Shown: positions 1 through 64,000 of the stretch, in pieces
How the letters are laid out: each line of letters starts with the position of its first letter
How positions within the stretch are numbered: the stretch's first letter is position 1
From: a virus
Taxonomy: Duplodnaviria > Heunggongvirae > Uroviricota > Caudoviricetes
Direction: 5' to 3' (one strand)
Virus record (IMG/VR): IMGVR_UViG_3300044673_000278
Location: 1 to 64,000 of that record
DNA: 64,000 bases
The notes under the pieces: model-generated
Told to the model about the DNA's origin: nothing
Seen by the model: the letters and a program-made list of their open reading frames with translations, nothing else
Database searches by the model: none
Program-made: the position numbers and the translations under genes

Positions 1-115
1 CTTTGCTTTGTTCCTGGATGGTTTGGACGCCACGGTCTAGGATTCGAGCGATACCGCCGAAGCCCACTGAAGCCACAACCAAACCCAACACAAAACCAAT
101 GATCAAATTACGCAT
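1..115 (-). CDS. small membrane protein, runs off window edge
   Basis: ATG at 115 after AGGAG; MRNLIIGFVLGLVVASVGFGG hydrophobic N-terminus; not in ORF track. Confidence 0.55.
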   Translation of the reverse strand, partial: MRNLIIGFVLGLVVASVGFGGIARILDRGVQTIQEQSK

Positions 116-116
116 T

Positions 117-239
117 TCAACGACTCCTAATCCATTCGCCGGCTTTGCTCAAATCAGAGCCCATGCCTGACACAGTACCACCCACAGTGCCACAGCCAGT
201 GAGCATCACGACCACAGCGGCCACAATCAGTTGTTTCAT
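117..239 (-). CDS. entericidin (EcnA/B)-like small lipoprotein, 40 aa
   Basis: Manual translation MKQLIVAAVVVMLTGCGTVGGTVSGMGSDLSKAGEWIRSR; lipobox LTGC; TGATG overlap with upstream gene. Confidence 0.65.
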   Translation of the reverse strand: MKQLIVAAVVVMLTGCGTVGGTVSGMGSDLSKAGEWIRSR

Positions 240-1021
240 CACAACACCTTTACATAGTTGAGTTGGGTCAAATTGTCACGATGGGCTTTGACCTTGCCCT
301 GGATATCAAGCCATGTGCCTGCATCAAAACGTTCTTTGAGGCTGAACATCACAGGCTGATCCTGATCAGTGATGCCACGCACCCAGAAGATATTGTATTC
401 TTTGCTATAGTTGCAAGTCAACACTTCTACGTGAGTGGTAATCTTGGCACCGGGCTGAGCAATGAAGCCACCGCGGGCAAGTTGCAGTCGAGTGTCGCTG
501 TTTTGACGTTGCTGGCTACGGATCGCCGAGTTGGGCAGTGCCGCAACCACAGCCAGTTCATAATTGTGGGTCACAGTGTAAAAACGATCTTTCACAGCCA
601 GCACTCGCTGAACACTGGCGTCAAATTCAGTGAGTCGGCCTTTGAGGGCACGAAGCACAATGTCCTGCTCCAAGTAGTTGCGAACGGATTCACCTGCGTC
701 GACATCTTCGGGCAAGATGCGATCAGGGTTGTGCAGGAACTCCATCATGATGTCACGATTGCGGCGTTTGACATCGCGGGTTAAGCCAGTGTCTTTGTCA
801 AACACGCGAATGGACTCTTTGACATACTCACCATTCACACGTTGAGCAGCCGATGCCGCGGCCCAAACATCACTCACGCTATGACCAGTTTGGAGCACAG
901 TATTGCGACGAGCAGGAGTACGACGCGGCTGATGATCAACGTCGTTGTAGTCATCAGCATGACCCATGCGACGAACATCTTCGTATGTCATACCACTCAC
1001 GTCTACAAATCCTGGCATCAT
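239..1021 (-). CDS. hypothetical protein with probable C-terminal OB-fold
   Basis: Start moved to ATG after AAGGAG; C-terminal beta-rich IQGKVKAH...TQLNYVKV. Confidence 0.6.
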   Translation of the reverse strand: MMPGFVDVSGMTYEDVRRMGHADDYNDVDHQPRRTPARRNTVLQTGHSVSDVWAAASAAQRVNGEYVKESIRVFDKDTGLTRDVKRRNRDIMMEFLHNPDRILPEDVDAGESVRNYLEQDIVLRALKGRLTEFDASVQRVLAVKDRFYTVTHNYELAVVAALPNSAIRSQQRQNSDTRLQLARGGFIAQPGAKITTHVEVLTCNYSKEYNIFWVRGITDQDQPVMFSLKERFDAGTWLDIQGKVKAHRDNLTQLNYVKVL

Positions 1022-1048
1022 CAACTCCTTGTTTCTTACTATACCTAT

Positions 1049-1077
1049 ATTATAGCAGTTCGGGAATTTCGGGTCAA
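1049..1077 (-). promoter_or_regulatory. sigma70-type early promoter
   Basis: TTGACC-17-TATAAT. Confidence 0.85.
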
Positions 1078-1085
1078 CCGTTTTC

Positions 1086-1328
1086 TTAGATGTAAAACGG
1101 CTCGTCTCGGAAGCCCAGAGCATCGTAAACGAATTCACGCACCATAGTGTCCATGGCTTCACCAAATCCATCTTGTTCTGCTAGCTTGCGCAGAGCCCGG
1201 AGAGTCTGTTCCCAATTCATTTTGTTGGCGCGAGCTTTTTCAACTACAGCATGCACAGCGGCATTGCCGAGATCAGTGTACATAGCATAGTCGGGCACAG
1301 CGCCGTTGAGATTGATATTCAGTTCCAT
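1086..1328 (-). CDS. hypothetical protein
   Basis: ORF with AAGGA SD, in operon. Confidence 0.6.
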   Translation of the reverse strand: MELNINLNGAVPDYAMYTDLGNAAVHAVVEKARANKMNWEQTLRALRKLAEQDGFGEAMDTMVREFVYDALGFRDEPFYI

Positions 1329-1337
1329 AGCAGTTCC

Positions 1338-1547
1338 TTAGGCAGTGAAGTCGAAGATGTAACCGTAGGAGCCATCTTTGCTGATTTGGACTTTGCCCAC
1401 GCCGTAGTCTTTGGACAGTTTGTGAAACACTTTGCGAGCTTCTGCTTCAGTGCAGATCACACTCAGTGAGCCGCAAAAGAAGCTGGCGGCGTGGTTGTTT
1501 TTGAGAACTTTTGCAACCTTTTCCAGAACTACTGTTTCGAAACCCAT
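1338..1547 (-). CDS. hypothetical protein
   Basis: Start MGFETVV after AAGGAG, downstream of promoter. Confidence 0.65.
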   Translation of the reverse strand: MGFETVVLEKVAKVLKNNHAASFFCGSLSVICTEAEARKVFHKLSKDYGVGKVQISKDGSYGYIFDFTA

Positions 1548-1577
1548 GGTGGACTCCTTTTTGCTGAACATGTGTAT

Positions 1578-1606
1578 ATTATAGCAAATTGGGCAATTTC
1601 GGTCAA
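1578..1606 (-). promoter_or_regulatory. sigma70-type early promoter
   Basis: TTGACC-17-TATAAT. Confidence 0.85.
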
Positions 1607-1614
1607 CCAAAAAT

Positions 1615-1632
1615 GTAGTACTTGAGTATTAG
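1615..1632. promoter_or_regulatory. palindromic operator-like element upstream of -35
   Basis: GTAGTACT-TG-AGTATTAG; recurs at 18648, 28248, 48826. Confidence 0.55.
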
Positions 1633-1976
1633 TCTTTTTGTACTACTTTTTCGCTTTTTAGCAGTTGCATCATGTGCCGATTGCGAACGTCTTGCTCTTT
1701 TCTAACACGGCGCTTTTCGTCACTGACCTTGAGTAACATGTCGTAATCTCGTGCCCACTTCACACCACGCAACCACACCTCTAGCTGTTCCAAGGTGCCG
1801 CAAAAGATCTCAGCATCTCGACTGTAGATTGGCACCGTGTCAGAATCCAAGGGCCGCAATGCAACCACGTCCTGTTCATCACCGTAGCGATGTTTGGGGT
1901 ATGCAAACATGAAGCCTAGTTTGGCAACATCTTCTTCCAGGCGCCGCAGGCGCAGGATGGTCTGGTAGCCGCTCAT
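1629..1976 (-). CDS. hypothetical protein
   Basis: 115 aa ORF, ATGA overlap with upstream gene. Confidence 0.6.
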   Translation of the reverse strand: MSGYQTILRLRRLEEDVAKLGFMFAYPKHRYGDEQDVVALRPLDSDTVPIYSRDAEIFCGTLEQLEVWLRGVKWARDYDMLLKVSDEKRRVRKEQDVRNRHMMQLLKSEKVVQKD

Positions 1977-2194
1977 GACAGTAGATCCTCTAGATTGTTG
2001 TCTTCAGGAAGGTTAACAAGAAGATACAGCATTTGACGCTCGTCTACAATGACTTCCTCATCTGCGCCACGGGGGCTTTCTGCAATCTTTTGATTGATAA
2101 AGCGAACCTGATGGCTGGACTCGCCAAACACTGCGGTGGCCAGGAACAAATAAGTGCCAAGGGTGCTGTCTTGGCCAGTGCTGATTTTCATCAT
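1973..2194 (-). CDS. hypothetical protein
   Basis: 73 aa ORF in operon. Confidence 0.55.
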   Translation of the reverse strand: MMKISTGQDSTLGTYLFLATAVFGESSHQVRFINQKIAESPRGADEEVIVDERQMLYLLVNLPEDNNLEDLLS

Positions 2195-2366
2195 CGCGAG
2201 TAGTCTTTCTTCAGTGCATCTATTGTTTCTTGGTGCTGTTGATCGATGTAGTTTTGTGCTATAAGAATCATGTGTTTAGCATGTTCTATGCTAGAGGGGA
2301 GAACAATCCTGTCACCGCGATGCAATTCATCCAGCAATAATCTGCATTCGTAGTCAGTGTAGGGAA

Positions 2367-2606
2367 TCATGATTGGTTTTGTTTTGACAACAAGAAAAAT
2401 GTTAGATCAGGTCCTTCGACACGCACACACTCAGTTGACTTGCGAGTAGTAGAAGTCATTTCGCCAGCACGCCAACTGGGATATTCTACACGAATATTCT
2501 GAGGCGTAAACTTAATGACTTTTCCTAGTTTGAGACTAGCACTGTAAGGACTTTTAAAGATCACGTAGTCATCCAGTGCCAGGTCGCGGTTGAGAAAGTC
2601 TTTCAT
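2367..2606 (-). CDS. small SH3/KOW-like hypothetical protein
   Basis: DLALDDYVIF...GKVIKFTP pattern; similar N-terminus to 25755-25997. Confidence 0.55.
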   Translation of the reverse strand: MKDFLNRDLALDDYVIFKSPYSASLKLGKVIKFTPQNIRVEYPSWRAGEMTSTTRKSTECVRVEGPDLTFFLLSKQNQS

Positions 2607-3082
2607 GCGCCCACCAATTTCTTGATCAACACAGATTCAGCAGGCAGTGCATCTTCTGCTTTTTCGATGTCCAGCTCGGCCAGGGCCACAGCTAGTTCGC
2701 GCCACTCGGTACCTTCACCTTCGCTGACATACCACACGCCATCACGCATGATGTAGAAGTATTCGCACCAGCCGAACTTGTCATACATTTCAGCGTCTGA
2801 GAAGCACACAGAAAACTCGTTGCTTTTTTCGCCGCGGTCACGATCGTAGAACACAGTGATGCCCGGGGCAGGATTGTCAAAGGTGTGCTCTACACCTTCG
2901 GGGATCTCAATGTTGGGCTTGAGAGAGCTGATGCCACCCAGAGCCACCAGGTGGTTGGCTTTGGCACTGTCATAGTGATCAAACAAGATGCGGCCGTTGT
3001 GTTCCAAGTAGCCATCCCAGTGGCAGTACACCACTTTGGCTTTGTCACCATGCATCACACCAATAGCAGAACGAGTACCCAT
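2603..3082 (-). CDS. conserved phage protein (YCHWDGY motif)
   Basis: MGTRSAIG...YCHWDGY...EYFYI motif typical of phage hypotheticals; AAGGAG SD. Confidence 0.7.
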   Translation of the reverse strand: MGTRSAIGVMHGDKAKVVYCHWDGYLEHNGRILFDHYDSAKANHLVALGGISSLKPNIEIPEGVEHTFDNPAPGITVFYDRDRGEKSNEFSVCFSDAEMYDKFGWCEYFYIMRDGVWYVSEGEGTEWRELAVALAELDIEKAEDALPAESVLIKKLVGA

Positions 3083-3099
3083 GTTGATCTCCTTTGAAT

Positions 3100-3339
3100 T
3101 TAAGCCACAACAATGATTCGAGGTGCGGCATCATTGTCCATGAAATGGTTGCCTTGCACAGGGGCAGTGAAGAAATCGGTTTTGAACTTTTTGTCCACAG
3201 CACCTTGCCACACACGTTCAATGAAACGAGCACGGAAGTCGCCAAACTCTTTGCTGACGCTGACCACCTGGCCCAGCATGTAGCAGTCATCAATGCCGTT
3301 GAAGTCCAGGCTCTTGACAATGTCACCAACTTTCAGCAT
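3100..3339 (-). CDS. hypothetical protein (SH3-like)
   Basis: Start MLKVGDIV after CAGGAG. Confidence 0.65.
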   Translation of the reverse strand: MLKVGDIVKSLDFNGIDDCYMLGQVVSVSKEFGDFRARFIERVWQGAVDKKFKTDFFTAPVQGNHFMDNDAAPRIIVVA

Positions 3340-3369
3340 TTTGAGCTCCTGTTTGTTTACCATGTGTAT

Positions 3370-3398
3370 ATTGTAACAAATTGGGAATTTTGGGTCAA
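3370..3398 (-). promoter_or_regulatory. sigma70-type early promoter
   Basis: TTGACC-17-TACAAT. Confidence 0.8.
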
Positions 3399-3628
3399 CC
3401 AAAAGCTCGCACCATGCCCAAGACGCCAATTGCAACACTCACAACATTTACAGTGATCTGTGGCTTGTTTGCAACACGCACAGCCCAGGCCAGGAACATC
3501 ACAGTGCCCAGCAGGAATGTAAGAATGTTGTAGGGATACACAGCCGGGCCCACAGCGTTCAAACTGTGACCTGCAATGATCAACACTGCCCCGGCCCACT
3601 GCAAAATTTCGTTGATGTTTTGTTTCAT
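3395..3628 (-). CDS. small 3-TM membrane protein, probably leaderless
   Basis: Three hydrophobic segments; ATG 6 nt after TATAAT. Confidence 0.65.
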   Translation of the reverse strand: MKQNINEILQWAGAVLIIAGHSLNAVGPAVYPYNILTFLLGTVMFLAWAVRVANKPQITVNVVSVAIGVLGMVRAFG

Positions 3629-3634
3629 ACCCAA

Positions 3635-3663
3635 ATTATAGCATTTTGGGTATTTCTGGTCAA
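3635..3663 (-). promoter_or_regulatory. sigma70-type early promoter
   Basis: TTGACC-17-TATAAT; -35 overlaps upstream TGA stop. Confidence 0.85.
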
Positions 3664-4082
3664 GCCAAAATTGTAGTACTAAAGTTTAAACTATTTTCCA
3701 GCTGATCTGTGGGCACACTGTGAGCACGATAACCCTCTGTGACCAGGTTGTAGTAGCCCAGAGTAGGCTCACTGATTTCGCGTCCGGGTTGCATGCGATA
3801 CACCAAGGCGTGATAGGTACGGGCGCCATGCACCACACTAGCAACCACGCGGTTGTAGTAGTAAGGATAGCCTTCCAGGTTGTCCAAAGCTCGCAGGTTA
3901 TCTTCGTTGATTTCCCACAGCACGCCATCTACGTAACTGTCAGCACAGGGTTCCACGTCTGCATGTTGCGCAAAGCGAAAACTGTGATTCACAAGTCGAG
4001 CATGACCCAGGCTCACAGCCTCTGGGCACCGCAGTGCCATTTCTCGTGGATTGGTGTTCATACCATAAGCAAAGTACAACAT
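3660..4082 (-). CDS. gamma-glutamylcyclotransferase (AIG2-like) family protein
   Basis: YFAYGMN N-terminus, GVLWEI, LDNLEGYP motifs. Confidence 0.85.
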   Translation of the reverse strand: MLYFAYGMNTNPREMALRCPEAVSLGHARLVNHSFRFAQHADVEPCADSYVDGVLWEINEDNLRALDNLEGYPYYYNRVVASVVHGARTYHALVYRMQPGREISEPTLGYYNLVTEGYRAHSVPTDQLENSLNFSTTILA

Positions 4083-4300
4083 CAGCGTTTCCTTTTCTTG
4101 AATTCTTGTTTGACGTAATATTCAACCAGCTTGCGTTGAATCATGGTAATGAGATTGCCGTGATCGTCGGGAATCACAAACCTCACAGGGCATCGGCCCC
4201 AGGTGCCTGTTTCTACAAAGTTTGCGTACCACTGTCGATGCTCGGGATTACCAGCATCAAACACTACCCAGGGACGACCATGCAAAGCAAGTTGACTCAT
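4082..4300 (-). CDS. hypothetical protein
   Basis: 72 aa ORF, WGRCPVRF motif. Confidence 0.6.
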   Translation of the reverse strand: MSQLALHGRPWVVFDAGNPEHRQWYANFVETGTWGRCPVRFVIPDDHGNLITMIQRKLVEYYVKQEFKKRKR

Positions 4301-4301
4301 A

Positions 4302-4664
4302 TTAACCTTCTACTTTAGAAATGTTACCAAAGGTGTTTTCTACTTCCCACTCGACCCATTTTACAATGTTTTCAAATGGCACTGTTTCATCAATCCACTC
4401 GTAACGGAAACCACCTGTGCCCACTACAATGTGTTGATAGAAATCGCTTTTGACTCGAGTTTCAAGTTCTCGGATCAGTCTCTCAGGTCCGGTCCATAGG
4501 TGAGCAAATTTTACAACATGCCCAACATGTCCTTCGTAGCCCTGTGTTCGGTGTGCAGGGTTGCTGGTAATACCAAAGCAAGTACGAGCAACAATTTGAT
4601 CTGTAGCATCGTCTACGAAACGATGCCGCCAGAGATAAAAGTAATATGTCTTGGCGGCAGTCAT
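4302..4664 (-). CDS. GIY-YIG-like (T5orf172-type) protein
   Basis: YFYL...FGIT.NP..R...Y, ELE, EW pattern. Confidence 0.5.
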   Translation of the reverse strand: MTAAKTYYFYLWRHRFVDDATDQIVARTCFGITSNPAHRTQGYEGHVGHVVKFAHLWTGPERLIRELETRVKSDFYQHIVVGTGGFRYEWIDETVPFENIVKWVEWEVENTFGNISKVEG

Positions 4665-4665
4665 T

Positions 4666-5835
4666 TCAATACCCCACGTACTTCTTCATGTCGGGCACAA
4701 CAGGCAGGGTCAGCTTGCCAGCATGTTTGCTAGGGCTGTAGTAATCCATGACCAGCATGGGAGTCAAGCAACTGTCGCTCCAGCTACGAACAAGATCGTT
4801 GTCATCTTGAAAGGTTTCCAGACGTTGCTTGCAGTCTTTGTGGAAGCCCTTGGGCGAGCCGTAGTGGTTCTGGAACAACTTATACAGATCTGCTTCAACA
4901 GCGGAATCCAGCTTCACAGGATTCTTGCCAGTACGTGCATGATATGCCAAGCGTCCAAACGCAAGGATAAAACCACCATCCACGCCCTTTTCAGCAGGAT
5001 AGTATCGATCGTGCCAGGCCAGTGCCCATTCCAAGTCAGCAATCTGCTTCTTGAACGTTTTCATTTCTGTGCCGTGTCCAGCAATGGTGTTGAGACCGTG
5101 AATGTACGTGACCATGCCAGGGGTGGCCATTTGTCCACGTGCATCTGATGCCTTGGCAGGGAACATGTTGTGTTTTTCCAACACGCACTGAATCATTTCG
5201 CTTTGCACATCTTCGTCAAAGTCGGAGTTATACAAACGAACACCTTGCACACGACTGCGATGCAGGTGATAGGCATCGATGCCCTTGCGGCCACCGCCGT
5301 TGATTTGTCGGAAACCATAGTTACCCACAGCTTCACCTTGCAGTTGAGTGCCAGGTACTTCAAGATCCTCGTCAAAGGCTTTGACTTGCACCAGGAAGTC
5401 GCCGTCGATCAAACCAGCAGTGTACAGGTGGTAGTACAGACAGGAAGTTTGTTGGCCCTCCCACACACTGTAACGACCATTCTTGAGTCGAGTCGCCATC
5501 ACAGGCAGTGCAATACGGGGGTCAAACTTTTCCAGCACATTGGCTTGGTGTTCAGCATCTTCGTCGCGCTGAATTTCGATGTTGATGTCAAGCTCGGAAA
5601 TGGGAACCCACAACAGTTCGCCAAAGTCCTTGTGAGTATACTTTTTGCCGCCCAGTCGAATTCGAAGGTTGTTCAGAGCTTGCTGAACATGGGCGTTGGT
5701 ATGAGCTCGTGCGCCACGAGTGGTCAGGGGCTCATAGATGTTGTTGGAGTTTGCGGGCGCCAGGGCCACGTTTTGTTGAATTACCATGGGCGCATAGGGA
5801 TTGGCGCCGCGGTTGATTGTGCGTTGAGCTGTCAT
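4666..5835 (-). CDS. ParB/Srx-like N-terminal domain protein
   Basis: IQR, FDP, YSVWEGQQT resembles ParB-superfamily DGQH motif. Confidence 0.5.
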   Translation of the reverse strand: MTAQRTINRGANPYAPMVIQQNVALAPANSNNIYEPLTTRGARAHTNAHVQQALNNLRIRLGGKKYTHKDFGELLWVPISELDINIEIQRDEDAEHQANVLEKFDPRIALPVMATRLKNGRYSVWEGQQTSCLYYHLYTAGLIDGDFLVQVKAFDEDLEVPGTQLQGEAVGNYGFRQINGGGRKGIDAYHLHRSRVQGVRLYNSDFDEDVQSEMIQCVLEKHNMFPAKASDARGQMATPGMVTYIHGLNTIAGHGTEMKTFKKQIADLEWALAWHDRYYPAEKGVDGGFILAFGRLAYHARTGKNPVKLDSAVEADLYKLFQNHYGSPKGFHKDCKQRLETFQDDNDLVRSWSDSCLTPMLVMDYYSPSKHAGKLTLPVVPDMKKYVGY

Positions 5836-5888
5836 AAATTTACCTTTAAAGTGAATGAAATGTCTCATAACTTAAACAAGACAAACAT

Positions 5889-5917
5889 AGTATAGCACTC
5901 TAGGAAATAAATGTCAA
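5889..5917 (-). promoter_or_regulatory. sigma70-type promoter
   Basis: TTGACA-17-TATACT. Confidence 0.8.
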
Positions 5918-5928
5918 CTGTGCAAAAT

Positions 5929-5955
5929 AAAAAACCCTACACTTGGTAGGGTTTT
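5929..5955. terminator. rho-independent terminator (bidirectional shape)
   Basis: AAAACCCTAC-ACTTG-GTAGGGTTTT. Confidence 0.75.
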
Positions 5956-5966
5956 AAAAACTAATA

Positions 5967-6323
5967 CTATCGTATTACAACTCGTTCTTCCCGTGCGCGA
6001 TCACTGTAAACACATTCGCCGATTCGACGAATTGTGTCCGCGGCACCTTGCGGATTGGCCTCAAACATTCTTTCGATGTCCTCTTTTTCGACGCCAGGCA
6101 CAGCAGAGATAGCATAGATCTCATAATGTCGTTGCGGGTTGAACCTAGCCCGCAACTTCCAGTGATTGAGATTTGGGCCTTGCTGATGCGGCAAGTTTTG
6201 CAAAGCTCGCCAACTCTGCATGGCAGGGTCGGGTATTGATTGCACTGCCTCTAGTCCGTGGCAGTCCCACATAATGGCAAAGTAGCCAACACGGCCAGTT
6301 TCTTCGGAGTCTTCCATGATCAC
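5967..6323 (-). CDS. hypothetical protein
   Basis: MWDCHGLE...LRARFNPQRHYEIY phage motif. Confidence 0.65.
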   Translation of the reverse strand: MIMEDSEETGRVGYFAIMWDCHGLEAVQSIPDPAMQSWRALQNLPHQQGPNLNHWKLRARFNPQRHYEIYAISAVPGVEKEDIERMFEANPQGAADTIRRIGECVYSDRAREERVVIR

Positions 6324-6556
6324 AGGCGGAAGCGTTGTAGGTATTCTGCGGCTGCACTGACGTCTTCTTCGGCAGTGACATCGAACAGTTCCAACAGCTC
6401 TATTTCGATTTGATTACGAGCAGCCCACAGCAGCTGATTGGCATACTCGATTTCGCTGATATCTCCAAACTCATTCAGTGCCGACAGCCACTGCTCCAAT
6501 GCTTCAGGCGCAAGGTTTCGAATGAATTTAATGTTTTGACGGTCTTGATCGTTCAC
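6320..6556 (-). CDS. hypothetical protein
   Basis: GTG start after GGAG, downstream of promoter. Confidence 0.6.
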   Translation of the reverse strand: MNDQDRQNIKFIRNLAPEALEQWLSALNEFGDISEIEYANQLLWAARNQIEIELLELFDVTAEEDVSAAAEYLQRFRL

Positions 6557-6580
6557 ACAAATCTCCCACTAGGAAATTGT

Positions 6581-6609
6581 ATTGTATACTAGAGAGATTT
6601 AGTGGTCAA
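6581..6609 (-). promoter_or_regulatory. sigma70-type early promoter
   Basis: TTGACC-17-TACAAT; -35 overlaps stop of 6606 gene. Confidence 0.75.
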
Positions 6610-6842
6610 GCCCACTTTAGGGTAAATGCGCAGAAGTCGCGCTCAGAATCAAAGTAAAAGGTGTAGCGGCCAGGACGAACGTCCGAACTCACCTCAATCA
6701 GTTGCCAGCGCCACTCGTCTTGCATTTCGCTTTTGCACCAGTTTATCACTGAATCAATGGTGCCAAAAGGTTTGGTGATTTCCCGTGCATGACGGAAACT
6801 TTCTCGATCCCTAATCTGATGAGCAGTGGCTACAGCGGTCAT
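6606..6842 (-). CDS. FxL(K/R)W-tail family protein
   Basis: INWC...FYFDSERDFCAFTLKWA. Confidence 0.75.
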   Translation of the reverse strand: MTAVATAHQIRDRESFRHAREITKPFGTIDSVINWCKSEMQDEWRWQLIEVSSDVRPGRYTFYFDSERDFCAFTLKWA

Positions 6843-6851
6843 TTACATTAG

Positions 6852-7208
6852 TTATGCATGATTCCGGCGCCCTAACATTTTCCACGCAATAACTTGTTCC
6901 ATGCGATACACAAAATCTTCTGCGTATTTGAGTTCAGTAAATGCCACGGCTGTTAGTTCAGCGGTTCGACCAAACATATGATCAAGAAACTCAGGGCTCC
7001 ATGAATGACTCAGTACTATATCGGCGTTGACCCTAACACATTCAAAACCGTTGGTGATTCCCACACAGTAGTCACCAGTTTTGAATGCCTGCTCTAGCAT
7101 GATATATCGGTGTTCGCGCACAGAACCGCGGCCAGGCCAAGACACAGAATAGTGCAAGCCTTCCCATGGCGCAGACATTTGTCCAATATGAAAAATGTTG
7201 CTATTCAT
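6852..7208 (-). CDS. hypothetical protein
   Basis: ATGA overlap with 7205 gene, start MNSNIF. Confidence 0.6.
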   Translation of the reverse strand: MNSNIFHIGQMSAPWEGLHYSVSWPGRGSVREHRYIMLEQAFKTGDYCVGITNGFECVRVNADIVLSHSWSPEFLDHMFGRTAELTAVAFTELKYAEDFVYRMEQVIAWKMLGRRNHA

Positions 7209-7438
7209 GACCAACGTAGACAAAAAGCAGTTAATGTAGGAGCATCGGGCAAGGTCAGTCCCATGCCTTGGATAAAGCCATTGTTTTGTTTGATCCAATC
7301 TTGTAGTTCATCGTAGTGATCGTTCCAGTATTCAAAATCACTGAGAATAACCACGTGTTCGCTGGGGTTGTCTAACAGGTCAGCAGGTGCCACTACAAAC
7401 CGAACGTTCTTAAACTCAGCCATGACGTCATCGGCCAT
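7205..7438 (-). CDS. FxL(K/R)W-tail family protein
   Basis: QDWI...TAFCLRWS. Confidence 0.7.
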   Translation of the reverse strand: MADDVMAEFKNVRFVVAPADLLDNPSEHVVILSDFEYWNDHYDELQDWIKQNNGFIQGMGLTLPDAPTLTAFCLRWS

Positions 7439-7685
7439 ATTTCAACGCAAATGCCACGGCTTCGGCATCGTCTTCAAATTGTATAAACTTTTCTTTGAGG
7501 TAGCCTGGGCCGTGATAATATGGACTACGGCAGTTGGCTTCCAACCATGCATCTACCTTGTGATCCAGGTAACTGCGCTGATAAAAAGCATCCACGTGAT
7601 CCACAGTGTGAGCATACACCACTTTATGCAACACAGGAGTCTTGATGCCCGGAAAGCCCGGCATGGGTTTATAGGTTATAGTCAT
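7428..7685 (-). CDS. FxL(K/R)W-tail family protein (LKY variant)
   Basis: DAWL...IQFEDDAEAVAFALKYGR. Confidence 0.7.
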   Translation of the reverse strand: MTITYKPMPGFPGIKTPVLHKVVYAHTVDHVDAFYQRSYLDHKVDAWLEANCRSPYYHGPGYLKEKFIQFEDDAEAVAFALKYGR

Positions 7686-7909
7686 TGTGCCCACTTGAGT
7701 TGATAGTATGTTGCCAGCATGGGATCTTGAAATCTAAATATCACTTGCCTGGGAGTCACTGCTGACCCAAACAAAACATTGAGATCATACTCGGCCTGCC
7801 GATATTCCCATTCAAAATCCCTATCCATTATCAATCCAGCATCAGTTAACTGATCTCGCAGCTCTAGAGCTTGCACAGCACTGACATGCAGGATTTGCAC
7901 TGGAGTCAT
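7682..7909 (-). CDS. FxL(K/R)W-tail family protein
   Basis: FRFQDPMLATYYQLKWAQ. Confidence 0.7.
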   Translation of the reverse strand: MTPVQILHVSAVQALELRDQLTDAGLIMDRDFEWEYRQAEYDLNVLFGSAVTPRQVIFRFQDPMLATYYQLKWAQ

Positions 7910-8151
7910 CTTACATAATGCTTTCGAATGTAGTTGTCGGCCCAGTCACGGTCTTTTTCGTAGAACAACACGTTGTCAGTGATGTCAAATGCATTGCAAA
8001 AGCTCTGACCATATCTGAGATTTTGCAGTGCATCAAACAAGTAACCATAACGCCATGCTTCGTAATCTTCAACACTCACTGTGTAAAATTTGACCACACC
8101 GTAAGTCTGTTTGAGATCTTGTGTCATGGCAGCAAACACACCATTACCCAT
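7906..8151 (-). CDS. hypothetical protein
   Basis: RYGQSFCN motif; start MGNGVF. Confidence 0.55.
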   Translation of the reverse strand: MGNGVFAAMTQDLKQTYGVVKFYTVSVEDYEAWRYGYLFDALQNLRYGQSFCNAFDITDNVLFYEKDRDWADNYIRKHYVR

Positions 8152-8356
8152 GCTTGAGACGCCAGATAAGGTGCTCGTCTCTGCGATGCCAGCGGTGCTC
8201 AAAAACTGGCTCACCGGGCCCGGTGTACATTGCTGTTCCACGATATGCATATTCAAACCAAATTTTCCTTCCTGAAATTTCACAAGTTCTGGGCCACAGC
8301 GCCAGTTTCAATTGCCAACCACGACAAAATGTATGAAACGAGTCGCTGTACATCAT
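8144..8356 (-). CDS. hypothetical protein
   Basis: WPRTCEISGRKIW motif; ATGA overlap. Confidence 0.55.
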   Translation of the reverse strand: MMYSDSFHTFCRGWQLKLALWPRTCEISGRKIWFEYAYRGTAMYTGPGEPVFEHRWHRRDEHLIWRLKHG

Positions 8357-9057
8357 GCCAACTCGATGTCGCCCAGCATGTAATATGCCCAGCCACGATG
8401 ATGGCCCTGGTGATATTTGCCATGTGCCCAGGCGTTGAGTTCTCTGGGCTGTTCTAGTAGATTCACTACCAGCCTGTGATAAGGATTGTCTGCTTTGATG
8501 GTAAGCATGTAAGGTGCTGTGCTGCCTTCTCGTGTCATCCACAGTTGAGTGTAATCGCCTGACCGGCGACTGCGATATATGCGTTCGATCACTGTGAATC
8601 GGCCTTGCACACGCTCAGTGGGTTCTCGTCGAGTCACAGATTGTGTTTGCTCTACCACACGATCCAGTGCCAGATCTTCTTCATAGAAGTAAGGCAGTCT
8701 GTACAGCAAACCAATGTCGCTTTTGTTTAGGCTCAGCGAGTTGGTGACCACGCCATACAACTTGCGCCGAAAGGTACTGATATTGTTGTTGCTCAACATA
8801 GTCAACATGATACGATCAGCATAGTACTTACGAAGTTCTACACTGACCCGCCGATCCCCTTCAGTGACCGGGACGGTTTCAAGATCAGCCCAACGATCAC
8901 CGGTGCGATTGGCTTCCTTCCAACGTCGATGCACAGCAATGGCCATGGCCACTGGATCGTCTTTGAACACCACTGGTTCTTCAGACTTGAGTTCTAGGCG
9001 CTCAAGGTCTTGTTTCCAATCGTCGATTTTTTCCAGCAAGACATTTACAGAATTCAT
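8353..9057 (-). CDS. hypothetical protein
   Basis: About 234 aa ORF in operon. Confidence 0.65.
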   Translation of the reverse strand: MNSVNVLLEKIDDWKQDLERLELKSEEPVVFKDDPVAMAIAVHRRWKEANRTGDRWADLETVPVTEGDRRVSVELRKYYADRIMLTMLSNNNISTFRRKLYGVVTNSLSLNKSDIGLLYRLPYFYEEDLALDRVVEQTQSVTRREPTERVQGRFTVIERIYRSRRSGDYTQLWMTREGSTAPYMLTIKADNPYHRLVVNLLEQPRELNAWAHGKYHQGHHRGWAYYMLGDIELA

Positions 9058-9059
9058 AG

Positions 9060-9797
9060 TCAGTCCCACAGTGCTTGATAGTATTTGCCAAACAGTCGGA
9101 AGCCGTTTTGGATTCGCTTTTCTACCACCTGCATGCCTTCGTAATCACATTCGTAAGTGTCGTTGGGGCCGCGATCCATACGATAATGTGTGTGCTCACC
9201 TTTGGGTACCACATTGCCATTGATATCAACTGGCACAGACACAAAATCAATTTCGCCAGAACGGAACTCATCTTCCCACGAATCATCTGCTTTGTGTTCA
9301 AACGCAAAGATCATTTCGTCCATGACCCAATCCCATCGAGCATGATGATTGTCATCAGTATCCCAGTCATTTTGTTTGGGAGGAGCAGCAGTGCTACGCA
9401 AGTGTTCGGGCACATCCTCGTCATCCACAAACGGTGAGCCGTGCTTGGTTGCCTTGAGTTGCTTCAACATAGGCAAGATAATAGGAGTCAAGGTATAATC
9501 CATGCTCCAGCTATCCCAGCGATCGATTTTGATATACTTGATTTCAGGATGCACACGATCCAACACCCATTGAATTGCTCGGCTGATGGGTGTCAAGTAA
9601 TCTGATGCTTTTTCCACCCACTCAGGACGTTCTACATACTGGCGCTTTTCTCCGCGTCGGGCTCGTGCCTCGTCCTCAAGACTTTGCTCAAGAGTCCAGC
9701 GGCTGCACTTTGACCACTCGGTCCAGAAGAATAGGTAGTCCAACATGGTATATGGACTGATCCAGTGATCACGGGGCTTGCTGAGATATACTTTCAT
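9060..9797 (-). CDS. conserved large-phage hypothetical protein
   Basis: DSWSMDYTL...HGSP...GFRLFGKYYQALWD. Confidence 0.75.
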   Translation of the reverse strand: MKVYLSKPRDHWISPYTMLDYLFFWTEWSKCSRWTLEQSLEDEARARRGEKRQYVERPEWVEKASDYLTPISRAIQWVLDRVHPEIKYIKIDRWDSWSMDYTLTPIILPMLKQLKATKHGSPFVDDEDVPEHLRSTAAPPKQNDWDTDDNHHARWDWVMDEMIFAFEHKADDSWEDEFRSGEIDFVSVPVDINGNVVPKGEHTHYRMDRGPNDTYECDYEGMQVVEKRIQNGFRLFGKYYQALWD

Positions 9798-10039
9798 TGT
9801 TCGACTCCGAAATGTTCTCTAATCTTTTGATACAGAGCATGTTGGTTGTATCCGTAACCATCGTGCCTGATAGTTTCTTTGCTCAACACTTGACAACATT
9901 CTTCTACGATCAACTCAGCGAACTTGGCCACATCCAGTTTTTCTGTGGGTTCAACTAACCCTTTGTCAAGAGCATAGTCCCCTGCTTGATCAGCAGAAAC
10001 AGCACTTTGCCTAATCAGTTCATAAATTCGTTCGTTCAT
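9794..10039 (-). CDS. MNERI...FAELIV.EC...HFGVE family protein
   Basis: Shared motifs with 16557, 26976, 27227 genes. Confidence 0.7.
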   Translation of the reverse strand: MNERIYELIRQSAVSADQAGDYALDKGLVEPTEKLDVAKFAELIVEECCQVLSKETIRHDGYGYNQHALYQKIREHFGVEQ

Positions 10040-10233
10040 TACCAGGCATTCACATCAGTTATGTTTTCACTAAAATCACGCTCAACTCGGTTGGTGTGAT
10101 ACACTGCCCAATGATCGGCTCCAAGGCCAGTTTCATTGGTTTCTTGTATTGTAACACGTTCTACATTTTGTTGTAAAGCCAAAAACACAGCAAGACGCTC
10201 AATTTGGTGTCGGGTCAGTGTAACTTTGTTCAT
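10039..10233 (-). CDS. hypothetical protein
   Basis: 64 aa, overlapping neighbours. Confidence 0.55.
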   Translation of the reverse strand: MNKVTLTRHQIERLAVFLALQQNVERVTIQETNETGLGADHWAVYHTNRVERDFSENITDVNAW

Positions 10234-10466
10234 TTTGAAGGCGTCATGCTTTCGGTTGTGTAGTCCAAAAAGTCCCCAGCATCGTTGCGTATTAAGGCAG
10301 CCGATGCATCAATGATCACAATCTCACAGTCATGGTGGGTGATTTCATAGTCCACAAAATCACCCGAACCGTCCTGTGCATAGATCCTAAACCATACTTC
10401 GTCGTTGATGCCACGAATCAAGAATCCCCGTGATCCAATGGCGTTGGTTTCTGTCGTATTTCCCAT
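10230..10466 (-). CDS. hypothetical protein
   Basis: Start after GAGGAG; FRIY...FVDYEITHHD. Confidence 0.55.
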   Translation of the reverse strand: MGNTTETNAIGSRGFLIRGINDEVWFRIYAQDGSGDFVDYEITHHDCEIVIIDASAALIRNDAGDFLDYTTESMTPSK

Positions 10467-10627
10467 GTTCCGTCTCCTCGGTCTACCCATTCCAAATTGT
10501 CACCGGGCTTCCAGCCTACTTCGTCTAACAGTTCTTGCGGGAATGGCAACACCAACTCACCATTCTCGTCCTCTTGCACAGTTTCAATCCAGTACTTTTT
10601 TACACTTCCACTGTTTGTAGAGTCCAT
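10418..10627 (-). CDS. AbrB/MazE/SpoVT-like DNA-binding protein
   Basis: GELVLPFPQELLDEVGWKPGDNLEW. Confidence 0.75.
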   Translation of the reverse strand: MDSTNSGSVKKYWIETVQEDENGELVLPFPQELLDEVGWKPGDNLEWVDRGDGTWEIRQKPTPLDHGDS

Positions 10628-11490
10628 GTGTCCGCCTGTGTTTCATAGTTGATGTACCCACGTGGGTTGCACACAATTCTGGTTGAACCAATACAGTAAT
10701 CAAAATTGTGATGTGTGTGCCCGTGTGTCCATAGTTTGATCTGGGGATGATCCAAAATAAACTCATTCAAGTCTGAGCTGTAGCCACCATTCATGATAGT
10801 GTCGTTGGCATACTGTGAGTGGATACTCAGCGGGCTGGGGGCATGGTGTCCTACTACCACAAACTTCTGATCTGCCTTGCCTTCCACAATCTGCTGAATG
10901 TAGCCTTTCATTTTGATGTGTTCTTCGAACGCATCTTCGGGGCTAAATTTAGCAGTACGAGTCTTGAAGATTGGCCGCTCGCGATTGTCTACACCATTGA
11001 TCTGCTCATAGGCTTTGTAGTTTACAACACGGTTGGAGTTTTCCACAACACGGAAATCGTTCATCATTGTACGCATGTGATACAGGGTGAGTTGATCACC
11101 ATTGTTCATGTCGGTCCACAGAGTTCCGCCAATGAACGTCACATCATCAATGATCTTGACTTCACGCTCCAGCAAATACACATTGCTCAAGCAGTTGTAA
11201 TTCAGCATGTCCTGAATTTTGTTTTTGGTAGTGGCAAAGTCGCCGTGATAGTGTTCGTGGTTGCCCAGCACATAGATCACATGCGGAAACTGAAAACTGC
11301 AACGTTTAAAGAAGTCTACAATGCGATTGCTACGAGCATCATCAAGAAAATTGTGGGGGTCCGGGCGGCCGAGGTCAGCAGCCACACAGATGTCCCCGGA
11401 TAGAATCAGCACATCTGCTGAGTCAGTGTTTTGAATGTTGATATCGCCGAATTCAAGATGTAGATCCGACGCTACGGCTATTTTCATCAA
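10600..11490 (-). CDS. calcineurin-like metallophosphoesterase
   Basis: SDLH, GD, GNHE, HH, GHTH, NPRGY motifs. Confidence 0.9.
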   Translation of the reverse strand: MMKIAVASDLHLEFGDINIQNTDSADVLILSGDICVAADLGRPDPHNFLDDARSNRIVDFFKRCSFQFPHVIYVLGNHEHYHGDFATTKNKIQDMLNYNCLSNVYLLEREVKIIDDVTFIGGTLWTDMNNGDQLTLYHMRTMMNDFRVVENSNRVVNYKAYEQINGVDNRERPIFKTRTAKFSPEDAFEEHIKMKGYIQQIVEGKADQKFVVVGHHAPSPLSIHSQYANDTIMNGGYSSDLNEFILDHPQIKLWTHGHTHHNFDYCIGSTRIVCNPRGYINYETQADTWTLQTVEV

Positions 11491-11815
11491 AGTCCTTGAG
11501 TTGTTGTTTTAGTTGCTCCATTGCTGTGGCGTTGCCTTTGACAATGGTAATGGTGCGATTGGGGAATCGCTGGCGCAGATTGTCGCGCAGGTCCGTTAAG
11601 TTGTTGCCCTGGGCAACAAACGATCCATCATCGCTATTGTACAGGAAAAAGATATTTTGTTCAAACTCTACATCCACACGCAGTTGGTTGTCTGCTTCGG
11701 GTTCTTTTTCGTTTTCAATTTGATCGAGGATTTTGGTAATGGCTTGTTGAGCCATCCAGCGAATCAGCAGTGTGGCAATCAGCATGCCCAGCACAAGTCC
11801 AATGATGAATTCCAT
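11453..11815 (-). CDS. membrane-anchored hypothetical protein
   Basis: N-terminal TM helix; FVAQG motif. Confidence 0.6.
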   Translation of the reverse strand: MEFIIGLVLGMLIATLLIRWMAQQAITKILDQIENEKEPEADNQLRVDVEFEQNIFFLYNSDDGSFVAQGNNLTDLRDNLRQRFPNRTITIVKGNATAMEQLKQQLKDFDENSRSVGSTS

Positions 11816-11816
11816 G

Positions 11817-12107
11817 TTAACCTCGCATGCTTTCCATAGTGATAATCTTGCCCAGTTCGCGTTCGAAATCTTGTTCGTCTGTGATAATGTACACTGCTCT
11901 GCTTTCGCGATCTGTTCGTCGATCGTAGTGATTGAAACTCACGATGCGACCGCCATTGGCCTTGAACACACGCATATTTAAGCCGCCGTCAGCATCAAAG
12001 CTGTCATTGACCCGAACTTTCGAGGAACTGATAGCCATATCAGACTCCCTTGGTTCATTGCCAATTTCTTTCATCTTACGCCACACATAACGCCAAATAA
12101 ACTTCAT
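11817..12107 (-). CDS. hypothetical protein
   Basis: ATGA overlap; ANGGRIV motif. Confidence 0.6.
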   Translation of the reverse strand: MKFIWRYVWRKMKEIGNEPRESDMAISSSKVRVNDSFDADGGLNMRVFKANGGRIVSFNHYDRRTDRESRAVYIITDEQDFERELGKIITMESMRG

Positions 12108-12568
12108 ACTTTTGCCTTTCGTTGATTCAAATATTCTTGCCACTGGATCCAGCGACCTTTGCTGAGGAAACCCCATTCACGTTGTTTGACACCGGGCATG
12201 AACAATGTCCAACAATCCACATCGGGATCTAGTTCAATTCTGTGAAAGCTCCGGGCACTGCACCAACGGAAATGTCCCGGAGCACGCCATTTGGCGATCT
12301 CGCCTGTTCGCTGTCCTTGAGAGTTGAACTGCGGTACCCACTCCCAATAACCACCCTTTAAGATAATGGTAAAGTAGGGCCATGGATGATCATGCACATC
12401 ATCGGGATCACTGCACAGGAAGTGGTGCAGGAAAATGTTGAACGGAAAGTTGTCGCGGTCCTTCAAAAACAGGTAGTAGCGTTCCAGGTACGGACGGTCT
12501 TCCACACGGTCCATCACAATACGCTTGCGACCCCAACGCTCCAGCAGCTTGAGAAATTTGTTGAACAT
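12104..12568 (-). CDS. cupin-fold protein
   Basis: HDHPW...GGYWE...FHRIEL...WGF. Confidence 0.75.
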   Translation of the reverse strand: MFNKFLKLLERWGRKRIVMDRVEDRPYLERYYLFLKDRDNFPFNIFLHHFLCSDPDDVHDHPWPYFTIILKGGYWEWVPQFNSQGQRTGEIAKWRAPGHFRWCSARSFHRIELDPDVDCWTLFMPGVKQREWGFLSKGRWIQWQEYLNQRKAKV

Positions 12569-12588
12569 AATTGCTCCTTTGCAGAACA

Positions 12589-12617
12589 ATTATACTACAT
12601 CGCGAATTATTGGTCAA
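12589..12617 (-). promoter_or_regulatory. sigma70-type promoter
   Basis: TTGACC-17-TATAAT. Confidence 0.85.
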
Positions 12618-12618
12618 T

Positions 12619-12646
12619 AAAAAACCCGCCTAAGTAGCGGGTTTTT
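12619..12646. terminator. rho-independent terminator
   Basis: AAAAACCCGC-7nt-GCGGGTTTTT. Confidence 0.8.
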
Positions 12647-12665
12647 CACGTCCTACCAGGTCTGA

Positions 12666-12935
12666 TTAGTCGACCAAACCCAGGGCCATGGCCTTGTAAC
12701 CAGCAGCGATCAGCTTGCGGCTGGGCTTGCCCATTTGGTACTCGGTGACCTTGACGCCATTTCCAGCAACACGCTGGTTGGCATAAACTGCAAAGCCGTT
12801 TTGACGGATACGGCTAACTTCGGCGCTCATGTTCTTGATGCCGAAACGCTTGGCAGCAGCGGCGGGGGTAATTGCTTCGCCGGTACGCAGAGCGCTGAAC
12901 AGTTTGAAAGTCTTAGTGTCTTCATTGAAACGCAT
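12666..12935 (-). CDS. winged helix-turn-helix DNA-binding protein
   Basis: GEAITPAAAAKRFGIKNMSAEVSRIRQNG...YQMGKPSR. Confidence 0.7.
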   Translation of the reverse strand: MRFNEDTKTFKLFSALRTGEAITPAAAAKRFGIKNMSAEVSRIRQNGFAVYANQRVAGNGVKVTEYQMGKPSRKLIAAGYKAMALGLVD

Positions 12936-13072
12936 TTGATAATCTCCTATGTAAGATGCTGTTGCGTCAGCATAGAGTTATTGTAGCAAATAGTGTTGGT
13001 TGGGTGCAATACAAAAAGGCAAGAAATTTTGGCAAAGTTCGCCATTTGTCACAGAATTTTAATATACGCAGA

Positions 13073-13080
13073 TATAAATA
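13073..13080 (+). promoter_or_regulatory. T4-type late promoter
   Basis: Exact TATAAATA upstream of AGGAG and ATG 13104. Confidence 0.65.
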
Positions 13081-13103
13081 AGGTTGCAATAGGAGAGCGT
13101 AAC

Positions 13104-13535
13104 ATGTTGCAAGCATACACCACCATTACCAACGAATTAGAAACCCTGATCAAGGACGATCCTGTGCGTCCTGAGATTCCTGTTGACCGCAGAGTCAATG
13201 CCAACAGTCGCATTTATGTGCTCAAAGAAGGTGAACAAACGCAGGCCGTGACTTGCGTGAAGTTTTTGAACTCGGTGCCCTCGGCTGTGGATGAATTGGT
13301 GGACACAGTGGAATCGGCTACCACTGCGGTATTCTATACCATTTGGAGTTATGCTGCCGGTGCTGGACGTACCTTGATTCAAGAAGCCCAAAAAAGCATT
13401 GAAGCAGAATTTCCAGGGATCAACACCTATGTTACGCTGAGCCCAAAAACCGAAATGGCTCGTCGATTCCATTTGAAAAATGGTGCTGGTATCTACAGAG
13501 AAAACTCTGACACTGTGAACTACATCTATCGCTAA
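13104..13535 (+). CDS. minimal malonyl-CoA decarboxylase-like (GNAT-fold) protein
   Basis: AVFYTI, EFP, VTLSP, FHLKNGA, VNYIY match MCD catalytic-domain motifs. Confidence 0.6.
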   Translation: MLQAYTTITNELETLIKDDPVRPEIPVDRRVNANSRIYVLKEGEQTQAVTCVKFLNSVPSAVDELVDTVESATTAVFYTIWSYAAGAGRTLIQEAQKSIEAEFPGINTYVTLSPKTEMARRFHLKNGAGIYRENSDTVNYIYR

Positions 13536-13741
13536 CACCAACGCAGTGTGAACATCACAGCATGTTCATGCTGACGAAAAAGCCAAGTGGTTCTGGTTCT
13601 GCCGTCAATGACATACTCAGCGGGATCTATGCCCAGTTTATACCAGTCACGATCAAACTCGCCAATGGTGGCTTCGCACCATAACTGCACTGAATACCAG
13701 TCTGGATTTTCTATGGTGATGCGATAAGGCCAGTCGTTCAT
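13532..13741 (-). CDS. FxL(K/R)W-tail family protein (last of array)
   Basis: MNDWPY...QLWC...WLFRQHEHAVMFTLRWC. Confidence 0.75.
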   Translation of the reverse strand: MNDWPYRITIENPDWYSVQLWCEATIGEFDRDWYKLGIDPAEYVIDGRTRTTWLFRQHEHAVMFTLRWC

Positions 13742-13968
13742 GCCCATTTCAATGCACATGCCACAGCATGCCTTTCTTCTTCGAACCAAATGTCCAATCG
13801 CTCGGTGGCTGACAGATAGCGTATATAAAATTTGTCCTTGTTCCACTCTACCAGTTCTAAGATCCAATCCCTAATATCTGCCACTTCATCTAGACGAGAT
13901 TTAATATTCCAAAGGCCTTTGCTCTTTAGAGTTACAAACACGCGATGATTGAGATTGTCGTTGATCAT
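13738..13968 (-). CDS. FxL(K/R)W-tail family protein
   Basis: MINDNL...IWFEEERHAVACALKWA. Confidence 0.75.
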   Translation of the reverse strand: MINDNLNHRVFVTLKSKGLWNIKSRLDEVADIRDWILELVEWNKDKFYIRYLSATERLDIWFEEERHAVACALKWA

Positions 13969-14216
13969 GACCACCTCAACACGAACCAATCACGGTCAGC
14001 AGGGTCTTTGAACCAGAATTTGGCACTGTTGACATACCACCGAGCCGCAGGCGTCCACACGCCATCTTCGGGAGTGGGCCCAAATGTGCTCACACACCAG
14101 GCCAACATTTCGTCCCAATCTTTTCTGAACCACGTGGGTGCAGGTGCAAAAAACAAAGGACGCACTGTCCAATACTGTTGTCCATACACCACACCTTCGC
14201 TGAGTTCGAGTTTCAT
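13965..14216 (-). CDS. FxL(K/R)W-tail family protein
   Basis: MKLELS...AWC...FWFKDPADRDWFVLRWS. Confidence 0.75.
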   Translation of the reverse strand: MKLELSEGVVYGQQYWTVRPLFFAPAPTWFRKDWDEMLAWCVSTFGPTPEDGVWTPAARWYVNSAKFWFKDPADRDWFVLRWS

Positions 14217-14464
14217 GTCCATTTCAAACACAGCATGGTATAGGTTGGTTCATCGACATCAAAGATGCGGCCGTATCGTTCTTCGCCGCCACCGTACTCG
14301 TGCCACTGATCCCGGGGCTGACTTCTTAACCAAGCAGCAATATCTGTGCGGTAAGTGCGAATCACGTACCAAGGCTGATCGTCCACAGTGCCAGTGTTGA
14401 CCAATTCAAATGGTGGCAGATGATTAGCATTGACCCAACCGCCAGGAACAGAAACCAGTTTCAT
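14213..14464 (-). CDS. FxL(K/R)W-tail family protein
   Basis: MKLVSV...AWL...YTMLCLKWT. Confidence 0.75.
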   Translation of the reverse strand: MKLVSVPGGWVNANHLPPFELVNTGTVDDQPWYVIRTYRTDIAAWLRSQPRDQWHEYGGGEERYGRIFDVDEPTYTMLCLKWT

Positions 14465-14673
14465 ACCCACTTTAGTTTGCACAGCGTAATCATTTCTTCT
14501 GTGGTGTACAACACTGCACCAGGTGTGGTACGCCAACACAGTCCCCTCACATGTTGTTTGGCCCAGGCAACAATTTGTTCAGCAGTGCCAACTTCGCAAC
14601 AAAACTCTACCCGATAGTTGTACGGGTATTTGGGCGTTGGTTTATACATCAATTGTTGGACTTGGATCTTCAT
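14461..14673 (-). CDS. FxL(K/R)W-tail family protein
   Basis: MKIQVQ...AWA...TLCKLKWV. Confidence 0.75.
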   Translation of the reverse strand: MKIQVQQLMYKPTPKYPYNYRVEFCCEVGTAEQIVAWAKQHVRGLCWRTTPGAVLYTTEEMITLCKLKWV

Positions 14674-14864
14674 GACCATTTCAATGCAAATAACACGGCA
14701 TCTGCCTCGTTGTGAAACCAAAAGGTGCGAAAAGTATCCCAGGCCCAACGGGTTCCGTTGGGTTCCGGTGGTCCGAAGTTTTGCACACACCACTTCCAAA
14801 CAGGATTAAGTCCGTCTGGACTGTATGTTTGGCGTGCTTTCTTGCTGACTTTGATTTCAATCAT
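14670..14864 (-). CDS. FxL(K/R)W-tail family protein
   Basis: MIEIKV...KWC...FWFHNEADAVLFALKWS. Confidence 0.75.
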   Translation of the reverse strand: MIEIKVSKKARQTYSPDGLNPVWKWCVQNFGPPEPNGTRWAWDTFRTFWFHNEADAVLFALKWS

Positions 14865-15085
14865 AACCACTTCAACTTAAACATCACAGCATCTTGCTCG
14901 CGAGCAAAATGATACTCAAGATAATCTGTGTAGTGATCCACATGCCACGGTTGTTGTTCTGTGACACTATCCCTAAACCTAGCATGAACTCCGACATTGG
15001 TCAACAACCACTTGTTGATAGGACTTTCGTCAATCCATCGGTTGCGTTGTTGTGGATGATACAGTCGAACGCTGGCCGCAATCAT
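14861..15085 (-). CDS. FxL(K/R)W-tail family protein
   Basis: MIAASV...KWL...FAREQDAVMFKLKWL. Confidence 0.75.
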   Translation of the reverse strand: MIAASVRLYHPQQRNRWIDESPINKWLLTNVGVHARFRDSVTEQQPWHVDHYTDYLEYHFAREQDAVMFKLKWL

Positions 15086-15369
15086 GACCACCTCAACTTC
15101 AAAAAAGCAGCCATTTCTGGCGGCACTACGAAAACACTTTCGAACCACAGATACCACGTGTACTTTTCTTTGGGAAAAGCTTCATTCATCCACGCAAACT
15201 CTTCGCCAATGACATCTACACAATAGTGCCCTTCGTATCCACTGGGCACTTCGTCTCTAAACGAATTAGGAAGTTTAAAAATGCTTGGTTTCGAGAGCCA
15301 ATCAGCATGTTGATCTAATTCTAAATCAGAGATAATAGTGCCAGGCATGGCTCGGAAATTTGCTTTCAT
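15082..15369 (-). CDS. FxL(K/R)W-tail family protein
   Basis: MKANFR...AWM...MAAFLKLRWS. Confidence 0.75.
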   Translation of the reverse strand: MKANFRAMPGTIISDLELDQHADWLSKPSIFKLPNSFRDEVPSGYEGHYCVDVIGEEFAWMNEAFPKEKYTWYLWFESVFVVPPEMAAFLKLRWS

Positions 15370-15578
15370 GACCACCTCAATGCGAACATCACAGCATCTC
15401 GATGTGAGCGAAAATGCCACACAGTTTCGGACCGATTGAACATACCGCCGCGATAGTCGTCCTCACAGTTTTGCCGGCACCACTCAAACCTCTGATCTTT
15501 ACCCCACACCCAGCCGCCCGAATGTGGCACTGTCACACGGTGCTGGAGATCTCGGCTGCGACTGTATTTTGCTGTCAT
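15366..15578 (-). CDS. FxL(K/R)W-tail family protein
   Basis: MTAKYS...EWC...WHFRSHRDAVMFALRWS. Confidence 0.75.
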   Translation of the reverse strand: MTAKYSRSRDLQHRVTVPHSGGWVWGKDQRFEWCRQNCEDDYRGGMFNRSETVWHFRSHRDAVMFALRWS

Positions 15579-15766
15579 AACCACTTCAATGCAAACCACG
15601 CAAAGTTTTTTTCTCTGACACTGAATCCATAGCCATGCGGACCGCTGTATTCGTGCAAGTATTTGATATCGTTTTTTGTCATCCAAGATATTATATCTAA
15701 AAATTCTTGGAATGTTTTTACAAAATAATGGTTATCAGGATAACCTCTAACTTGATAAACTTTCAT
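15575..15766 (-). CDS. FxL(K/R)W-tail family protein
   Basis: MKVYQV...SWM...FAWFALKWL. Confidence 0.75.
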   Translation of the reverse strand: MKVYQVRGYPDNHYFVKTFQEFLDIISWMTKNDIKYLHEYSGPHGYGFSVREKNFAWFALKWL

Positions 15767-16047
15767 GCCCACCTCAACATAAATGCAGTGCGGTCGCGCT
15801 CGTGCTTGAAGTAGATGGTTTCCCAGTTCCAAATCCAGTCGTTGCCAAAATGCTGTTCACACCACTCGGCAACCTCCTCAAACGGAGCCACACCGTTGTA
15901 TTGCCAGCTAGGAAAGCGGTCTTTGACATAGCAAATAACAGCCCAAGAATCGGCAGTCATACGGTGACCGTCACCAACAAAGTTCATCAACTTGTCTTGC
16001 AAAGTTGCATGAATCAAATCAATTTTGAGCGTGTCCCGAACTTTCAT
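15763..16047 (-). CDS. FxL(K/R)W-tail family protein
   Basis: MKVRDT...EWC...IYFKHERDRTAFMLRWA. Confidence 0.75.
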   Translation of the reverse strand: MKVRDTLKIDLIHATLQDKLMNFVGDGHRMTADSWAVICYVKDRFPSWQYNGVAPFEEVAEWCEQHFGNDWIWNWETIYFKHERDRTAFMLRWA

Positions 16048-16313
16048 GACCACCTCAAGCAGAACAGCAGATATTCTTTTTCGTCAGTGAAGTAGAATGT
16101 AGGATACTGATGGTGCCAGTTGGGCTCGTAGTAGCCGCCGTGGTAGAGGTTGTTGTAGCACCAGTCGGCCATGTCTTGCCACTGAGCTATTGGCACACTG
16201 TCAAACCGCCGAACGAATACTTGGGTCTTTGACGTGCTTACAGTCGCCACGGAATCGGAAGCCGGAACATGTGCATGATAGATTTCCACTGTGCTCTGTG
16301 ATTCGGTATTCAT
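16044..16313 (-). CDS. FxL(K/R)W-tail family protein (first of array; start uncertain, probably near 16200)
   Basis: DWC...FYFTDEKEYLLFCLRWS; track start overlaps the SWIM gene. Confidence 0.65.
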   Translation of the reverse strand: MNTESQSTVEIYHAHVPASDSVATVSTSKTQVFVRRFDSVPIAQWQDMADWCYNNLYHGGYYEPNWHHQYPTFYFTDEKEYLLFCLRWS

Positions 16314-16560
16314 CGCCTTTGCTGCCTTTCACAATCCAATAACGGCCTTCAGGTTCTGGTTCCTTGAGCTTGGTCTTAAACTGCACAGGGTTGACCACAA
16401 ACTTACGCCCACGAGTATCAATTTTGATGGGATTCTTAAATGTTTTGATCTCCCCACCAGCGGGACGAAACGCATACATCTTGGTCTTTGAATCATCCAG
16501 CAAGTAGATGCCGTTGGGCACACTGTCCTTGTAGTCAGTGGTTTCAGCAAACCATTTCAT
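16201..16560 (-). CDS. SWIM zinc-finger protein
   Basis: VKGSKGDEY...CTC.GF.FR..CKH. Confidence 0.8.
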   Translation of the reverse strand: MKWFAETTDYKDSVPNGIYLLDDSKTKMYAFRPAGGEIKTFKNPIKIDTRGRKFVVNPVQFKTKLKEPEPEGRYWIVKGSKGDEYRITEHSGNLSCTCSGFRFRGDCKHVKDPSIRSAV

Positions 16561-16796
16561 TCTTCTTCTAATCCAAAATGTTCTAGGATTTGACGTGGGA
16601 CTTCATAGTTACCGTCAGCATAGCGTTCACCAACATCGGCACATGCCCGAACAATCAACTCGGCGAACTTTAGGTCTCGGGCTTTTTGAATTGTAGCCTC
16701 CCATGTCAAGCCATTCTCTATACCACGAAAGAAGGGAATCTCTACAGCAATTGCCGAACATTGACTAGCAATTTCTTGAATTCGTTGTTCGTTCAT
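16557..16796 (-). CDS. MNERI...FAELIV...HFG family protein
   Basis: MNEQRIQEI...KFAELIVRAC...HFGLEEE. Confidence 0.7.
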   Translation of the reverse strand: MNEQRIQEIASQCSAIAVEIPFFRGIENGLTWEATIQKARDLKFAELIVRACADVGERYADGNYEVPRQILEHFGLEEE

Positions 16797-16906
16797 AGTG
16801 CCATGATCCTTGCCAACACTTCACGGGCTTGAGTGAGATCCACAATCTCGGGTTCGGGCCAACCCTGATAGGGCTGGCTCCAGGATATAGTATACAGCAT
16901 CATTGG

Positions 16907-17133
16907 TTATCCTCTAACGTACTTACGACCCAGTGGGACGTTGACTACATCATCCCAGAATTCATCCCAGTAGGTTTTGCTAACATTTTGAAAACGTTGG
17001 TACATTGTACCTTTTGCTTGTTTCAATGTTGCACCTTTGAGCAATTCTCTCAGCAGTTGCTCTCGACATTCGCTGACTGTTGGATGCCAGTTATCACGTT
17101 CAGGCCTCACATAAAAATATTCTGTCATCTCAT
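16907..17133 (-). CDS. hypothetical protein
   Basis: ATGA overlap, start MTEYFY. Confidence 0.5.
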
Positions 17134-17510
17134 TTCTCCAGAGCGTAGGGTTGGTCCCAACGACCGATGTTGACATCAATGTAGTGACTGCAATGGAAGT
17201 AATCAGTTTGAGCGTCCGACTCGTCAAAGTAGTCCGGACCGTACATGGCCGGAATCACTTCGCTCAGAAAGTCTCGGGCACGGCCAGTGAAATGGCTTTG
17301 GTAGTGATAGGGGTTGACTTGGATGTGAAACTTGCGGTTAGCACCTTCAAGGTTCATGTCTGAGTAGAAGTCAATGTTGCCTTGCTTGACTGTGAGCACC
17401 AGACTCATATGATTGCGAACACTGAGCGTGGCCTTGACGCCATACTTTTTGCAAATAGCCTTGATGGCGGGGGCCAACTTTGCCTTGTGCTCTTGACTCA
17501 TGTATGCCAT
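17130..17510 (-). CDS. conserved phage hypothetical protein
   Basis: MAYMSQE...SDAQTDYF...IGRWDQPY; SD CAGGAG. Confidence 0.75.
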   Translation of the reverse strand: MAYMSQEHKAKLAPAIKAICKKYGVKATLSVRNHMSLVLTVKQGNIDFYSDMNLEGANRKFHIQVNPYHYQSHFTGRARDFLSEVIPAMYGPDYFDESDAQTDYFHCSHYIDVNIGRWDQPYALEK

Positions 17511-17540
17511 GTTGGGCTCCTGTTTGTTTACTATGTCTAT

Positions 17541-17569
17541 ATTATAGCAAAAGACGAATTTCGGGTCAA
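17541..17569 (-). promoter_or_regulatory. sigma70-type early promoter
   Basis: TTGACC-17-TATAAT. Confidence 0.85.
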
Positions 17570-17594
17570 CCAAAAATGCCTGTAGCAAAAAGTA

Positions 17595-17909
17595 CTACTT
17601 TTTCTTTAAGCCTAGTAGTACTTTTTCTTCGTCGCTTAGTTTGGCAAGAGCGCGAGCCTTGGCTTCGGCTTTGGCACGTTTGGCTTCTTCGGCAGCACGA
17701 GCTTTACGGTCAGCTTCTTGATGAGCTTGCCACCACTCGCGAACTTCGTCATCCTTGAGCAGTAAGAAATCTTCTTTACCCATGTCCTCAAGAGCTTGCA
17801 GTGCTTTACAGGCAATGCGGGCCAGTTTGTCGGCTTCTTTTTTCAGCACCCGAATATCTCGGTCGCTACTGCGATTTGCCCACTCGGTATCATAACTCAT
17901 GCATGGCAT
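17595..17909 (-). CDS. hypothetical protein
   Basis: Start MPCMSY after AGGAGG; WW..H...D motif. Confidence 0.65.
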   Translation of the reverse strand: MPCMSYDTEWANRSSDRDIRVLKKEADKLARIACKALQALEDMGKEDFLLLKDDEVREWWQAHQEADRKARAAEEAKRAKAEAKARALAKLSDEEKVLLGLKKK

Positions 17910-17910
17910 T

Positions 17911-18330
17911 TTAAGCCTCCTGTTCTTCGTCCTCTTCGTCCCAGTCGTAGTCGCCAGCAGTTTCGATCTCGACATGGCCAAAAATCAACAGTCCTTGATC
18001 TTTGCTGACTTCAAAGGGCCGGTCAAACTCCACAATGGCACCCAGCTCTTCAATATTGTCATACTGGTCATCACGGATGTCTTCTACACGAATACAACCG
18101 ATAGAGCCCGAATCCACAGCATGATCAGTGCCGATATTGCTACGGTAGGTGCCGTCGCCGTAAGCGGTGCCAAAACTGGCAAAGCGCCGACCATCTCGGA
18201 GTGCGAATTCTCCCTCCGTTTGCCCCGGGTAACTAGAGGCAGGGAAGAACAAGTCACAGACTTCGTCCCATTCGTCGTGCATGACATAACACAGGTCACC
18301 AATGTAGTAACGGCCAGCGGGCATGGTCAT
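17911..18330 (-). CDS. conserved phage protein (GDLCY / YGDG / VDSG motifs)
   Basis: YIGDLCYV, TAYGDGTY, VDSGSIG. Confidence 0.75.
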   Translation of the reverse strand: MTMPAGRYYIGDLCYVMHDEWDEVCDLFFPASSYPGQTEGEFALRDGRRFASFGTAYGDGTYRSNIGTDHAVDSGSIGCIRVEDIRDDQYDNIEELGAIVEFDRPFEVSKDQGLLIFGHVEIETAGDYDWDEEDEEQEA

Positions 18331-18341
18331 GACGTTTCTCC

Positions 18342-18578
18342 TTAGGCGATATTGAGTTGAACTTGCAGACCTTCCCAGGTTCCGGCTAGACCTGTGGAGC
18401 AGGCCTCTACACCAGAGCCGCTACGGTATGCTTCAAATGCATCCAAGGCCTTTTGGGTAGCGGCATTGCAGGTAGCAAAGTCGCCTACACCCCAGCGGAT
18501 TTGTTTTGCAGTGGCATAGAAGCTCACTGCACCAATGCAGATACGAAACCGTTGGGATTGTTTAAAACGCTTGATCAT
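18342..18578 (-). CDS. hypothetical protein
   Basis: SD AAGGAG, directly after promoter. Confidence 0.65.
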   Translation of the reverse strand: MIKRFKQSQRFRICIGAVSFYATAKQIRWGVGDFATCNAATQKALDAFEAYRSGSGVEACSTGLAGTWEGLQVQLNIA

Positions 18579-18609
18579 TGCAGGCTCCTTTGTTGCTGTC
18601 TATGTGTGT

Positions 18610-18638
18610 ATTATAGCAGTTCGGGAATTTCGGCACAA
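18610..18638 (-). promoter_or_regulatory. sigma70-type early promoter
   Basis: TTGTGC-17-TATAAT; spacer identical to the 1049 promoter. Confidence 0.75.
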
Positions 18639-18647
18639 CCGAAATTT

Positions 18648-18665
18648 GTAATACTTGGGTATTAC
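18648..18665. promoter_or_regulatory. palindromic operator-like element
   Basis: GTAATACT-TG-GGTATTAC. Confidence 0.55.
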
Positions 18666-18925
18666 ATCGACCAGAACGATTCTGAAGCAGGGTTGCAACA
18701 CCACGGGGTGTCTTCGGCAATCACAACGTCTTGGCCAGTCATCAAGCTCTTGACAACCCGGGTGCCCACTGGAAACTTCAGGGCAAACAGGGTAGACTCC
18801 ATGAAGTCGTACACGGCACGACCTGCGTTACGATTGCCACAGGTTGCGCTACGTTTGGCGCCGGCAGCGCTCTTGAAGTAACGCTTGTCGGCATGCGGAT
18901 CTGCGGTGTGAAAAACTACGTACAT
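18662..18925 (-). CDS. conserved phage hypothetical protein
   Basis: C-terminal DTPWCCNPASESFWSM. Confidence 0.7.
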   Translation of the reverse strand: MYVVFHTADPHADKRYFKSAAGAKRSATCGNRNAGRAVYDFMESTLFALKFPVGTRVVKSLMTGQDVVIAEDTPWCCNPASESFWSM

Positions 18926-18955
18926 CGTGGCTCCTTTTTTGCTGTCTATGTGTGT

Positions 18956-18984
18956 ATTATAGCAGCCTGCCCTTTTTTGGTCAA
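18956..18984 (-). promoter_or_regulatory. sigma70-type early promoter
   Basis: TTGACC-17-TATAAT. Confidence 0.85.
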
Positions 18985-19049
18985 ATCGGCAAAAGTAATA
19001 CTTTCTCAGTAGAAACCACTAGTGGTAAATACTGAGAAAGGAACATATC

Positions 19050-19205
19050 ATGCAATTATTAAAATGGATCAAAAGTCTATTTTCTGCACCTGTTTATCGC
19101 GACAGTTTGGAACATTATGTTGCCAGCAAATATCCAAAAAACAGTGCCGATGTAGAATACTGGATCACAGTATACAATCAGGAGAAAAAGCAATGGATTT
19201 TCTAA
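19050..19205 (+). CDS. small hypothetical protein (51 aa)
   Basis: Manual translation MQLLKWIKSLF...LEHYVASKYPKNSADVEYW; GTAAATA and AAGGA upstream. Confidence 0.55.
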   Translation: MQLLKWIKSLFSAPVYRDSLEHYVASKYPKNSADVEYWITVYNQEKKQWIF

Positions 19206-19294
19206 AAAAGATTTATCGCGCTGCCTGGAACTTTTTTATTGAGTGGGGTAAGCATAAAGCCAAACTGGCTATGCGTCACCAATATTTTTATTAA
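19193..19294 (+). CDS. small hypothetical protein (33 aa)
   Basis: ATG after CAGGAG; MDFLKKIYRAAW. Confidence 0.45.
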   Translation: MDFLKKIYRAAWNFFIEWGKHKAKLAMRHQYFY

Positions 19295-20439
19295 AATATT
19301 CTAACCAAATTGGATAGCATATTTTTAGTATTTTTGCTATCGCTTATTGCCGCACTTAACCCGGGACAATTTTGTTCAATTAACTGAATCGAAAACTCAC
19401 TGTTCATGATCTGAGCCATTAGATAATCTGTTGGTAATCTAAGCATGATTTTGAAAATCTCAAGATCTCGCAGTGGGGTCCAGGTTATAGTATTACCCAG
19501 GTGCCAATGCTGCCAATCATTGACAACAATATTGCACAAACTATGCTGCATCTGCTCAAGTGATTGAGCTGGAGCCTGTTGATTATCGAATATCTCAATA
19601 TGCTTGGATTTGGAAAAATAGTCATAATGAAGACAATTTTTCCATTTTTCTTCTTGCAGCATTTGAGAAATTTTGATACCGTGGTGCTTTAAAAACAAAT
19701 CGGCTGTGACAGGGCTTCGTAACATAAATTCATCACCGGGTGTGCCCGAAGTTAGCACACACGGATCATTCCAATGATGAATTTGTTTGTAGCCCCAATG
19801 CTGTGTAATATCTCCAGAATTTTTAAGCCAAAAGTAGTCATAGTCTACATGAGAGCACTTGATCATTTCAAAACGGTCAGTGTGCTTCTTTAACAAGCTA
19901 TAAACCAACATAGAATCAACTCCGCCGCTTAGAAAAACTCGAACAGGAAGTTGATTATGTTTTACAAAAGAAATTGTTTTTTGATCAAGTATGCTTGATA
20001 TTTTTTCCAGTGCTTGGTCAGGGCTCAGCGGACTAGAATCAATTTGACCTATTGCATCAAATTTGTTTTCAGTCACTGTCAGATCAGCATGCACTGAAAT
20101 CAAGCTATCTGCCCAGGCGGTGTGTGCTGTGGGCACTAGATTGTTGACACCGGTACCGACGTAAATGGGAAAACTTCTGTATCGATCTGTTTGTATCACA
20201 ATGGTGTCATTGACCAATACCATCGCACAAAAATTGCCAGTTAGCCTTGGCTCAGTTTGAAACATTATCTGTTCCATCAACTGGTCCAGTGGTGCTGAAT
20301 CAGCATACCCTTTGTAAAGAATTTGCTTTGAATTCTGGGTGGTCAATTTCCAACCCTGGTCAGTACTGACACAAAAACTACCCAGCTGCCAATGGCAGGG
20401 GTAGTTTTCCAAGGGTGTATGACCAATATTAAAAAACAT
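19291..20439 (-). CDS. asparagine synthetase-like PP-loop ATPase
   Basis: FLSGGVDS PP-loop, PGDEF, degenerate Ntn domain lacking N-terminal Cys. Confidence 0.7.
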   Translation of the reverse strand: MFFNIGHTPLENYPCHWQLGSFCVSTDQGWKLTTQNSKQILYKGYADSAPLDQLMEQIMFQTEPRLTGNFCAMVLVNDTIVIQTDRYRSFPIYVGTGVNNLVPTAHTAWADSLISVHADLTVTENKFDAIGQIDSSPLSPDQALEKISSILDQKTISFVKHNQLPVRVFLSGGVDSMLVYSLLKKHTDRFEMIKCSHVDYDYFWLKNSGDITQHWGYKQIHHWNDPCVLTSGTPGDEFMLRSPVTADLFLKHHGIKISQMLQEEKWKNCLHYDYFSKSKHIEIFDNQQAPAQSLEQMQHSLCNIVVNDWQHWHLGNTITWTPLRDLEIFKIMLRLPTDYLMAQIMNSEFSIQLIEQNCPGLSAAISDSKNTKNMLSNLVRIF

Positions 20440-21062
20440 TAAACTCGTTTCTCTACGATCTTGTCGGCTAGACCCATATTTACTGCGTCTTGTGCGGACA
20501 GGAAAGTATCAAACTTCATGAGTTCATAGAATTCGTCGTAGGTTTTGCCTGCGGTGTTGTGTTTGACATACAGCTCAGTGAGGCGCTGATTGACACGTTT
20601 GCTTTCTTCAAATGCGCGGCGAGCGTCTTCAAACTCCAGTTCTTGCACATGCACAGAACCCGATGTACCTGGAGTACCAGAACTCACACGATGAATCATG
20701 GTGCGGCTTTCGGGCAGCACAAAACGCTTGCCAGGCGCACCTGCTTGAGCCAAGAAACTGCCCATGCTGGCTGCTTGGCCAATCACAATGGTCTGCACAT
20801 CACACTTGATAAACTGCATGGTATCGTAGATTGCAAGGCCTGCTGTCACAGAACCGCCGGGGCTGTTGATATAAAGGCTGATGTCCTTGTCGGGATTCTC
20901 ACTTTCCAAGAACAGCATCTGTGCCACAATTAGACTGGCCACGTGCTGGTTTACGTCGGTGTCCAACATGACCACACGATCTTTGAGCAATCGGCTGTAG
21001 ATATCATAGCTACGCTCACCTTTTGCGGTCTGTTCAACAACCATTGGAATCAAACTGGGCAT
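20439..21062 (-). CDS. clpP: ATP-dependent Clp protease proteolytic subunit
   Basis: [29 protein letters not shown] triad. Confidence 0.95.
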
Positions 21063-21123
21063 ATAATCTCCTGTGTTAAGTAATGCTCTAGCATAAGTAT
21101 AACATAACTCTTGGAAAAAACCA

Positions 21124-22716
21124 ATGCGCGATCTACTCAATCTACTCGATAATGTCCTTGTTGAAGGCGTGGGACTGTCAAATCGAAAACCCGGAGAAAA
21201 GTTCAAAAACTCTGTGGACGATGTGATTACATTTCAGGGACTGGAATTTTTCCCTAAATCTGGTTCATACCCTGCTGATCAGCTGGAACAGGCCATTGCC
21301 GATGCTGCTGCACAGTTAGGCACAACACCGGATCGCATACACTGGACCAACTCATTCACAGGTGCTGGTGCTGGTTTTGGTATTGCCACTTTCAACAGCG
21401 AAACCGGTGACCCGTACTATCTGGGCAGATATTTCAAAACGGTCAGCCCAAACCGTGTGCAAAACAATTTCCCGCACGATGCAATTCCGGGCGGATTCAA
21501 GTTTCAGAGCCGTGTGGGGCAAAAAGAAGCCAGCCCTCTCAAGCCATCAGCAGTGCTGACTCAGTTCCAAAACAACACCCCTGAAACAATTTATCAACAG
21601 GTAGTAACCAAATTTGGTGCAGATTCAGACGAAGCACGTGCCATGAAGATTTTCATGGAGTCGGACATTCCTTGCAAAATTCCCAAGGGCAACATGAACC
21701 CCGATGCATTCCGCGATTACTTTGCTGAAATGCTGCAACCCATGGCTCTGGTCATGGGCAAAAATGTAGCCGGCAATGCTGCCGAAGCTGCAAAAATATT
21801 CTTTGGCGACAGTGGTTACGAAGATTGCACAATCAGTTTCAACAACAATACCATTGGTGGACTGTACGACAGTCTGTTGGTCAACCCCGACGGTCGTCAG
21901 ATCAAACTGAGTAGCAAAGGCAAAGACGGAGCTTCTGCATCTGTGGTCAACTTGTTAAAGAGTGTAAAGGAACTTGAAAGCACACCCAACGGTCAGAAGT
22001 TGTTGAAGAAACATGCTGAAGTAATTGAAATCCTCAACATAATCAACAAGGATGGACACTTCGGAGCTCCGCTGAAACTGGCAGTGAAGTATGATATGAT
22101 CACTCCCGAAGAAGCCACACAAGTATTGAAACTCAAGGACAAAGGTCCCGGCGATGAAATCGTTGGCACAGGACAACTCAGCAAACGCCTAGAGAAAATG
22201 TATCAAGGTCGCAAGGCCAAGGATCCTTCAAGAATCATTCCCATTGAGCACATGATCTCGGCCATTGCTTATCCTGTGGCCGATCACATCAACAAGACCA
22301 CTAACTTTGGTGAAGCTGCTGCTGAAATTCTCAACAATGCTGCGTTGGTACAGATGTACACAGATACCTCAGTCAGCGGAGATACCATTACAATCACACG
22401 TTTGACTGCGGTGTACCCATCTAAAACAGTTACTGGTGTGCTGTTGGATGCTTCAAAAGTGTACTTCTCTACTGGCGGCAAAGGCAACTACACATTCACA
22501 ATCTTGAAGAATGGTGCCAAGCCCGAAGATGTAGCAGATGCAGACGGTGTGGAAGTAGACACCACTCCTGGTCCCGAAAACGATCAAGAACTCACTGACA
22601 AATTAGATGCTGTGAGCCAGGGCCGACTCAAAGGTCCCGGTGTACGAGCAGCACGTGATACTTCGGAACCCAAGTTGGATGCAGGTACCTTGGGCAGAGA
22701 ACGTCGTCGACGTTAA
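21124..22716 (+). CDS. large late protein, possible PD-(D/E)XK-fold virion protein
   Basis: CATAAGTA upstream; [15 protein letters not shown]-terminus; LYDS...IKLSSKG. Confidence 0.55.
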
Positions 22717-23297
22717 CGTTGTACCTGGCTGATAACGTCACACACGTTTAGGGCCAGGGCCTCTTCGGCTGTGAGATATACGTCATGGGGCGGCAGCAGG
22801 GCAGTTTTGATTTGTTCTTCGGTGAGCCCTGTACACTTTTTGTAGTGCTCAACCATGCGCTTGTGTGTAAGCTCAAACTCTTTCATTGTGGCAAACAGTT
22901 CATGTGCCTTGCCATCAGATCCCCAGCTGAATTGATGACTGAGTATACTTGTGTTGGGTGTGAGCACTCTGCGACCACGCTCGCCTGCCAAGAATATCAG
23001 CAGACCTGCACTTGCTATCTGTCCCAAGCCCACTGTTTTGATTGGTAGTCGGCTACTGCGCATGACATCAATCAAGGCAAAAGCAGCGGCGACATCGCCC
23101 CCTTCACTGCAAATCATCAACAAGAGCTCGGTACGCTTTTTCTTGCTGACATAATTTTCGTGAAGGATCCACTCGATCACGGGCTTGATTGAATCGGCTT
23201 CAATGTCCCCCATGAGTACCATCAAGCCTGCATCTGCAAGCTCTTGGCCATGTGATGTTGTAGATTCTACTGCTGATGTCATGTTGGGATCGGTCAT
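22713..23297 (-). CDS. clpP: second, divergent ClpP-family protease
   Basis: ICSEGG, IASAG, SHQ, HDVYLTAEEAL. Confidence 0.85.
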   Translation of the reverse strand: MTDPNMTSAVESTTSHGQELADAGLMVLMGDIEADSIKPVIEWILHENYVSKKKRTELLLMICSEGGDVAAAFALIDVMRSSRLPIKTVGLGQIASAGLLIFLAGERGRRVLTPNTSILSHQFSWGSDGKAHELFATMKEFELTHKRMVEHYKKCTGLTEEQIKTALLPPHDVYLTAEEALALNVCDVISQVQR

Positions 23298-23302
23298 AAT
23301 AT

Positions 23303-24355
23303 TTAGCTGCACCTAGTTTGACGCACAATGTCCACTGTGGCTTGTGTAATGTCCTGCACAGGCAGTTGAGTTAACGGCACAGTTAATACAATGCGTTCGC
23401 GGTTGAGCCCATTTACCCGAATCAAACCAGGACCAATGTTGGCAAAATATCTGGGCCTGTACTCAAATCCATCCACAAGTTCGGGCGCATTGTAGCAGTA
23501 AATCAGCTTTCTACCGCTGACTGTGTTCAATGTCATGCGGTACACAGGACGGTCTTCGGTCATGTGTTTCACGGAAATGTTCCATGCAAAGTCGTCATTG
23601 AACCAAGCACCCGGATCCCTGGCTATCATGTTTACAGCCAACTCAAAACGGCTACGAGCTCGAGTGCAATCTGCACCCATGCTGGTGCATTGCGGGTATT
23701 GATTGATGTTGCGTAGAGTTTCTTCCAACGCCTTGAGGTACGTCTTGCTCCAAGTCACTGAAAACGGCACTTGCAGTTGTCCTTGGCGCTGAGTGTCCAC
23801 AATCACTCTAGCAGGTTCCATGCCAACGTCAAACGCACGATGCGGAAAATCCTGCAACACTGTGCTGAGCACACGATCGCCGGACTGTTGCTGTTGTTGA
23901 AAAGACTGTATCTGTGCGGCAATAGTGCTGCCGCTGATTTCACGCGGTTGGGCTTGCTGGTGTAGCAGACGTCCAGCAATGGCACTGTGGGCCACCCATA
24001 CTTGCATACGCAGTCGAGTTTCACCAGCAAATTGACGGCGATCTGTGATCTCAAAACGATCTACGTAACCCGAAGCATAGGTCACAATGTCATTTCGCCT
24101 CAGGCGATAGTTTTGAGATTCGGTTTCGCTGAGAATCAGTGTTCCCACTGCTTGCTCAATGGCCAGCTTGAATGCTTCGTTTTTTGCATCTTCAAACGTG
24201 TCGCCGCGGCTTTCTACTTCAATATAGTAAACACGTTTGGTGTTTAGCACAACCCATTGGCCCACTGTGATCACAGTGCCAATGGCGCTGAGTGTTTGAG
24301 CCTGGGCCAGCGCGGAGGCCAGCACCAAGGCAAGAGCAGCAATGGTGCGGCGCAT
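23303..24355 (-). CDS. exported protein with LPP20-like domain
   Basis: Signal peptide ALAQA; G.TFEDAK..A...AIEQAVG. Confidence 0.6.
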   Translation of the reverse strand: MRRTIAALALVLASALAQAQTLSAIGTVITVGQWVVLNTKRVYYIEVESRGDTFEDAKNEAFKLAIEQAVGTLILSETESQNYRLRRNDIVTYASGYVDRFEITDRRQFAGETRLRMQVWVAHSAIAGRLLHQQAQPREISGSTIAAQIQSFQQQQQSGDRVLSTVLQDFPHRAFDVGMEPARVIVDTQRQGQLQVPFSVTWSKTYLKALEETLRNINQYPQCTSMGADCTRARSRFELAVNMIARDPGAWFNDDFAWNISVKHMTEDRPVYRMTLNTVSGRKLIYCYNAPELVDGFEYRPRYFANIGPGLIRVNGLNRERIVLTVPLTQLPVQDITQATVDIVRQTRCS

Positions 24356-24356
24356 G

Positions 24357-25025
24357 TTACTGCATCATTTGTTGACGGATGTTGGTGCGCAGTGCGTTGT
24401 TCTTTTGATCCCAACGATACACCACACGCACAGTTCGACCGCCGTCTACAACATCACCTTCCACAAGGTACAGTCCGCCTAGGATACCTTGATTGCGAGT
24501 TTTGATTGAGTTGTTGACCACAGTGGCAATGCTCAGTGCGTCATTGCGAGTAGCAGTGTTGGTTTCACGATTGAAGTTGTTGGCATCCTGCGGTTGTTCG
24601 TCGGATTCTACAGATGCCACAATGTCACGACTGCGGTTGGTAGCAAAGTCGTTGACCTTGTTGTCACGAGCACGTTCCAGATTGCGGCTGACCATTCGTA
24701 CCGAAGTCTCAGAGCTGATGACTTCTTGGTTGATAAAGTCGTTGAGGCTTTTCTTGGCTTCCAGTTCGGCCACACGGTATGCTTCGCGCACAGAGTTTTG
24801 ACTGCGACCCCAGATAGGAGCATAGCCCACAGTTTCAATGGCTTCCAGTTTACCAGTTAGGCTGTAAACAACCCGGATCCCACGGCGCTTGAAGTCGCTC
24901 ACAGCCAGTTGCTCGCTGATTGCAGTTTGCGGTCCGGGATTGACGCCGGCAGCTGGCGGTGCATTTTTGGTTGAACCACAGGCAGTCAGTGCCAGCACAG
25001 CAGCCACAACAAGAACTCGTTTCAT
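24357..25025 (-). CDS. lipoprotein (LPP20-like)
   Basis: Lipobox LTAC; AELEAKKSL..FI. Confidence 0.7.
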   Translation of the reverse strand: MKRVLVVAAVLALTACGSTKNAPPAAGVNPGPQTAISEQLAVSDFKRRGIRVVYSLTGKLEAIETVGYAPIWGRSQNSVREAYRVAELEAKKSLNDFINQEVISSETSVRMVSRNLERARDNKVNDFATNRSRDIVASVESDEQPQDANNFNRETNTATRNDALSIATVVNNSIKTRNQGILGGLYLVEGDVVDGGRTVRVVYRWDQKNNALRTNIRQQMMQ

Positions 25026-25061
25026 CGTTAGATCCTTTCTAGATCAGGTTAAAGATACGTT

Positions 25062-25090
25062 ATTGTACACAAAAAATCATTTCTGGTCAA
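25062..25090 (-). promoter_or_regulatory. sigma70-type promoter
   Basis: TTGACC-17-TACAAT. Confidence 0.7.
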
Positions 25091-25289
25091 ATGCCAGCGA
25101 AAACCACACAGCATCTTCCTTGCGTTCAAACCACACTGTGTTGGAACCATAATACAAGTAGAACCGACCTGGACTATCCATGAGTTGGAGTTGGCGTTTG
25201 ACCGCAGAGTACGGCTGGGTGCCAGGTACTCGTTGGACTTTGAACCAATGTTCCTGACGAATCCGTTTGTCTTTGTTCCAATACTTCAT
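25077..25289 (-). CDS. FxL(K/R)W-tail family protein (variant tail)
   Basis: VWFERKEDAVWFSLAF. Confidence 0.7.
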   Translation of the reverse strand: MKYWNKDKRIRQEHWFKVQRVPGTQPYSAVKRQLQLMDSPGRFYLYYGSNTVWFERKEDAVWFSLAFDQK

Positions 25290-25516
25290 GACCATTTCAA
25301 CTTAAACAAGGTTACAGCCGCGTCTGAATTCAACTTCCACATGTCGTAACTGGTGCGCAGTCCCAATTGGTTTGCTTGCACAAACTGATCGATTTCAGCG
25401 GCTTCGTGCTCATCAATTGCATAGCCCATGGGCGCTCCTGCACTACTGGCCGGACGCACACGCACCTTGCGCCGCAGCCAACTGAAGTGAAACCGCTGGC
25501 GTGGTGGCAATGTCAT
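25286..25516 (-). CDS. FxL(K/R)W-tail family protein
   Basis: DAAVTLFKLKWS; ATGA overlaps. Confidence 0.7.
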   Translation of the reverse strand: MTLPPRQRFHFSWLRRKVRVRPASSAGAPMGYAIDEHEAAEIDQFVQANQLGLRTSYDMWKLNSDAAVTLFKLKWS

Positions 25517-25755
25517 CCCCATCGCAGTTTGAATGCAGTGGCATCTGCACCCGATTCAAAAGCAAATTCACGACGTTGAAAACTGCTGACCCAATAGCTG
25601 CTCATTTGCTGTTCACACCAAATATTCAATCCCATCCAGGATGCCTTGGCTTCGTAACCATTTTGAGCCTGAACAACATGCCACCCGCGCTTTTGGGCAC
25701 CACGTACAGTGCGTGGGTTGGTGGGTCGATAGGGTTTGGAAAGACAGCGAGCCAT
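25513..25755 (-). CDS. FxL(K/R)W-tail family protein
   Basis: IWC...FAFESGADATAFKLRWG. Confidence 0.7.
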   Translation of the reverse strand: MARCLSKPYRPTNPRTVRGAQKRGWHVVQAQNGYEAKASWMGLNIWCEQQMSSYWVSSFQRREFAFESGADATAFKLRWG

Positions 25756-25997
25756 TACCGGTAACCTTTCTTCAACAGCCAAATAGTAACTTCGTGAGGA
25801 TCCAGTTTGCAAAGCTCTCCACTGTGTTTATTCACAGGGCGAGTGGTTTTGCTAGGATTGATCAGCATGATCTTGACATAGCCCTTGCCGCTAGCGGGAT
25901 GGGCTTTGCCTAGGCCGCGAACTTCGTAGATGTTGTTGTGAAACACCACAAAATCACCTATTGCAAGTTCCCGGTCAATCAAGTCAGTGGGCGTCAT
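25755..25997 (-). CDS. small SH3/KOW-like hypothetical protein
   Basis: DLIDRELAIGDFVVF. Confidence 0.6.
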   Translation of the reverse strand: MTPTDLIDRELAIGDFVVFHNNIYEVRGLGKAHPASGKGYVKIMLINPSKTTRPVNKHSGELCKLDPHEVTIWLLKKGYR

Positions 25998-26209
25998 AGC
26001 ATGTTCAGCTGGTTGTAACGATCCAACAGATCAGACTCGGCCTGGTTAACTTCGTCCAGGGCCTGTTGCAAAGTGCGACCAGTGGTACCTACGTACTGCA
26101 CACCATCGCGCCAATGAGCATACTTGTGGATGCCATCACGCAGGCCTTCGTAGTAAGCACGGCTCTGGGCCAGTTGCAGATACTGATCTTGTTCAGGACT
26201 GAAATTCAT
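25994..26209 (-). CDS. hypothetical protein
   Basis: YAHWRDGVQYVGTTG motif. Confidence 0.6.
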   Translation of the reverse strand: MNFSPEQDQYLQLAQSRAYYEGLRDGIHKYAHWRDGVQYVGTTGRTLQQALDEVNQAESDLLDRYNQLNML

Positions 26210-26751
26210 CACGATCTCGATGTTTGGGTTTACGACGATAGTCGGTTTTGGGACGTTCCACACGCGGGCGGAACGGCAGTTCTTCGTCAAACAATGCACG
26301 GTGTCGGCGTTGCTTCACCGGTGCCAGTTTGAATTGTATGGGTTTCACGATTCTACTCCAAGGTAGATCTGCTCGTAGAGTTCAAACAGATCCAGATCAG
26401 ACATTGATTCAACTTCATCCTCGGTAAGATGATATTGTTGTTCCAGTTCTTCGGGCGTGACTGCAAATAGCACACGCTCAGTCAGCAGTTGTCGCAGGTT
26501 CATTTTCTAACCTCACAGTAGGCTTTGTAGCCGTCTTTGAAAAAACCATTGTTGTAGCCTTCAGGGTGATCGGCGCAAGCAACTATGCCCATTCCAATAC
26601 CTGCCCAAAAAGCAAACAGCATCATGGCAATTAGACCTATGAAAAGAGCCATACCATGCCATGCTTTCATTTTAGAACCTATCCTTCAACAGAATTGCCA
26701 GGTCCATGACAATCACGGGCATCATAACGATAATCAAATTTACAATAGCAG

Positions 26752-26979
26752 TCATTCTTCAACTCCAAATTTTGCGTTTTCTTGACAGGCTTCAATGACA
26801 CCGGGTGTCAGACAGAGTTTGAGAATGTTACCCATCATTACTTGATTGTGTTGCATGGAAGAATCTAGTAACTTATGGTATTCTTCTTTAAACCAACTAA
26901 GTTGTTCGTTCTCGATTTCAAGTTGAGCGATTCGTTCTTGCATTTCAATAACTTGATATGCGAAATCTACAATATTCAT
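26752..26979 (-). CDS. coiled-coil hypothetical protein with FGVEE tail
   Basis: Unrelated body but ends AKFGVEE. Confidence 0.6.
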   Translation of the reverse strand: MNIVDFAYQVIEMQERIAQLEIENEQLSWFKEEYHKLLDSSMQHNQVMMGNILKLCLTPGVIEACQENAKFGVEE

Positions 26980-27230
26980 TCTTCAACTCCGAAATGTTGT
27001 TTGACAACTGCTTGACATGATTCAACACCCCATGTAAACCCTTCGTCTACTAGTTTGTTTTGCTTGTCTGTGTATTGTGGTTGTGCATTGAAATAGGCGC
27101 CTGCTTGTTCAATCTTGTTCAAACATTCCTGAACAATCAACTCGGCGAACTCTTGTTTATCTTCTTCGGTCCAAAGTAGACCTCTAAACCCATTTTGGGC
27201 CTGAATAAGTTCAAAAATTCGTTGGTTCAT
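26976..27230 (-). CDS. MNERI...FAELIV.EC...HFGVEE family protein
   Basis: MNQRIFEL...EFAELIVQEC...HFGVEE. Confidence 0.7.
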   Translation of the reverse strand: MNQRIFELIQAQNGFRGLLWTEEDKQEFAELIVQECLNKIEQAGAYFNAQPQYTDKQNKLVDEGFTWGVESCQAVVKQHFGVEE

Positions 27231-27454
27231 TCTTCAATTCCAAAATGCTTCTTTGCCACTGCAACACCTTCATCTACATCAGTGTAATGCAATACAATAT
27301 TGGTACATTCCCTGACAATCAACTCGGCGAACTTTTCAATTCGATCATCCCAGAGCTCGTGCGTTTCTACAACCTGGATCGGATTGCTTGCAAGATTGCG
27401 AGAGGATGTTTTGCCGCCTGCACGTTTAAAGAGTTCCTGAATTCGCTCGTTCAT
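27227..27454 (-). CDS. MNERI...FAELIV.EC...HFGVEE family protein
   Basis: MNERIQEL...KFAELIVREC...HFGIEE. Confidence 0.7.
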   Translation of the reverse strand: MNERIQELFKRAGGKTSSRNLASNPIQVVETHELWDDRIEKFAELIVRECTNIVLHYTDVDEGVAVAKKHFGIEE

Positions 27455-27639
27455 TTCACTTCTCCATATACGGCTTCGTAATCTTCGACACGCTTACGCA
27501 TTTCAGCAATGGCTTTTTCTTGTGCCGCAGGGTATCCACTGGCGGGACGATTGCGGTCAAGTCCTTGTAGGACAGATTTGTCTAGACTGATAGTTGCGTG
27601 ATTGTTTGTGCTAGGACTAGTCCCTCGTCCAATAATCAT
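27451..27639 (-). CDS. hypothetical protein
   Basis: Start MIIGRG after CAGGAG. Confidence 0.5.
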   Translation of the reverse strand: MIIGRGTSPSTNNHATISLDKSVLQGLDRNRPASGYPAAQEKAIAEMRKRVEDYEAVYGEVK

Positions 27640-27710
27640 TCCCGTTCTCCTGTTGCCGCGTTGACCCGACCAAGGTAGACAGCCTGTTTCATTTTTCAAC
27701 TCCAAAATGT

Positions 27711-27914
27711 TTAGCGTGTTTTGATATCAACACGGTCTCCGGTCCAACCGTCAATACACACAACTGGCAATTGATTATACAATGCTGGGGTTTTGTGAAC
27801 CCGTTCACAAAGTGCCGCATACTCTGATTGCGACATTCCAAGAGCCGACTTGGGATTTTGTCCAATCGCTTGAACCTTGGCTGTAAGTTCTTTACCATAT
27901 CTACGGGGCATCAT
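27711..27914 (-). CDS. hypothetical protein
   Basis: 67 aa ORF in operon orientation. Confidence 0.45.
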   Translation of the reverse strand: MMPRRYGKELTAKVQAIGQNPKSALGMSQSEYAALCERVHKTPALYNQLPVVCIDGWTGDRVDIKTR

Positions 27915-27986
27915 TCAACCTTACTCAAGTTAGGTTCACCGTTTTCTACGGGGTGGACTTGGACGATGTGTACATATTTGCTCATT

Positions 27987-28163
27987 TCAACGATCCTTCA
28001 TACGCTCAAACACAGCCTTGACTTCAGGGTCGCTCAGGACCTCGGTCAGCTTCTCAAAAGCAAAGTCTTGGATGAAGTCTTCTTCCTCGACGGACAGAGC
28101 ATCGCCTCGGCGCTTGATGGCGCACAGCATTTCGTAACGTTGTTCACGGGTGAAAAAGCTCAC
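27987..28163 (-). CDS. small hypothetical protein (58 aa, GTG start)
   Basis: AAGGAG SD right after promoter; ends VFERMKDR. Confidence 0.6.
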   Translation of the reverse strand: MSFFTREQRYEMLCAIKRRGDALSVEEEDFIQDFAFEKLTEVLSDPEVKAVFERMKDR

Positions 28164-28186
28164 GTCTTTCTCCTTACTATGCGTTA

Positions 28187-28215
28187 ATTATAGCAAATGG
28201 TGAATTTTTGGTCAA
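28187..28215 (-). promoter_or_regulatory. sigma70-type early promoter
   Basis: TTGACC-17-TATAAT. Confidence 0.85.
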
Positions 28216-28216
28216 G

Positions 28217-28240
28217 AAAAAGCCCTGATCAACAGGGCTC
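28217..28240 (-). terminator. rho-independent terminator after phasin
   Basis: AGCCCTG-loop-CAGGGCT followed by T run on - strand. Confidence 0.65.
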
Positions 28241-28247
28241 TCAAAAA

Positions 28248-28265
28248 GTAATACTTGAGTATTAC
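28248..28265. promoter_or_regulatory. palindromic operator-like element
   Basis: Perfect GTAATACT-TG-AGTATTAC flanked by A5/T5. Confidence 0.55.
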
Positions 28266-28534
28266 TTTTTAGCAGTGGCGCTGTAGGCCTTCATCACGCC
28301 TTCGCCGAACTTGGCATAGTCAAACTTCACAGCCGATTCCATGGCTTTGACGCTTTCTTGTGTGAGCACTGTAGCAGTGTCAGTGGCAACTTTTACAGCC
28401 TTTTTGGTGTACTCAGTTTGAGCGTCAATGAATGTGTTCAATGCGGCTGCAACGTTTTCGTTGCTGACAAAAGTTTGAACAAAAGTCTTTTTACCGGTTT
28501 GAATGGTATCGATCACGGGGTCTAGTGTAAACAT
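28262..28534 (-). CDS. phasin-like (PHA granule-associated) protein
   Basis: IDTIQTGKKTFV.TFV...LNTFIDAQTEYTK amphipathic helical pattern. Confidence 0.6.
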   Translation of the reverse strand: MFTLDPVIDTIQTGKKTFVQTFVSNENVAAALNTFIDAQTEYTKKAVKVATDTATVLTQESVKAMESAVKFDYAKFGEGVMKAYSATAKK

Positions 28535-28590
28535 GGTTTTCTCCTTATAAAGCGAGTTTACGGTATAGGGCCTGGTACAGCGTCCTATGA
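28535..28590 (-). promoter_or_regulatory. ROSE-like RNA thermometer leader
   Basis: Upstream hairpin then CUCGCUU-UAUA-AGGAG (U(U/C)GCU opposite SD). Confidence 0.5.
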
Positions 28591-28605
28591 GTTATTGTAA
28601 CAGAT

Positions 28606-28630
28606 ATTTATGTTGCACTGCAACATAAAT
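28606..28630. promoter_or_regulatory. perfect palindrome, PhaR-like operator candidate
   Basis: ATTTATGTTGCA-C-TGCAACATAAAT, TGC-N3-GCA core, overlaps CATAAATA. Confidence 0.55.
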
Positions 28631-28688
28631 CTGGATTTTTTTCTAGTGAATGGTCACTAATTCAGTAAATACATCATAGGAGAAAACT

Positions 28689-29054
28689 ATGTTACGATTT
28701 CTAAAGAGCTTTTTCGGTAAGACTTCCGAACCTGCCGAACAGGCACCTTACAAGGTTGAAACACCTGTGGTCACACCCATTATGATTCCACCTGCACCAG
28801 AACCAGTGAAGTGCGGCTGCGGTCGCAGTGCATCCGGACTGTGTGTTGGCTTGCACAAACTGTCGCAAGAAGAATGGGCAGCACACCCAGACAATCCTCG
28901 AGCAGTTACCCCGCCTGCTGAAAAGCCTGTGGCCAAAAAAGCTGCTGCCAAAAAGGCGCCAGCAAAGAAAAAAGCCGAAGGTGACAAGCCAGCAGCCAAG
29001 CCTGCTGCAATGACTGCCACCAAAAAGCGCACCAACAAAAAAACACCAGGTTAA
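28689..29054 (+). CDS. CDGSH-like (3Cys-1His) domain protein with Lys/Ala-rich tail
   Basis: CGCGRSASGLCVGLH; KKAAAKKAPAKKK; GTAAATA and AGGAG upstream. Confidence 0.6.
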   Translation: MLRFLKSFFGKTSEPAEQAPYKVETPVVTPIMIPPAPEPVKCGCGRSASGLCVGLHKLSQEEWAAHPDNPRAVTPPAEKPVAKKAAAKKAPAKKKAEGDKPAAKPAAMTATKKRTNKKTPG

Positions 29055-29125
29055 TTTTCTGCGTTCGGCCCCATAAGTAACTGTAAGCCATCAAAGAATG
29101 GCTGCTATTATGAAGGGCCGGAGCC

Positions 29126-30163
29126 ATGAAAAAAACTATCTTGGCAGCAATGTTATCCAGCATTGCTGTTTTTTCTGCATCAGCGCAGACATTAATCAAT
29201 CAACAAGCCACTGTGACTGGAGGCTATGGGACCACCAGTCTAGTAGACACCAACAGCACCAGCAACAGTGTTAGTTCGGTCACTACTACCAACAACAGTA
29301 CCACAAACAACACCAGTACCAGTACCAGTACTGTGAACAGTACCAGCGTCAATACCAACAACAACGTCAACAGCGGAACAATAACTTACAACAATAACAA
29401 TGTTCAAAGCGGTACATTGACCAATAACAACAACAATGCCATGAGTGGCACTGTGACTTACAACAACAACAATGCCATGAGTGGCACTGTGACTTACAAC
29501 AACAACAATGTTCAAAGCGGTACGCTGACCAACAATAACAACAACGTCAATACCAGTACCAGTACCAATGTTAATACCAACAACAATATTAATAGTGGTA
29601 CTCAAACATTTAACAACAACAATGTAAGTACATCAACTAGTACCAACAACAATGTTAATACAGGTACTATGACCTACAATAATAACAATGCTAGCACCAG
29701 CACAGCAGTTAACACCAACAACAATGTTAATACTAGCACAGCTACAAACGTAAATCAAAACGTTCAAACTGGTGACATGACCAATCGCAACATCAACGAT
29801 TCCAACATTACACAAAAGATCATTCAGCCACCACCAACAGCAATTGCTCCTGCAATGATGAGCATGGGCACTGACCTGTGTGTCACAGGTGTTTCGGGTG
29901 CCACACAAACTCAGATTTTTGGTATCAGTTTCGGTGCCACCAAGCGAGACCCCAACTGTGAACGCTTGAAGTTAAGCAAAACCCTGTTTGACATGGGCAT
30001 GAAAGTTGCTGCTGTTGCTACAATGTGTCAAGACCGTAGAATTTGGGACGCTATGATGGCAGCAGGTACACCATGCCCATACGAGGGGTTGATTGGTGAG
30101 CAAGCCCGAGCTGCATGGGAAGCCAATCCTAAAAAGATTCCTACTATTGGTCTAAAGGAGTAA
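29126..30163 (+). CDS. secreted Asn/Thr-rich repeat protein with Cys-containing C-domain
   Basis: Signal peptide ASA; 12-aa repeats; PPPTAIAP...C...DPNCERLK...C...C. Confidence 0.75.
   Translation: MKKTILAAMLSSIAVFSASAQTLINQQATVTGGYGTTSLVDTNSTSNSVSSVTTTNNSTTNNTSTSTSTVNSTSVNTNNNVNSGTITYNNNNVQSGTLTNNNNNAMSGTVTYNNNNAMSGTVTYNNNNVQSGTLTNNNNNVNTSTSTNVNTNNNINSGTQTFNNNNVSTSTSTNNNVNTGTMTYNNNNASTSTAVNTNNNVNTSTATNVNQNVQTGDMTNRNINDSNITQKIIQPPPTAIAPAMMSMGTDLCVTGVSGATQTQIFGISFGATKRDPNCERLKLSKTLFDMGMKVAAVATMCQDRRIWDAMMAAGTPCPYEGLIGEQARAAWEANPKKIPTIGLKE
29426..29510 (+). repeat. exact 36-bp tandem repeat (2.4 copies) in coding sequence
   Basis: AACAACAACAATGCCATGAGTGGCACTGTGACTTAC x2 plus 13 nt. Confidence 0.9.
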
Positions 30164-30164
30164 G

Positions 30165-32087
30165 ATGACTAGGTTTGTATGTGCGGTTTTGATGCTATTG
30201 ACTTTTGCTAGTTTTGCTCAAAACACAACTCTAGATCCAGCCACTGGCAACCTAGTGTATACCACTGTGAATCCTGCGCCGCAAGGTGCAGATCCTCACT
30301 CTTGGTCTGGGTTTGGTAGCAGTAGCACTGCTACCAGTGGAGGCTTCAGTGGAGGTCATATGCCTGCATACAATACCACTACAGGTACTTTTATGTTTGG
30401 CTATAATCAGGGCACAGTGGCATACACCACAGCAGTCAATCAAGCGTTGGCAATTGCAGGTACAGGAATTCAAGTCAAAGGTTTAAGATACTCTTGGGAA
30501 TATTTCAATCAAGACATGAGTAGAGGCACATTGACAGGCAACATCAGTTTGACTAGTAATACAGGACAAACACTGCAAAGCTACACTTACAACATGCCAC
30601 AAACAACCACTGGTTGGACAAGAATGAGTGGCACAGAAAATTTCAGCACACTATATGCTCCAACTAGTTTGGGCAATCTTAATGTAAGTTTCACAGGCAA
30701 AGATGATCGTTGGTGGGCTGGATACTACGGTCCACAGATCAGAGACATTGGTGTGAATCTATTGTTTAGTGTGGCCACACCTCCACCTATACCCACAGAT
30801 TTTTTACGTTGGGTTAGACTCGCTGATGAAAATGGTGAATTCACATTGACTAAGCCTGGTGTGGTTCGTTATGGTGCGCAAGACTCGTACATATACAGAA
30901 GTTTTGAACCTGGCACATATAGCTGTAGCAACGGCGCCTGGGGCAACGATCCCATAGGTGGCGTTTACAAATCTTGTTCGCTAGGATCAAACACTACTAC
31001 CACCACACCCACTGTTCCTACTACAAACACCAATACAGTAACCACAGTGGTAGTGGAGCCTACTACATTGTTAGAACCAGTAACTACAACAACAACAACA
31101 ACTACAACTACAGCATCACCCACATCAACTGTGACTGACCCTGTTGCAGCCGTGTCTTCGACATCAACCGCAGCAACCAACAATACTTCTCAACCTGGTG
31201 CTGTTGCGTCAGTTGTTTCGGCACCAGCTCCTGCTACAACATCGTCAAACGCTTCAACCAGCAGTTCATCTACCACGGCCAGTGCTGCACAAGCTACAAG
31301 AGAATCCAGTCAGTCAGGCGGCAGCAATGTTGGATTGGCATTGAGTATTATCAGTAGAAATCAAGAACGCGATGCAGCTGGTGCAGCAGTAGCAGCCTCA
31401 GCTGTGTCGCAAGCGCAACAAGCCGCACAATCTGCTCAACAAGAAGCCGCTGCCGTAGCTACAGCAGCAGTGGCCAACAGTACTGCAAACAATGCTGTTG
31501 CCAGTGTAGGCAGTGTTGGAGGTCCAGGTTTTAGAATCAATACTGCTGCTGTTGTTAATACTGCGTCGCAGACGTCAACTGTGCAAAATCTGCCTGGTGT
31601 GGCTGCTGTGTCAGCAATGGGTCCACAGTCCCAAACTGTGTCAACATCAGCAGTTGCACCAATTGCCAGCGTAGGAAGTACGTCGGTTGCACCAACACAG
31701 TCTTTAATTACTACTGGCACAGGATCATCCGTGGTTGAAACCAACGTTGCAATGCCTTCTAACTTCTTGACAGATCGAACCAACCCAATCAATGCCATAA
31801 TTGAGCAACGACTATCATTGCCAAACACTGTTGCTGCTACAACAGGTCCCAGTGTTAATACACGAGCCAGTGACAACGAAGCAGCAGCCGGCGTAAACAT
31901 CGCTACCATGGCCGTGGCGCCTATTGGGTACGGAGACTATTTGAATTTAACTTTGAGAGATGCAGCATTTTATGCACCACGAGAAGTTTATAGAAACCAA
32001 CGTAATGTAGACAACCAACGAGCATTGCGTCAGTTAACCAACGACAGCCGACATCGTGACATGGTCGAGCAACAATACAGGAGATAA
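30165..32087 (+). CDS. secreted protein with lectin-like module and Ser/Thr/Ala-rich stalk
   Basis: Signal peptide SFA; VRYGA...CSN..WGNDP..GVYKSC; long T/S/A low-complexity region. Confidence 0.7.
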   Translation: MTRFVCAVLMLLTFASFAQNTTLDPATGNLVYTTVNPAPQGADPHSWSGFGSSSTATSGGFSGGHMPAYNTTTGTFMFGYNQGTVAYTTAVNQALAIAGTGIQVKGLRYSWEYFNQDMSRGTLTGNISLTSNTGQTLQSYTYNMPQTTTGWTRMSGTENFSTLYAPTSLGNLNVSFTGKDDRWWAGYYGPQIRDIGVNLLFSVATPPPIPTDFLRWVRLADENGEFTLTKPGVVRYGAQDSYIYRSFEPGTYSCSNGAWGNDPIGGVYKSCSLGSNTTTTTPTVPTTNTNTVTTVVVEPTTLLEPVTTTTTTTTTTASPTSTVTDPVAAVSSTSTAATNNTSQPGAVASVVSAPAPATTSSNASTSSSSTTASAAQATRESSQSGGSNVGLALSIISRNQERDAAGAAVAASAVSQAQQAAQSAQQEAAAVATAAVANSTANNAVASVGSVGGPGFRINTAAVVNTASQTSTVQNLPGVAAVSAMGPQSQTVSTSAVAPIASVGSTSVAPTQSLITTGTGSSVVETNVAMPSNFLTDRTNPINAIIEQRLSLPNTVAATTGPSVNTRASDNEAAAGVNIATMAVAPIGYGDYLNLTLRDAAFYAPREVYRNQRNVDNQRALRQLTNDSRHRDMVEQQYRR

Positions 32088-32089
32088 AA

Positions 32090-32707
32090 ATGTCAGACAA
32101 CAAAGATATCAACGCCAAGATTGATGAAGCTGAAGCAGCGATGAAAAAGTATGCCAGCAAAGATACCGTGATATCCATTGGTGGCTACGAATTTACGCCG
32201 GCCAAACTCATGGTAGCATTTACACTGGTAAGTTCAACCCTGGGTGGACTGTACGGCGCATTTGAAGTGTACAAAGACTATCAGTCAATGAAGAAAAAGA
32301 TTGCCGAATACTCTGCACCTGATTTGAGTGGCTTTGACAAGCGTCTGGCAGTGATTGAAGAAAACAGTCAAAAGACCAGCGACTACACTCGTGACATCAA
32401 AGTAGATCTAAAGAACGATCTTCGTCGCAATGAAAGTGTCACAGAGCAAGTAGAGCGCAGTGTCAAACAGGCTCAGCGCGAAACCGAAGCTGAAATGCGT
32501 GACATGCGCAAGGCAGTTCGCGAAGACCTAGAGCGAGCCCGCGCTGAAGCCAACCAAATTCGCAAGGACATGGAACAAACACGCAAAGAAATCAACTCAG
32601 AGTTTACATCTGCACGTAGAGAAATCAACCGCGAAGTTGAAACACTCAAGCGAGAAGTCGACACCAAGATTCAGCGAGCCATGGACAATCCTTTGGCCAA
32701 TAAATAA
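32090..32707 (+). CDS. membrane-anchored coiled-coil protein
   Basis: One TM segment then heptad-rich helix; ends MDNPLANK. Confidence 0.7.
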   Translation: MSDNKDINAKIDEAEAAMKKYASKDTVISIGGYEFTPAKLMVAFTLVSSTLGGLYGAFEVYKDYQSMKKKIAEYSAPDLSGFDKRLAVIEENSQKTSDYTRDIKVDLKNDLRRNESVTEQVERSVKQAQRETEAEMRDMRKAVREDLERARAEANQIRKDMEQTRKEINSEFTSARREINREVETLKREVDTKIQRAMDNPLANK

Positions 32708-32722
32708 ATCAAAGGAGCCACT

Positions 32723-33238
32723 ATGAGCGAAGAAAAGAAACCCCTGAGCCGCAGCGAGCGCGAGGCCAAGATCAAAGACAAAGCAGGATTTGTTATTGTG
32801 GTACTGGCAGCACTGCTGGCTATTAACACCATGATCGGCGGACAAAACTCTAGCAAGATCATGAACAATACCATTGCTGCCAATAATCAGTGGGCTTGGT
32901 ATCAAGCCAAGAACGTGCGTCAAGTGCTATACGAAACCGCAGCAGTGGAATCTAAGATTCCTGCCAACAAAGAAAAGTTTGAAGCCGAAGCCAAACGCAT
33001 GGCCGATGACAAAAAAGAAATCATGGAAAAGGCCAAGGCTTTGGAAGCTGAGCGCGATGTAGCTCGTAAAAAGAGCCCATGGTTTACATGGGGCGGTAGT
33101 GTGCTACAGATTGGTATTGTGTTGCTCACCGCCAGTATTCTTGCTGTGAGCATGCCTATGTTCTGGATCAGTGTTGTAGTGGGATCTGTGGGATCTGTGC
33201 TAGTTAGCCAGGCTCTGTGGATGTGGCTACCCGTTTAA
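32723..33238 (+). CDS. DUF4337-like membrane protein
   Basis: NQWAWYQAK, LQIGIVL, 3 TM. Confidence 0.7.
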   Translation: MSEEKKPLSRSEREAKIKDKAGFVIVVLAALLAINTMIGGQNSSKIMNNTIAANNQWAWYQAKNVRQVLYETAAVESKIPANKEKFEAEAKRMADDKKEIMEKAKALEAERDVARKKSPWFTWGGSVLQIGIVLLTASILAVSMPMFWISVVVGSVGSVLVSQALWMWLPV

Positions 33239-33525
33239 AAAAATATCATCTTAGCCAAGGCCACACTGTCTATTGTTACCAGCAATAGATAGTTGGCCAA
33301 CATACCTGAACTGCGTCGAGTCCAAGCTGCCCAGCCAAAAATTGCACATTGCAAGATAAACAGAGGGTACAGTATTAGAAAAGGTGGCGTGGGCACTGTA
33401 AGCATCATTGTAAAACTACAACCAATACTCAAAAACCACGCCAGAATTTCCAGCACACAGCGAATAGGATTACTGTGCCAATCCTCCCGGACCCAACGTA
33501 CTACCCCTGATATCAATTCACGCAT
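33235..33525 (-). CDS. small membrane protein
   Basis: 3 TM segments. Confidence 0.7.
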   Translation of the reverse strand: MRELISGVVRWVREDWHSNPIRCVLEILAWFLSIGCSFTMMLTVPTPPFLILYPLFILQCAIFGWAAWTRRSSGMLANYLLLVTIDSVALAKMIFF

Positions 33526-34546
33526 TCTCTAACCACTGTTGATGTAACTGATCCGTGGCCAAGTTCTTGCCTTTGGCTTCGACTTCAGTGTCGAAATAAG
33601 GACTAAACGACAGAGCCCAGTCGTTCACAGCACGATTCCAGCAGAAGTCACTGTGAGCACGGAGTTGCTGCTTCTTAAAACCTCTAGCAACAAGAGAATC
33701 AAGGTCTGGTCTAGTGTTTGGATCATGGTCAACCAAAAGATCTTCGCGGCTAACACTAAAGTGCATGCCAGGGCGAACGTCACGCCAAGACTCAATAACC
33801 CGCAAAACACGAGAGTCTTGAGGATTGATATATTCTCCTGTTTTGACCCAGTGGTGATGAATATCCAAAACAAGAGCAACATGCTCAGCCACACCAAGAG
33901 TAATGTCAAGCCCATTAGATACCTCGTCGTTTTCGATTGTAATTAAGTTTCGCGCTTCAGGACTCAATCGCTTGAGTGTGCGTAGGAATTTTTCTGGTCC
34001 GCCCTTGCCGCTCAAATGTACGTTGATCATGAATCCATGATCGTGCCATGTAGAACCATAGCCCATCCAACGAGCCATGTCTGCATGGTACTCAAATTCT
34101 AGGATACTGCGTTCTACAATTTCATCCGATTCGCTAGCCAGCACACAGAACTGTCCGGGATGAAAGCTTAGGCGTACACCCAGTCGGCGTGCTGCTTCGC
34201 CTACAGGAGCAAAGATTTTCTCACAGTGATCTTGAATCTCCTGACGTTGCCACCAGTCAATCCACGAGGGTTCAGTGTAGCCTTGCAGCATTTCACTGCC
34301 CAGTCGAACCATGCGCCGTTCGGGCGCCATGGCACCCACACGCTCTACCATCATCAATGCTGCACGAGCATTGTGGTTCATGATGTCCCATTGACGCTGT
34401 TCGGCTTCGTCCTTGTGTTCGCGAAGCCAGCGCATGGTAGTTGATCTGCCGTTGATATCACGGTCCTTGGCATTGACTTTCATGCCGCCAGTTTCACTGG
34501 GGTCATTGAGCCATTTGCAACAGAAGCCAAAACGAGGTGTAGTCAT
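33518..34546 (-). CDS. uvsE: UV damage endonuclease (UvdE family)
   Basis: RLSFHPGQF, IENDE, LDIHHH, RAHSD, EAKGK. Confidence 0.9.
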   Translation of the reverse strand: MTTPRFGFCCKWLNDPSETGGMKVNAKDRDINGRSTTMRWLREHKDEAEQRQWDIMNHNARAALMMVERVGAMAPERRMVRLGSEMLQGYTEPSWIDWWQRQEIQDHCEKIFAPVGEAARRLGVRLSFHPGQFCVLASESDEIVERSILEFEYHADMARWMGYGSTWHDHGFMINVHLSGKGGPEKFLRTLKRLSPEARNLITIENDEVSNGLDITLGVAEHVALVLDIHHHWVKTGEYINPQDSRVLRVIESWRDVRPGMHFSVSREDLLVDHDPNTRPDLDSLVARGFKKQQLRAHSDFCWNRAVNDWALSFSPYFDTEVEAKGKNLATDQLHQQWLENA

Positions 34547-34553
34547 AAGTGTA

Positions 34554-34582
34554 ATTATACACTTATTTGAATTATTGATCAA
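34554..34582 (-). promoter_or_regulatory. sigma70-type promoter giving leaderless uvsE mRNA
   Basis: TTGATC-17-TATAAT, ATG 7 nt downstream. Confidence 0.65.
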
Positions 34583-35490
34583 CCGCGTACAAGATCCAGT
34601 GTTACACAGTGAAATCCACCACCAAGAGTGCGGCTATGGCGCAGAGTCAGCGGAATGACTTCAAACTTATAACTTTTTAATGTACGAATCAGATCGGTTT
34701 GGGCAGCATCCACAATCACTGTATTGGGATCAACCACTAACATGTTCATAGCAATCCATTTTGATGCGTAGGGATATTCGTGGAAGCCTTGAGCAACCAC
34801 ATCACCTACCCAAATCTTTTGCCAACCGTCAAACACTCGCGGGCAGTTATCCAAATTGACTCTGCTGGCATTCAGCATCACAAGACCTTCACGCAATGGT
34901 ACAATGGTCGAGTCGATGTGTACACCAGCATAAAAGTTGCAAAGTTCAATTGTGACATCTGGGAATTGTTCACACAGCCAATTGTAAGCAGCACGATTGC
35001 CCGATGCTGATTCCAAAAACAGCATTTTGTCGCCTAATCTGGCCACATTGGCTGCATCCAAAATCATGCCTTCGTTTCGGGGCATGTGCAAGTAGTTGGC
35101 AGCAGAATCCACAACGTCATGATAGCATTGAAGTTCCATGTTGCGGCATGGATACATCATGGCAGGATCCACAATGGTATCGCCGTACACAAGGAAACGA
35201 TCTCTGGGACAGTAGTTGTACATGCCATCGTGTGCCTGGAAGTTCAGTGATTCTGGGCGCAGGACTTCTACGCCCAATTTGGTCAGTGTTGTGGCCAATC
35301 TATCCAAATCTTCGTTGGCTTCGTCGATGATCCACTGTGGCACAGCACCGCTGGGCACAGGTGTTTCTTTCCATGAAGTTTTTTCGCTTTCCAGTTTGAA
35401 CACTGGATCATGCACAGGCCAGTTGGCATGTGTGGCATCTCCCACAATGATTTTTCGCAGTGGACTCCACTCGTTGTAACTTGATATCAT
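34579..35490 (-). CDS. amidinotransferase (glycine / inosamine-phosphate amidinotransferase family)
   Basis: NEWSPL, YCPRD, DAAN, HIDST, GGGFHCVTLD. Confidence 0.9.
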   Translation of the reverse strand: MISSYNEWSPLRKIIVGDATHANWPVHDPVFKLESEKTSWKETPVPSGAVPQWIIDEANEDLDRLATTLTKLGVEVLRPESLNFQAHDGMYNYCPRDRFLVYGDTIVDPAMMYPCRNMELQCYHDVVDSAANYLHMPRNEGMILDAANVARLGDKMLFLESASGNRAAYNWLCEQFPDVTIELCNFYAGVHIDSTIVPLREGLVMLNASRVNLDNCPRVFDGWQKIWVGDVVAQGFHEYPYASKWIAMNMLVVDPNTVIVDAAQTDLIRTLKSYKFEVIPLTLRHSRTLGGGFHCVTLDLVRG

Positions 35491-36005
35491 AAATGTCCTG
35501 TTATTTGCAGTGTGTAACGATCTTCTAGGCCAATGTTGGCCGCCATGTGTGGTGTGCTATAAACCCATTCTACAGTGTCCCCGGCACGCCAATTTACATA
35601 ACCTCGACCTTCGACTTCTAAGTAATGCCCGGGCTTCCAGTCCTCTAACAACAGCAAGGCTCTGCGTATGGTGTGCTCTCGACCTTGTAAGTCAAACAGT
35701 TCAATATAGCGTTTGTATAGATCGCTGTGTACTGGCATCACCGTGCCTGTGCTCATACGATAAAAAGCAAGGCCAATGTCCTTCCAACCTTGCTCGGCAT
35801 AGATTTTAATGAAATTGTCGGCCCACTTGGGCAGTCGATGTCGCATGTCACACAGGTCGCCGCAGAATTTTTCTGGATATCCCTGTTGTAGCCAGCGGTT
35901 TACGGTTTCCGGGTCGTTGAACGGTTCTTGAATGTAGTCCAGAGTTTTGAACTCATCATCCCAGAACCGTTCGATGTGATACTTAATGCTTGCGGGTGTT
36001 GCCAT
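35487..36005 (-). CDS. cupin / 2OG-Fe(II) oxygenase-like protein
   Basis: PVHSD...H.AANIG..DRYTLQITG. Confidence 0.7.
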   Translation of the reverse strand: MATPASIKYHIERFWDDEFKTLDYIQEPFNDPETVNRWLQQGYPEKFCGDLCDMRHRLPKWADNFIKIYAEQGWKDIGLAFYRMSTGTVMPVHSDLYKRYIELFDLQGREHTIRRALLLLEDWKPGHYLEVEGRGYVNWRAGDTVEWVYSTPHMAANIGLEDRYTLQITGHL

Positions 36006-45108: not shown

Positions 45109-45562
45109 TTTGTTGTTCCTTTGTGAGTTTGCATACCAGTTGGAACTGTTCGTAGGCATCTCGAACAGCAGGATGTGCCATTAATTTGTCAGCCTCGTCT
45201 TGCATAGCCTGAATGCCTGCTTCAGCAAGATCCCGAGTGCTTGAGAAAGTCAAACTAAAGAATTCGTCGCCAAATGCAGCTTTCATTTCTTCCCAGGCAG
45301 CACGTTGGCGCTCTGTGATAGGATGCTCTTTGGGTCGGGCTTCGCTTTCTTTATACATAGCGGCGCAGATAGCATCTTCGGCCACACGCCCGGCAGCAAT
45401 CATAGCAGCATAGTTGGGATCTATTCCGTAGCGGCGACTGGCGCCGCCTGGGTAGACCATTACTAGATGTGCGCCCTTGGGAAAGCTATCCAACAGCTCG
45501 TTGTCATATTCGCTCACAGGCACGTACCTGCGGCCGCGTTTTTCGTAGAAAATCTTTTTCAT
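45095..45562 (-). CDS. hypothetical protein
   Basis: Start MKKIFY by ATGA overlap. Confidence 0.65.
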   Translation of the reverse strand: MKKIFYEKRGRRYVPVSEYDNELLDSFPKGAHLVMVYPGGASRRYGIDPNYAAMIAAGRVAEDAICAAMYKESEARPKEHPITERQRAAWEEMKAAFGDEFFSLTFSSTRDLAEAGIQAMQDEADKLMAHPAVRDAYEQFQLVCKLTKEQQNGHS

Positions 45563-45957
45563 TGATAATCTCGGTCCACACCAATATTGGCTAGGCCAGC
45601 AACGACTTGGAAACGATCCCAAGCGTCTTTGGCCGCAGGGTTGCGTTCTAGTTCAGATTCGGGCAGCACAGTTTCCAACCAGTATTCGGGTCTGCGTCGG
45701 GGATATGCACCAAACTTGCGGGGCTGGTGAATTTTGCCTTCTCCCCACAGTAGCATGACTACAGACTTTACGTCATCGTGCTCCAGTCCTTCCCATTCGG
45801 GATTGAAAGTGGTGTACCCTGCCCAAATACTTTCCCACTGTGCATCCACTGTGGGATCAAAGTCGGTGCGAGTGATCAGCACCAGCACATCGTCGATGTT
45901 TACTCGACCTTCTACGATGTCACGCACACATCGGGAGAGACTGAGACCAATTTTCAT
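45559..45957 (-). CDS. hypothetical protein
   Basis: IGLSLSRCVRDI...GKIHQPR. Confidence 0.7.
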   Translation of the reverse strand: MKIGLSLSRCVRDIVEGRVNIDDVLVLITRTDFDPTVDAQWESIWAGYTTFNPEWEGLEHDDVKSVVMLLWGEGKIHQPRKFGAYPRRRPEYWLETVLPESELERNPAAKDAWDRFQVVAGLANIGVDRDYQ

Positions 45958-47339
45958 ACTTTGCTTCCTGCTTCAAAGTCGCGGAATCTCAAGAATCGCG
46001 GGAATCGGAGACTGTAGGTTCCGTCTTGGTTTTGCGTGACGGCATCAGCTTGGACTTCAACCAAGTGGCCCAATAGATCATTCCTTGCGATCCAATACTG
46101 ATCCCTGTCGCTATCAGACAAACCGCTACCAACATTAACACGAATACGACGTCCATTGTCTTCTCCTTCACAAATTATAGCACCCAACCTATTTAAATTG
46201 CGACCGGTGCCTTCTTCAAAACCCACAATGGTCAGGTCCACAGTGATTGTGGGTTTCCACTTCATCCAAGCATCTGTTCGCTTGCACCGATAGGGTGCAG
46301 TCAAATCCTTGATCATGATGCCTTCATAGCCTTGCTCCACACTGGCGTCAGCGAACCTACGCATGACATCATGCCCTTCGGCAGTGTCTAAATCTACGTT
46401 CATGCCGGGCATGATACGCAGGCAATCAGTTTGATCGTTGAGGATGCTTTGAGCAGATTCCAACCACTCCAGTCGGCTCTGTTGATCAACTTTCCAGGTG
46501 CCGTCTTTGAAACTGTCCAGGGGAATGATGTCAAAGATATGATACACCATGTTGTCAGTTTTGGCATCTGACTTACGATGTGCCTGGCGCATGAGCTTTT
46601 GAAAGCTTTCGCCCACAATCTCACCGTCCAGCACAAAGTGGCCGCCGGTGCCGCGACCATACTGAAATGCTCGACGCTGATCCAGGATGGCTTCGGCAAT
46701 CTGCGGAAAGTTTGCAAACTCTTTGCCGTTGCGGCTGTACAGTGTACACGAGTTACCACTCACCACTGCCAGCACACGCACACCATCCAGCTTGACTTCC
46801 AGTCGGCGAATACCACGTAGCTTTTTGGGGTGATCCGAACTGTCCTGTGCCAGCTGGCAACCAAACACAGGAATAGCCCACTCAGTTTTGCCCAGGACCT
46901 TGTTTAGGGTTTTTTCTGAAATACCACAACGTAGGTCTTTGGTAATCACAGGACGGCATACCAAGTTCCACTCGTTGTCGTCAAACAGTTCACTGCACTG
47001 CTCAATGGCATCGCGAGCAGCATGCCCGGTCACAGAACGAGTGCGCAGGCTTTCCAGCAGTGCCCAGAACTTGGGCCAGATGTTGGGACGGTTACTGTGC
47101 CCAGATACTTCGGGTACCTGGCGAACGTGAAATGTGTAGAAAGGATTGTAGGCTTGATAGCAGTTGAACAAGAAACACTGTGCATCGGCACTGCCCAGCT
47201 TGGCGGCCATAAGAGCTTTTTCGATAACTTTTTCCTTGTGGATACGGCTATCAGAACTGGCTAGGTCTTGAATCCAACTGGCACTCATAGCGCCATCAAA
47301 CCTCTCATCACTGAAATCAATTTTGTCGATATCACTCAT
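45954..47339 (-). CDS. ATP-dependent DNA ligase
   Basis: KLDGVR, LDGE, FDI, EGIMIK, WMKWK, SLRFPRF. Confidence 0.95.
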   Translation of the reverse strand: MSDIDKIDFSDERFDGAMSASWIQDLASSDSRIHKEKVIEKALMAAKLGSADAQCFLFNCYQAYNPFYTFHVRQVPEVSGHSNRPNIWPKFWALLESLRTRSVTGHAARDAIEQCSELFDDNEWNLVCRPVITKDLRCGISEKTLNKVLGKTEWAIPVFGCQLAQDSSDHPKKLRGIRRLEVKLDGVRVLAVVSGNSCTLYSRNGKEFANFPQIAEAILDQRRAFQYGRGTGGHFVLDGEIVGESFQKLMRQAHRKSDAKTDNMVYHIFDIIPLDSFKDGTWKVDQQSRLEWLESAQSILNDQTDCLRIMPGMNVDLDTAEGHDVMRRFADASVEQGYEGIMIKDLTAPYRCKRTDAWMKWKPTITVDLTIVGFEEGTGRNLNRLGAIICEGEDNGRRIRVNVGSGLSDSDRDQYWIARNDLLGHLVEVQADAVTQNQDGTYSLRFPRFLRFRDFEAGSKV

Positions 47340-47351
47340 ATATTTAAACTT

Positions 47352-47759
47352 TTACCAGCTGGAATTATAGAACACTTTTAGACCAAGGAACAATTCTGCA
47401 CGAGCATTCTTGATAAACTCAAGATCCTGTTCGCGATAGTACTCGTCTGAATCTTCGCCGAAGAAGAATCCACTGGTACCAGGCAGTTGTCCATGTGTTA
47501 CTGCACGTTCAAGTTCATCAAGGTCTTGCCACGTTAGCTCAAGTTCGTCACCGTTGAAGTCTCCGCTGTTGCCTCGACTTTCCCACAGCCTACGCATCCA
47601 GCCCTGAAGGTTAGGATGTTTACGCCAGTAAGCAATCTCGCGCGGCTTGGCCACCGGAGTATCCCAGTCCTTGGTATCTTCGTTGTAGGTTGCTGTTTCG
47701 TAATGTTCTTCCATGGCACCAGCCTTGGCGGCCACGTATGCGTATTGATCAAGACCCAT
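47352..47759 (-). CDS. conserved phage protein (MGLDQY / YWRKHP)
   Basis: MGLDQY, YWRKHPNLQGWM, GFFFG, YNSSW. Confidence 0.75.
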   Translation of the reverse strand: MGLDQYAYVAAKAGAMEEHYETATYNEDTKDWDTPVAKPREIAYWRKHPNLQGWMRRLWESRGNSGDFNGDELELTWQDLDELERAVTHGQLPGTSGFFFGEDSDEYYREQDLEFIKNARAELFLGLKVFYNSSW

Positions 47760-47911
47760 TTACTTTCCTTGTTGATCTGCACGATAAATGCGTTTGAGCC
47801 AATATTTGTATTTGTTAAAGTAAACTCGAATATCGTAGTTTACTGGTTGTCCGTAACTTTCTGCTTCGGCTTGATGTTCAAGCCATTTTTCGTGTAGCCA
47901 ATGTCTAAAGG

Positions 47912-48187
47912 TCATGCTGCCTCCAACATGCTAGCAGGCACGTTCCAATTGGTATTGCCTTCGCGCACAGTGATGTTCTTGATCTTGACCTTGGCCACAA
48001 CACCAATGTGAACTCGCCCTGTTCGGGGGTGAACAAATTTCACTGTATCGCCGTTCCAGAATTGACGCACATTCTCTTTGGTAATTTGGGCCTTGCGATA
48101 CTTAACTGCATTAAGGATACTCGTCAGTTGATCGTTAGTGAAGTCACCAAACATGATTGCGGAATTAACTTCTTGAATGCTAGTCAT
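47912..48187 (-). CDS. SH3-like hypothetical protein
   Basis: GDTVKF...GVVAKV...WNVPASML. Confidence 0.65.
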   Translation of the reverse strand: MTSIQEVNSAIMFGDFTNDQLTSILNAVKYRKAQITKENVRQFWNGDTVKFVHPRTGRVHIGVVAKVKIKNITVREGNTNWNVPASMLEAA

Positions 48188-48199
48188 TGCAGTTTCTCC

Positions 48200-48541
48200 T
48201 TAGTCAATGTATTCCAAGTCAGAAAGGATTTCGGCGCAAGCGGCCAGTTCGTACTGCTCAATTAGGTTGCTGGTGGGGCTGGTGCTCTGTGCAGGATATT
48301 TGCTCTTGTGCAGAACACGATCCATCATAGTAGAGCGAATGTTTTCGGCTGTGGCATTGCCTTCTTCCAGGGCGGTCAGGATCTGCTTGAGAACTCGGAG
48401 TTTGGCAGCGGCTTGGAAAGCATCAGTGCCCCAAGTGAGTGCATAGGCAGGATCTTTGGCAAAAGCGTCGGTGAACTTGTCCAGGCGATCCTGGCAAGAT
48501 TGTGCTTGATTAAAATAGCGGGCGATCAACTTCTGCGACAT
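48200..48541 (-). CDS. hypothetical protein
   Basis: SD CAGGAG; STSPTSNL motif. Confidence 0.65.
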   Translation of the reverse strand: MSQKLIARYFNQAQSCQDRLDKFTDAFAKDPAYALTWGTDAFQAAAKLRVLKQILTALEEGNATAENIRSTMMDRVLHKSKYPAQSTSPTSNLIEQYELAACAEILSDLEYID

Positions 48542-48573
48542 TTCAAGCTCCTGTTTGTTTACGCTATGTCAAT

Positions 48574-48602
48574 ATTATAGCACTTCGAGAATTTTTGGTC
48601 AA
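48574..48602 (-). promoter_or_regulatory. sigma70-type early promoter
   Basis: TTGACC-17-TATAAT. Confidence 0.85.
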
Positions 48603-48757
48603 ATCTTTTCAAACCACCATCCGTTGAGGCGGAATGTTTCCAGATCGCTGTCATGTGCCCAGGCTTCCATCCACAGGGAGCCGGCTTTCTGAATGTTCAG
48701 GCTAGTGTAGCGCAGGATTTCCAATGCGTCTTTTGTGTAGAACAAAATGCGTGTCAT
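48599..48757 (-). CDS. small hypothetical protein
   Basis: Start MTRILF after AAGGAG. Confidence 0.55.
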   Translation of the reverse strand: MTRILFYTKDALEILRYTSLNIQKAGSLWMEAWAHDSDLETFRLNGWWFEKI

Positions 48758-48786
48758 TGCTGGCTCCTTTTTGCTGAACATGCTGT

Positions 48787-48815
48787 ATTATAGCACGAGA
48801 GCCTTTTTTGGGCAA
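48787..48815 (-). promoter_or_regulatory. sigma70-type early promoter
   Basis: TTGCCC-17-TATAAT. Confidence 0.75.
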
Positions 48816-48825
48816 ATCGCAAAAA

Positions 48826-48843
48826 GTAATACTCAAGTACTAC
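48826..48843. promoter_or_regulatory. palindromic operator-like element
   Basis: GTAATACT-CA-AGTACTAC. Confidence 0.55.
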
Positions 48844-48847
48844 TGTA

Positions 48848-50932
48848 TTAGTTTACAGGTGTAACTGCGTTGGGGGGTGTAACTTCAAGCTGAGTGCTGG
48901 GTGTGATGTCTACTGCCAAACCGGCAGCAGAAAGTTGAGCTTGATTTTCGGCTTCGCGCAAGGCACCGACCACTGCTTGGCCAGTGAGTGTGGTTTGATC
49001 CACAACATTTTGCAAGAATTGGCTAGGACCGCAGGCTTGGTTTTGTGTACCAAATTGACTCAAAGCCTGTGTCAATGCATACACACTGACTTTCTCTCCT
49101 GCCAACAACTGGAAGTAGTCAATGCCGGCTTGATTCTGGTAGCCTTTTTCCCGGTTGAGATAGTTGGCTATGTAGTTCCAATCGGTGTTGAGCACAGTTA
49201 CTTGAGGGTTGGCACTGAGCGCAGCGATAGCAGAATTAGCATTGGCTATTTGTGTAAGCACCCCAGCGTCGTTGACCGCAGACAAAATTGCAATGTACGC
49301 ATTGTTTAGAGCAGTGAGACTGCCAGCGGTTTGCAAAGTATTGACCGCGGTTGTGGCAGTGGTCAAACGACTGGCATAGTCCCAATGATCAATTGCTGTG
49401 CCAATCACATCGCAAATAGTAATAGTACCGTTGGGGCCTGTGCCTGTGGCATTAGCGCTGGCATAACTGGATGCAACAGAACTGGGCACAGCAGAAGAGA
49501 GACTTTCAATCAGCGGCAAGCCAGCCATGGTGCTGAGACCGTCGGGAGTGTATGGTTGCCAGTAGGCGGTGTCAGTGATATTTGTACCCACGGGCACATC
49601 TTGCTGTGCTCTGTAAAAAGTTGTTGTTGGCAACAGTTGTGCCGGTCCAGCAGGAGAAGCCGCTGCCTCGGCAACCACATCATCAACAAGATATGGCACT
49701 GTAGGATCCCAAGCAGTGCGTGGCAGATCAGCAACAGTGGCGGCCAACACAGGGGCAGTGGGTTGATCCACATTGGTTATCTGTTGTAACGCAGACTGAA
49801 AGGCCTTGTTGGCCACAGCTTGATCGGGTGGGATTATCTTGCCTAGTTCATCACAGCCCGACGGTGTAGGCAGAATGGCGTTGACTACCGGAGCCAGTGT
49901 GAGGTTCACTGAGCCGTCGGGTAGGTAAATTGGCATTGGGCCCGATGCTGTAGGCATTTGCAGTGTTTGATAACTGTTGGGGAATATTTTTTGCAAGTTC
50001 AACAGATCCGCTGCGGTGTTGATATTGGGTGTGCTGATATCCAACACAGACAGCACGTCTTGTAAATCTGCACCGGTTACATTAGCAAGAGCTTGATAGG
50101 CAATTTTTTGCAGCTGATCAAACTCTTGTGCAGACAATCCACTGGGATTGAACAAACTCACGCGATTGTCATTGACTAGATTTCGTATTTCAGAATCTGT
50201 TAGTGCTCGTCTACTGTTGGTGTTGTTGGTGTTTTTTAGTTGTGCTACAACGGCTGGTAAAGAACTGCCTGTAGCACCAGACACCAAGGCCAGTTGCTGT
50301 AGCAAGCCTGCAGGTGTGCCAAATAATTCTAATTTTTTTGTGTTTATCAACTGACCTGTGTTGCGCAAATCCACAGCAAAGTCAGGCATGTCAGATGTAA
50401 CCAAACTGATGTTGTTGGTAATCAGGTTGTTCATGTCAGTGAATGTAGGACCGAGATAGGTCTGACTGTTTGACATGCTGTTGATAAAACTGTTTACAGT
50501 GTTTACATAACCCTGCACACCCAAGAATCCCTGTGCAAACTTGCCAACATCACCGTTGCCAAGGTATGCTGAACCAGTTTGTTCAATGAGGTTAGTGAAA
50601 CCTGATGGATCAATAGTGCTGAAATCTGTCACCGTGTTGATTGTGAGATACTCTGCAATCAAGTTTGGATACGAACCCACTGGACTGGCAGGTATGCTGT
50701 TGCCCAGGGCAGGACACACAGTACTACCAATGCTCATGAGTTGATCAAATGTGCTTTCAGTGAAGTAACTTTGTGCTTTGTAAAAGTTCACTGCTGCAAA
50801 GAAGTTTTGCATCACTGTGGTTGCGTTGTACTGATTGATTGCAGACACTAGCGCAGCTGGCAAAGTCTTTAAACCTTGATTGGCCAACAGCCCATTGGCT
50901 GCAATCAACTGCAGAGGTGTAACAATACCCAT
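48848..50932 (-). CDS. putative virion (baseplate/tail) protein
   Basis: Coupled to PAAR gene; A/T/N/Q-rich; AWDP...Y...D.V and YW carbohydrate-binding-like motifs. Confidence 0.6.
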   Translation of the reverse strand: MGIVTPLQLIAANGLLANQGLKTLPAALVSAINQYNATTVMQNFFAAVNFYKAQSYFTESTFDQLMSIGSTVCPALGNSIPASPVGSYPNLIAEYLTINTVTDFSTIDPSGFTNLIEQTGSAYLGNGDVGKFAQGFLGVQGYVNTVNSFINSMSNSQTYLGPTFTDMNNLITNNISLVTSDMPDFAVDLRNTGQLINTKKLELFGTPAGLLQQLALVSGATGSSLPAVVAQLKNTNNTNSRRALTDSEIRNLVNDNRVSLFNPSGLSAQEFDQLQKIAYQALANVTGADLQDVLSVLDISTPNINTAADLLNLQKIFPNSYQTLQMPTASGPMPIYLPDGSVNLTLAPVVNAILPTPSGCDELGKIIPPDQAVANKAFQSALQQITNVDQPTAPVLAATVADLPRTAWDPTVPYLVDDVVAEAAASPAGPAQLLPTTTFYRAQQDVPVGTNITDTAYWQPYTPDGLSTMAGLPLIESLSSAVPSSVASSYASANATGTGPNGTITICDVIGTAIDHWDYASRLTTATTAVNTLQTAGSLTALNNAYIAILSAVNDAGVLTQIANANSAIAALSANPQVTVLNTDWNYIANYLNREKGYQNQAGIDYFQLLAGEKVSVYALTQALSQFGTQNQACGPSQFLQNVVDQTTLTGQAVVGALREAENQAQLSAAGLAVDITPSTQLEVTPPNAVTPVN

Positions 50933-51222
50933 TATCCTACCCTTACATCAGCACTGCCACCTGCACGAGGATGACCGCAAGTATCAGAATCACCTGTTAC
51001 TACAATGGGCTGGCCACCTGCACGTACACTTGCAACACCCCCGGCAGTTTGTTGACTGCCGTTGTTGTGAGCATTACGCCCACGGCGTGGATATGGCGGA
51101 TGAGGAGTAACTGGTTGTGCAGGGATCATCACAGCTTGACCGTTGATTCGTACAGAAGGAACGCCACCTTGTGCTACTCCTCCTCCTGCATTTGAATCTC
51201 CGTTGCGCTGTGCTGCTGGCAT
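50932..51222 (-). CDS. PAAR-repeat spike tip protein
   Basis: SVRING, GD.DTCGH, GSADVRVG. Confidence 0.85.
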   Translation of the reverse strand: MPAAQRNGDSNAGGGVAQGGVPSVRINGQAVMIPAQPVTPHPPYPRRGRNAHNNGSQQTAGGVASVRAGGQPIVVTGDSDTCGHPRAGGSADVRVG

Positions 51223-51223
51223 A

Positions 51224-51532
51224 TTATCCCAATATTAGTTTCTTTTCTGGCACTTTGATGCCAGTTGTTGCTTCTAGGTATTTCATTTTGACCGAGTCAT
51301 CAGTCCTTGATACCAGCGCAACGCTGTTAGTATTTAACCGAATTTCTTCCTTGGGATCAGCAGTAAACAAACTGGGCACCAGTCCCATGCCCTGTGGGCC
51401 AGGAGCAATGCTGACTGGCTCTTCTAGGGTGATCCAGTCGCCGCCGGACATTGTTACTTTGGCTACCATTTCTTCGCCAGAGTTCATTTTGAATGTGTAT
51501 ACTTGATTTGGTTCGAGTGCGATTTGCGTCAT
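51224..51532 (-). CDS. Sm/LSm-like fold phage protein
   Basis: FKMNSGEEMVAK...P...GLVP...YLEATTGI. Confidence 0.65.
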   Translation of the reverse strand: MTQIALEPNQVYTFKMNSGEEMVAKVTMSGGDWITLEEPVSIAPGPQGMGLVPSLFTADPKEEIRLNTNSVALVSRTDDSVKMKYLEATTGIKVPEKKLILG

Positions 51533-51762
51533 ACTGTGCTTTCTGATAATTTGGCTCGTAGCTCCGTGAAACCACCAACAAGCTCTCCGTCAAGGAAAAT
51601 TTGTGGTACTGTGCGAGCTGTTGGCACAGCTTCTAATAGATCTTCTTTGGTATATCCGTCACCAATTTTGCGTTCTTCAAATTCGATGCCTTTGGCTGTC
51701 AACAGGGCTTTGGCTTGATCGCAATAGGGGCAGTGGTACTTGGACCATACAATGGCTTTCAT
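51529..51762 (-). CDS. glutaredoxin
   Basis: CPYC, TVPQIF, GGF. Confidence 0.95.
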   Translation of the reverse strand: MKAIVWSKYHCPYCDQAKALLTAKGIEFEERKIGDGYTKEDLLEAVPTARTVPQIFLDGELVGGFTELRAKLSESTV

Positions 51763-51772
51763 AATATTCTCC

Positions 51773-52876
51773 TTATAGTTCTGGCAATGCATCGTAGTCC
51801 AGCGTGTCGCTCATGACTCCGATCACATAGTTAGTTGATTCGTTTTCCTGCAATGCAGTTTGTTTCTTGCTAGTGTCAACGTGTTTGTTGAACCATGGAA
51901 TGGGTGTAGATTTGGGTGCAGACTCAAGGTACTTGATGCCAATTTCTTTGAGGGCAGCGGCCGCAGTGTAGTCAACAAAGTCTTTCAAAATCTGTGCGTT
52001 GAGACCAATCACTGGCCCAAACTTGAATAGATAATCAGCCCAGGCTTTTTCTTCACGGATAACATCCATGTACATAGCATAGACTTCTGCTCGGCATTCA
52101 TCGGCAATGGCAGCAAAACGTGGATCTTCCTTGACCACTTGATTGATCAAGTATGCAGTCCAACCCTTGTGTAGTAGTTCGTCTTGTAGGATCAAACTGA
52201 TGATGTTGCCGTTGCCAATGAAGATCTTGTTCTCTACCATTGCTAGACTTGTAGCAAATGATACCATAAAGCGGAATGCTTCCAATGCGTAACTTGCGTG
52301 TAGTGCTAGATAGATTGCACGGATGTGTTCTTTTTCTCCCACCGATAGTGGATCAATTTCCTTCTGGCAATTTAATTTGTGCAGGTCGTCATAGTACCGG
52401 CCAACGCTGGAGGCCATGTCTACAATCTCTTTGGTGTCGTGGATGGTATTGAACACTTCCTTGGGCACGTTGTAGATGTTGCGGATAATGTGGCTGTAAC
52501 TGCGGCTGTGAATGTTGGTTTCAAAGAATGTCCAGTTGTAAACTAAACTTTCCAATTCAGGCAGACTTACCACAGGAGTAAAGATTTGACTTGGGCCGCG
52601 ACCTTGCAAACTGTCGAGAGCAGTTTGTCGCAAGAGATTGCTGGTAAAAATGTGTCGCACTGTTTCGCTGGCTTCTTTGAAGTCCACTGCATCTTTGGTC
52701 AATGAAATTTCTTCAGGAACCCAAAAGAATCCGCGGGCAGTTGTTTCAAAGTCTGCAACCTTTTTGTATTTGACTTCTTCAAACCGTTGAATAGTCACAG
52801 GACCAGCAGGATCCAAAAACATCTTGCGATTGAGATAATCTGTTTTTGTTGTTAAGTTGTATTGTTGTTTGCTCAT
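51773..52876 (-). CDS. nrdB: ribonucleotide reductase class Ia beta subunit
   Basis: FWVPEE, LDSLQGR, ETNIHSRSY, DELLH, QENE..NY. Confidence 0.95.
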   Translation of the reverse strand: MSKQQYNLTTKTDYLNRKMFLDPAGPVTIQRFEEVKYKKVADFETTARGFFWVPEEISLTKDAVDFKEASETVRHIFTSNLLRQTALDSLQGRGPSQIFTPVVSLPELESLVYNWTFFETNIHSRSYSHIIRNIYNVPKEVFNTIHDTKEIVDMASSVGRYYDDLHKLNCQKEIDPLSVGEKEHIRAIYLALHASYALEAFRFMVSFATSLAMVENKIFIGNGNIISLILQDELLHKGWTAYLINQVVKEDPRFAAIADECRAEVYAMYMDVIREEKAWADYLFKFGPVIGLNAQILKDFVDYTAAAALKEIGIKYLESAPKSTPIPWFNKHVDTSKKQTALQENESTNYVIGVMSDTLDYDALPEL

Positions 52877-52880
52877 ATCG

Positions 52881-53072
52881 TTACCAATGTCTAATTGTAT
52901 TTGCCATAATAAAGAAGCAGGTTACAATGTGTATTATAACCCAAAATGTCTTGAGCCACAAGGCTATTCGGGCTTCTCGCAAAGTTAGAATGGGAACATC
53001 AGGACGATCATGATCGTCCTTGCCCATGAGGTGGCCAGTGGCTCTGGCCCAGATTTTTTCAAAACTATTCAT
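52881..53072 (-). CDS. small membrane protein
   Basis: KIWARA.G...TCFFIMANTIRHW. Confidence 0.6.
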   Translation of the reverse strand: MNSFEKIWARATGHLMGKDDHDRPDVPILTLREARIALWLKTFWVIIHIVTCFFIMANTIRHW

Positions 53073-53073
53073 A

Positions 53074-55392
53074 TCAGAGTTTGCATGCTTCGCAGTCTGC
53101 ATCATCTAACATTTCAATGTTGTTAGGCAACTCAACCAGTTCTTCCTGTTGCTTGCTACCTTGCTTGTTGATCAAGCTGTAGTAGAAAGTCTTGATGCCC
53201 CAGTGATGTGCCAACATCAAGTTACGGGCAATCAATGTGGTAGGAACCTTGCGCTCAGGGAAGTGTGCTGGATTGTAGAATGTGTTAGTAGAAATTGACT
53301 GATCCACGTAGACCTGCAACACAGCGGCTGTCTTGAGATAACCTTCGCAATTGGTTTGATCCCACATCAGTTGATACTTGTTCTTGAGTCTGTGATACTC
53401 AGGCACAACTTGTGTGAATGATCCTGCTTTTGATTCCTTGGTAGAGATCAAACTCATGGGCATTTCGATGCCGTTGGTAGAGTTGATTACCACTGAACTA
53501 GACTCCACAGGAGCAATAGCCATCAGTGTGGCATTGCGAACGCCCCAAGACCGCATTTCTGCACGTAGACCTTCCCAGTTCAATTCTGGTTTAAAATTGG
53601 TCAGTTCGTTGACACCCTCAGAACGACGTTCCCAGGGGAAAATGCCTTGGCCATAAAATGTACGATCACTATCCTTGCAACGGCCGCGCTCTTTAGCAAG
53701 TTCAACACTGGCTTCTGTAAGATAAAACGCCTGATGTTCCATCCAAGTCTTGACTTCAGCAAGTGCATCCGACTCACCGTATTGTAGGCTTCGCTTGGCG
53801 TGCCAGTAAGCAAGATTAGTAACTCCAATGCCCAAAGGCTGGATCTCGTCGTTGGATAGCTTGCTCTGAATCGAGAGAAAGTCCTGGTAGTCAAGGATGT
53901 TGCACAGGCTTCTTTGAAGAATACGGCAAGCGCGGCGCATGTCCTCAGGATGGCGGAACGCACCCCAGTTGATAGATCCAAGTGTGCAAAGAGCGATACG
54001 TCCCTCGGCATCGTCCAGGCGTTTGAAAGGTTTTGTAGGAAGTAGAATTTCACAGCAAAGGTTACTCTGGTAAATGGTATGGTACTCAGGATCAAACGGT
54101 CCCTGGTTCATCACATTGTCGATAAACACAAGATAAATGCGACCTGTGTCTGTACGCTCTTTGAGAATGCCGCCTTTGAACACATCCTCGGCTGACATTG
54201 TTTTCTTTCTCAGCGTAGAGTCAGATTCATACTGTACATACAGTTCTTCAAACTTTGCAGTGTCTTTGTAGAATGCTTCGTACAGGTCCGGGACTTCGTT
54301 GGGGTCAAAGAAGGTAATGTTTTCTTTGTTTTTAAAACGGCGCCAGAAAAATGCACTGAGTACAACTCCGTAGTCCATGTGTCGAACACGGGTTTCTTCT
54401 GTGCCTTGATTGTTCTTGAGCACAATAAGGTCATCAAATTGATGATGCCAGATGGGATAGAAAACTGTGGCACTGGCGTTGCGAATGCCACCTTGTGAAC
54501 AACTGCGTAGGTCACCAAACCACTTCTTCAAGAAGGGAATCATGCCGGTGTGCATGATCTCGCCACCACGAATAGGGCTACCCAGCGGACGCAGACGACC
54601 AATCTCCAAGCCAATACCAGCACGTTTGCTGGCATACTTGGCCATCATTTCGCCACTAGCAAAAATGCTATCAAGGTCATCATCGCTGCGAATAAGAACA
54701 CAGGATGAGAATTGCTTAGTGGGAGTACCAAGGCCTGCCAACACAGGAGTAGCCAAAGTAAAAAGGCCGTCACTTGCCGCATTGTAATACTCTTTGATAT
54801 AGCGCATGCGAGCTGAGTTAGGTTCTTCTTTATGAAACACAGTGGCTGCTGCAACCATGTAACGAACTTGTGGTGTTTCATAGATTTGTCCTGTGGCACG
54901 ATTTTTAACTAGATATTTTTCAATCAGTTGTTCAATGGCTGCATAGCCATATTGCTCATCTTTTTCGTGATCGATGAACTCTTCCATGCGGTTCCAGTCT
55001 GCTTCTGAGTACCATTCCAGCAGCTCAGGAGTGTACAAGCCCACAGCCACATTGCGCTTGATTATTTCGTACAGGTGCGGGGGTTGATAGTCACCATACA
55101 CATCTTTGCGCAGCATTGACAGGCGCTGTTTACCAGCAACATATTGATAGTTGGTATGACCTACGTCGGGATTGGCTTCTACGTCAATCAAATCCACACA
55201 AGCTCGCAGTGTAATACCGTCAATTTCTTTGGTTGTTATACCATCATAAAAGTGCAGTTGAGCTTTGATTTCGATCATTGACTGACTGACGTCAGCAATT
55301 CCTTGGCATACTTTTGCAACTTGAGTTTGCCATTTTTCGATATGCAACGGCTCGCGGCTGCCGTCGCGTTTGACAACTGTAATTTGTTTCAT
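53074..55392 (-). CDS. nrdA: ribonucleotide reductase class Ia alpha subunit
   Basis: ATP cone VVKRDG, SSCVL, SNLCCEI, LCTL, YY, CEAC. Confidence 0.97.
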   Translation of the reverse strand: MKQITVVKRDGSREPLHIEKWQTQVAKVCQGIADVSQSMIEIKAQLHFYDGITTKEIDGITLRACVDLIDVEANPDVGHTNYQYVAGKQRLSMLRKDVYGDYQPPHLYEIIKRNVAVGLYTPELLEWYSEADWNRMEEFIDHEKDEQYGYAAIEQLIEKYLVKNRATGQIYETPQVRYMVAAATVFHKEEPNSARMRYIKEYYNAASDGLFTLATPVLAGLGTPTKQFSSCVLIRSDDDLDSIFASGEMMAKYASKRAGIGLEIGRLRPLGSPIRGGEIMHTGMIPFLKKWFGDLRSCSQGGIRNASATVFYPIWHHQFDDLIVLKNNQGTEETRVRHMDYGVVLSAFFWRRFKNKENITFFDPNEVPDLYEAFYKDTAKFEELYVQYESDSTLRKKTMSAEDVFKGGILKERTDTGRIYLVFIDNVMNQGPFDPEYHTIYQSNLCCEILLPTKPFKRLDDAEGRIALCTLGSINWGAFRHPEDMRRACRILQRSLCNILDYQDFLSIQSKLSNDEIQPLGIGVTNLAYWHAKRSLQYGESDALAEVKTWMEHQAFYLTEASVELAKERGRCKDSDRTFYGQGIFPWERRSEGVNELTNFKPELNWEGLRAEMRSWGVRNATLMAIAPVESSSVVINSTNGIEMPMSLISTKESKAGSFTQVVPEYHRLKNKYQLMWDQTNCEGYLKTAAVLQVYVDQSISTNTFYNPAHFPERKVPTTLIARNLMLAHHWGIKTFYYSLINKQGSKQQEELVELPNNIEMLDDADCEACKL

Positions 55393-55399
55393 TTTATCC

Positions 55400-55825
55400 T
55401 TAACGAATTTTTTGTTTTAATTCTTGCTGACTAATGCGCCGCCGCAAGTTTTTGCTATTTGGACTGATATTTAATGGAGATAGGCCTGACCAATTCAATA
55501 TATATTTCCCCCGACCGATTAGGACTAAATTGTCCCCATCAACCTCGGTCAACACAGCATCCTGCAGATCTGCGCGATCAATCAATGTAATAGTATACAG
55601 GATTCCTAGGCCTCTTGCAAGCCCGCAATAGATATTGTCGTCCAATAATTGCCAGGGATCGGGCCAAGTTTCTCGATCATCCCAATGTAAATGGTAAGGG
55701 CACCAAGGTGTTTGTTGCCACCAAGCATCCAATTGTTTGATACAAGTTTCTAAGTCCGCAGACCCACACTGCTCTCGCAGTGTGTTCCAAGCCTGTAGAC
55801 GTTCAGGGAAAGTTTTATGCCACAT
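55400..55825 (-). CDS. conserved hypothetical protein (transglutaminase-like Cys motif)
   Basis: WPDPWQLL..N.YC...R.LG..YT. Confidence 0.65.
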   Translation of the reverse strand: MWHKTFPERLQAWNTLREQCGSADLETCIKQLDAWWQQTPWCPYHLHWDDRETWPDPWQLLDDNIYCGLARGLGILYTITLIDRADLQDAVLTEVDGDNLVLIGRGKYILNWSGLSPLNISPNSKNLRRRISQQELKQKIR

Positions 55826-57606
55826 TAAGCAAAGTGTGTGATGCTGTAGTAAATGGTTCCGTCAAATCCAGTGGATGTAGCAGTGTATGCCACAGTTATG
55901 TCATCACCTGTTTGTGACACTGACAAAGTAATACCAGTTGAACTGTTTTCGCTGTATTCGTCGTTGTAGCTCAGCACATATCCATCAGCAGCTTGAACTG
56001 CCAACACACCGGTTCTCAATGTAAATGCACCCGCAGTGGCTTCGCGTTTTATTGTGTAGTTCATAGAGAAACTACTGAATCCACCGCCGGTGACTGATGC
56101 AGCAGAATCAATTACAAACAGTGTTTGGGTGGTAGCTGCATCTTCCAGTGTGGCTTGTTGGCCAACTTCGCGAGTGTAGCTTCCAACTTGAAACTTGCTG
56201 GATCCGTTGTAGCCCACGCTCAGCGGAATAGTAGAGGTATCTGTGTTGTAGATTTGAATTCTTGGCTGAGTCAGTGCCTGTGTATCATTGCGTTGGAACA
56301 GATCGCCCACGCTGACATTGTTGTCAGCATTGATGCTGATGATTGGTGTCTGTGGCTGTGTGACGCCAAAGAAGTTGTTGCCCACGTCATAGAAAGTGTT
56401 GTAACCGCTGGCATTGAGACCGCAGTTTTCCATTACAATACCTTCGGCAAAGATCTTGTCAAATTCGTTGTGAACAATTCGCACGCCAGTTGGTCCACCG
56501 TTGTCCACAGTGACACCACCAAGATACACACCTTGGTACAGTGTGTTAAATTGTCCGTTGCTGACTGTGATGCCTCTAACTGCTTGGTCGGTGCTGACAG
56601 CATAGGTCGCGCCAAAGAACTTGCATTTGTCCAGGGTGATTTGTGTAGGTGGAACTTCAGCTGTACCGTTGAATACCACACAGCTTAGATCATCAACATC
56701 AGTGTCGAGGTCAACTTCGCCCAACGGTCCAGCAAAATTACAACTGTCAAAATATCCCTGTTGTAGTTGGTTAATACTGCAAATCTGATGATTACCTACT
56801 TCTGTGGTTTGAAAAGTAATGCCCGAGATTTCAACATTTCGAGGAGCAATCGCACCATTGGTACCAATGTTTACGCCAGTTTGTTGTAGACTGTCGGAAG
56901 TTTCAATCACAAATTCTGGCAGGGTAGTTGGATCCCAGTACGTAGTGTTGGTAATCAAAATACCAGTGGGTGGAACTGCGGCCACGGATCTATAGTAGTT
57001 AAACACACCCGGTGTCACGGACTCAACTTTGACCAACACACCTTCGGCATAGGCTGTGTTTGCTGCCCACTCTTGCACTTCAAACAAGAAAATTGTTGAG
57101 TCGGCACCTTCGCCGTAGAGCTTGGCAAAGGGAGGAATCTTTATAGTATCAGTGATAATGTATGTGCCTGCTGGGAAAAACAAGCTGCGGCGTATTTGTG
57201 TGTTTGATTGCACACAGTACATTTGAAACAATGCTCGATTGATAGCAGCAGTGTCGTCGGTGTCGCCGTTGCCAGTGACACCAAACACAGTAGACACAGC
57301 ATAGCTGTCTAGTCTACTTTGTATGCTTTGACTTACAGGATCACCCGAGGTAGGGCCTGTTTGCACAGTGTAGCCAGCAGCTTGACCTTTGTAGGTATAG
57401 GCTGACGCCAGGCTCAACACATCAGTGAATTCAGTTAGAATTTCTGTGTTTCCAACAACCGGAGCACCTTCGGCAATTTCTCCGTTGCCGATAAACAGTC
57501 TACGTTGGTCAACAGCCCAACCAAATTCGGCCGCTGCCAGCGGTTGTGGTAGGTCTTCCAGCAGACCCTGACGTTGGGTTATTCTTGATATTTGTACAAT
57601 TGCCAC
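55825..57606 (-). CDS. tail fibre / tailspike-like protein with beta-helix
   Basis: Mtd-N-like start (LAAAEFGWAVDQRRLFIGNG); FGVTGNGDTDDTAAI, FFPAGTY pectate-lyase-like motif. Confidence 0.75.
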   Translation of the reverse strand: MAIVQISRITQRQGLLEDLPQPLAAAEFGWAVDQRRLFIGNGEIAEGAPVVGNTEILTEFTDVLSLASAYTYKGQAAGYTVQTGPTSGDPVSQSIQSRLDSYAVSTVFGVTGNGDTDDTAAINRALFQMYCVQSNTQIRRSLFFPAGTYIITDTIKIPPFAKLYGEGADSTIFLFEVQEWAANTAYAEGVLVKVESVTPGVFNYYRSVAAVPPTGILITNTTYWDPTTLPEFVIETSDSLQQTGVNIGTNGAIAPRNVEISGITFQTTEVGNHQICSINQLQQGYFDSCNFAGPLGEVDLDTDVDDLSCVVFNGTAEVPPTQITLDKCKFFGATYAVSTDQAVRGITVSNGQFNTLYQGVYLGGVTVDNGGPTGVRIVHNEFDKIFAEGIVMENCGLNASGYNTFYDVGNNFFGVTQPQTPIISINADNNVSVGDLFQRNDTQALTQPRIQIYNTDTSTIPLSVGYNGSSKFQVGSYTREVGQQATLEDAATTQTLFVIDSAASVTGGGFSSFSMNYTIKREATAGAFTLRTGVLAVQAADGYVLSYNDEYSENSSTGITLSVSQTGDDITVAYTATSTGFDGTIYYSITHFA

Positions 57607-57635
57607 AGTGTGATTCCTTACAAGGTATCACATAT

Positions 57636-58346
57636 TTAGCGTGTTAGATAGTACAATTCAACTCGCTTCATCCACTCATTGCTCCAGTGAGCAAACTCAT
57701 CTTTGTTGACTTCAAATTCCAAGTATTCCGGAGTGCTATATGTGCCATCTGCCAGCAGTTTGGGCTGACATGCCATCAAAATTACACCGTCTTGTATATT
57801 GGTACCATGCATTTCGTTGTGTGCAGCAGCATAGGCAGCAAGTTGCAAGAAATAGTCTTCGATCCACTCACGCTTTTTGGGCTTGTTGGTTTGTTTGAAG
57901 TCCATGATTGCAGGACGTCCTTTCCACACACCCAACAAGTCTGTGGTGCCTGCATATAACCCACTATAATACAGAGGAACTTCAACGCCCCAATATTCGT
58001 CCACATTCTGCAGGCCTTTGAGAATGATTTCTGCTGCCATAAACCAGCTGGGATGAGCATAGGGGTTTGAAGGCAGTGGTTTCATGTCCCCGGACATGAT
58101 GTAGGTTTCAAGATAGGCGTGCATGCGTGTGCCACGGTTAGCAGCTTCTGTGGTAATTTCTTGAGCACGTTTTTCACCCACTGCCTTTTTCCAGTTGGCC
58201 AAGGCTTCGCGTTTTTCCTGCGGTTTGGTTTTGTCAAGAATTGTAGTTACACTGGGTACCTTTGAACCGTCGGGCAAGCAATAGTGTCGTTTGCCGTCGA
58301 TGGTTGTACGGTCCAGAGGTGTGTAGTTGTATCGAGCTGTGATCAT
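57636..58346 (-). CDS. PD-(D/E)XK exonuclease
   Basis: PSVTTIL, RGT.MH, E, GTTD, DFK, QLAAY. Confidence 0.85.
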   Translation of the reverse strand: MITARYNYTPLDRTTIDGKRHYCLPDGSKVPSVTTILDKTKPQEKREALANWKKAVGEKRAQEITTEAANRGTRMHAYLETYIMSGDMKPLPSNPYAHPSWFMAAEIILKGLQNVDEYWGVEVPLYYSGLYAGTTDLLGVWKGRPAIMDFKQTNKPKKREWIEDYFLQLAAYAAAHNEMHGTNIQDGVILMACQPKLLADGTYSTPEYLEFEVNKDEFAHWSNEWMKRVELYYLTR

Positions 58347-58792
58347 ATTTTGTTTACTTCAATTCCTGATTTTTGCAGAAAATCAATCCCGCTACTATCC
58401 CTATACTCACTGCCAAACCAAACCCTAGAAATACCGGATTGGTAGATAAGTTTGGCACAATCAAGGCAAGGAGCATGAGTAACAAATATATCAGCACCAA
58501 CCCCGCTGTTATGACTTCTAGCCAATTTTGCAATCGCGTTCGATTCAGCATGTAAAACCTCTGGTCTTGTTCGTAATTCTTTGATTTCTTTTTGTGGCAC
58601 ACCGTCGACCACAGCTACAACCACTTCATGCTCGCAGTTGTTGTCCCAACCTGCTGGCATACCGTTGTAACCATAGCTGATCACTGTGTCATCTTTGACA
58701 ATCACAGCACCTACATGCAAACGACGAGCATGACTGAGTTCGGCGGTGCGTCGAGCCCAGTCCATGTATAAATCAATGTATTTTTGTTTCAA
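58343..58792 (-). CDS. dCMP deaminase
   Basis: GYNG, HAESNA, PCLDC. Confidence 0.92.
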   Translation of the reverse strand: MKQKYIDLYMDWARRTAELSHARRLHVGAVIVKDDTVISYGYNGMPAGWDNNCEHEVVVAVVDGVPQKEIKELRTRPEVLHAESNAIAKLARSHNSGVGADIFVTHAPCLDCAKLIYQSGISRVWFGSEYRDSSGIDFLQKSGIEVNKI

Positions 58793-59115
58793 ACTCTAAA
58801 ACTTTCTCCGCAACCGCAGCGGTCGCGCTCATTGGGATTACTAAATTCAAAACCTTCGTTGAGCCCATTGCGCACATAGTCCACAGTCACACCTTGTAGA
58901 TATGGTAGACTTTTGGCATCAACCAACACCACAAAATCCGGCTGTGCAAAATTTGTCACGCCTGGTTCAGCTTCGTAACTGTCTACGTATTCTAACACAT
59001 AAGCAAGCCCTGAGCAACCAGTGGTTTTGACACCGATTCGGATGCCCAGACCTCGACCACGTCGTGCTAGTTGATTTCGAATTTTTCGGGCAGCAGCATC
59101 AGTGATTGTGATCAT
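58789..59115 (-). CDS. iscA: iron-sulfur cluster assembly A-type carrier
   Basis: TTGCSG, CGCGESF. Confidence 0.93.
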   Translation of the reverse strand: MITITDAAARKIRNQLARRGRGLGIRIGVKTTGCSGLAYVLEYVDSYEAEPGVTNFAQPDFVVLVDAKSLPYLQGVTVDYVRNGLNEGFEFSNPNERDRCGCGESFRV

Positions 59116-59674
59116 TGATCTTACCTGTCCAATTTTTTAGCCAGGCACGTTGCAGTTTTACCATGTCAGCTGCAAGTTCGCCCTGCTCTCTCACAAAGTT
59201 TGCAGTGTAGTCAAACACAGTGGGCTCGGGTAATTGTACTCGAGCAGTGAGTTCGTGTCCCGATCTGTCCCAGGTCTTCAATCCATGCTTGCGAGCAAGA
59301 TGTTGAATCTTTTGATTCTCTGTGATACAGTGCATGTACACAATTTCCACGCCGTGAGTTTTGCCCCAAGAAATCATGTGACTCATTAATTCATCAGCAA
59401 TGCCACGGCCCTGATACTCACGATCCACACTCACTGCCAACTCCCAGTCCGACTCCTCACGTGCCAAGTGACCGAACCCCACAATCTTAGAGTCAGTGTA
59501 GTATGTAAAAATATGATGATCTGCTTGATTGTAAACAATGTTCAAAATCATCTGATCAATGGCTTGAGTGCTGGCAGCATAGCCAAACCGAGTGTATCGA
59601 TCTTCATCGCTAAGGCTTTTTAGATGCTGAGCATATTCAGCAAGATATTCAATTCGAGTGTGTTGTATTTTCAT
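59099..59674 (-). CDS. GNAT family acetyltransferase
   Basis: LS.EDRY.RF, ELAVSV..EYQGRGIA, EN..I..LA. Confidence 0.85.
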   Translation of the reverse strand: MKIQHTRIEYLAEYAQHLKSLSDEDRYTRFGYAASTQAIDQMILNIVYNQADHHIFTYYTDSKIVGFGHLAREESDWELAVSVDREYQGRGIADELMSHMISWGKTHGVEIVYMHCITENQKIQHLARKHGLKTWDRSGHELTARVQLPEPTVFDYTANFVREQGELAADMVKLQRAWLKNWTGKINDHNH

Positions 59675-60044
59675 GGCGTTTTCTATAATCTTCTACAGCC
59701 GCTTTGATTGCATCCTCGGCCAGGATGGAGCAGTGAATTTTTACAGGTGGTAGGGCCAGCTCTTCAGCAATCTCACTGTTCTTAAGGGCAGCAGCTTCGT
59801 CTAGTGTCTTGCCTTTGACCCATTCGGTTACAAGGCTGCTGGATGCAATCGCACTGCCACAACCGTAAGTCTTGAATCGAGCATCAGTGATGATACCATC
59901 TTCTACTCGGATTTGCAGTTTCATTACATCCCCGCAGGCTGGCGCACCTACCATGCCTGTGCCTACGTCAGGATCGTCCTTGGCAAAGGATCCGACATTG
60001 CGTGGATTTTCATAATGATCGACTACTTGTTGCGAATACGCCAT
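59649..60044 (-). CDS. iscU: iron-sulfur cluster scaffold
   Basis: HYENPRNVG, GAPACGD, YGC, LPPVKIHC. Confidence 0.97.
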   Translation of the reverse strand: MAYSQQVVDHYENPRNVGSFAKDDPDVGTGMVGAPACGDVMKLQIRVEDGIITDARFKTYGCGSAIASSSLVTEWVKGKTLDEAAALKNSEIAEELALPPVKIHCSILAEDAIKAAVEDYRKRHENTTHSN

Positions 60045-60101
60045 GAGAAAGCTCCTTATTGAATTATAAGGTATTTACGCTGAATTGTCTAGAGATTTGG
60101 G

Positions 60102-60458
60102 TTAGATGCCGCGATTTTTTTTGGCAGCTTTTTTGGCAGCAGCAGCCACTATGTCCTGGGCTTTGTTAACAGGCATTTGAGTAGGACCTATGTCGGCACC
60201 CTTGAATGTGATTTGATCAGAGTTGGGATCAAAGGGTTCCAACACATTGTTCAATGGCGGCTTGTCAATGATAGCTTGCAAATTGTTGGCATTGATGTTG
60301 ATGCCAAGATTGCGAGCCATTTGTATAAATGCATCCTTGCTGATCTGCTTAGTAGCATTGGTATCTTCGGCACGACCTGCAAGAAACTCTACCAAGCCCA
60401 GGAGTTTGTCTGGGCTTGGAGTAGGAGCAGCAGAAGTGTCAACTTCAAGTATTCGCAT
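60102..60458 (-). CDS. putative virion protein
   Basis: MRILEV start; late-gene context. Confidence 0.55.
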   Translation of the reverse strand: MRILEVDTSAAPTPSPDKLLGLVEFLAGRAEDTNATKQISKDAFIQMARNLGININANNLQAIIDKPPLNNVLEPFDPNSDQITFKGADIGPTQMPVNKAQDIVAAAAKKAAKKNRGI

Positions 60459-61372
60459 TATCGACGTGCGCGGCCCAGTACTTCGCCGCCGGCTTCTTCA
60501 TCATCGAGATCGGCACCAGCGTCAGCAGCCACAGCGTCTAGATCGTCTCCGACATCTGCACCAGCTTCGGCGCCAGCAGCAGCACCTAGTTCAGCACCAG
60601 CTTCGGCACCTAGTTCAGCACCCAGAGCAGCGGCACCAGGAGCAGGAGCTTGTCCAGTAACTACACCCAGGGCAGCGTCCATTTGCATCTTGGCTTGTTG
60701 CAGATTTTGCATCAATCCGCTGAGAGCAGCAGAGGCGTCTGTGTTGAATTGTTGAGCTTGATCAATGCCCACTTGATTCTTGATTGAATCAACTAGAGCA
60801 GGCAGCTCTTTGAATTGTAGTTCGGAAACATCTTCTAACATGGCTTGCATTTTGTCAACCATGTCTTGTGCAGCCAACACAACCTGAGCTTGCTGAACTT
60901 CGCTTTCTTTCAGCATTTTGTAAGCACGAGCCAACTTGCTTTCAGTTTTCATCAGTGCAGCACCAGCAACCATCTTTTGCTCGTCGGGTGTTAATGTTTG
61001 ACCTTTGCTGGCCTTGGTCAGTGCAGCCTTGAGTTTGGGATCTTTGGTTGTGGCAATTGTAGCAGCAGCTTGGCCAACTTGCTGTTGTTGAGCAGCGCCA
61101 GGTGCTGTGGGAGCCACAGGAGCCATTTCGGCTAGACGTGCAGTCAGTGCCTGCTCAACCATAACAAGCTTGAGATAACCAGGATTGCGTTCGCTGGTGT
61201 GACGAGCTGTTGAGTTACGGTGTTCGGCAATAACTCCTTGCACACGTTTCAACATGGCCTGTGCTTGTTTAGCAGTCAAGCGTTGAACATCAATGCGACT
61301 TCCAAAGTAACTTTCAAATACTTTGGAAATTTGTTGTGTAGGTTTAGCCGCGGCTATGTCTTGCAGTTTCAT
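60458..61372 (-). CDS. putative virion/head (scaffold-like) protein
   Basis: CTAAATA upstream; helical, acidic G/A-rich C-terminus. Confidence 0.6.
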   Translation of the reverse strand: MKLQDIAAAKPTQQISKVFESYFGSRIDVQRLTAKQAQAMLKRVQGVIAEHRNSTARHTSERNPGYLKLVMVEQALTARLAEMAPVAPTAPGAAQQQQVGQAAATIATTKDPKLKAALTKASKGQTLTPDEQKMVAGAALMKTESKLARAYKMLKESEVQQAQVVLAAQDMVDKMQAMLEDVSELQFKELPALVDSIKNQVGIDQAQQFNTDASAALSGLMQNLQQAKMQMDAALGVVTGQAPAPGAAALGAELGAEAGAELGAAAGAEAGADVGDDLDAVAADAGADLDDEEAGGEVLGRARR

Positions 61373-61817
61373 TTGAGAATCCTCTAAGTTGTAGATATTT
61401 AGCCGAATTAACACATTTTTCAAGTTCAGCTTTTATGGTATTTAAGTAACGAATCTTGGGCTCTAGTTTGGTTTCAACTATTTCACTAAACTGCTCTCTC
61501 TTGCTGCGATTGGACATTTGCTGTCTAGCATAGATGTCAGCTGAGAGTTGCGCCTTTTTGGCATCCAGAACACGGATATCAAAACTAAGTTGATGTTGGC
61601 GATAACGTTCTGCTACACACCAACTAATAGCAGTACGTTTGCTGCTGAATGTTGCCACAAAGTCTTCGTAGAGATAAACATCGTAGGAGTTACCATTGGG
61701 TTGTAAATTGTATTTTCCAAACACAAGGTATCCTGGATCCAAAGGAATGATTGCATTGTCCAACACATAACGTGCTGATCTGTGTGCAAAAGATTCTAAT
61801 TTTTGATCGTAAGTCAT
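61344..61817 (-). CDS. hypothetical protein
   Basis: 157 aa ORF, ATGA overlap. Confidence 0.65.
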   Translation of the reverse strand: MTYDQKLESFAHRSARYVLDNAIIPLDPGYLVFGKYNLQPNGNSYDVYLYEDFVATFSSKRTAISWCVAERYRQHQLSFDIRVLDAKKAQLSADIYARQQMSNRSKREQFSEIVETKLEPKIRYLNTIKAELEKCVNSAKYLQLRGFSNETARHSRG

Positions 61818-62080
61818 TTATTAAAAACGTGTGTGGCCAACAAATAACCAATGACAGTAATCAATGTACCAATGACGCCTATGCCCCAGTTGATTAGCTG
61901 TGTGTTTCTTTTTTCTGCCAACTTGTTTACCAAGTCATGGGTTTTTTCTGATAGTTCTTTGACTTCACAGATGTCTTTTTTTACTTCGGTGAACTGAGTT
62001 TCCAAGGCACGATAACGTTCTGCACAAAGCTCAACGTGTGCTTCTAGGCTTTTCTTTTCAATGTCAGTGGTCTCGGCCAT
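61814..62080 (-). CDS. small coiled-coil protein with C-terminal TM
   Basis: LEAHVELCAERY; C-terminal TM; CATAAATA upstream. Confidence 0.65.
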   Translation of the reverse strand: MAETTDIEKKSLEAHVELCAERYRALETQFTEVKKDICEVKELSEKTHDLVNKLAEKRNTQLINWGIGVIGTLITVIGYLLATHVFNK

Positions 62081-62085
62081 TTCGT

Positions 62086-62514
62086 TTACTCCAATCCTAT
62101 ATTTATGGTTTCAAACCAAATGTTTTGATCCGTTCCTAGCGCACTCAGCACTGGCTCAATGTCACTGGATTCGTTGAGATTCACAATCATTGGCACACCT
62201 GTGCAGTTTTGTTTCAAACCTCCCAAGGGGTCAGAACTGTTGTTGGCAAACACATCAGCAGATTCCACACGAAATTCAAACTGCCAAACGCCGTCGTTGC
62301 ACTGCGGAGGCACAATGTCTTGCGGTTGTGTATTCAAGCTGATCAACTGCATTATGGTTTCCCAGTTGCGTTGTTGATTTCTAGACTTGTTCCAGTCTGC
62401 AACTTCGTTTATTTTTTGTCCAGCACGATCAACAAAAGGAATCTGCCCAGCCTTGAAGTTGCCGGTGACTCCTGTGTAGGTGCAATCAAACAATGTTTTA
62501 CATATGATCTTCAT
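62086..62514 (-). CDS. putative structural protein
   Basis: TLFD.T.TG, RNQQRNWET; GTAAATA upstream. Confidence 0.6.
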   Translation of the reverse strand: MKIICKTLFDCTYTGVTGNFKAGQIPFVDRAGQKINEVADWNKSRNQQRNWETIMQLISLNTQPQDIVPPQCNDGVWQFEFRVESADVFANNSSDPLGGLKQNCTGVPMIVNLNESSDIEPVLSALGTDQNIWFETINIGLE

Positions 62515-62531
62515 TGTTGATATTTACGCCC

Positions 62532-62561
62532 AAAAGAAAACCCTGGAATAAATCCAGGGTT
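62532..62561 (-). terminator. rho-independent terminator
   Basis: AACCCTGGA-5nt-TCCAGGGTT then T-rich run. Confidence 0.75.
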
Positions 62562-62583
62562 GACTGTTAACTAAGTTTAAAAA

Positions 62584-63000
62584 TTAAACGTTAGTGAATG
62601 TGGCTGAACCAGCAACGTTGGCAGTAGGAATACCAATGTTGAGACCGCCGGTGGCGTTGGCTGTTTGAGCAGCAGCAACCAGGGTAGCGGTGGTGTAAGC
62701 GCCAGTTGGGTAGATAGCAATGTTCAACACAGCAGGTGCGCTAGGTGTAACTTGGTACATAGCGATTGTGCCGTTTTGCTGAATAGCTTGCAGAACGTTG
62801 TTGATGTAACCAGTAGCGTTGGCAGCACCAGAAGCGCTGAGGGCGCTGTTGGCTGTCAAGCTGAAGAAGTCCAGGTGAGGACCGGCAACTTGTACTGGGC
62901 CTTGAGCAGCGATGTTAGCTGTGTTAGCGATTGTACCGTTCTGTACGTCGATGGCAAACACCGGTTGGGTGGTGCCGTTTACTTTAGTGATTTGTGCCAT
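62584..63000 (-). CDS. highly expressed small virion protein (putative)
   Basis: Own TATAAATA promoter, TAAGGAG SD, terminator, A/T/N/G-rich. Confidence 0.65.
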   Translation of the reverse strand: MAQITKVNGTTQPVFAIDVQNGTIANTANIAAQGPVQVAGPHLDFFSLTANSALSASGAANATGYINNVLQAIQQNGTIAMYQVTPSAPAVLNIAIYPTGAYTTATLVAAAQTANATGGLNIGIPTANVAGSATFTNV

Positions 63001-63039
63001 TTTAAGCTCCTTAATATGTGGTCTCGGTGGACCTGCTTT

Positions 63040-63047
63040 TATTTATA
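63040..63047 (-). promoter_or_regulatory. T4-type late promoter
   Basis: Exact TATAAATA. Confidence 0.7.
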
Positions 63048-63065
63048 CAACTGACAAAAAAACGG

Positions 63066-63998
63066 TTACTTGGGGTTGTTTCTCTGTCGGTTTTGAGCAG
63101 CAAATGCTTGGGGATCAAAGCGGCTCACAGCCTTGGCATAGCCTGCAGGGGTAGCCATGACCCAGCCTTCTTGTCCAGGATGCTGTGTATCTGCTTGGCG
63201 TAACAAGTCCATTTTGAGTTCGTGCAACAGTTCAAACGCCACAAAAGTTGAAGCCAATGCTTCTTGGTTAGTACTGGGATTTTTGAGATATTCCACAATG
63301 TTGTTGAACTTGCGTGGAGTTACTCTGCCTTGCAGCCACTCGCCAAATTCCACAATAAGCTTGTTGGCTGGGTCCAATGGGCCGCCTACTTTGGTGTTGA
63401 TAAAATCCACAGCCAATTTAAACAAGTCAGTGACTTGTTGTGCTCGCAGCTCAGCAGGGTTAAACAATGCTTTCATGTTTGCGCCCTGTGTTCTTGCAAT
63501 GGTTTTTAACTGCTTGACAATGGCTTGATTTAACTCAAGTGTGTTTGGGGTAGCAGGACGCTCCAGCATCAAACCTGGAACATCGTTGAACTTGACTCCG
63601 CTCAGGGGTTGACGTGGTTCACCTGCATCAGCATACATGGAGTGTACTGCAACACCAATGTTGCTGTTGCCTATGCGTTGACCCAAGGAACTTTTTACAG
63701 GAATCTTGTATGTCACAGTGTTGGGGCGGAACACATAGTTGCCTGCTTCAACAGGAGGCGTGTCCATGTACAGCAAATCACCCTTGACGTAGCCACGGAA
63801 GTTGGTGGGCAAACTGGCTTCCAGCACTGGCCACAGTGTCTTATACAAGTTGATTAGGCCTTCGCGTTCACCTGCACGTCGACGCTGTATGTCAGCCATC
63901 ATGGCAGGGCTGGTAGCAAGACCATCATAGCCTTTGGCTTCAAAACCTGATCCGTCAGTGAGTACAAATTCACCTGTGGAGGGCTTGCGTCCCCAGAT
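63066..63998 (-). CDS. ligase/nucleotidyltransferase-like large-phage protein, 5' end outside window
   Basis: Frame open to window edge (IWGRKPSTGEFVLTD); GDLLY, EGWV, KAVSR motifs. Confidence 0.55.
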   Translation of the reverse strand: MWGRKPSTGEFVLTDGSGFEAKGYDGLATSPAMMADIQRRRAGEREGLINLYKTLWPVLEASLPTNFRGYVKGDLLYMDTPPVEAGNYVFRPNTVTYKIPVKSSLGQRIGNSNIGVAVHSMYADAGEPRQPLSGVKFNDVPGLMLERPATPNTLELNQAIVKQLKTIARTQGANMKALFNPAELRAQQVTDLFKLAVDFINTKVGGPLDPANKLIVEFGEWLQGRVTPRKFNNIVEYLKNPSTNQEALASTFVAFELLHELKMDLLRQADTQHPGQEGWVMATPAGYAKAVSRFDPQAFAAQNRQRNNPK

Positions 63999-64000
63999 CA

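Follow-up and report, generated by a model that had tools for sequence, protein, structure and literature searches.

Overlapping small paralogues in an uncultured jumbo phage: a putative translationally coupled accessory array that may encode exchangeable early binders

Introduction

Why would a giant phage carry a dozen small, strongly diverged genes in one unbroken chain, and what might their products do? The question is raised by IMG/VR record IMGVR_UViG_3300044673_000278, the 251.7-kb, ~72% complete genome of an uncultured jumbo myophage whose terminase shares 54% identity with that of Pseudomonas phage PA5oct, by this protein its closest relative in culture. The window analysed here is positions 1 to 64,000 of the record. 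The original prediction held that the chain is an effector or adaptor repertoire with one small fold, a conserved face docking on a shared partner and a variable face recognizing many host targets. Most giant-phage genes have no known function, and the family described here is among the large unexplored ones, with more than 2,400 clusters and no specific structural match; we found no relevant literature on jumbo-phage paralogue arrays. We supply a family definition, a predicted fold and an entry point among cultured phages, the PA5oct proteins gp209, gp210 and gp237.

The array and other family members

The array consists of 12 minus-strand genes running from 16313 to 13532, one directly after another. 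Stop and start overlap in a 4-nt ATGA at each of the 11 internal junctions, so that the chain contains no intergenic DNA, as had been noticed. The genes and their upstream neighbor are as follows, lengths being given with the overlap ATGs as starts.

16201..16560, minus strand: SWIM-zinc-finger-like gene adjoining the array upstream (Pfam SWIM E 0.004, below cut-off)
16044..16313, minus strand: gene 1, 89 aa from ATG 16313; tail LRWS, codons TTG AGG TGG
15763..16047, minus strand: gene 2, 94 aa; tail LRWA, with AGG; orthologues 80-91% in relatives L038/L039
15575..15766, minus strand: gene 3, 63 aa; tail LKWL; array position differs in relative L039
15366..15578, minus strand: gene 4, 70 aa; tail LRWS, with AGG; crossover partner in relative L038
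15082..15369, minus strand: gene 5, 95 aa; tail LRWS, with AGG
14861..15085, minus strand: gene 6, 74 aa; tail LKWL; orthologues 62-71% in relatives L006, L019 and L020
14670..14864, minus strand: gene 7, 64 aa; tail LKWS; modelled, pLDDT 81.8
14461..14673, minus strand: gene 8, 70 aa; tail LKWV; 96% orthologue in relative L038
14213..14464, minus strand: gene 9, 83 aa; tail LKWT; modelled, pLDDT 88.1
13965..14216, minus strand: gene 10, 83 aa; tail LRWS, with AGG; orthologues 88% (L038) and 72% (L006)
13738..13968, minus strand: gene 11, 76 aa; tail LKWA
13532..13741, minus strand: gene 12 (last), 69 aa; tail LRWC, encoded CTG CGT TGG, stop TAG; no coupled gene behind

Read from ATG 16313, gene 1 would overlap the SWIM-like gene by 113 nt. 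Since 15 of the 28 substitutions that separate this overlap from a relative fall at third positions of the SWIM frame, GTG 16196 is more likely the start of gene 1, giving a protein of ~50 aa.

Searching the record with an HMM yielded 19 firm members in three clusters (the 12 of the array, four and three) and one weak candidate.

7682-7909, 7428-7685, 7205-7438 and 6606-6842 (span 6606..7909), minus strand: second cluster, four members
6852-7208: non-family gene inside the second cluster
25513-25755, 25286-25516 and 25077-25289 (span 25077..25755), minus strand: third cluster, three members
40549..40842, minus strand: weak solo divergent candidate (HMM E 0.054), motif ...FFALTW, extended by a further 20 aa

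A promoter marks the end of the second cluster, at 6581, and another that of the third, at 25062, where it overprints the tail of the last member. No more members were found by the HMM in the remaining 187 kb of the record. The predicted three clusters therefore stand, while the predicted count of about 21 members with several solos comes down to 19 firm ones and a single weak solo (E 0.05).

A family of small viral proteins

Pairwise identity among the array paralogues is only 13-31%, yet with the chain HMM each gene scores between E 1e-12 and 7e-23; the similarity is therefore far above chance. The common core of ~45-50 aa comprises a helix (hydrophobic-x-x-W-C-x-x-N-F-G; in the chain genes hydrophobic-x-x-W-C(L/M)-x-x-N/Q-F/C-G, with C, L and M variants), two aromatic strands (W..., F-x-F) and a C-terminal helix E-x-D-A-x-x-F-x-L-K/R-W, which stops 1-3 residues short of the stop codon. 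All 12 chain proteins end in L-K/R-W-x, an ending departed from at its last positions in one third-cluster member and in some other lineages. Alignment and HMM bear out what had been noticed in the letters: low pairwise similarity, a shared W-C/L/M helix, an aromatic strand and the tail E.DA..F.L(K/R)W. The copies vary in N-terminal extensions, loops and surface charge, and the pI of members spans 4.1-10.1.

A profile search of 1.84 billion proteins (E<=1e-3) returned 2,416 representative clusters at 50% identity. The nearest ESM Atlas clusters, among those listed, were all labelled viral, and one member had no close relative in 185,579 prokaryote genomes in a search reaching close relatives only. 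The family appears to be virus-only and to consist of soluble tryptophan-rich mini-proteins.

The family was suspected to be uncharacterised, and the databases agree, with no Pfam, PHROG, NCBIfam or PDB-sequence match. Neither Pfam nor PHROGs v4 matched any of the 10 chain genes scanned, Pfam-A, PHROGs v4 and NCBIfam assigned no family to 91 diverse relatives, and a profile search of PDB chains returned nothing at E<=10. Four members used as tblastn queries had no hit among 50,697 cultured-phage records, even with the cut-off relaxed to E<=1, megablast of the array region gave no match, and a profile search found no member in phages T4, KVP40, RaK2 or Xanthomonas phage BUDD. A TauD match (Pfam, NCBIfam) in one relative concerns a single sequence, taken as a false family member. 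Two long proteins (1176 and 1822 aa), with several matches only to a 20-25-residue W-rich stretch, were set aside as chance.

Predicted fold and conserved residues

Two of the 12 array members were modelled with AlphaFold. The gene 7 model is strand-helix-helix-strand-strand-helix, and that of gene 9 has the same C-terminal core together with four N-terminal strands. These two divergent proteins thus have a helix-strand-strand-helix C-terminal core in common, in keeping with the shared small alpha/beta fold that had been proposed. Good structural matches (TM 0.6-0.74) were to uncharacterised phage proteins only, and Foldseek with both models gave nothing at E<=0.001. UniProt/BFVD entries from 'uncultured Caudovirales phage' (e.g., A0A6J5LU01, A0A6J7WFP6) have the same predicted fold (TM 0.6-0.79) at 22-34% identity; being unannotated and unstudied, they add no function. 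A homodimer prediction with two copies of the 64-aa member (alignment A3) scored 0.01, which speaks neither for nor against a dimer.

The best solved-structure alignments of the two models reach Z 4.9 and 6.1. Alignments to ACT, KH, RRM, EF-G and eIF1-type alpha/beta domains (Z 4-5), together with the basic character of several members (pI 9-10), could suggest small regulators that bind nucleic acids or ligands and control the phage's own gene expression, built on an ACT/KH/RRM-like two-layer alpha/beta domain, in place of effectors directed at the host. The ACT, KH and RRM values, however, lie within the range, and under the level, that such models would reach by chance, the wide pI range comes with no conserved basic patch, and cassette presence or absence between near-identical phages (below) argues against a core regulatory role. 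We regard such regulators as unlikely.

Column conservation among 136 diverse members is 99% for W25, 84% for C26, 96% for F59, 99% for L61, 98% for W63 and 97% for K/R62. The near-invariant set (W25, C26, F30, W40, F48, F50, A56, F59, L61, W63) can be described as large hydrophobics, spaced i, i+3/4, i+7 in helices and at alternate positions in strands. Burial was judged from this periodicity and the secondary structure, and the conserved signature fits the hydrophobic core of the predicted fold.

The same residues might instead form an exposed face by which all members, acting as adaptors, dock on one partner such as a protease or hub, a variable face picking the targets. W25, F50, F59, L61 and W63 are near-invariant and K/R62 is nearly so, a surface patch could be made up by another hydrophobic stripe, 57/58 and 61 of the last helix, and by outer positions of the sheet that are rich in aromatics (41, 42, 49), and two-domain fusions exist. 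Against this, the conserved set is almost entirely hydrophobic with core-like spacing. K/R62, the only conserved basic residue, gives way in other lineages to T, Q, S, A or G, and its codon in this array is tied to the Shine-Dalgarno site of the next gene. No fusion to a known domain was found among proteins of 208-2000 aa. A single shared partner is not suggested by gene order either, no phage gene being consistently near the arrays and no neighboring gene conserved across array loci. The docking face of the original prediction is therefore unsupported, because the hydrophobics are core-like, the tail K/R is replaceable and AGG serves the ribosome-binding site; we give this reading little credence. 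A variable face for many host targets, as in putative anti-defence or proteolysis adaptors, would fit the pI range, the differences in N-terminal extensions and loops, and the turnover of cassettes described below.

A coding tail that may serve the next gene

The tail codons of the array read TTG AGG/AAR TGG NNA TGA. Tail arginine is the rare AGG at 5/5 coupled junctions (4.5% genome-wide) and tail leucine is TTG at 10 of 11, and the same bias is seen in relatives. The array-final gene, with no coupled gene behind it, has CTG CGT instead of TTG AGG. Five of the 11 junctions carry GAGGTGG five bases before the ATG and the other six GAAGTGG or GAAATGG; the five AGG junctions alone have a strong Shine-Dalgarno-like tail, the site being weak or absent at the six AAR ones. 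The letters of the tail codons double as the ribosome-binding site and start of the next gene.

Translational coupling at ATGA overlaps, with the Shine-Dalgarno site in the upstream gene, is a textbook arrangement. The array has these features, the overlap at 11/11 junctions and the in-gene site at five, but here the site forms part of a protein motif common to the whole family and recurs from one paralogue of the chain to the next. The junction would be a case of one short sequence that serves protein folding, translation and genome plasticity together.

The tail is also the only DNA homology between cassettes: junction windows show 13-18-nt exact matches, whereas gene bodies are at random identity. 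This, with the consistent use of rare AGG, could mean that the tail is merely a DNA-level element (ribosome site, overlap, recombination site) joining otherwise unrelated genes or non-functional filler ORFs. Such a view is contradicted by homology over the whole ~45-aa core, including the helix ~35 residues upstream of the tail, by a dN/dS of 0.17 and by the common fold of two confident models. L-R-W is moreover kept with CGT or CGA codons in the array-final gene and in members of other clusters. We consider it very improbable.

Selection and cassette turnover

Orthologues of the array genes are 44-100% identical, compared with 13-31% for paralogues. Per-cassette dN/dS is 0.06-0.26 (the value above being pooled), and within one phage pair the dS of individual cassettes runs from 0.02 to 0.79. 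The cassettes are old paralogues, each maintained by purifying selection.

Between close relatives, whole cassettes have been gained, lost, replaced or reordered. L038 is without three of them, L039 has four other cassettes and one that has moved, and crossovers between relatives fall inside the conserved tail. Freshwater and aquaculture metagenome contigs show exact joins across one, two or five cassettes; gene 5 is exactly missing in contigs of two other metagenomes (joint 15081->15366), as is gene 11 (joint 13741->13969). Cassette exchange seems best explained by ordinary homologous recombination at the 13-18-nt identities.

Integron arrays resemble the phage array in having promoterless cassettes of one orientation behind a single promoter, a conserved border element, and presence/absence between relatives. 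An integron was rejected: the 251-kb record (~72% complete) has no tyrosine recombinase (PF00589) and no attC-type element, for which there is no space because the cassettes overlap without intergenic DNA.

Expression and proposed role

Upstream of the array, the closest strong promoter is of sigma-70 type.

17541..17569, minus strand: TTGACC-N17-TATAAT, TG-extended, 11/12 to consensus

It is followed by a conserved leader with an AGGAG site, and a stem-loop plus T-run stands before it; stem-loop and promoter elements of this kind bound operons at 17541, 12589 and 28187. Within 13532-16313 the minus strand has no terminator-like site and no strong promoter-like site, only one weak 9/12 match. 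The predicted joint expression of the chain accords with a single upstream promoter, no internal terminator and ATGA coupling throughout. The promoter arrangement points to an early, co-expressed, fast-turning-over accessory repertoire. In PA5oct the members gp209, gp210 and gp237 lie outside the gene block called early (PMC7318152), so that early timing may not hold family-wide.

We lean, by a modest degree, toward a translationally coupled accessory array encoding an exchangeable early binder repertoire. Host RNA polymerase would transcribe the array early from the promoter at 17541, translation would proceed as one coupled chain, and each protein would bind a different host or competitor molecule in takeover or counter-defence. 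Selection would act on which cassettes a phage carries and not on point changes. Genes swapped as cassettes while each protein is preserved are the pattern expected of host-takeover or counter-defence repertoires. Purifying selection and cassette flux would fit roles besides host takeover, too. The effector-repertoire idea thus survives in its uncharacterised family, common fold and joint expression, and loses its shared docking face.

More tentatively, and with doubts outweighing confidence, the family may be a mini-scaffold for exchangeable binder libraries against host factors or defence, with the coding tail as a recombinase-free plug-in site. The 15-nt tail element would have three tasks: closing the protein's core helix, initiating translation of the following gene and permitting in-frame cassette swaps between phages. 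Should targets be identified, the array would offer a set of small binders ready for use.

Comparison with known systems

In large DNA viruses and jumbo phages, multigene families and lineage-specific paralogue expansions are usually interpreted as repertoires for interaction with the host. The array resembles them in its tandem, strongly diverged small paralogues and in gene gain and loss between relatives; it differs in its protein family, its strictly overlapping, coupled chain and its crossovers at junctions.

T4-type phages have hyperplastic regions in which modules are shuffled at PeSL cassettes (Arbiol et al., 2010, PMC2839356; Comeau et al., 2014, PMC4122927). These regions likewise hold small, apparently dispensable genes of unknown function in blocks behind sigma-70-like promoters, and relatives differ by whole small genes inserted, deleted or replaced at short repeats. 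Stem-loop and promoter elements occur at operon borders in both. The repeat, however, is a promoter-terminator cassette in T4-type phages and a coding tail with ribosome site and ATGA overlap here, and the T4-type units are unrelated ORFans where the array cassettes are homologous paralogues of one family. PeSL-type cassettes were sought between 13532 and 16313 and rejected, given the lack of terminators and strong promoters noted above.

The three PA5oct proteins, annotated as hypothetical (NC_071039.1), match the family profile at E 3e-8 to 6e-7; the PA5oct paper and its supplements (PMC7318152) contain no data on them. They share with the array the W-C-x-E-N helix, the F-x-F strand and E-x-x-A-x-x-F-x-L, but are just three scattered copies, with tails L-Q-F, L-I-H and L-Y-F in place of L-K/R-W.

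Genome and array

The IMG/VR record is linear, 251,693 bp long and estimated at ~72% complete, and the window is its first 64 kb. It encodes terminase, portal and tail sheath, as well as ribonucleotide reductase and DNA ligase. The nearest cultured relative is PA5oct, a 287-kb Pseudomonas jumbo myophage whose terminase shares 54% identity with that of the record; at the DNA level no match of the array region to cultured phages was found.

We found 12 ORFs in succession on the minus strand, running from 16313 to 13532 (cassettes or genes 1 to 12). All 11 internal junctions read NNA-TGA, a 4-nt ATGA overlap in which the last base of the final sense codon and the TG of the stop form the ATG of the next gene; with these ATGs as starts, the genes encode 63–95 aa. 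An HMM built from the 12 matches each at E-values of 1e-12 to 7e-23 and picks up additional members beyond the chain, and identity between paralogues is 13–31%. The original prediction of 12 gap-free consecutive small genes of low mutual similarity is thus borne out. It had also counted about 21 members in the window, in three clusters plus solos. The three clusters stand, but 19 members are firm (the 12 of the chain, four at 7909–6606 and three at 25755–25077), as judged by iterated searches and by six-frame searching of the entire record, and ORF 40549–40842 is a weak candidate (E = 0.05). The same searches found no family member in the remaining 187 kb.

Two other genes adjoin the chain:

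16201–16560, minus strand, SWIM-zinc-finger-like gene (C-x-C...C-x-H; Pfam E = 0.004, below the cut-off)
12993–13535, plus strand, Pfam MCD match (E = 7e-8; GNAT-like/malonyl-CoA-decarboxylase C-terminal domain)

The first gene of the chain differs from the predicted account. Its long reading overlaps the SWIM-like gene by 113 nt. Compared with a relative, this overlap has 28 substitutions, 15 of them at third positions of the SWIM frame and hence at second positions of the array frame; gene 1 therefore more probably starts at the GTG at 16196 and encodes a core-only protein of ~50 aa. The SWIM-like gene heads the array here and in the closely related viral contig L039, and more distant arrays have no such gene. 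The plus-strand gene, the only one in the neighborhood, converges on the array, its end overlapping the last stop codon by 4 nt.

Distribution of the family

A profile of the 19 members matched 2416 representative clusters (50% identity, E ≤ 1e-3) among 1.84 billion proteins, nearly all of them 50–120 aa and aligned through to the C-terminus. A few metagenomic proteins of 139–161 aa (P0148, P0156, P0252 and P0262) consist of two tandem family domains, each with its own ...F-K-L-x-W tail, and look like read-through or fusion products of adjacent cassettes; fusion to another domain was not found among the longer proteins. The family was predicted to be uncharacterised, and this held: ten chain genes and 91 diverse relatives had no match in Pfam, PHROGs or NCBIfam save one stray TauD hit, and a profile search of PDB chains returned none even at E ≤ 10. 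In the ESM Atlas, the clusters listed as nearest, whether by sequence features or by shape, carry a viral label and no name.

Arrays of 2–10 members occur in many other viral contigs, in varied gene neighborhoods, and no constant partner gene was found beside them. One member of the second cluster, 7428–7685 (minus strand), is unusually conserved, with 56–73% identity in many large viral contigs, some of 300–363 kb. Its orthologues sit in another, syntenic neighborhood (NAD synthase, cell-wall hydrolase, WYL_2, IF1-like and Fe-SOD genes), and it may be an ancestral or functionally fixed copy. No close relative of the most conserved member was found in 185,579 prokaryote genomes.

Selection and cassette turnover

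Individual paralogues have orthologues of 44–73% identity in other viral contigs, and in two close relatives the figure reaches 100%; paralogues resemble one another far less. In 13 orthologous pairs formed with these two relatives, dN/dS was 0.06–0.26 (pooled, 0.17); the cassette genes are thus genuine and individually maintained.

The content of the array, in contrast, is not maintained between close relatives. The contig L038, 86–95% identical to the window in DNA, is without three cassettes (15369–14670), and at the junction it has a chimeric gene: the left part corresponds to gene 4, the final ~20 nt to gene 7. L039 has four cassettes absent here, is missing several of the window's, and carries its gene-3 orthologue at another array position; its last array gene is a fusion, made inside the tail, of the gene-11 orthologue with the CTG CGT terminal tail. 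From one cassette to another, synonymous divergence of L038 from the window runs from 0.02 to 0.79, which indicates a mosaic history.

Contigs from public runs of two freshwater studies and one aquaculture study were mapped to the region. Exact joints span cassette 11 (13741 to 13969) and cassette 5 (15081 to 15366), as well as five cassettes (14860 to 16044, 1183 nt) and two (14874 to 15368); in one contig cassette 5 is replaced by 430 other bases. The junction is the sole DNA similarity between cassettes, with exact matches of 13–18 nt and a median of 25.5 identical positions out of 48 (gene bodies, 13 of 48). The ~72% complete record encodes no tyrosine recombinase.

Two non-family genes upstream of the array, 16905–17133 and 16565–16791, are likewise missing, with exact joints, from contigs of other metagenomes (16904 joined to 17134 in three runs, 16564 to 16792 in one), so plasticity extends beyond the array to the whole operon.

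Tail codons and predicted translational coupling

The C-terminal tail, E-x-D-A-x-x-F-x-L-(K/R)-W, is spelled with a marked codon choice in the chain. Its Arg is AGG in five of five cases (AGG makes up 4.5% of the Arg codons of 130 long genomic ORFs), and its Leu is TTG in 10 of 11, against 30%. The resulting junction sequence, TTGAGGTGGNNATGA, places a GAGG(TGG) Shine-Dalgarno site five bases 5′ of the overlapping ATG, and the six junctions with Lys (AAG or AAA) provide a weaker one. In the last gene of the array, behind which no gene is coupled, these residues are written CTG CGT TGG and the stop is TAG. Tail Arg is CGT or CGA in members of the other two clusters, and AGG or AGA in 24 of 29 cases in related contigs. 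Because the tail is family-wide with different codons and homology reaches 45 residues upstream of it, the motif is conserved as protein, with codon choice adding a predicted translational-coupling signal.

Promoters

A repeated regulatory element of ~70 nt comprises TTGACC-N17-TATAAT, a conserved leader (ATA.ACATAG.AAACAAACAGGAGC), an AGGAG site and the start codon. All 30 matches to the promoter pattern in the genome are on the minus strand; 13 are in the window, most sharing the conserved core and leader:

1049, 1578, 3370, 3635, 6581, 12589, 17541, 18956, 25062, 28187 and 48574, minus strand, repeated promoter element (core and leader)

Several are preceded by a stem-loop and T-run, most clearly at 12589 and 28187, and the element resembles the PeSL promoter-terminator cassettes of T4-type phages. 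The nearest promoter upstream of the chain is that at 17541; from there to 13532 the minus strand has a single weak promoter-like match and lacks any terminator-like site. The promoter type suggests that the array would be transcribed early, by host RNA polymerase.

The second and third clusters lie at the far ends of promoter units, directly before the promoters at 6581 and 25062. At 6581 (6581–6610) the −35 hexamer contains the stop codon of member 6606–6842 (TGG GCT TGA CC). At 25062 (25062–25095) it lies inside the coding tail of member 25077–25289, whose tail is aberrant (...SLAFDQK rather than ...L-K/R-W-x), as if the promoter cassette had overwritten it.

Predicted fold and conserved residues

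Two members were folded with family alignments, one of 64 aa (14670–14864; pLDDT 81.8, pTM 0.65) and a divergent one of 83 aa (14213–14464; pLDDT 88.1, pTM 0.73). The original prediction of a shared small alpha/beta fold agrees with these models, which point away from unrelated folds because both end in the same helix-strand-strand-helix core; the shorter adds one N-terminal strand and the longer four. PDB searches with both models (Foldseek and exhaustive alignment) gave nothing above background (best Z 4.9 and 6.1); the alignments were to generic two-layer alpha/beta domains, among them ACT, KH, RRM and secretin N-domains. The only convincing structural neighbors are uncharacterised proteins of uncultured Caudovirales (TM 0.6–0.79), and the family is unstudied and without a structural relative.

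Among 136 aligned sequences, W25, C26, F50, D55, F59, L61, K/R62 and W63 (alignment columns) are conserved in >80%, followed by W/Y/F40, F48, N29, F30, G31, E53 and A56. Positions 22, 25, 26, 29 and 30 form one stripe of helix 1; 56, 59 and 63 form a stripe on the last helix, next to 57/58 and 61; 48 and 50 face the same way on strand 3; and E53 and D55 lie in the first turn of the last helix. We infer that this pattern marks the hydrophobic core of a 50-residue domain. K/R62, the sole conserved basic residue, is replaced by T, Q, S, A or G in a number of related lineages. Given the core-like pattern and this replacement, most of the signature is probably buried core, and the more specific proposal of a common docking face and of proteolysis adaptors is unsupported here and has a low probability. 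A surface patch could still be formed by the aromatic-rich positions 41, 42 and 49 on the outer face of the sheet and by the second stripe on the last helix.

Comparison with known arrays and possible function

Paralogue arrays, translational coupling and modular shuffling are already known in general. T4-type phages have hyperplastic regions in which short repeated promoter-terminator cassettes serve as recombination sites for the shuffling of small early genes (PMC2839356, PMC4122927). Considered as a whole, the present array is an accessory-gene array of this kind. It differs in that its cassettes are paralogues of one undescribed mini-protein, are chained by overlapping stop and start codons, and recombine at a repeat that is the coding tail itself. 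What is new is the unstudied family and the documentation of cassette behavior in natural populations.

The array proteins are soluble and W-rich (up to 11%). Their pI of 4.1–10.1, and the fact that they differ chiefly in N-terminal extensions and loops, fit a collection of binders directed at different targets better than a biochemical activity common to all. Our best guess is that they serve host takeover or counter-defence, given the early-type promoters, the dispensability between near-identical phages, the purifying selection on each copy and analogy.

The profile was run against five cultured phages and found family members in PA5oct only:

NC_071039.1 181548–182187 and 165381–165596, gp210, gp209 and gp237, annotated as hypothetical, divergent family members

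The tails of gp209, gp210 and gp237 end in L-Q-F, L-I-H and L-Y-F, respectively, and these genes provide a cultured system for experiments.

Follow-up and report, generated by a model that had tools for sequence, protein, structure and literature searches.

Integron arrays are characterized by the IntI integrase together with its attI and attC sites. The modular theory reportedly goes back to Susskind and Botstein and, like later lambdoid comparisons, concerns the mosaicism of lambdoid phages, with homologies at the module boundaries. The boundaries of lambdoid modules are mostly not conserved sequences. In the hyperplastic regions of T4-type phages, PeSL (promoter-early stem-loop) cassettes have been described, in which the PeSL is an intergenic transcription signal composed of a sigma-70-type promoter and a terminator hairpin, and mini-circles have been shown (Arbiol et al. 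2010, PMC2839356; Comeau et al. 2014, PMC4122927). At the level of translation, ATGA- and TGATG-coupled gene pairs with an intragenic Shine–Dalgarno (SD) sequence have been reported, and the contribution of the SD was found to range from indispensable to nil (Huber et al. 2019, PMC6728339).

The gene array described here (Table 1) lies in a window of 64,000 nucleotides, which is the whole stretch of DNA that was analysed. There is no intergenic DNA between its 12 genes, which are diverged paralogues with pairwise identities of no more than 40% over 45 residues. All 12 proteins end in hydrophobic-x-L-(K/R)-W-x; in their alignment (A1) W, L and W are invariant, and a profile built from this alignment recovers 12 of the 12 array genes with E values from 1e-13 to 1e-21. 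The array would form one polycistronic unit, its 12 diverged genes all belonging to an unannotated family of very large size, and the sequence at the gene boundaries is probably a translational-coupling joint that is dual-coded and, through its microhomology, also aids the turnover of whole genes. The phage that carries the array is a giant phage, with a record of 251,693 bp that is estimated to be 72% complete.

Table 1. Array genes and associated features, with their C-termini and joints.
Feature	Coordinates	Strand	Length (aa)	C-terminus	Joint and remarks
Whole array, 12 head-to-tail small genes of one unannotated family	13532..16313	-	63-95		From ORFs and translations
g1	16044..16313	-	89	...FCLRWS	Joint 16044-16058, TTGAGGTGGTCATGA; SD pairing -8.4 kcal/mol; out-of-frame overlap of its first ~37 codons with the upstream 119-aa gene
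g2	15763..16047	-	94	...FMLRWA	Joint TTGAGGTGGGCATGA at 15763-15777; orthologue in relative L001 91% identical
g3	15575..15766	-	63	...FALKWL	Joint TTGAAGTGGTTATGA, weak SD (-3.0)
g4	15366..15578	-	70	...FALRWS	Joint is the exact 15-mer, 15366-15380
g5	15082..15369	-	95	...LKLRWS	Joint is the exact 15-mer, 15082-15096
g6	14861..15085	-	74	...FKLKWL	Joint TTGAAGTGGTTATGA, weak SD; missing from L001
g7	14670..14864	-	64	...FALKWS	Joint TTGAAATGGTCATGA, without SD; minimal domain
g8	14461..14673	-	70	...CKLKWV	Joint CTAAAGTGGGTATGA, the sole one with a non-TTG Leu codon
g9	14213..14464	-	83	...LCLKWT	Joint TTGAAATGGACATGA
g10	13965..14216	-	83	...FVLRWS	Joint is the exact 15-mer, 13965-13979; missing from L001
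g11	13738..13968	-	76	...CALKWA	Joint TTGAAATGGGCATGA
g12 (terminal)	13532..13741	-	69	...FTLRWC	Tail without SD or overlap, -2.1 kcal/mol; stop codon adjoins that of the convergent gene 12993-13535
Conserved upstream gene	16201..16560	-	119		C-x-C-x9-C-x-H motif, SWIM-like by eye; no Pfam match
Second family cluster	6606..7909	-		LKWAQ, LKYGR, LRWS, LKWA	Non-family gene 6852-7208 coupled via TGGTCATGA
Third family cluster	25077..25812	-		LRWG, LKWS, then a member without the W tail	ATGA overlaps

The original prediction had placed the gene boundaries under constraint at the DNA level, and the gene tails printed for the minus strand agree with it in every particular. All 11 internal joints read TGG-N(C/T)A-TGA, with the next ATG overlapping as ATGA; the NYA codon is TCA in five of them, GCA and TTA in two each, and GTA and ACA in one each. 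Leu is encoded by TTG at 10 of the 11 joints (the exception being CTA at 14461), and at all five L-R-W joints (16044, 15763, 15366, 15082 and 13965) Arg is AGG, which places GAGG 5 nt before the ATG. The 15-mer TTGAGGTGGTCATGA is exact at 13965, 15082, 15366 and 16044 (expected number in 100 shuffles, 0), and the terminal gene does end in CTG CGT TGG TGT TAG, with L-R-W retained. Against the codon usage of 204 long ORFs, in which AGG accounts for 4.9% of Arg codons and TTG for 29.6% of Leu codons, the predicted bias is borne out, with probabilities of 2.8e-7 for AGG at 5 of 5 joints, 4.2e-5 for TTG at 10 or more of 11, and 4.4e-8 for four LRWS joints all reading TTG-AGG-TGG-TCA. The AGG rule at coupled LRW tails is strong, not absolute: outside the array, in the same window, ATGA-coupled LRW tails use CGT (7205) and CGA (25513). 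The joint is also the dominant direct-repeat family of the region, with 9 copies. Palindromic sequence at the joint is limited to the 6-mer TCATGA. Fusion of successive genes by -1 frameshifting was considered and dropped, as the joint GGTGGTCATGA does not contain an X-XXY-YYZ slippery heptamer.

Codon choice was also compared among relatives of this phage, 65 phage contigs, all of them metagenome assemblies, that were selected by the neighbouring 119-aa gene and not by the joint; one tail was counted per 50%-identity cluster. Arg is AGG in 44 of 50 coupled tails versus none of five uncoupled ones (Fisher p=1.3e-4), Leu is TTG in 46/66 versus 2/12 (p=8e-4), and Arg is used over Lys in 50/70 versus 5/12 (p=0.05). 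The codon bias claimed for the window therefore holds across the relatives too, conditional on an overlapping downstream start; a stop/start overlap of 4 nt (ATGA) or 1 nt was seen in 119 of the 160 family tails scored there. The protein tail is itself under selection, being maintained with other codons where no gene follows. Terminal genes, which retain the peptide and lose the SD codons, provide a built-in control that is replicated over many phage lineages. A second protein family achieves the same end with GGA-GTT, which gives GGAG. It could be argued that a rare AGG ahead of the stop slows the ribosome, to the benefit of C-terminal helix folding or termination kinetics, as AGG is the second-rarest Arg codon of the genome and always sits three codons before the stop in the joints. 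We regard this as improbable: a role in folding or termination predicts no switch between coupled and uncoupled tails, the Leu codon of coupled tails also ends in G, completing GAGG, and the GGA-GTT solution of the second family speaks against it as well.

The same joint is used by arrays in contigs of 31%, 40% and 42% GC. At least 120 IMG/VR stretches carry an exact match to the 15-mer, with up to 8 copies within 2.2 kb; the 15-mer ends a family ORF in 91 of 123 occurrences and terminates family genes in the arrays of unrelated phages with GC contents of 32–63%. In the literature, a full-text search for the 15-mer returned unrelated primer sequences only. This distribution, together with the switch of codon choice with the coupling state, strongly disfavours the view that the shared nucleotides merely reflect recent duplication or gene conversion among the paralogues, with no selection at the DNA level. 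That view has in its favour that the genes are tandem paralogues and that the joint is their most conserved stretch; yet in paralogues no more than 40% identical silent sites should be saturated, so that the shared joint codons are no leftover of recent duplication. Recent duplication was rejected as their source on this ground, and the explanation as a whole appears very unlikely.

The strength of the putative ribosome-binding sites differs between the two kinds of joint. Canonical SD sequences are used by this phage, AGGA and GGAG being enriched 8–9 fold upstream of long ORFs. LRW joints pair at -8.4 kcal/mol with ACCUCCUUA, which may not be the 16S 3' end of the host, and their SD energy falls within the top 1.3–1.8% among synonymous recodings of the same peptides; with GAUCACCUCCUUA, an LRWS joint could form 9 contiguous pairs at -15.8 kcal/mol, given that the host 16S end may differ. 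The LKW joints have only a weak SD, as had been suspected; their -2.0 to -4.1 kcal/mol do not surpass the values for synonymous recodings, and the pairing of the terminal g12 tail is no better than synonymous chance. At the 5 LRW joints the upstream gene carries an SD in its 3' end, and a useful one is missing at 6 of the 11 window joints, all of them LKW. SD pairing is identical for TTG and CTG and hence leaves the preference for TTG over CTG (46:9, p=8e-6) unexplained; this use of TTG beyond the need of the SD hints at a further constraint at the DNA level.

Judged from these signals, a coupling role of the joint appears well supported. A translation signal would be laid over the protein tail by the choice of codons, as TTG-AGG-TGG-NNA-TGA where a gene follows. 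GAGGTG(G) would pair with the 16S rRNA 3' end 5 nt before the ATG, and the downstream ATG would share three bases with the TGA stop, so that translation of the next gene could be taken up by the ribosome that has just terminated or by a newly loaded one. L-R-W joints would act as strong SD sequences, and L-K-W joints, with almost none, would have to use termination–reinitiation. In this way, one short sequence may serve under three simultaneous constraints, as protein tail, ribosome-binding site and stop/start overlap. Similar to the coupled pairs described previously (PMC6728339), the genes are co-directional with a 4-nt overlap (1 nt in relatives) and, at the LRW joints, an SD in the upstream 3' end, and the variable SD contribution in those pairs fits the mix of strong LRW and near-absent LKW signals seen here. 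Yet, unlike in those pairs, the signal forms part of the C-terminal tetrapeptide conserved throughout a family and is not peculiar to one pair, and the same 15-mer is therefore found at every array boundary and across unrelated phages; furthermore, the choice of codon, and partly that between Arg and Lys, switches with the coupling state. The joint could provide gene callers and annotators with a rule for placing start codons in such arrays, as well as a compact natural coupling element for synthetic biology projects.

It had further been proposed that genes might be added, lost or reordered like cassettes at these junctions. Among the relatives, array content and order are not fixed: nearly every contig anchored by the 119-aa gene differs, with 2 to >20 cassettes, and breakpoints do not avoid the joints, as of 69 block ends in blastn, 47 are found no more than 20 nt from one. 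The evidence for reordering, unlike that for the gain, loss and replacement of cassettes, is thin and concerns a single cassette type, g3, in three contexts: in L001 the g3 slot is occupied by an unrelated member of the family, with g3-like genes located in other contexts in L001 and L034. Gene order in the relatives is mostly collinear, so that true reordering is barely documented. The g4 cassette has different neighbours in L001, L006, L007 and L009, and its homology spans only the segment from -12 of the preceding stop to the stop of g4 itself; homology between g5 and L001 extends as far as the stop codon, where the window has TCATGA and L001 has TCATAATG. At the g10 indel, the L001 orthologue of g9 is joined straight to g11, with the crossover in TGG. 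The body of L001 g11 bears the terminal non-SD tail CTG CGT TGG AGT TAA, followed by the post-array sequence of the window; between the window and L001 this terminal tail is constant in position and the preceding gene body differs. An indel of ~7 cassettes distinguishes L006 from L003, L004 and L005, with the crossover in AGGTGGTCA in three separate samples. Assembly chimeras at the repeat were considered and dropped, since an exact repeat of 15 nt is shorter than assembler k-mers, and the g1|c4 joint is identical in the three contigs and samples (L003–L005).

These patterns might also arise if the joint were a translation signal only and the cassettes differed by random illegitimate recombination or differential loss; the differences would then look joint-bounded because other breakpoints destroy a gene or its expression. 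With no intergenic DNA, only breakpoints at boundaries yield viable products. The crossover microhomologies at the two resolved indels are short (3 and 9 nt), and the collinear order in the relatives fits loss and replacement within a scaffold. We consider this account possible but doubtful: the crossover between L006 and L003–L005 falls within shared joint bases, in register, the g10 indel shares only TGG, the joint dominates the direct repeats of the region, and TTG is favoured over CTG beyond what SD pairing needs. We infer a role of the joint in causing recombination, although it may instead only mark the breakpoints of viable recombinants. According to the dual-coded reading that we prefer, the same 9–15 nt, found with constant orientation and reading-frame relation wherever two genes of the array meet, would allow crossover or slippage between joints, within a genome or between co-infecting relatives, to remove, add or replace whole genes. 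Each incoming gene would automatically be expressed, and the outcome would be a hypervariable cassette array that is integrase-free.

The suggestion of cassette-like variation without an integron is consistent with the searches. No match to the tyrosine recombinase family (PF00589) was found in the record, at its estimated 72% completeness, and the 4-nt overlaps between genes leave no space for attC sites. Like integron cassettes, the array genes are one-directional, promoter-less single-gene units whose number and identity vary between close relatives; unlike them, they have no tyrosine recombinase match in the 251-kb record and all belong to one protein family. A RecA/UvsX-like recombinase gene is present in the record, and cassette exchange most likely proceeds by general or microhomology recombination. 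In lambdoid mosaicism, too, modules the size of genes are exchanged and joined at gene boundaries, but here a defined dual-coded motif is found at every boundary. As in PeSL regions, short conserved expression signals repeat between small, mostly ORFan genes of a hypervariable region, the repeats delimit the indels and replacements that distinguish close relatives, and shuffled genes keep their expression signal. Unlike the PeSL, the joint is 9–15 nt long, lies inside coding sequence and would act at the level of translation, in an array without intergenic DNA; promoter- and terminator-like sites in 12900–17300 do not exceed shuffled expectation, with none at joints, and a search for TATAAATA boxes located no array promoter. 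The joint appears to be a novel form of already known mechanisms, comparable to PeSL cassettes. For the shuffling of accessory genes in the hyperplastic regions of large phages, it may stand beside the PeSL model as a second mechanism, one that acts at the level of translation. A bolder and only tentative proposal is that the L-R-W joint constitutes a general integrase-free cassette system of phages, guaranteeing translation of any family member placed behind it and providing a crossover point at which single genes are excised (possibly as mini-circles), captured or exchanged between co-infecting phages. If this were true, the joint itself would assemble such arrays into rapidly evolving repertoires of, for instance, proteins for host takeover or anti-defence.

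In addition, the analysis reveals a family of small phage proteins that is very large and absent from Pfam and PHROGs. Scans of Pfam and PHROGs gave nothing usable for the array proteins or ten database relatives, and among 50,697 GenBank phage records no match was obtained by blastn of the array or tblastn of a typical family member. For structure, Foldseek against the PDB gave no match at E<=1e-3, VIA-align found only generic alpha/beta sandwiches at Z<5, and matches in BFVD and the ESM Atlas were solely to uncharacterised proteins of uncultured phages. The family profile matches 1,884 cluster representatives (E<=1e-3); in nearly all of these the motif occupies the extreme C-terminus, as it also does in 206 of the 208 family members in the relatives. 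Members are 50–130 aa long and share a W-C-x3-F-G helix, a W...F-x-F hairpin (alignments A1 and A2) and a C-terminal helix, (E/D)-x-D-A-x2-F-x-L-(K/R)-W, that ends 1–2 residues before the stop; a final residue without an NNA codon is seen in 6 of 257 members versus a background of 37%. The predicted fold is beta-alpha-alpha-beta-beta-alpha, with the last helix ending in L-(K/R)-W, and in the AlphaFold2 model of g7 (pLDDT 83) it is L-K-W that closes this helix.

The joints of the array, which comprises 12 genes of 63–95 aa (g1–g12, from ORF listing and translation) arranged head-to-tail, proved to have the anatomy claimed for them in the original prediction. Every one of the 11 closes with TGG-N(C/T)A-TGA and overlaps the following start codon as ATGA; TTG encodes the tail Leu in 10 of 11, and AGG the tail Arg in each of the five L-R-W joints. 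The 15-mer TTGAGGTGGTCATGA stands at 13965, 15082, 15366 and 16044 (expected 0), and the terminal gene g12 ends in CTG CGT TGG TGT TAG. Among the direct repeats of the array region the joint is the dominant one; inside the array neither promoters nor terminators exceeded chance. Measured against genome-wide codon usage (204 long ORFs), in which AGG encodes 4.9% of Arg residues and TTG encodes 29.6% of Leu residues, the codon bias is significant (chance of AGG in 5/5, 2.8e-7; of TTG in 10/11, 4.2e-5). The array paralogues are at most 40% identical to one another, and recent duplication as the origin of the shared joint codons is therefore ruled out. When the last 16 nt were paired with ACCUCCUUA, with 2,000 synonymous recodings as the null, the LRW joints reached −8.4 kcal/mol, each within the top 1.3–1.8% of recodings. 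Values for the six joints of the LKW type, for which a weak Shine-Dalgarno (SD) had been foreseen, ranged from −2.0 to −4.1 kcal/mol, and the terminal tail gave −2.1; none of these was better than expected. With a longer generic 16S tail, the LRWS joint can pair over nine consecutive bases (−15.8). Ordinary SDs are also used by the phage, AGGA and GGAG being 8–9 fold enriched 5' of its long ORFs.

The dependence of these codons on a following gene was examined in 65 related IMG/VR loci, fetched through the conserved 119-aa gene upstream of the array and hence selected blind to the joint. An iterated profile found 208 family ORFs there, all on the strand of the anchor gene, with the motif at the extreme C-terminus in 206. 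A tail with an ATGA, TAATG or TGATG overlap counted as coupled, any other as uncoupled, and each 50%-identity cluster contributed one tail per class. Arg was AGG in 44/50 coupled and 0/5 uncoupled tails (p=1.3e-4), Leu was TTG in 46/66 and 2/12 (p=8e-4), and the basic residue was Arg, not Lys, in 50/70 and 5/12 (p=0.05). Thus L-(K/R)-W is kept either way, with SD-forming codons only before a following gene, and the control offered by g12, the peptide without the SD codons, is replicated many times in the uncoupled tails of relatives. The AGG rule has exceptions: outside the array, the window contains two LRW tails that are coupled but have CGT or CGA for Arg. In the coupled joints of the window and of loci L003–L067, TTG is preferred over CTG at the tail Leu by 46:9 (p=8e-6); this is an extra DNA-level constraint that SD pairing does not explain, as both codons complete GAGG equally. 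On these sequence comparisons a coupling role of the joint is well supported, and the joint matches known ATGA-coupled gene pairs, in which the SD contribution spans essential to none (PMC6728339).

The further proposal was that the joint could let genes be added, lost or reordered like cassettes, and cassette content does differ between relatives. L001, a 2.6-kb relative with 77–86% DNA identity to the window in shared genes, reads g1 g2 X1 g4 g5 X2 X3 X4 g3-like g9 g11 (X1–X4 being other cassettes), followed by the window's post-array sequence; g6–g8, g10 and g12 are missing. Cassettes number 2 in L003–L005, 9 in L006, 16 in L009, 6 in L013 and more than 20 in L034, the first usually being g1 and the last often type c4. 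The order is mostly collinear; the only signs of reordering are that g3-like genes occupy three contexts and that L034 has duplicated types. Homology blocks end within 20 nt of a joint at 47 of 69 informative blastn ends, and the g4 cassette occurs in five different neighbourhoods, its homology starting 12 nt ahead of the stop codon of the gene before it and reaching as far as its own stop. The g9|g11 joint of L001 corresponds in its left half to g9|g10 of the window and in its right half to g10|g11, the crossover lying in TGG; likewise, the g1|c4 joint of L003–L005, seen in three samples, joins the left half of g1|g4 to the right half of c21|c4 (c21 being another cassette type), both of L006, with the crossover in AGGTGGTCA. 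The window and L001 have different gene bodies (g12 and g11, respectively) in front of a terminal non-SD tail, CTG CGT TGG xGT TAR, that is fixed together with the DNA downstream. These two joint-internal crossovers support the joint as a recombination site, a role that is plausible; the pattern cannot, however, be told apart here from the effect of selecting for genes that are intact and expressed. The RecA/UvsX-like recombinase is a candidate for general recombination acting on the arrays, and no tyrosine integrase was found in the 251,693-bp record. Of the systems described, the PeSL cassettes of T4-type phages come closest: in these, shuffled ORFans are bounded by repeated promoter-terminator units, which form mini-circles (PMC2839356; PMC4122927); unlike these units, the joint is coding, translational and much shorter.

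Alignment of the 12 proteins revealed two invariant features, the Trp of a W-C-x3-F-G helix and a terminal L-x-W. The array proteins had no match in Pfam or PHROG, nor did the array or family in deposited phage genomes. Among 1.84 billion cluster representatives, 1,884 matched a family profile at E<=1e-3, nearly all being 50–130 aa long and carrying the motif right at the C-terminus. AlphaFold2 (shortest member plus 80 relatives) confidently predicted a beta-alpha-alpha-beta-beta-alpha fold (pLDDT 83), in which L-K-W would close the last helix. Nothing among solved structures resembled the model beyond generic alpha/beta sandwiches, and structural matches were only uncharacterised proteins from uncultured phages. 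In one database protein (P0007, 141 aa) two family domains are naturally fused, and the first retains the ending ...FILKWL; in another (P0002, 1,176 aa, helicase-like N-terminal region) seven repeats match the profile only over its W-C-x2-N-F-G helix.

The joint extends well beyond this array. A C-terminal residue without an NNA codon occurs in 6/257 database relatives (37% background), a scarcity that fits a family-wide xxA-TGA overlap. TTG-AGG-TGG-TCA-TGA recurs in arrays of contigs of 31%, 40% and 42% GC, reached via distant members, where an uncoupled member has CTT-AAA-TGG-TCT-TAA and then an intergenic GGAG. At least 120 IMG/VR stretches contain the exact 15-mer, as many as 8 copies lying in one orientation within 2.2 kb, and GC ranges over 32–63% across the 80 loci examined; the 15-mer ends a family ORF in 91 of 123 occurrences and another in-frame ORF in 20 more. 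A non-family gene is coupled through such a joint as well, so that the joint would also drive unrelated genes; the Arg codon there, CGT, departs from the AGG rule. The C-terminus of a second family of small proteins is H-F-G-(V/I/L)-E-(E/Q/K), encoded TTC-GGA-GTT-GAA-GAA-TGA, with GGAG 7 nt 5' of the ATGA overlap; 10 of its 11 genome members are ATGA-coupled, and Gly is GGA in 11/11 (18% in genome usage). This family, though unrelated, follows the same design principle.

Features in the window and, where marked G000, in the coordinates of the whole record
Feature	Position	Strand	Remark
Array g1–g12	16313-13532	minus	
Seven further family members	6606-7909 and 25077-25812		
Non-family gene	6852-7208	minus	about 117 aa from ATG at 7208; coupled via CTA-CGT-TGG-TCA-TGA to family member
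Second family	9794-10054, 16557-16820, 26752-27910	minus	
Second family, further members	G000 79056-80021, 226841-227101, 233853-234116		
Malonyl-CoA-decarboxylase-like gene	12993-13535	plus	Pfam MCD, E=7e-8
RecA/UvsX-like recombinase gene	G000 92492-93256	minus	PF00154, E=3.5e-17
Overlap of g1 with 119-aa gene	16201-16313	minus	out of frame

The window covers the first 64 kb of an IMG/VR virus record of 46% GC (CheckV 72% complete), a jumbo phage whose genes also include those for ribonucleotide reductase, DNA ligase and a ClpX-like ATPase. At the head of the array, the start ATG of g1 lies inside the 119-aa gene, overlapping its last ~37 codons, and this overlap is conserved together with the AAAGGCGATGA start context in L001, L002 and IMG/VR relatives; the family domain could not be accommodated 3' of the stop of the 119-aa gene. 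At the other end, the g12 stop overlaps that of the convergent malonyl-CoA-decarboxylase-like gene at 13532-13535, so a terminator has no space between the two transcription units. The Ser-stop pair TCA-TGA forms the 6-nt palindrome TCATGA (for example at 16044-16049), which is therefore present on both strands at each LxWS joint.
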